A stretch of DNA of 20,000 nucleotides from an uncultured virus (IMG/VR IMGVR_UViG_3300027668_000012) (lineage: Duplodnaviria > Heunggongvirae > Uroviricota > Caudoviricetes). The stretch lies in IMG/VR virus record IMGVR_UViG_3300027668_000012, positions 57,998 to 77,997 of that record; one strand, 5' to 3'. The notes beneath the pieces are model-generated. The model had not been told where the DNA came from. It worked only from the letters and a program-made list of their open reading frames with translations, and did no database searches. Numbering within the stretch: position 1 is the first letter of the stretch; every line of letters starts with the position of its first letter. Below, piece after piece: positions 1 to 20,000 of this stretch. Position numbers and translations under genes: made by a program.

Positions 1-1
1 C

Positions 2-148
2 TGTATCGCAGTAGTCGATACATTAACCCAACGTGGTGCATTTAAAGGTGAAGAACTTTCAACAATCGGTGGTCTTCGTGATCAAGCGGCACAACTAATT
101 CAAGTAGCCGAAGCTTTTCAAGCAGAGAATGCCGCTAACAAAGAATAA
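2..148 (+). CDS. 3' end of a small conserved T4-like phage hypothetical protein (5'-truncated)
   Basis: Open frame 2 from the window edge: CIAVVDTLTQRGAFKGEELSTIGGLRDQAAQLIQVAEAFQAENAANKE*, stop TAA at 146-148. The 'QRGAFKGEEL' motif is one I recall from T4-like hypotheticals. Not in the ORF track. Confidence 0.7.
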   Translation, partial: CIAVVDTLTQRGAFKGEELSTIGGLRDQAAQLIQVAEAFQAENAANKE

Positions 149-152
149 AGAG

Positions 153-181
153 TTTACATACCGCTCTAATTGACTTACACT
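153..181 (+). promoter_or_regulatory. sigma70-like (T4 early/middle-type) promoter for gp44
   Basis: (G)TTTACA 153-158, 17-bp spacer, TACACT 176-181. Confidence 0.6.
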
Positions 182-210
182 TACAAATTATTTATATTAT
201 GGAGAGCACA

Positions 211-1152
211 ATGACTAAAGACTTTTTATGGGTTGAACGCTATCGTCCTACTAACATAGCTGATACTGTTTTACCTAAAAGCCTAAAGAAAACCTTTCAA
301 GCTATAGTAGATTCTGGTGAGATGCAAAACATGCTTTTCACTGGAACTGCTGGCCTTGGTAAGACTACTGTGGCTAAAGCGTTATGCAATGCAATCGGAT
401 GTGATTACATTGTTGTTAACGGAAGTGAAGAAGGTAACATTGATACGTTACGCGGTAAGATAAAGCAGTTTGCATCTTCTATATCACTTACTGGTAGCTA
501 CAAAGTTGTTATTCTTGATGAGGCAGACTATCTTAATCCGCAATCAACACAACCAGCCCTTCGTGGGTTTATTGAAGAATTCAGTAACAACTGTCGTTTC
601 ATCCTTACTTGTAATTTTAAAAACCGCATTATTGAACCATTACATTCACGTTGTAGTATATATGAATTTAATACGACTAAGAAAAACCTTGCATCATTAG
701 CTGGTCAATTCATGGCGCGACTAAAGTATATCCTTGATGAAGAAAACGTTAAGTATGAAGACAAAGCTTTAGTGCCAATTATTATGAAGCATGCACCAGA
801 TTGGCGACGTGTTGTCAATGAAGCACAAAGCTTGTCAATGAGTGATAATACAATTCATAACATTAATAATTTAGCCGAAAGCAGTGCTGACTCGTTTAAA
901 GAACTTATGCATCATCTAAAAAATAAAGACTGGAAAAAAATGCGTGGATGGGTGGTTAATCACCAAGACCTAGACACTTCTGCTATAATTCGTGGTATAT
1001 ATGATAGCATGCTAGACTATCTAAAACCTGCATCAGTACCACAACTTGTGTTAATACTTGCTGATTATCAATACAAGTTTGCCTTCGTTGCAGACTATGA
1101 AATAAACTTGGTTGCTTGTATGACTGAAGTTATGGATTTGGAGTTTTTATAA
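211..1152 (+). CDS. gp44: Sliding-clamp loader large subunit (T4 gp44-like, RFC-type AAA+ ATPase)
   Basis: LWVERYRP N-terminus, Walker A GTAGLGKTT, Walker B ILDEAD, SRC motif (LHSRC). GGAG at 201-204 favours ATG 211 over 199. Confidence 0.95.
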   Translation: MTKDFLWVERYRPTNIADTVLPKSLKKTFQAIVDSGEMQNMLFTGTAGLGKTTVAKALCNAIGCDYIVVNGSEEGNIDTLRGKIKQFASSISLTGSYKVVILDEADYLNPQSTQPALRGFIEEFSNNCRFILTCNFKNRIIEPLHSRCSIYEFNTTKKNLASLAGQFMARLKYILDEENVKYEDKALVPIIMKHAPDWRRVVNEAQSLSMSDNTIHNINNLAESSADSFKELMHHLKNKDWKKMRGWVVNHQDLDTSAIIRGIYDSMLDYLKPASVPQLVLILADYQYKFAFVADYEINLVACMTEVMDLEFL

Positions 1153-1529
1153 TGAACCCATTTGAATATTTAAACGCTATAAATTCAAGCAAAAAAGATA
1201 TTATGGTCGATGATATTACTGAGAAGGCGTATGCGCCTTTTATGATTAATAGATCGCTATCTTACTTTCAAGACACTGTATTTTTTGCAAATGTGATGAA
1301 TCAGTACCATCATCTTGATAACAAACTGCAATTTGATTTTCTTATAAATACGATTAGGAAACGAAAACGTTTCTCTAAATGGATTAAACCTGAACTGAAT
1401 AATGACATGGACGTCGTGAAAGAATATTATGGTTATAGCAATGAAAAAGCTCGCCAAGCACTCACACTCTTATCATCTAGTCAAGTTGCAGAAATAAGAA
1501 AAAAGGTGAGTAAAGGTGGAAGAAAATAA
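1152..1529 (+). CDS. gp62: Clamp loader small subunit (T4 gp62-like)
   Basis: Follows gp44 with TAATG coupling. MNPFEYLNAIN...PFMINRSLS...KRKRFSKW...VKEYYGYSNEKA is typical of marine T4-like gp62. Confidence 0.9.
   Translation: MNPFEYLNAINSSKKDIMVDDITEKAYAPFMINRSLSYFQDTVFFANVMNQYHHLDNKLQFDFLINTIRKRKRFSKWIKPELNNDMDVVKEYYGYSNEKARQALTLLSSSQVAEIRKKVSKGGRK
1343..1350 (+). promoter_or_regulatory. T4-type late promoter consensus inside gp62, upstream of regA
   Basis: Exact TATAAATA; could be chance in AT-rich coding DNA. Confidence 0.4.
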
Positions 1530-1923
1530 AATAGTTCATTGGACTCCTACAGATATGTTAGAGATCTTATTAAATGAACCAGACGACTTTTTAAAAGTTC
1601 GTGAAACGCTAACACGTATTGGTGTGGCATCAAGAAAAGAAAATAAACTGTATCAGTCATGCCACATCTTGCATAAGCAAGGTAGGTATTTTATTGTACA
1701 CTTTAAAGAGTTGTTTTTACTTGATGGTAAGAAAGCTAATCTTGAAGAGAATGATATTAATCGTAGGAATACAATTGCAACTTTGCTTAGTGATTGGGGT
1801 CTAGTCTCATTCGCTGTAAAAGTTGAATTAGATTGTGCACCATTAAGACAGATTAAAATCATTCCTTATAAAGAAAAGACTAATTGGGAGCTATGTCCGA
1901 AATACAATATCGGTAATGGTTGA
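1516..1923 (+). CDS. regA: Translational repressor RegA
   Basis: PDDFLKVRETLTRIGVAS, LYQSCHILHKQGRYFIVHFKELFLLDG, W.L.PKYNIG; synteny 44-62-regA; GTG start. Confidence 0.96.
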   Translation: MEENKIVHWTPTDMLEILLNEPDDFLKVRETLTRIGVASRKENKLYQSCHILHKQGRYFIVHFKELFLLDGKKANLEENDINRRNTIATLLSDWGLVSFAVKVELDCAPLRQIKIIPYKEKTNWELCPKYNIGNG

Positions 1924-2486
1924 TGTTTGATGAAACATTCTTAACGCATGTCAGGAATAGGGATTATTATTGCAGTAAACCTTATGACACAATTGACTAT
2001 GATATGTATGACTTCACAAAGTATTTGGTATCGCATCCTTTAACTTTAACGGATTGGGTTAATCATAGGAAACGTGTAACTTTACGTGATATGCATTTAC
2101 GAAGTGGTACACCATCTTTTGCTAAGGATATTCATAAAGCCCTAACAAAAACGTTTCATAAAAACCATATTACCTTGTATGGATTTGCAGGGTTCACTTC
2201 CGATAGTGAAAGCCATAGTGTCCATAGAGATAAAGAAGATGTGTTGTTTCTTAACGTCATAGGTAGTATTAATTGGAGTATATGGGAATCAGAAGACTGG
2301 AAAGACTATACAATAGACGCAATTACTGATTGGTCAACTGGTGTCGTGAAGTTTGACAAGGTGTTTACTCCTGGTGATCTAATATGGATACCACGTGGCA
2401 CATGGCATTTGATTAAACCACATTGTGCGCGTGTAGGCTTTTCATTCGGAGTAGAAGGTGACATAGATCCTTCTACTTACATATAA
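1920..2486 (+). CDS. JmjC/cupin-like (Cupin_4-type) Fe(II) oxygenase-domain protein
   Basis: HxD (HRD) followed by VLFLNVIGSINW and PGDLIWIPRGTWH, giving an HxD...H metal triad. Confidence 0.75.
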   Translation: MMFDETFLTHVRNRDYYCSKPYDTIDYDMYDFTKYLVSHPLTLTDWVNHRKRVTLRDMHLRSGTPSFAKDIHKALTKTFHKNHITLYGFAGFTSDSESHSVHRDKEDVLFLNVIGSINWSIWESEDWKDYTIDAITDWSTGVVKFDKVFTPGDLIWIPRGTWHLIKPHCARVGFSFGVEGDIDPSTYI

Positions 2487-2516
2487 ATTCTTTCTTACTT
2501 AGAAATAAAAAAAAGG

Positions 2517-2547
2517 TTGACATCCCTTTATAATTCTGATATAAATA
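2517..2547 (+). promoter_or_regulatory. Composite promoter for hsp20: sigma70 -35 plus overlapping T4 late promoter
   Basis: A-tract 2507-2514, TTGACA 2517-2522, 17 bp, TATAAA 2540-2545, which is also the start of TATAAATA 2540-2547. Confidence 0.65.
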
Positions 2548-2552
2548 CAGAC

Positions 2553-2647
2553 AGACTAACTATGAACAATTTGTAGTAGTCTAATATACGTGAGATGCAG
2601 AAATCTGGTCTCATAAATCTTGCTTGTAATTAAGGAGAAACTAAATG
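2553..2647 (+). ncRNA. ROSE-like RNA thermometer in hsp20 5' UTR
   Basis: Three hairpins (2553-2582, 2591-2613, 2618-2638). The last pairs UCUU[G]CUUG with the SD UAAGGAGA and has a bulged G, matching the U(U/C)GCU ROSE signature. Confidence 0.75.
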
Positions 2648-3127
2648 ACAGGCTTAACTCACACCACATTATTTCCACGTGCATCATTCGTTGGATTTGA
2701 CCACCTCTTTAGCGAACTAGACCATGTTGCAAGACATGCAAAAGATCATTACCCACCTCATAACATCATCAGAATTGGACAATCAGATTTTTTGATTGAA
2801 TTGGCTGTTGCAGGTTTCGGTGAAGATGAACTCGACATAGAAGTGAAAGATCGAACATTGAGCATAACTGGTGAGCATATATCAAAGGGGAGAGACTTCG
2901 TACATCGTGGTATATCTACGAAGAAGTTTAGACGAACCTTTAGACTGTCGGAGCACGTAGAAGTGCATGGAGCCGATATTCAAGACGGCATACTCGCAAT
3001 TAACTTGAAGTATGTTATCCCAGAAGATCAGCGTCCTCGTAAAATTAACATTGGAAAAAACGAGGAATCCAAAAATGACACATACAATACTACTAGTAAA
3101 CAACTACTTAACGAATCCCCTAACTGA
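2645..3127 (+). CDS. hsp20: Small heat-shock protein, Hsp20/IbpA family
   Basis: FVGFDHLF, YPPHNI, IELAVAGF, HRGIS.KKFRRTFRL, DGILAI.L, IPE...PRKI.I (C-terminal IxI). Confidence 0.95.
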   Translation: MTGLTHTTLFPRASFVGFDHLFSELDHVARHAKDHYPPHNIIRIGQSDFLIELAVAGFGEDELDIEVKDRTLSITGEHISKGRDFVHRGISTKKFRRTFRLSEHVEVHGADIQDGILAINLKYVIPEDQRPRKINIGKNEESKNDTYNTTSKQLLNESPN

Positions 3128-3311
3128 TGCGATCATGGCAGTGTGCCGTTTTTTCAAAGGTTGTCTTGAATCTCTGATTGAGGCTCGTCAAATACACGCC
3201 AATTTCTACATTGCAAAACTATTGCATGAAAAAGATTACTACAAGACGCATTCATTCCATGCAGTGTATACAGCAGTGAATGAAGGTAAATTAGAGGACT
3301 TGAAGAAATGA
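3075..3311 (+). CDS. Small hypothetical protein (78 aa) in hsp20 operon
   Basis: GAGGA SD at 3062-3066 supports ATG 3075 (MTHTILLVNNYL...). Overlaps the hsp20 3' end and is ATGA-coupled to the next gene. Confidence 0.65.
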   Translation: MTHTILLVNNYLTNPLTDAIMAVCRFFKGCLESLIEARQIHANFYIAKLLHEKDYYKTHSFHAVYTAVNEGKLEDLKK

Positions 3312-3508
3312 AACTTTTAACAGCAGTCACATCTGCAATATCCGGTGTCGTATTATCTGCACAAAAACCTGCCGACTATCGCAGAACGATAAAAGACTTA
3401 TCTTCGCTTACAGATTATGAGCTAAGAGATATAGGTATCTACAGAGGCGACATCGAGACTATCGCCATGTCGAAAGAACCCTATGTTAGGCGTAGACGCT
3501 TCTTCTAA
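3308..3508 (+). CDS. DUF1127 (YjiS-like) small protein
   Basis: YRRTIKDLSSLTDYELRDIGIYRGDI matches the DUF1127 core R.T..EL..L.D..L.DIG..R.DI; Arg-rich tail. Confidence 0.85.
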   Translation: MKLLTAVTSAISGVVLSAQKPADYRRTIKDLSSLTDYELRDIGIYRGDIETIAMSKEPYVRRRRFF

Positions 3509-3527
3509 GTGGTATATATAGCTACTA

Positions 3528-3553
3528 TGATAGGCCAAATACTTGGCCTGTCA
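3528..3553 (+). other. 11-bp stem-loop after DUF1127 (terminator, processing or stability hairpin)
   Basis: TGATAGGCCAA-atac-TTGGCCTGTCA; no strong U-tract. Confidence 0.5.
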
Positions 3554-3576
3554 CTTAAAACACATTGGAGTATATT

Positions 3577-3741
3577 ATGAAACAGCAATTAAATGAAGTT
3601 GGTACAAGAGTAGAAGTAAGTCGCAGACTTGTTAGTGCAGCCATAGATTTAAGCAAAGAATTAAGCACTGAACTGCATGAAGTCACCTATGATGACGGAA
3701 ACACGGCTATGATTGAAGTTGTTAGAAAGGTAGATTTGTAA
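3577..3741 (+). CDS. Small hypothetical protein (54 aa), missed by ORF track
   Basis: GGAG SD 3567-3570; MKQQLNEVGTRVEVSRRLVSAAIDLSKELSTELHEVTYDDGNTAMIEVVRKVDL*; fills the gap. Confidence 0.7.
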   Translation: MKQQLNEVGTRVEVSRRLVSAAIDLSKELSTELHEVTYDDGNTAMIEVVRKVDL

Positions 3742-3759
3742 GTCATAAGGAAGATTGTA

Positions 3760-4413
3760 ATGAGCGTTACGGATTACACTGTATCACCAATAACTATACA
3801 AGAAGCTACACCATTTGTTGTTGATTGGCATTACTCCAAGAACACAAATGGCTTGGCTACTCGTTTCTGTTTCGGTCTTTTTGATAAGGCTGAAATGATT
3901 GGTGTTATGATATATGGGTATCTAGGCATGGCAAGTGTTTGGAAGAAGTATGGGGAAGTTGAAACAGACGTTGTTGAACTAAGACGATTGTGCTGTATTG
4001 ATGATACTCCGAAGAATACCGAAAGTTACTTCATATCTCAGACAATCAATTGGTTGAGACAGAACACAGACTGTAAAGTTGTTGTCAGTTATGCTGACAG
4101 TATGCAAGGTCATGTAGGCACTATATACTATGCATCAAACTTTTACTATTTGGGTATGACTGCAAAGGGTAGATCGATAAAGATTAAAGGTAATGATCGT
4201 CTGTATCACGAAAAGACAATACGGACGTACTACACACCTAAGAATGGCGAGAGGCGTCTTAAACCATACGCACAAAAAATTAAGGAACAGCTAGAGAACG
4301 GCGAAGCAGAGTACGTTCATAGTAAAGGCAAACACATATTCGTATATCCTCTCAATAAGAAGGAAAGACGGAAGTACAAAATGAAAGCAACGAGTATCAA
4401 ATATATTATATAG
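3760..4413 (+). CDS. Mom-like (phage Mu Mom family, GNAT fold) DNA adenine-modification enzyme
   Basis: HYS, FGLF...IGV..YG, VELRRLCC.DDTPKNTESYFIS, VVSYAD..QGHVGTIY.ASNF.YLG motifs. Confidence 0.75.
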   Translation: MSVTDYTVSPITIQEATPFVVDWHYSKNTNGLATRFCFGLFDKAEMIGVMIYGYLGMASVWKKYGEVETDVVELRRLCCIDDTPKNTESYFISQTINWLRQNTDCKVVVSYADSMQGHVGTIYYASNFYYLGMTAKGRSIKIKGNDRLYHEKTIRTYYTPKNGERRLKPYAQKIKEQLENGEAEYVHSKGKHIFVYPLNKKERRKYKMKATSIKYII

Positions 4414-4414
4414 C

Positions 4415-4443
4415 TTTACAAGTATACTAAATTATGATACAAT
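4415..4443 (+). promoter_or_regulatory. sigma70-like promoter for DNA polymerase
   Basis: TTTACA 4415-4420, 17 bp, TGn-TACAAT 4438-4443. Confidence 0.7.
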
Positions 4444-4467
4444 GCTTACAAATAAGGAGTTTGCGTT

Positions 4468-6942
4468 TTGAGTTTTTACACATCAGTTGAGATTATTGGT
4501 AATCGTATTGCCTATAGAGGTTACAATGATTTAGGACGTCCTATATCAAACAAGTACAGTTATGAACCGACATTGTTTTTTCCATCTGCCGAAGACACTG
4601 GTTGGAAATCTATGTATGGTGATGATGTTAAACCTAGAACGTTTGGCTCTCCCAATGCAATGCGAGACTTTATTAAAGAACAATCAGAAGTGGCAAATCC
4701 TACATATCATGGTATGGACAGAGTTGTTATGCAATTCATTCAAGACAAGTTCCCTGGTGAAGTAAACTTTAAGAAGTCGCATATGAACATTGTCAACTTT
4801 GACATTGAGGTACATTCTGAAGATGGGTTTCCTGAGCCAGAAGACGCTCTACATCCTGTCACGGCTATTTGTTGTAAGTCTTCTCGTAATAGCATCTATC
4901 ATGTTTGGGGTTGTGGCGAGTACGATTATAATAAATCTCCGCACAAGAATCTTCTTATACAATACCATAGGTGTAATGACGAAATTGATTTACTTACTAA
5001 GTGGATTACATGGTGGAAAGCAGACTATCCTGATGTTATCACAGGTTGGAATATCCGCTTCTTTGATGTGCCTTATCTAGTCAATCGTATTGAGCGACTT
5101 GCCTTAGAACACGATATGGATATTTCTTCAAAGAGTATGTCTCCTTGGAATGATGTGCGTCAAAAGACTGTACGTCTTAAATTCAAAGAGATGAAATCTT
5201 ATCAACTCATGGGTATCAATCAATTAGATTACCTAGACTTGTTTCAAAAGTTTGGATACAGTTTCGGACCTCAGGCGTCGTATCGCCTAGATCATATTGC
5301 CCACGTTGTGGTAGGTGAAAAGAAGTTGTCTTATGAAGAGTTCGGTAGCCTTCGCAACTTATACAAAGAAAACCACCAACTTTACATAGACTATAATGTA
5401 AAAGACGTAGAGCTTATTGAGCGTATAGACGATAAGATTGACTTGATGGGATTAGCCTTGACTATGGGCTATAAGGCTGGATGTAATTTGTCTGAAGTTT
5501 TCGGTACGACTGCAATATGGGATAGTATTGTCTATAGAGCATTACATGATCAAAACATTGTTGTCCCACGTGCAAAATCACATAAAGTCCTTTCGTCTAT
5601 CGATAGTACATTTCCTGGTGGCTACGTCAAAGATGTCACCCCTGGCATGTATGATTGGGTTGTGAGCTTTGACCTTGCGTCTCTATATCCTAACATAATT
5701 GCACAATGGAATATGTCACCAGAAACGTTGACCATAGATCCTGATAGTAATCATTCTATGGCTGCGACAGGTCAGCGTTTTGACAATAGTAAGAAAGGTT
5801 TTATGCCTTCTCTTATTGAAGAATACTATGATGATCGTAAGCGTTCTAAGACACGTATGCTTGAAGCGCAGTCAGAGTACCAAATAACACCTACCAAAGA
5901 ACTTGAGCGTGAGATTGCTACTTTGACTAATCGTCAAATGGCTATTAAAATTCTTATGAATAGTCTATATGGTGCGATGGGTAATAAGTATTATCGTTAC
6001 TTTGATTTGCGTATTGCAGAAGGTGTGACAGTCACAGGTCAACATGTTATTAAGTCGTGTGAAAAGGTTATCAACCACGAGTTAAATAAAGTCTTAGGCA
6101 CAAAGAATACAGATTATGTTATCGCTATTGATACAGATTCAGTATATGTTAATATGAATGACTTTGTGAATAAGTTTGGTGTTACACATGATCGTGCAGT
6201 CAAGTTCATAGACAAATCATGCAAGGCACATTTCGAACCAGCGTTTGCTAAAATGTTAAGTAAGATGCGTACTGATCTAAATTGTCTCGGTGATCGTATG
6301 GAAATGGATAGAGAAGTTATTGCTGATCGTGGTATTTGGTTGGCAAAGAAACGTTACATTCTAAACGTACATAACTCTGAGGGTGTGCAATATGCAATAC
6401 CAAAGCATAAGATTATGGGTGTCGAGGCTATTAAGTCCTCTACACCGCAAGTGTGTCGTGATAAGTTTAAAGAAGTGTTCCATGTTATCCTTGAAGGTGA
6501 AGAAACGAAAACACAGGACTTTATCAGAGACTTTCGTAAAGAATTTAATAGTCTTCCACCTGAGGATGTGAGTTCACCACGTGGTGTATCAGATATAGGT
6601 AAGTGGGAAGATAAGACAAAGATATATGCAAAAGGTACTCCGATAAATGCCAGAGGCTCTTTGTTGTATAACCATCACGTAAAGAAGAATAACTTGCACA
6701 AGAAGTACGATTATATTAAAGACGGAGAAAAGATTAAGTACGTGTATTTAAAAACTCCGAACCCTATTAGAGAGAATGTGATTGCATATCCTAATGAGCT
6801 TCCTAAAGAGCTGAACTTGCATCCGTACATAGATTACGATAAGCAGTTTCAGAAATCTTTCTTAGAGCCTATGACAATGTTCCTTGATGCGTTGGGTTGG
6901 ACTGATGAGCCTGTATCCGACTTAAGTGATTTTTTTGGATAA
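4468..6942 (+). CDS. gp43: Family B DNA polymerase (T4 gp43-like) with 3'-5' exonuclease
   Basis: ExoI FDIE, ExoII GWNIRFFDVPY, ExoIII YNVKD; Pol motifs DLASLYP, KILMNSLYG, IDTDS, KKRY; TAAGGAG SD before a TTG start. Confidence 0.97.
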   Translation: MSFYTSVEIIGNRIAYRGYNDLGRPISNKYSYEPTLFFPSAEDTGWKSMYGDDVKPRTFGSPNAMRDFIKEQSEVANPTYHGMDRVVMQFIQDKFPGEVNFKKSHMNIVNFDIEVHSEDGFPEPEDALHPVTAICCKSSRNSIYHVWGCGEYDYNKSPHKNLLIQYHRCNDEIDLLTKWITWWKADYPDVITGWNIRFFDVPYLVNRIERLALEHDMDISSKSMSPWNDVRQKTVRLKFKEMKSYQLMGINQLDYLDLFQKFGYSFGPQASYRLDHIAHVVVGEKKLSYEEFGSLRNLYKENHQLYIDYNVKDVELIERIDDKIDLMGLALTMGYKAGCNLSEVFGTTAIWDSIVYRALHDQNIVVPRAKSHKVLSSIDSTFPGGYVKDVTPGMYDWVVSFDLASLYPNIIAQWNMSPETLTIDPDSNHSMAATGQRFDNSKKGFMPSLIEEYYDDRKRSKTRMLEAQSEYQITPTKELEREIATLTNRQMAIKILMNSLYGAMGNKYYRYFDLRIAEGVTVTGQHVIKSCEKVINHELNKVLGTKNTDYVIAIDTDSVYVNMNDFVNKFGVTHDRAVKFIDKSCKAHFEPAFAKMLSKMRTDLNCLGDRMEMDREVIADRGIWLAKKRYILNVHNSEGVQYAIPKHKIMGVEAIKSSTPQVCRDKFKEVFHVILEGEETKTQDFIRDFRKEFNSLPPEDVSSPRGVSDIGKWEDKTKIYAKGTPINARGSLLYNHHVKKNNLHKKYDYIKDGEKIKYVYLKTPNPIRENVIAYPNELPKELNLHPYIDYDKQFQKSFLEPMTMFLDALGWTDEPVSDLSDFFG

Positions 6943-6948
6943 ACATAC

Positions 6949-6977
6949 TTTACAAAACGAATGGACTGTGCTATAAT
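6949..6977 (+). promoter_or_regulatory. sigma70-like promoter
   Basis: TTTACA 6949-6954, 17 bp, TGn-TATAAT 6972-6977. Confidence 0.75.
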
Positions 6978-7005
6978 AGTAAAATTATTATGAGAAAGTG
7001 AACTT

Positions 7006-7944
7006 ATGAAAGATGTGAATTACTCATTGACACTGTTTAACAGTCTCTTTGATACTAAGACAGACAAGCGTGTCGATATAAAGAGCTTTGACCAGTTTGA
7101 ACGTCTTCTATATAAACTATCTACTGTTGAGTTGCCTGATAAAAAGTCAGCCCAACTAATGTCGCCTGCTACTTACTCTACAGATACTACACGCAAAAAT
7201 GACAGTGTATTAACTTGGGCAAGTTGGGCGGCAGTAGATGTAGATGATATGGTTTTTGATGGTGACGTGGAGACTATTTTAAAAACACGCTTCAAAGAAC
7301 ATAGATTCATTTGTTACAGTACGGCAAGCAGTACAGAAGCACAACCAAAGTTTCGATTAGTGTTTCCCCTTACTTGTGATGTACACAAAGATGATATAAA
7401 GAAGTTGTGGTATGCTTTACAGACAGAGCTAGGTGATCTAGGTGATAGACAGACTAAAGATTTATCTCGTATGTATTACATCCCTGCAAAGTATAAAGGA
7501 GCTAATAATTTTATTTTTAGTCACCTTGATGGATCAGACATAGACCCCGATGGGCTAATAGCAAAACATCCTATGCCTGAACGCTCTAGTTCAAACAGTT
7601 TCTTTGATCGTCTACCATCAGGCATACAGTCGCAAATAGTACAATATCGTAAAGATTCTATGGATGCGACATATGAATGGTCGTCATATCAGAATTGTCC
7701 GTTTTGGCCTAGAAAGCTTGCGGCAGAATACACGTCTATAACATCAACAGGCTGGTACAGTAAGATGTATGCCATAATGATTGCAACAGCTGGCAATGCA
7801 ACAAAAAGCAAATACCCTATTAGCGCATACGAGATTGCTACACTGTGTCAACAGTTTGATCTTGAAAATGGTAATTGGTACGAAAATCGCCCACTAGATA
7901 AAGAAGCTGATCGTGCTTTAGAGTACGTCTATAAAAATATGTAA
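7006..7944 (+). CDS. Putative primase-polymerase (AEP superfamily)-like protein
   Basis: AAVDVDD (motif I DxD), YSTASS...PKFRLVFPL (motif II region), D..TKDLSRMYYIP (motif III), helical C-terminal domain. Confidence 0.65.
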   Translation: MKDVNYSLTLFNSLFDTKTDKRVDIKSFDQFERLLYKLSTVELPDKKSAQLMSPATYSTDTTRKNDSVLTWASWAAVDVDDMVFDGDVETILKTRFKEHRFICYSTASSTEAQPKFRLVFPLTCDVHKDDIKKLWYALQTELGDLGDRQTKDLSRMYYIPAKYKGANNFIFSHLDGSDIDPDGLIAKHPMPERSSSNSFFDRLPSGIQSQIVQYRKDSMDATYEWSSYQNCPFWPRKLAAEYTSITSTGWYSKMYAIMIATAGNATKSKYPISAYEIATLCQQFDLENGNWYENRPLDKEADRALEYVYKNM

Positions 7945-7954
7945 AGGAATAACT

Positions 7955-8272
7955 ATGACATTAAATAAAGAAGGTGTAACTGTTGTAACAATTGTCTTGC
8001 CAAATGGTGCAGAGATTGTTGGCAGATACACAAAAACTCAGAAAGACCAGTACATACTATACAAACCTCGCCTAGTACAAGCTGGCGATTCTGCATTATC
8101 ATTTGTTCCTGGTATCTGTATGACAGGTGCAACAGAGCCGACAGAAGTTGCCTTTAAATTTACGAGTGTGATGTTCATGGTAGAGACTGACCCTACGATT
8201 GCAAATGCATGGCGTGAAGCAACAGGTACAAGAAATGTTATCGTACCAGAGAAATCAGCGTTGATTATGTAA
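7955..8272 (+). CDS. Hypothetical protein, possibly Sm-like beta fold
   Basis: AAGGA SD; VVTIVLPNGAEIVGR pattern and C-terminal 'IVP' tail seen in T4-like hypotheticals. Confidence 0.6.
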   Translation: MTLNKEGVTVVTIVLPNGAEIVGRYTKTQKDQYILYKPRLVQAGDSALSFVPGICMTGATEPTEVAFKFTSVMFMVETDPTIANAWREATGTRNVIVPEKSALIM

Positions 8273-8682
8273 TGAAAAAGATAGGCTTCACTGCATCCAC
8301 GTTTGATCTATTACATGCAGGTCATGTAGCCATGTTGAGAGAAGCAAAGTCTCAATGTGACTACTTGATCTGTGCGTTGCAAGTAGACCCTAATGTAGAT
8401 AGAAAAGAAAAGAACGTTCCTATTCAAAGTATTGTAGAGAGACAAGCCCAACTGTCAGCAATAAAGTATGTTGATGAAGTGGTAGTCTATTGTACCGAAG
8501 AAGATTTACTTGATATAATAAATATGTATCCGATTGACATCAGAGTTCTTGGTGAAGAATATCGTCAAAAAGAATTTACAGGTAAAGACGTGTGTCGCAA
8601 TCGTGGCATTGAATTGTATTTTAATAAAAGAGATCATCGCTTTTCTACGACTGATCTAAGAAAGAGAGTGCGAGATGTTTAA
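8272..8682 (+). CDS. Cytidylyltransferase (TagD/glycerol-3-phosphate CT-like, HIGH family)
   Basis: FDLLHAGH (HxGH), ER...L..IKYVDEV, RDHRFSTT (RxxxxSTT). Confidence 0.88.
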   Translation: MKKIGFTASTFDLLHAGHVAMLREAKSQCDYLICALQVDPNVDRKEKNVPIQSIVERQAQLSAIKYVDEVVVYCTEEDLLDIINMYPIDIRVLGEEYRQKEFTGKDVCRNRGIELYFNKRDHRFSTTDLRKRVRDV

Positions 8683-9343
8683 GCACATTGACATGGATGT
8701 ACTTATAGGTGAACTTGATTGTGAAACTTTACCTACAGGACGAACTTACAGAACACCAGAGGGAAAGAAATATCCATCAGTAACTACTGTGTTAAGTGAA
8801 GAATCTAAAGCTTCTATCATGGCTTGGCGTGCCCGTGTAGGAGCAGAAGAAGCTAATAAGATTTCATATCAAGCATCTACAAGAGGGACAGCGGTTCACC
8901 AGTTGGCAGAAAACTATGTTAATAATATGGAAGATTGGAAAGATGGTGCTACGCAAAATAACATTCATTCATTCAATGAAATCAAGCCAATACTAGACAA
9001 GCATGTAGATAATATCTATGTGCAAGAAGCGTCGTTATATAGTAACAAACTAGAAGTTGCTGGTACAGTAGATTTGATTGCAGAATGGGACGGCGAGTTG
9101 TCTGTTATTGATTATAAAACATCTCGTAAACCAAAGAAAGAGGAGTGGATTCAGAACTACTTTATGCAGGCTTCTTTTTATGCGTGTGCATGGTATGAGT
9201 TAACAGGTATGGTAATTAAACAAAGTGTTATTGTTATTGCAGTAGATCACAATGATCCACAAGTATTTCGTCAACAAACTTACGACTACTTGAAAGATTT
9301 CATTAAAGTCAGGGCAAAATATAAAGAAAAGTATGGTATTTAA
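8675..9343 (+). CDS. PD-(D/E)XK exonuclease (Cas4/lambda-exo-like) of marine T4-like phages
   Basis: YPSVTTVL, RGTAVH...E, E..L, AGTVDLIAE, VIDYKTS, Q...Y. Confidence 0.85.
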   Translation: MFKHIDMDVLIGELDCETLPTGRTYRTPEGKKYPSVTTVLSEESKASIMAWRARVGAEEANKISYQASTRGTAVHQLAENYVNNMEDWKDGATQNNIHSFNEIKPILDKHVDNIYVQEASLYSNKLEVAGTVDLIAEWDGELSVIDYKTSRKPKKEEWIQNYFMQASFYACAWYELTGMVIKQSVIVIAVDHNDPQVFRQQTYDYLKDFIKVRAKYKEKYGI

Positions 9344-9345
9344 GG

Positions 9346-9374
9346 TATACAAGCTGTGTCATATGTGTTATACT
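9346..9374 (+). promoter_or_regulatory. sigma70-like promoter
   Basis: TATACA 9346-9351, 17 bp, TGn-TATACT 9369-9374. Confidence 0.6.
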
Positions 9375-9402
9375 GTCGAAAATATTAACAAGAGGTTATA
9401 TT

Positions 9403-10269
9403 ATGAGTGAAGAAAAATTTAAACTAGGCATAGTCGGTCACGGCTTTGTGGGTAAAGCTGTAGACTACGGATTTACACATCGTGACGTAGAAATGTTTTA
9501 TGTAGATCCGTTATATAATACAAGCATTGATGATCTAGTAGAGTGGCAACCTAACATCACATTTATATGTGCGCCTACACCAATGGACGATACTGGCGTA
9601 GTAAACGCTACTATTGTTGAAGATGCTGTCTTAAAGCTGATACAACATACAAAAAGTGGCATTGCTATTAAGTCTACTGTGACACCTGATGTAATGCAAC
9701 GATTAGCTTTTACAGCATCCCAGCTAGGAGCTGATAGTAGATTTGTGTATAACCCAGAGTTCCTTACAGAAAACAATTCTAAGGCAGAGTTTGTGTCACC
9801 TAAGTTTAATATATTTGGTGGAACATTAGAAGCTATTGATGGATTGTTATGGGCTTACGATGTCTTCTCTATGTGTAATATGGAAAAGGTAGTAAAAATG
9901 AGTCCAGTAGAAGCGGCATTTGCAAAATATGCAATCAACTCTTTCTTAGCGACTAAAGTGACGTTCTTTAATCAGTTGTATGATGCTTCTGAATCTATGA
10001 ACGTTTCATATAAGCGCATACTAAGAGGCATAGAAGCTGATCCTCGTATAGGTGGCTCTCATACCAAAGTGCCTGGATTTGATGGTAAGCGTGGCTTTGG
10101 TGGTGCTTGTTTTCCCAAAGACACTAAGGCATTTAACAAAGCTTTTAATCGCTTCACCCTTCTTGATAATGTCGTCACAATTAATAACGAATATCGTAAA
10201 GAATACAATTTGGACGATAGAGAAAAAGCACAGAATATTAACTATGAAACGAAAGGAAATGATACATGA
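9403..10269 (+). CDS. UDP-glucose/GDP-mannose dehydrogenase family protein (short form)
   Basis: GHGFVG Rossmann motif, ICAPTP, IKSTV, NPEFL, KY..NSFLATKVTFFN, DPRIG, GFGGACFPKD (catalytic Cys). Confidence 0.88.
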   Translation: MSEEKFKLGIVGHGFVGKAVDYGFTHRDVEMFYVDPLYNTSIDDLVEWQPNITFICAPTPMDDTGVVNATIVEDAVLKLIQHTKSGIAIKSTVTPDVMQRLAFTASQLGADSRFVYNPEFLTENNSKAEFVSPKFNIFGGTLEAIDGLLWAYDVFSMCNMEKVVKMSPVEAAFAKYAINSFLATKVTFFNQLYDASESMNVSYKRILRGIEADPRIGGSHTKVPGFDGKRGFGGACFPKDTKAFNKAFNRFTLLDNVVTINNEYRKEYNLDDREKAQNINYETKGNDT

Positions 10270-11321
10270 GTATTATGGACAAGCTAAAGACTAACAGCAG
10301 GATTAAAGCTACAGATGTTCTTGCAGACTCGAAAATATTTAATACAAAAGAGCAAACATCGACTAGTGTTCCTATGGTGAACGTTGCATTATCAGGTGAC
10401 GTAGATGGTGGATTAAATGCTGGATTGACAGTATTAGCAGGACCTTCTAAGCACTTTAAAACTTCATTCGCATTATTAATGGCTGGAGCATATCTTGATA
10501 AACACAAAGACGCAGTAATGTTATTTTATGATTCAGAGTTTGGTTCACCGCAATCTTACTTCGAACAATTTGGTATTGATACTACACGTGTAATGCACAC
10601 GCCTATCATGGACATAGAACAGCTTAAGCACGACATCATGTCACAACTAGAAGGCATAGAAACAAAAGACAATGTGGTTATTGTTATTGACTCTATAGGT
10701 AATATGGCTTCTAAAAAAGAACGAGACGATGCTCTTGACGAAAAATCAGTTGCGGATATGAGTCGTGCAAAGCAGTTAAAGTCTTTGTTCCGTATGTGCA
10801 CACCTTACTTGAAGATAAAAAATATCCCATTATTAGCAGTCAATCACACATATCAAACTCAAGAGATGTTCTCTAAGGCAGTTGTGTCTGGTGGCACTGG
10901 TATATATTACTCTGCTGATAACATATGGATATTAGGCAGACGTCAGAATAAAAAAGGCACAGAGATTGAAGGTTATGACTTTGTGATTAATGTTGAGAAG
11001 TCTCGTTTTGTTAAAGAGAAATCTAAGATACCGATTACTGTGTCGTGGGATGGTGGAGTAGAAAAATATTCTGGTCTATTAGAGGTTGCCCTAGCTGGTA
11101 ATTATGTAGGCAAACCTTCTAATGGATGGTATTGTCGAATTGATCAAGAAACAGGCGTATTAGAAGACCCTAAAGTGCGTGAAAAAGATACACTTAACAC
11201 ACAGTTTTGGAAACCTATATTTGAAAATACAGACTTTAAGGAGTTTATTATGAAACAGTATCAAATTGGGCATAAGTCCTTAGTAGATATGGATGCTATT
11301 ATTGATGGAGATACATCGTGA
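10266..11321 (+). CDS. uvsX: RecA-like recombinase UvsX
   Basis: NVALSG, Walker A AGPSKHFKT, YDSEFG, IDSIGN.ASKKE, DMSRAK.LKSLFR, SGGTG..YSAD. Confidence 0.96.
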   Translation: MSIMDKLKTNSRIKATDVLADSKIFNTKEQTSTSVPMVNVALSGDVDGGLNAGLTVLAGPSKHFKTSFALLMAGAYLDKHKDAVMLFYDSEFGSPQSYFEQFGIDTTRVMHTPIMDIEQLKHDIMSQLEGIETKDNVVIVIDSIGNMASKKERDDALDEKSVADMSRAKQLKSLFRMCTPYLKIKNIPLLAVNHTYQTQEMFSKAVVSGGTGIYYSADNIWILGRRQNKKGTEIEGYDFVINVEKSRFVKEKSKIPITVSWDGGVEKYSGLLEVALAGNYVGKPSNGWYCRIDQETGVLEDPKVREKDTLNTQFWKPIFENTDFKEFIMKQYQIGHKSLVDMDAIIDGDTS

Positions 11322-11581
11322 TAGAATGTTTACTTGTCGGAGGTTTATTCTATATTGCTGGAATAGACCTCTATGAAAAACCTTACATGTTGTCAGTTAA
11401 TAGCATTGTGAAAGTTACTGAACACAGTGAGCAAGCATATTTTAGTTCAGAAAACACATATAAGTTTACAGCGATATACACTGTAAACTCGCCTGAACCA
11501 ATGATAAAAGAAGACGCATCAATGATAAAAGTCCTAGAGAGCTTAGTACGATGTGAAAAATTGCTTGGCGAAGACGTTTGA
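11318..11581 (+). CDS. Hypothetical protein
   Basis: GGAG SD, GTGA overlap with the uvsX stop; no recognised motif. Confidence 0.55.
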   Translation: MIECLLVGGLFYIAGIDLYEKPYMLSVNSIVKVTEHSEQAYFSSENTYKFTAIYTVNSPEPMIKEDASMIKVLESLVRCEKLLGEDV

Positions 11582-11583
11582 GC

Positions 11584-11612
11584 TTTACACCTATTAAGGA
11601 ATATGATATAAT
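11584..11612 (+). promoter_or_regulatory. sigma70-like promoter upstream of gp41
   Basis: TTTACA 11584-11589, 17 bp, TGn-TATAAT 11607-11612. Confidence 0.65.
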
Positions 11613-11925
11613 GAATTTAATTGAAAATGAAGACTACGAACTAATTCCAAAAGATGTAGAAGGATGGGATATACGCATCTTAAAAGGTGATTACGTAGAG
11701 ACTGTAATATCATTCTCTACGCTAAAATTGGATGAAGTGACGGAATCTATTAGGTTTAGTTTTGATATAGTTTCATCACCTAATACAGAATTGACAGTTG
11801 ACAACAATCAATTCAATCGTTATGTAGGCGGAATACTAGGAAATATTTTAGAAATAGGAACGACGAATGATACAAACGGAAGCCATAAACCTAGAGCAAA
11901 CGATACTCAGGAACTTATTAACTAA
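11611..11925 (+). CDS. Hypothetical protein immediately upstream of gp41
   Basis: AAGGA SD 11596-11600 favours ATG 11611; ENEDYELIP...W.IRILKG.Y.ETV pattern. Confidence 0.65.
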   Translation: MNLIENEDYELIPKDVEGWDIRILKGDYVETVISFSTLKLDEVTESIRFSFDIVSSPNTELTVDNNQFNRYVGGILGNILEIGTTNDTNGSHKPRANDTQELIN

Positions 11926-13249
11926 TGAAAAATTCACACGTAAAGTTTTGCCTTTCGTTAAGCCTGAATACTTTCAAGGTGTGTATACGCAGTTGTTCAA
12001 AGAAGTGGGTAAGTTTGTTAATAAATATAATAAGCTCCCACAACTTGAAGAGTTTAAGATTGAACTAGACCAGAACGATCGCTTTGGTGATAACAATTAT
12101 GCTCAAGCTATGGAAATACTACCCCACGTCTTTAAAGCAGAAGATGTTAATCACCAATGGATTTTAGACACCACTGAAAAGTGGTGTCAAGATCGTGCAA
12201 TATATAATGCTATTATGCAATCGTTTACTATAATTGATGGTAAGCATGAGACGTTAAGTAAAAATTCTTTACCTGACATCTTAACTGATGCTTTGGCTGT
12301 ATCATTTGATACTAATGTTGGTCACGACTACATAGAAAATGTAGAAGAACGTTTTGATTTTTATCACTCACAAGAAGAAAGAATACCTTTTGACCTTGAT
12401 TACTTCAATAGAATTACAGGTGGCGGTCTACCAAACAAGACATTAAACATTGCTTTGGCTGGCACAGGTGTTGGTAAATCATTGTTCATGTGTCACGTAG
12501 CGGCTGGTGCTTTGTGTCAAGGCAGAAACGTACTGTATATCACAATGGAAATGGCAGAAGAACGCATAGCCGAACGTATTGATGCAAACTTATTAGATAT
12601 GCCTATTGGTGATCTTGATACATTGACTAAGACTATGTTAAAAGATCGTGTTACTAACATTAGACGTGCTGGTAATGGTAAACTTATAATTAAAGAATAC
12701 CCTACAGGGCAAGCAAACACTTCCCATTTTCGTGCGTTACTAAACGAGTTGAAGTTAAAGAAGAAGTTTGTTCCTGAAATAATCTTTGTTGATTATCTTA
12801 ACATATGTGGCTCTGCACGGATGAAGGCAATGGGTGGATCAATTAACTCATATACATATATCAAAGCCATAGCAGAAGAGATGAGAGGACTTGCAGTTGA
12901 ATTTAACTTACCGATTGTGTCTGCAACGCAGACGACACGTACTGGTCACACTAGCTCAGATCCTGGGCTTGAAGATACGTCCGAGTCTTTTGGATTACCC
13001 GCAACAGCCGACTTAATGTTCGCTCTAGTATCTACAGAAGAACTAGAAGATCAAGGTCAAATTATGGTCAAGCAACTTAAGAATAGATACAACGATCCTA
13101 ATAAAGATAAACGTTTCTTAATCGGTGTAGATAAAAGCAAAATGCGTCTGTATGACGTAGAGTTGGGTACAGAAGGTATCATAGACGATAGACCTGTATT
13201 CGATAAGTCTCAAGTCCAACAAAAGTTTAACGAATTTAAAGTAGGATAA
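11867..13249 (+). CDS. gp41: Replicative DnaB-like helicase (T4 gp41)
   Basis: EQTILRNL, Walker A AGTGVGKS, YITMEMAEE.IAERIDAN, IIKEYPT, VDYLNI, SATQTTR, SESFGLPATAD, KNRY. Confidence 0.96.
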   Translation: MIQTEAINLEQTILRNLLTNEKFTRKVLPFVKPEYFQGVYTQLFKEVGKFVNKYNKLPQLEEFKIELDQNDRFGDNNYAQAMEILPHVFKAEDVNHQWILDTTEKWCQDRAIYNAIMQSFTIIDGKHETLSKNSLPDILTDALAVSFDTNVGHDYIENVEERFDFYHSQEERIPFDLDYFNRITGGGLPNKTLNIALAGTGVGKSLFMCHVAAGALCQGRNVLYITMEMAEERIAERIDANLLDMPIGDLDTLTKTMLKDRVTNIRRAGNGKLIIKEYPTGQANTSHFRALLNELKLKKKFVPEIIFVDYLNICGSARMKAMGGSINSYTYIKAIAEEMRGLAVEFNLPIVSATQTTRTGHTSSDPGLEDTSESFGLPATADLMFALVSTEELEDQGQIMVKQLKNRYNDPNKDKRFLIGVDKSKMRLYDVELGTEGIIDDRPVFDKSQVQQKFNEFKVG

Positions 13250-13253
13250 TACT

Positions 13254-13922
13254 ATGAAAGTAAAACTAATAGCATGTACACAACCTATTAAAGGTGCGAT
13301 TATAGGCATTGATAGTATGCAAGACTTGATTTCGTATTGTGCAAAAGTATCTAATCCTAGCGGACAGATGAATATGGAATCTGCTGACAAGCTTTTAAAT
13401 TATCTTATGAAGCATAAACATTGGTCGCCATTTGAAATGGCGTCAGCTACGATAGAAATAGAAACTACACGTGACATTGCACGCCAGTTACTACGGCATC
13501 GGTCAATGGCGTTTCAAGAGTTTTCACAACGTTATGCTGATCCTCGGAGCATGGAAACCTCATTTGTTGTGCGTGAGGCACGTATGCAAGACCCTAAGAA
13601 TCGTCAAAACTCTATACCGACTGATGATATTGTATTAAAAGCTTGGTGGGATGCTCAACAGAAATTCTTACTTGAACATACCAAACGCATATATAATGAA
13701 GCTATAGAGTATGGTATTGCCAAAGAGCAGGCACGTTGTATCTTACCAGAAGGTAATACAGTGTCACGATTGTATGCAAACGCTTCTATTCGGTCTTGGA
13801 TACATTACATCGAATTACGTTCTGGTAATGGAACACAATTAGAACACATGGAACTTGCACGTGCTATAGCCTATGCAATCAACATACAGTTTCCTATGAT
13901 TAAGGAGTTTGTTAATGACTGA
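13254..13922 (+). CDS. thyX: Flavin-dependent thymidylate synthase
   Basis: HWSPFE, RHRSMAFQEFSQRY (RHRx7S), G.AKEQAR..LP, ELRS...TQ.EH. Confidence 0.95.
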   Translation: MKVKLIACTQPIKGAIIGIDSMQDLISYCAKVSNPSGQMNMESADKLLNYLMKHKHWSPFEMASATIEIETTRDIARQLLRHRSMAFQEFSQRYADPRSMETSFVVREARMQDPKNRQNSIPTDDIVLKAWWDAQQKFLLEHTKRIYNEAIEYGIAKEQARCILPEGNTVSRLYANASIRSWIHYIELRSGNGTQLEHMELARAIAYAINIQFPMIKEFVND

Positions 13923-14586
13923 GATCAATCTACGCAATAAAGCCTTGTTAAGTACACTAGATGGTTTTATTGATGAGTTCTTTCATACAAAAGGATACGA
14001 TAATCCTGAACATGTGATTTCTGCAAAAAAAATTAGAACAGATCACATGCACCCTTGTAGCCGAGATTACTTAGAAGTAATGTTAGAAAATCAAGAATAC
14101 CATGAAGGATTTCCTGAAACACACATGGCTCAACCTATGTCTAGTATGGTGGCAAACGATCATATATGGAGTGCTTTTAGAGACAAAGTAAGGTATGACT
14201 TTGCCAAAACTATTGGTGCGCAACATAATGCTTTAATAAACTACTATCCGCCTATGGGTCACGTAGGTTGGCACACTAATTGGAATGCCAATTGCTATCA
14301 AGTATTGTTTACATGGTCAAAAAATGGTGATGGTTACTTTAGGTATTATGATCAAAGTCAAGATAAGATTATAACTGTACAAGATAAACCTGGTTGGCAA
14401 GCTAGGCACTATTATTTTGGACGTAAAGATGAGCCAGAGCATCATTGTTGGCACTCTGCATGGGCTGGATGTGATCGTATTACATTGGCATATAAGTTTA
14501 TTAATGGTAGCAAAATCAATTATCTTGATGAGACTGCAAGATTGTTGAGAGATCATTTAATAGAAGAAATGGAATCTGAGGAATAA
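13915..14586 (+). CDS. Putative 2OG-Fe(II) oxygenase/double-stranded beta-helix protein
   Basis: TAAGGAG SD then ATG 13915; NYYPPMGHVGWHTN ... CWH ... DRITLAY layout resembles Y...HxD...H...R of 2OG oxygenases, with N in place of D. Confidence 0.55.
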   Translation: MTEINLRNKALLSTLDGFIDEFFHTKGYDNPEHVISAKKIRTDHMHPCSRDYLEVMLENQEYHEGFPETHMAQPMSSMVANDHIWSAFRDKVRYDFAKTIGAQHNALINYYPPMGHVGWHTNWNANCYQVLFTWSKNGDGYFRYYDQSQDKIITVQDKPGWQARHYYFGRKDEPEHHCWHSAWAGCDRITLAYKFINGSKINYLDETARLLRDHLIEEMESEE

Positions 14587-14589
14587 ATA

Positions 14590-14808
14590 ATGGGTAAATT
14601 ACTTTCTACATTCGTTAGTACCGAAGGCAGCATTTTAAATGGACAGTATTGTGAAATACACGCCAATATAAAAGAAGAGTATTTCTATATCAAATGGTTT
14701 ACACCAGATAAGAATGAATTTTATAGACTAGAGTTTCTTGGTAAGTCTTTACATGACGTTGAAGAACATGCAAACAATTGGCTGGTTGCCTCAGAGGTTC
14801 TATCATAA
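14590..14808 (+). CDS. Hypothetical protein
   Basis: GAGG SD; 72 aa; TAATG-coupled to next ORF. Confidence 0.65.
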   Translation: MGKLLSTFVSTEGSILNGQYCEIHANIKEEYFYIKWFTPDKNEFYRLEFLGKSLHDVEEHANNWLVASEVLS

Positions 14809-15029
14809 TGTTTACTGTTGATATGGTAGATGATGAGTCTCGCATAACATTGCTAGATGAGACTGGGGAGTTAGATGACGTTATAGTCAATATCTATGAT
14901 GATTATTGTCACATAATACAGCACGATGATACCACTGGTAGGACTGATGTTATTACTATGACATCACTACAGTATTGGGAGCTTATGCATGCTTGGAATA
15001 AATCGACTGGTGCATACAAAACTACCTAA
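14808..15029 (+). CDS. Conserved-type phage hypothetical protein (MFTVDM...)
   Basis: GAGG SD 14795-14798, ATG 14808 overlapping the upstream stop. Confidence 0.65.
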   Translation: MFTVDMVDDESRITLLDETGELDDVIVNIYDDYCHIIQHDDTTGRTDVITMTSLQYWELMHAWNKSTGAYKTT

Positions 15030-15038
15030 AAATAAGTG

Positions 15039-15093
15039 TTGACAAACTCTTTCAAATCGTTTAATTATAATGTATAAGTTAAACAGAAAGAGA
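15039..15093 (+). promoter_or_regulatory. Repeated early-type promoter/leader unit, copy 1
   Basis: TTGACA-17-TAATTA, then GTATA 33 nt after the -35 start and AGAAAGAGA leader. Confidence 0.65.
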
Positions 15094-15097
15094 ACCA

Positions 15098-15322
15098 ATG
15101 CTAGTTCAAACCACAATGACTGAAAACAACAAAATGTGTTACAGCCTTGAAGCGCGTGGCACTAAGTATGAAGTTGTTAATGATCGTGACGGCTTCTATG
15201 CTGTTTGGTCTAAGCGTAATAGCTTGACAAATACTCAGCTAGTTCTTATGACTTTGAAAGAAATGAAGTCACGTTCTAAAGCTCTTAATCACTTAGCAAC
15301 TCTTATCGAAATGGAGGTATGA
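15098..15322 (+). CDS. Small hypothetical (early-type) protein
   Basis: 74-aa ORF directly after the promoter/leader. Confidence 0.7.
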   Translation: MLVQTTMTENNKMCYSLEARGTKYEVVNDRDGFYAVWSKRNSLTNTQLVLMTLKEMKSRSKALNHLATLIEMEV

Positions 15323-15323
15323 T

Positions 15324-15494
15324 ATGTATGACGATAACTTATTTTCAGATTTTCACAAAGAAGTCTATGGCTTCCGCCCTCGTGGTGTAATCATGGATAA
15401 CTGGAACTCAATGGCACCTGCTGAAAAGCAAGTTCGTTGGGATCAGCTTTGCGAAGAAATGCATGAAGAAGAAACAAGGAGATTGAAATGCTAG
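15324..15494 (+). CDS. Small phage hypothetical protein (56 aa), missed by ORF track
   Basis: GGAGG SD 15313-15317; MYDDNLFSDFHKEVYGFRPRG...; the SDxHKxxYGFRPR motif recurs in phage hypotheticals. Confidence 0.75.
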   Translation: MYDDNLFSDFHKEVYGFRPRGVIMDNWNSMAPAEKQVRWDQLCEEMHEEETRRLKC

Positions 15495-15655
15495 AACAGT
15501 ATGAAAATGAAATCAAAAAGTTAGAAAAATATCTAACTACGTTCTATGGTAACACTTCATCAGTAAGAATGAAGAAGTACGCAATTGAGAAGAAGATTGC
15601 CAAATACCAAGACATCGTTGATGAAATGAAGTTAATACTTGCAATGGACAAATAA
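15488..15655 (+). CDS. Small coiled-coil hypothetical protein (55 aa), missed by ORF track
   Basis: AAGGAGA SD; MLEQYENEIKKLEKYLTTFYGNTSSVRMKKYAIEKKIAKYQDIVDEMKLILAMDK*. Confidence 0.7.
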   Translation: MLEQYENEIKKLEKYLTTFYGNTSSVRMKKYAIEKKIAKYQDIVDEMKLILAMDK

Positions 15656-15656
15656 A

Positions 15657-15896
15657 ATGAAAAACGCATACATGAATGACATCGACATCCAAGCATTAGC
15701 CGAAGCGGCTTTGACATCTTACGAAGCAACAGCATCTTGGAAGCGAGCATTTGATGCCGCTGTTGAGTTTGCCGCTGACGAATGGGAAATCAAAGCAACA
15801 CAATCTCAAGCGGCAACAGCCGTACGCATCGCGCAAACAGGTTGGCAGGGAATTAGACAAAGCGTCAAAAAAGTAATTTATCATCCTCAATATTAA
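15657..15896 (+). CDS. Ala-rich hypothetical protein
   Basis: ATG 1 nt after the previous stop; MKNAYMNDIDIQALAEAAL... Confidence 0.7.
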   Translation: MKNAYMNDIDIQALAEAALTSYEATASWKRAFDAAVEFAADEWEIKATQSQAATAVRIAQTGWQGIRQSVKKVIYHPQY

Positions 15897-15919
15897 TTTA
15901 AATTATTTTCATTTAGGGC

Positions 15920-15975
15920 TTGACAACCCCGAATCGGTGTGCTATTAAAATAGTATAGAAACAAAGAAAGTGAGA
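15920..15975 (+). promoter_or_regulatory. Repeated early-type promoter/leader unit, copy 2
   Basis: TTGACA-17-TATTAA with CGAATCG in the spacer; leader GTATAGAAACAAAGAAAGTGAGA. Confidence 0.75.
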
Positions 15976-15982
15976 CTTGCAC

Positions 15983-16372
15983 ATGACATATGAAGAACAA
16001 AGCGAATACTTCGGTTTCCACCAAGATGCTCTGAACTACAACTCAATCTGGTCTTGTGACACCGAGTTCACTAGCCTTGATCAAGTGATGTATGAAGGTG
16101 AGTGGGAAGGTACTGCCTGTAAGGGTGACAGTCAACAGAAGATCACTTATGAAGTTATTTCTAAAGATGCTACAGTTGAGCAGATGATGAACAACACTCA
16201 AGAGAAGATCGTCTACAAAGCCTATGTCATAGGTAATACTGTCAAAGAGTTTTGGAAAGCCGCCGAATACTTGATCACACAGTCTGCTATTGAGCAAGAC
16301 AACCACCACAAATATGTGGAAGGTTTCGATAGACAAGCAGACGGCTCATTTGAATTAGTAACAGGATCTTAA
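15983..16372 (+). CDS. Acidic hypothetical protein
   Basis: ATG 15983 follows the repeated leader; ends HH.YVEGF...FELVTGS. Confidence 0.7.
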   Translation: MTYEEQSEYFGFHQDALNYNSIWSCDTEFTSLDQVMYEGEWEGTACKGDSQQKITYEVISKDATVEQMMNNTQEKIVYKAYVIGNTVKEFWKAAEYLITQSAIEQDNHHKYVEGFDRQADGSFELVTGS

Positions 16373-16373
16373 T

Positions 16374-16547
16374 ATGTTAGATTTTTTTCCTTCCGCCTAC
16401 GAACTTCCATCAGCTAGTGAGTGTAAAGATTACGCTCATTACTGCCAGACCAGAACTGCTGTTGGTCTTGGTGTTATGCCAAAAGATTTATTTATTGAAA
16501 TAAAAGGGTTGACAAACCAATCCGAATCAAATATAAAGATGGTATAG
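16374..16547 (+). CDS. Small hypothetical protein (57 aa), missed by ORF track
   Basis: AGGA SD; MLDFFPSAYELPSASECKDYAHYCQTRTAVGLGVMPKDLF...; runs through the copy-3 promoter. Confidence 0.55.
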   Translation: MLDFFPSAYELPSASECKDYAHYCQTRTAVGLGVMPKDLFIEIKGLTNQSESNIKMV

Positions 16548-16564
16548 AAACAAAGAAAGCGAGA
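16509..16564 (+). promoter_or_regulatory. Repeated early-type promoter/leader unit, copy 3
   Basis: TTGACA-17-TATAAA with CGAATCA in the spacer; leader GTATAGAAACAAAGAAAGCGAGA (22/23 identical to copy 2). Confidence 0.75.
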
Positions 16565-16569
16565 ATCAC

Positions 16570-16839
16570 ATGTTTAGAATTCCTAATTTTTATCAAGACG
16601 AAGTTTCCTTCCAAGAGGGTTGGGATACTATGACACGACATGGTCGAGGCGATACTCTTGAAGGTATGAACGCAATGCAGAACGCTTGGGATGAATACAT
16701 CGCAAGTCAAAATGATTTGTTCAACGGCAAAGTAGCTGTTGTAGCTTTTGAAGATGATGATGAATTCTTTGATCACTATAGCGGTGAAGTTAATGCCTAC
16801 AACGCCGTGTTCTCAAACATGCAACCAATGTTCGCTTAA
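16570..16839 (+). CDS. Acidic hypothetical protein
   Basis: 89-aa ORF after the repeated leader. Confidence 0.7.
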   Translation: MFRIPNFYQDEVSFQEGWDTMTRHGRGDTLEGMNAMQNAWDEYIASQNDLFNGKVAVVAFEDDDEFFDHYSGEVNAYNAVFSNMQPMFA

Positions 16840-16852
16840 AGGAGATATTGTA

Positions 16853-17020
16853 ATGGTAATAAGAAACTTAAATATGACACAAAATTTGGGTTATGTATTA
16901 ACTCCTGCACCTGAAGTATCAGAAGATTTTAAATTAGGATTGCTACGTATTGAAGCTGAAAACGCAAAGATTTATGCTGAAGAATATGGTGATGAAATTT
17001 GTGTGGAAGTTGACAAATGA
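16853..17020 (+). CDS. Small hypothetical protein (55 aa)
   Basis: AAGGAGA SD 16839-16845 supports ATG 16853; ATGA-coupled to the hydrolase. Confidence 0.6.
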   Translation: MVIRNLNMTQNLGYVLTPAPEVSEDFKLGLLRIEAENAKIYAEEYGDEICVEVDK

Positions 17021-17466
17021 ATACAGTAGTTTTAATGGCGTTATTGGCACAAGATCCAGAAGGTATGGAGTGCCTAGCCAAAAACATATATTTCGAATCT
17101 CGTAATCAATCACATTTAGGTCAAATGGCAGTCGCCCATGTGACTATTAATCGTGTATTAGATAAGCGTTATCCAGATACAGTTTGTAAAGTTGTACATC
17201 AAGGATTGAAGCATAGCAGTGGTGCAATGAAACGTCATAGGTGTCAGTTCTCTTGGTATTGTGACGGACTCACAGACGTCCCTAAGAACATTGATTTATG
17301 GTTTCAGTCACACATGGTGGCTTTAGACTCTATTGACCTTTACGAACAGTTTGATGTTTCAGAAGGTTCGACACATTATCACACAACAGGCGTGTATCCT
17401 AATTGGGCACCGACACTTGATGAAAAAGTTCGTATTGACGATCACATCTTTTATCGTTGGAACTAA
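17017..17466 (+). CDS. Cell wall hydrolase, SleB/CwlJ (Hydrolase_2) family
   Basis: CLAKNIYFESR (catalytic Glu), GQMAVA.V..NRV, YPDTVC.VV.Q, CQFSWYCDG, GSTHYH, PNWA, IDDHIFY. Confidence 0.92.
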   Translation: MNTVVLMALLAQDPEGMECLAKNIYFESRNQSHLGQMAVAHVTINRVLDKRYPDTVCKVVHQGLKHSSGAMKRHRCQFSWYCDGLTDVPKNIDLWFQSHMVALDSIDLYEQFDVSEGSTHYHTTGVYPNWAPTLDEKVRIDDHIFYRWN

Positions 17467-18560
17467 ACACCTAGATCATTAATACCAACATCACCTCTTG
17501 CAGGGAAGTAGTCAGTCATATGACCTTCCCTGTAAAGGTCTAGTGTAAGACAATGTAGTCCACCATCAAAGAAGTATCTGTGTCGCCAAGGTACGTGGAT
17601 AGGTTCCATTTTATGCTTTTTAAGATAAGCATTCACTTTTGGGTTCATGTTGTTTACACAAACGTGATGCTCATCTAGCACAAGACAGTTAACGTCAAAT
17701 ACAGTTTCTTCTGTATACCCTACCCAACCATTAAGCCAACTTTCGACAAACATTGTAAACTCGTCGTTGTCTTCTTCTCCAGGCACCCACCATTTACCTA
17801 GTACCTTTTTTTTCATTTTTAAAAAGCCGTTGACCTTTTCCCAACTTTGCTCAGGTAAATATAAAAGATCCCAATCAGGAAATGTCTTATCATAAAATTG
17901 TATATCTTCTAGGCTTATAATCACTCCTGGCTTTAACGTATGAAAAACTCCGTCATTATGACCACCTATTTTAAGATAGTTTAATCTAATATCTTTTGTA
18001 GACTTCAGGAGTTCTTGCTGTTGCCATGGACGAATAGGTGTATCATTTGTATCAATGTAAAGATCACGTCCAACCATAGTATATTGAGGTGCGTGTATAA
18101 CTTCTTTTTTAAACCCATCCAGACGACGACCTGAAACACTATCGACTCTTAAATCAACGACGTCAGTGTTGTTATATTTTTTTAATAACTTACCCCAAGG
18201 ATCGTTGGTTTCAATATCTGTGTAAACAATATTGTTACCAACTACAAGTTGTGCATCTCTAGGACACAAGGGTGGCCTAGGCACACCTCCTCTTCCCATA
18301 CGCATTCTACCTTTTTGATCTACGTGGTTCATAATATTATCATTTGTATCTATTTCAGGACGTAATACAGTGCAACCAAAATCTTTTAATACATTAGAAT
18401 AATTTTCTAAGTCTTCTTGACACTCATCTGCAATTCTATAGAAACAATCCCTAGTGTCCTTACTCTTAATATCCTTGTAGAATTCTTTGTTATAAGTATC
18501 ACCAAGGACAACTGTTTTTAATTTGTCCCATTTGTTCCAAATATTGTATTGATTTTTCAT
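17463..18560 (-). CDS. Amidinotransferase (pentein superfamily; glycine/scyllo-inosamine amidinotransferase-like)
   Basis: W..LKTVVLG, V.RP, PLCPRD, HNDG (catalytic His), FDVNCL, DGGLHCLTLDL (catalytic Cys). Reverse-strand GAGG SD favours the start at 18560 rather than 18584. Confidence 0.85.
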   Translation of the reverse strand: MKNQYNIWNKWDKLKTVVLGDTYNKEFYKDIKSKDTRDCFYRIADECQEDLENYSNVLKDFGCTVLRPEIDTNDNIMNHVDQKGRMRMGRGGVPRPPLCPRDAQLVVGNNIVYTDIETNDPWGKLLKKYNNTDVVDLRVDSVSGRRLDGFKKEVIHAPQYTMVGRDLYIDTNDTPIRPWQQQELLKSTKDIRLNYLKIGGHNDGVFHTLKPGVIISLEDIQFYDKTFPDWDLLYLPEQSWEKVNGFLKMKKKVLGKWWVPGEEDNDEFTMFVESWLNGWVGYTEETVFDVNCLVLDEHHVCVNNMNPKVNAYLKKHKMEPIHVPWRHRYFFDGGLHCLTLDLYREGHMTDYFPARGDVGINDLGV

Positions 18561-18571
18561 AAGGTGCCTCA

Positions 18572-19003
18572 ATGATCTTTTCACGTATAGACTTATCTAT
18601 GTCATACTATGACGTGTGTTTAGATTACAAATTTATTAGTGATGTCCATAATAAGATACCACAGCTTAATAGTATATATACAAAATATTGTAAGTATAAA
18701 AAGTTTCAAAGTCATATGCCTATTTTTGATACTGAATATCTTGATCCGTTACATGACATAATTGGATACTATGATAATGAAAAGTTAATTGCATTTAGTA
18801 TAATACGTAAGCACAGCACTTCTGATGCAGAAGCGATTCAATTTGCGTGGAATTATGAGAAACCATCTTTAAGTATTGGAGCTAAAAGTCTTTTTACAGA
18901 ATGTGCCTTGTATAAAGAGAGTGGATATGATTACTTATGGTTAGGTGAAAATCAACCATATAAAAGCAAATTTGATGGATATGAAGAAATGGGACCTCTA
19001 TAA
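18572..19003 (+). CDS. Arginyl/leucyl-tRNA-protein transferase C-terminal (ATE_C, GNAT-like) single-domain protein
   Basis: IY.KYC..K, GYYD..KLIAFS, FAWNYE.P.LSIG..SL..EC...K..GY.YLWLG resembles the ATE1/Bpt C-domain 'LSLG..S...EI......G..Y.YLG'. Confidence 0.55.
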   Translation: MIFSRIDLSMSYYDVCLDYKFISDVHNKIPQLNSIYTKYCKYKKFQSHMPIFDTEYLDPLHDIIGYYDNEKLIAFSIIRKHSTSDAEAIQFAWNYEKPSLSIGAKSLFTECALYKESGYDYLWLGENQPYKSKFDGYEEMGPL

Positions 19004-19332
19004 TGGATGTATATACAATTTACGCAGATCACAAAGAAGGTGTAAACGCACACTGGTTTGTAGCTGAAATGAAAAAGTTTTTAAGTAAGATGGAAAAAAA
19101 CGGAGCGATTGAAAGTTTTCGTATCACTCGAATGAAGCTAGGCTTTAGGTCTATGGACTTGCCAGAGTTTCGCATTGATATGGAATTTAAAGGCTTACAA
19201 CAATTAGATGATGCTATGACAAATGTGATACGTAATGACGATGATATAGAGAAAGAGCATAAAGGTTTCAATCATCTTGTCGATGTAGAAACGATTCAAC
19301 ACTTCTTATATAGAGACTTCCCTGATGATTAA
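19003..19332 (+). CDS. DUF6614-like (dimeric alpha/beta barrel-like) protein
   Basis: G.IE.FRITR.KLGF, EF.I..EF..L.QLD.A, LYRDFPD resemble alphaproteobacterial DUF6614 from memory; TAATG coupling. Confidence 0.5.
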   Translation: MDVYTIYADHKEGVNAHWFVAEMKKFLSKMEKNGAIESFRITRMKLGFRSMDLPEFRIDMEFKGLQQLDDAMTNVIRNDDDIEKEHKGFNHLVDVETIQHFLYRDFPDD

Positions 19333-19834
19333 CGAAATGATGGAACTCGAAGAAGACGTATCAGATTGGATAAAAACCTTTGTGAGCCAACCTAACCAGT
19401 CTTTGGGATACGAACCTTGTCCATATGCACAAGCTGCATTAGACAAAGGTAAAATACATTGGTGTTATGTTGAGCATAAAAAGGACATAGCAGTTCAACT
19501 ATATCAATACGCAACATTCAATAAACAGTTTTGGGATAGGATAGAAGTTATCGTAATAGGGATAAAGCCTGATATGATAACAGCCAAAGAACTAGAACAA
19601 GAAGTTGATGAAATGAATACACAAGAGTTATTACCAAGAGGTTTTATAGCTTTGCCAGATCATCCTGACGATAAAGAAATTATCAATGGCGTTGAAATGA
19701 ACCAAGGTAAGTGGGCATTAATACTTTTACAGTCAAAAGATAAGTTAAACCTAGCAAGTCGTAAGTTAGACAGGCTAGGTTATTATGATAGTTGGTCTGA
19801 GTCTAATAAAGAGGATGTTTTTAAAGGGCGATAA
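19325..19834 (+). CDS. DUF1415-like conserved phage hypothetical protein
   Basis: W...FV...N..LG..PCPYA..A, HPD, L.LLQ...KLN.AS..L...GYYD.W. Confidence 0.5.
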   Translation: MINEMMELEEDVSDWIKTFVSQPNQSLGYEPCPYAQAALDKGKIHWCYVEHKKDIAVQLYQYATFNKQFWDRIEVIVIGIKPDMITAKELEQEVDEMNTQELLPRGFIALPDHPDDKEIINGVEMNQGKWALILLQSKDKLNLASRKLDRLGYYDSWSESNKEDVFKGR

Positions 19835-19968
19835 ACTGTAGGTTTCCACCCTTTGTTATCGACTATCATTTGCATCTTTACAGGATTATTCCATACACCT
19901 TCTTGGTGACGACTTTTTACTTTATTACTCATTCTTAAATTGAGTGCCATTGTACTTTTGTAAGTCAT
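19783..19968 (-). CDS. Small basic hypothetical protein (61 aa)
   Basis: Reverse-strand GGAG SD upstream; TAATG coupling to an upstream minus-strand frame; converges on and overlaps the DUF1415-like gene. Confidence 0.5.
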   Translation of the reverse strand: MTYKSTMALNLRMSNKVKSRHQEGVWNNPVKMQMIVDNKGWKPTVYRPLKTSSLLDSDQLS

Positions 19969-20000
19969 TAATAATCTCCATTAGCTATATCAAATAGATT
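19968..20000 (-). CDS. 3' end of a minus-strand gene entering from beyond the window
   Basis: Frame reads ...NLFDIANGDY*, with the stop overlapping the ATG of the 19968 ORF; only 11 codons visible. Confidence 0.35.
   Translation of the reverse strand, partial: NLFDIANGDY

Follow-up and report, generated by a model that had tools for sequence, protein, structure and literature searches.

The window analysed here, a stretch of 20,000 nucleotides, comes from an abundant uncultured marine T4-like phage and carries four adjacent open reading frames within positions 17463..19834 (Table 1). The initial annotation described an amidinotransferase gene head-to-head with a tightly coupled run of three genes, and this layout holds throughout. 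All four frames are present at their positions, the minus-strand amidinotransferase gene stands head-to-head with the plus-strand run, and within that run the stop codon of the GNAT gene and the start codon of the DUF6614 gene have one base in common (TAATG), while the DUF6614 gene and the heme-like gene overlap by 8 nt. Homologues of each frame occur at 26–80% identity in many other viral contigs, so the four are not chance reading frames. As listed, the amidinotransferase frame overlaps the start of the GNAT gene by 13 nt. Its relatives begin at the methionine that is residue 9 of the window's frame and GAGG stands 9 nt upstream of that methionine, for which reasons ATG 18560 is probably the true start (365 aa); only 11 nt lie between ATG 18560 and the divergent start codon of the GNAT gene. 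A promoter and terminator scan gave 20 promoter-like sites, against 14.5 ± 4.0 expected, and no terminator, which is uninformative.

Table 1. Genes of the four-gene locus, with positions in the window.
Feature	Position	Strand	Remarks
Amidinotransferase (GME superfamily; AGAT/HsvA/SxtG/StrB1-like)	17463..18584	-	373 aa from GTG 18584
Single-domain GNAT protein, ATE_C / aminoacyl-tRNA-transferase type	18572..19003	+	143 aa
DUF6614 protein, putative amidinotransferase partner	19003..19332	+	109 aa; very conserved
Small AglA/cytochrome-P422-like protein, putative cysteine-ligated heme oxygenase	19325..19834	+	169 aa

The GNAT family matched at least 599 viral stretches, of which at least 574 were confirmed and 80 kept, and the comparison covered 39 distinct loci that were seeded with the GNAT and have 3 kb or more of flanking sequence on either side. 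The heme-like gene is found in 37 of the 39 by tblastn and in the remaining two by clustering; DUF6614 is present in 37 and an adjacent amidinotransferase in 16. Among 45 distinct loci seeded with DUF6614, 28 contain all four genes, 13 contain the trio of GNAT, heme-like and DUF6614 genes, one has the amidinotransferase, DUF6614 and GNAT genes, two have the amidinotransferase and DUF6614, and one has DUF6614 alone. The four genes lie within 2.3–2.7 kb in more than ten orders and orientations, strand flips included. Co-occurrence had been named as a test of the cassette, and the genes do remain contiguous through many rearrangements; we consider them very probably one co-inherited phage enzyme module. 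The original idea of a four-gene cassette stands in that the genes are linked, but the conserved core is the trio, which is near-constant across more than 570 viral loci, and the amidinotransferase is an optional, sometimes relocated fourth member. An amidinotransferase homologue lies elsewhere in the genome in four of five large phage records that have the trio and lack an adjacent copy; the fifth, in which no distant homologue was found, is only 40% complete. Cyanophage S-SCSM2R encodes an amidinotransferase and a distant heme-like gene without the GNAT. The commonest order is heme-like, GNAT, DUF6614 after a baseplate gene. Four hits in bacterial MAG contigs show the phage-type gene order and probably represent phage DNA that was binned with bacteria.

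The C-terminus of the amidinotransferase matches SxtG, AGAT, HsvA and StrB1 in a phmmer search of PDB sequences (E 1.7e-5 to 4.6e-3). A profile of its family (A4) retrieves AGAT (E 2.8e-26), HsvA (1.3e-23), SxtG (4.5e-23) and StrB1 (6.6e-17); all seven of its PDB hits are amidinotransferases, and the match consists of two stretches (profile positions 8–260 and 326–388) that span the protein. The window protein has no Pfam hit, the family model PF02274 included, and this model matches 4 of 16 family members weakly (best E 0.0016). The intact His/Cys motifs reported initially are confirmed by alignment: D110 (in PRD), H209 and D211 (in GGHND), H344 and C345 (in GGLHCLT) are invariant in all 16 members and align with PRD, HID (HIDATF) and FHCWT of AGAT, in which the equivalent residues are the guanidinium-binding Asp, the His-x-Asp pair and the catalytic Cys. 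With AGAT, StrB1, SxtG and HsvA the phage family shares full-length homology and the catalytic Asp, His-x-Asp and Cys, whereas it differs in a variable insert of 60–100 residues and is uniquely coupled or fused to DUF6614. In the hsvABC cluster an amidinotransferase and amino-acid ligases act on a polyamine, and HsvA, the amidinotransferase of that cluster, is among the best PDB matches to A4. The putative ligase partner in the phage would differ from those of hsv in being tRNA-dependent rather than ATP-grasp.

The assignment of the neighbouring protein as DUF6614-like proved sound, at 86.1 bits against a cut-off of 25 over residues 1–108 of 109. The same Pfam match recurs in all 11 aligned relatives, which have 28 invariant columns, with M1 and D2 nearly invariant, and DUF6614 keeps 79% identity in a phage in which identity of the other three proteins is down to 31–55%. 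The protein has no match among PDB sequences (best E 0.46) and no model in the ESM Atlas, and weak Pfam side hits among the 11 members are to DIMCO_N (5 of 11) and Saccharop_dh_N (3 of 11). DUF6614 is most closely tied to the amidinotransferase, since the two are naturally fused in two protein clusters, P0181 (515 aa) and P0182 (489 aa). These clusters number 16 and 8 members, and the contigs that carry them reach 132 kb; in one cluster 11 of the 15 members listed are 515 aa long, and in the other 6 of 8 have at least 486 aa. In one such locus (L187) the order is heme-like gene, GNAT gene and fused amidinotransferase–DUF6614 gene. Other long DUF6614 proteins (P0178–P0180 and P0183–P0187) look like miscalled starts or chimeric calls. 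We also set aside as a functional clue Druad1, a 44-aa anti-Druantia protein called 'DUF6614' by prediction, which is too short and for which its authors report no homologues (bioRxiv 10.1101/2024.04.14.589459).

ATE_C is the only Pfam family matched by the GNAT protein, at 23.0 bits, below the gathering score of 25, and the precomputed annotation of 26 relatives includes PF04377 in five cases. The family profile aligns to the GNAT core of ATE1. The predicted fold is GNAT, closest to aminoacyl-tRNA transferases; its best structural matches are aminoacyl-phosphatidylglycerol synthases and FemX, and it is their second GNAT domain onto which the model superposes. Profile and structural comparison bear out the description as a single ATE_C/GNAT-like domain, and a GNAT/ATE fold, which the initial annotation had singled out as a test, is found in its aminoacyl-tRNA-transferase form. 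The fold and the ATE_C-type motifs (QFAW, LG..S...E and YLG...YK) are shared with ATE1, Bpt, L,F-transferase, FemX and MprF. Unlike ATE1-type enzymes, the phage protein lacks the ATE_N zinc/Cys domain and scores below the ATE_C threshold. Unlike known aminoacyl-tRNA transferases, it is a single domain without the tandem partner, and the missing first GNAT domain is the acceptor-binding half, which a partner or dimerisation may provide. A search for longer relatives gave one protein of 265 aa without a recognised N-terminal domain, and no fusion; among cultured phages, none of 50,697 GenBank records contains a match to the GNAT.

The last gene of the run had been called a DUF1415-like CPYA/HPD protein. 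The motifs are real (PCPYA and DHP): C32, D112 and H113 are invariant in all 34 members of a family that comprises more than 1000 protein clusters, as is the pair Cys32-Pro33, and E118, G128 and Q136 are further invariants. By Pfam, however, the family is nearer DUF6875 (26 of 34 members at E <= 0.1) than DUF1415 (3 of 34), and the window protein itself matches DUF6875 marginally, at 24.6 bits against a gathering score of 24.5 and over 61 N-terminal residues (11–71) only. Its ESM Atlas neighbours are labelled DUF6875 or DUF1415. In an hhalign comparison with a bona fide DUF6875 protein (138.6 bits), the two align at 82% probability (E 1e-5), and the phage Cys32-Pro33 falls on the Cys-Pro of RKGAICPF.

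The heme-binding motif of cytochrome P422 is given as RxGxVCP in its description (bioRxiv 10.64898/2025.12.11.692455). Set against the P422 (DUF6875) tryptophan hydroxylases, the phage family gives a weak Pfam match and its Cys-Pro aligns with the cysteine of that motif, but the alignment is confined to the N-terminal helix and the Cys loop. Phage family members do not conserve the motif's Arg and Gly, the published SBR1 and SBR2 substrate motifs are not evident, and DHP, E118, G128 and Q136 are phage-specific invariants. Judged by these sequence differences, the substrate is probably not tryptophan. The predicted sandwich fold is shared with AglA, the only clear structural match. The YqcI/YcgG family (PF08892) hits 1 of 34 members (E 0.046) and nothing in the window's genome; an hhalign comparison with three YqcI/YcgG proteins fell short of significance (2.3% probability, E 0.021), with Cys falling on Cys. 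A link to radical SAM chemistry was rejected: the 572-aa fusion of a radical SAM and a heme-like protein (P0135) is a singleton on a 3.4-kb contig, and its N-terminal half has no match to neighbouring radical SAM genes (E 0.11).

AglA is described as a Cys44-ligated heme guanidine N-hydroxylase acting on AMPn-Arg, which AglC forms in the presence of Arg, ArgRS and tRNA (PMC12866846), and the argolaphos cluster is described as placing GNAT 'peptide aminoacyl tRNA ligases' beside a YqcI/YcgG gene (PMC8976061). The closest precedent for the phage module is this argolaphos pair of Streptomyces monomycini, the Arg-tRNA GNAT ligase AglC with AglA, in which a GNAT aminoacyl-tRNA ligase works with a small sandwich-fold Cys-heme enzyme that hydroxylates an arginine guanidine (PMC12866846, PMC8976061); the phage pair is a putative counterpart. 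AglC-type ligases, however, are FemAB-like GNATs of ~340 aa (pfam13480, PMC8976061), whereas the phage GNAT consists of one ATE_C-like domain of 143 aa. The heme-like protein of the phage is also shorter than AglA (274 aa) and, unlike AglA, is nearer DUF6875 than YqcI/YcgG by sequence. The phage module further adds DUF6614 and an amidinotransferase and lacks phosphonate genes. An arginine theme had been proposed for the cassette, and it gains from the resemblance of the 169-aa protein to AglA and P422, AglA acting downstream of an Arg-tRNA-dependent GNAT ligase (PMC12866846). The cassette probably makes or oxidises an arginine-derived compound.

Building on the observed gene linkage, family and fold assignments and conserved catalytic residues, we propose a small-molecule pathway. 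The amidinotransferase, with DUF6614 as its partner domain, would take the amidino group of L-arginine onto Cys345 and pass it to an amine acceptor. The single-domain ATE_C-like GNAT would draw on a host aminoacyl-tRNA, possibly Arg-tRNA, and acylate an amine on the same molecule. The AglA/P422-like protein would bind heme via Cys32, draw electrons from host ferredoxin and hydroxylate a nitrogen (most likely a guanidine nitrogen) or a carbon of the product. The target would most likely be a small amine, for example one resembling an amino acid or a polyamine, and the outcome an aminoacylated, N-oxidised guanidino metabolite produced during infection. We infer the use of tRNA, the binding of heme, the order of steps, the substrate and the product, and the mechanism as a whole is tentative, with somewhat less than an even chance of being right. 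That aquatic T4-like and giant phages, while infecting, make a novel N-oxidised guanidino metabolite by a minimal tRNA-dependent pathway and use it to act on host physiology, on host defence or on competitors is a bolder proposal that we think unlikely. Such a metabolite could be an aminoacyl-amidino-amine with an N-hydroxyguanidine, possibly an NO/nitroso donor or an antimetabolite, and its makers would be a half-GNAT of 143 aa, a miniature thiolate-heme oxygenase of 169 aa and the amidinotransferase–DUF6614 pair.

Several observations count against the proposed pathway. The ATE_C match is sub-threshold, and ATE_N and the first GNAT domain are absent; the fit to DUF6875 is marginal, RxGxVCP is not conserved at its Arg and Gly, and the YqcI/YcgG alignment is not significant. 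The 78-kb fragment, which is 46% complete, has no tRNA gene (aragorn) and no Fer2 ferredoxin gene. Most trio loci have no adjacent amidinotransferase, and S-SCSM2R has no GNAT. A SpeD-type AdoMet decarboxylase, present in one of five records searched, gives no support to a polyamine link. In other phages, amidinotransferases are found among nucleotide-sugar genes, which favours a glycan target.

A module acting on a glycan, amino-sugar or lipid would alter the host envelope or a phage-made glycan, through StrB1-like guanidinylation of an amino-sugar or inosamine-like acceptor and MprF/FemX-like aminoacylation of a sugar or lipid head group. We consider this unlikely, although sugar genes do lie beside amidinotransferase homologues: cytidylyltransferase/mannose-6-P isomerase, GT4 and GT8 genes in L007, KdsA/KdsB and a glycosyltransferase in S-SCSM2R, and carbamoyltransferase, epimerase and UDP-glucose dehydrogenase genes in G003. 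The window likewise has UDPG/GDP-mannose-dehydrogenase-like and cytidylyltransferase-like genes. Such genes, however, stand outside the contiguous four-gene block and vary among phages, and the four proteins have neither a membrane segment nor a Pfam glycosyltransferase domain. The structural matches of the GNAT to aminoacyl-phosphatidylglycerol synthases and FemX would suit a lipid or glycan target, but its kin at the sequence level is ATE_C, not DUF2156 or FemAB.

Hypermodification of DNA or nucleotides with an aminoacyl or guanidino group, directed against host restriction, seems to us improbable. The cassette does lie in the arm devoted to replication and nucleotide metabolism, alongside genes for DNA polymerase, UvsX and a helicase and thymidylate-synthase-like and Mom-family genes, yet in most other phages the trio adjoins baseplate genes and not replication genes. 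In other phages the gene directly after DUF6614 encodes a PNP_UDP_1 phosphorylase at 15 loci and a phosphoribosyltransferase at 12, whereas Pfam gives the four proteins no DNA-binding, glycosylase, kinase or transglycosylase domain. A PTPS/QueD-like gene adjoins the block in L007, but PTPS was not found in the window's 78-kb fragment, and we rejected a 7-deazaguanine link.

Rewiring of the host N-degron pathway, or tagging of a protein, possibly DUF6614, by the GNAT as a Bpt/ATE1-like N-terminal aminoacyl-transferase is very unlikely. It would accord with ATE_C being the only Pfam family matched, with the alignment to the ATE1 core and with the unusual conservation of DUF6614, including its nearly invariant M1 and D2; an N-terminal Asp, however, requires Met removal, which is not expected before Asp. 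The constant partners, an oxygenase-like protein and an amidinotransferase, suit small-molecule chemistry better. The longer relatives of the GNAT amount to the one 265-aa protein and no fusion. Because the GNAT has no ATE_N or substrate-binding domain, N-degron rewiring is the least likely of the options first proposed. That the genes are unrelated accessories co-travelling in a shared variable island is extremely improbable: one phage lineage accounts for most loci with the commonest order, which makes their synteny inherited, and the amidinotransferase is often absent or elsewhere, but contiguity survives more than ten permutations with strand flips, stop and start codons overlap, gene fusions occur, and conservation holds across proteins diverged to 31–55% identity.

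If the proposed small-molecule pathway is correct, phages carry out chemistry in the style of natural-product pathways (tRNA-dependent ligation, thiolate-heme N-oxidation and amidino transfer), and they do so with much smaller proteins than the bacterial equivalents. The module would then provide a first function for DUF6614 and for a phage lineage among the recently recognised P422/YqcI heme enzymes, as well as a minimal single-domain model of an aminoacyl-tRNA transferase. We found no published description of it in full-text searches on these families and on phage amidinotransferases, and it is common, with the GNAT family present at more than 570 viral loci.

The window DNA has no match in the 50,697 GenBank phage records, and near-identical copies of this phage's cassette occur in the marine metagenomes of more than ten studies. 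Partial coverage of the amidinotransferase, DUF6614 and heme-like genes comes from metatranscriptome contigs of three studies, although contigs from RNA libraries may be DNA carry-over; that search gave no RNA contig over the GNAT gene, which is not evidence of silence. A homologue in cyanophage S-SCSM2R is reported from a virion proteome (PMC12801897).

All four open reading frames of the cassette were recovered as the initial annotation had described them (see the table for coordinates). The three plus-strand genes, encoding a 143-aa GNAT protein, a 109-aa DUF6614 protein and a 169-aa heme-like protein (together, the trio), overlap by 1 nt and then by 8 nt and are translationally coupled. 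No gene in this stretch other than that for the 373-aa amidinotransferase is on the minus strand. This gene probably starts at an ATG at 18560, which follows a GAGG, and 11 nt separate that codon from the start codon of the divergently oriented GNAT gene. On the longer contig L004, which comes from the same phage, the 169-aa gene is the last of the block and is followed by unrelated SNase, Lipase_3 and CHASE2-cyclase genes on the minus strand. The Hydrolase_2 cell-wall hydrolase upstream of the block (66.5 bits in Pfam) is not conserved in that position, being seen, besides copies of the window's phage, only in L011. The CHASE2-cyclase gene lies past the window's end and encodes a protein in which a CHASE2 sensor domain is joined to an adenylate/guanylate cyclase. 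A second such fusion occurs in a different phage (G003), and the two proteins (678–681 aa) look like phage-borne membrane sensor cyclases.

Coordinates of the cassette genes and of other features discussed in the text
Feature	Sequence	Position	Strand
Amidinotransferase	Window	17463–18584	−
GNAT	Window	18572–19003	+
DUF6614	Window	19003–19332	+
Heme-like	Window	19325–19834	+
Mom-family gene	Window	3760–4413	+
Cytidylyltransferase-like gene	Window	8272–8682	+
UDP-glucose/GDP-mannose-dehydrogenase-like gene	Window	9403–10269	+
CHASE2-cyclase	L004	10055–12091	−
Second CHASE2-cyclase	L106 (G003)	8024–10069	
Amidinotransferase paralogues	L079	3171–4379, 4407–5630	
Amidinotransferase paralogues	L085	6420–7697, 9989–11068	
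Region with amidinotransferase away from trio	L105 (G003)	4117–13467	
PNP_UDP_1 phosphorylase, representative	L033	7269–7811	
Type-I phosphoribosyltransferase, representative	L025	6758–7282	

The linkage proposed for these genes was borne out by their co-occurrence, as they are contiguous across IMG/VR loci. A GNAT-seeded alignment scan of IMG/VR gave at least 574 confirmed among at least 599 matched stretches, and 80 loci were kept. Window-phage copies (L001, L003, L005, L008, L009 and L010) were dropped from the count, as was L002, which had been found with the amidinotransferase rather than the GNAT gene. After exclusions 78 loci were left, 46 of them had flanks of 3 kb or more in each direction, and the distinct core sequences numbered 39, with distinctness meaning exact identity only and with near-duplicates and L004, one window-phage copy, remaining. 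Among these 39 loci, 23 carry the trio, 12 carry all four genes, 2 lack DUF6614 and 2 have a heme-like gene missed by tblastn; for the last type, exemplified by L038, the gene was recovered by clustering. For a second sample the seed was a DUF6614 fusion protein; this sample is thereby biased towards the amidinotransferase, and it shares some contigs with the first. All four genes are present in 28 of its 45 distinct loci and the trio in 13; of the remainder, 1 has all but the heme-like gene, 2 have the amidinotransferase and DUF6614, and 1 has DUF6614 alone. The contiguous genes span 2.3–2.7 kb in both samples and 3.3–3.8 kb in three loci (two with a double amidinotransferase and one with a gap before DUF6614). 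Gene orders and orientations number more than 10 across both samples, and a single inherited arrangement thus cannot explain the contiguity. Where the trio lacks an adjacent amidinotransferase, a homologue is present elsewhere in the genome in four of five large phage records, the fifth being 40% complete. The linkage has exceptions: in cyanophage S-SCSM2R, whose genome is complete, an amidinotransferase and a distant heme-like gene occur without GNAT, and 24 cultured cyanomyophage records likewise have distant heme-like genes but no GNAT. A functional link between the four genes is well supported.

The GNAT gene was also found on bacterial MAG contigs (L086–L089) binned as Haliscomenobacter, Bacteroidetes, Legionellales and Weeksellaceae. 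Its neighbours are in phage-type order in L086–L088, and L089 has the GNAT match only. These contigs are probably mis-binned phage DNA.

Pfam returned no match for the 373-aa protein, and phmmer against the PDB matched its C-terminus to SxtG, AGAT, HsvA and StrB1. A profile built from 16 phage relatives matches solely amidinotransferases in the PDB, near full length (AGAT, 2.8e-26; HsvA, 1.3e-23; SxtG, 4.5e-23; StrB1, 6.6e-17). Residues D110, H209, D211 and H344-C345 are invariant across the 16 relatives and align with the AGAT segments PRD, HID and HC(W)T, and the family alignment includes a hypervariable region of 60–100 residues. By sequence, the assignment of this protein as an amidinotransferase is secure. 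Two paralogues lie beside the trio in L079 and L085, and G002, G003 and G004 each have a pair of distant copies at other genomic sites. In G003, a 349-kb phage, an amidinotransferase located away from the trio neighbours two ~380-aa proteins without assignment, a NodU/CmcH-type carbamoyltransferase, a radical SAM enzyme and an NAD-dependent epimerase. The "glycine amidinotransferase" homologue of S-SCSM2R is reported to have been detected in the virion proteome (PMC12801897).

The 109-aa protein is a clear DUF6614 member (86.1 bits in Pfam), and 28 columns are invariant among 11 diverse sequences. In a phage whose other three proteins are 31–55% identical, DUF6614 is 79% identical. A PDB sequence search identified no solved relative. 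Two protein clusters are clean amidinotransferase-linker-DUF6614 fusions of 515 aa (16 members) and 489 aa (8 members). Most members are full length; they derive from separate assemblies, and the contigs bearing them reach 132 kb. As separate genes, the two are adjacent in 11 of the 14 GNAT-seeded loci that have both and in nearly all DUF6614-seeded loci. Given these fusions and this adjacency, DUF6614 is best read as a predicted partner domain of the amidinotransferase. Directly after DUF6614 on the same strand, 15 loci carry a short PNP_UDP_1 phosphorylase gene and 12 carry a type-I phosphoribosyltransferase gene in the same position.

ATE_C scores 23.0 bits on the 143-aa protein against a Pfam cut-off of 25, and 5 of its 26 relatives (94–148 aa, all metagenomic) are labelled ATE_C. 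The GNAT-family profile aligns with K. lactis ATE1 over its GNAT core (E 0.0061), with shared motifs YY.N.KL.A.S, F.W, LG..S...E, YLG and YK. The GNAT/ATE fold suggested initially held up in a confident AF2 model (pLDDT 93.4), for which Foldseek top-ranked aminoacyl-tRNA transferase types: aminoacyl-phosphatidylglycerol synthases/MprF, ATE1, FemX and the new tRNA-dependent peptide synthases Sba18/Sbb17. Family motifs and Foldseek ranking therefore mark the protein as the "second half" of an aminoacyl-tRNA transferase standing by itself; unlike ATE1-type and tandem-GNAT transferases, it has neither an ATE_N domain nor a first GNAT domain. The acetyl-CoA GNATs VipF and WecD are also among the top matches, and an acyl-CoA donor, with which the fold is compatible, may be the alternative; family and fold point to aminoacyl-tRNA as the presumptive donor. 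Among longer relatives, we found no fusion and a single 265-aa metagenomic protein (P0177) with a ~100-residue N-terminal extension without Pfam match, which may represent a form midway between Bpt-like enzymes and the single-domain phage protein.

The 169-aa protein has a marginal Pfam match to DUF6875 (residues 11–71; 24.6 bits against a cut-off of 24.5). Among 34 relatives, 26 match DUF6875, 3 DUF1415 and 1 YqcI/YcgG, and Atlas neighbours bear the same labels; the family is large, with 1070 representative clusters found at E ≤ 1e-3, a number that falls to 546 at ≤ 1e-10. A 2025 preprint renames DUF6875 cytochrome P422, describing cysteine-ligated b-heme tryptophan hydroxylases with the heme motif RxGxVCP (bioRxiv 10.64898/2025.12.11.692455). 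Cys32-Pro33, after the first helix, is invariant in the phage family, and hhalign aligns it with the Cys-Pro that a clear-cut DUF6875 protein (138.6 bits) has in its RKGAICPF segment (82% probability, E 1e-5). Unlike in P422, other published motifs are not conserved in the phage protein. Foldseek with the confident AF2 model (pLDDT 93.7) gave no match below E 0.001, and AglA entries account for 5 of the best 11 matches listed (probability 0.80–0.93). AglA is described as a YqcI/YcgG-family "sandwich-fold" enzyme, its heme ligated by Cys44, that N-hydroxylates the guanidine of AMPn-arginine (PMC12866846). The hhalign comparison with three YqcI/YcgG proteins was not significant (2.3% probability), the cysteine still falling on the FPC cysteine. 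Sequence and model slightly favor a putative miniature thiolate-heme oxygenase. A singleton metagenomic protein on a 3.4-kb contig (P0135, 572 aa) fuses a radical SAM/SPASM enzyme to a heme-like domain, and radical SAM genes unrelated to that of P0135 lie 1–3.5 kb from the trio in 37 loci.

The closest worked precedent is argolaphos, for which AglC, with ArgRS, tRNA and arginine, is reported to couple arginine to aminomethylphosphonate before AglA hydroxylates the guanidine (PMC12866846). GNAT "peptide aminoacyl tRNA ligases" are reported to adjoin a YqcI/YcgG gene in the argolaphos cluster (PMC8976061). The phage trio similarly pairs a tRNA-type GNAT with an AglA-like heme protein, and the phage module adds an arginine-using amidinotransferase and its DUF6614 partner. 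This precedent and the gene set lead us to propose that the module would assemble a guanidino/aminoacyl compound from arginine, host aminoacyl-tRNA and an amine, and would N-oxidize it with host ferredoxin as electron donor; we infer the step order and substrate. Alternative targets may be a protein N-terminus, a DNA base or nucleotide, or else a glycan or lipid. These results strengthen the arginine-chemistry reading but do not prove it, and the module is known enzyme logic varied in a phage setting. Our literature search found no published description of a phage module of this kind. A link to SpeD was not borne out, with SpeD in only one of five records.

In RNA libraries of three studies, low-depth contigs span portions of the amidinotransferase, DUF6614 and heme-like genes, with DNA carry-over possible, and none lies over the GNAT gene.

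The window makes up the final 20 kb of a linear viral contig of 78 kb (estimated completeness 46%), which carries replication genes of T4-like type (clamp loader, RegA, DNA polymerase, primase, UvsX, DnaB-like helicase and thymidylate-synthase-like). The window has no near match among 50,697 GenBank phage records, and the cassette's 3-kb stretch recurs near letter-for-letter in marine metagenome assemblies from more than 10 studies; the source is therefore an abundant, uncultured marine phage. The DNA polymerase gene is closely preceded by a Mom-family gene (149.2 bits to Pfam Mom; annotated in PHROG as "Mom-like DNA modification protein"). The contig also has two nucleotide-sugar-type genes; the cytidylyltransferase-like gene and the dehydrogenase-like gene (288 aa, short for its family) are set among the replication genes.
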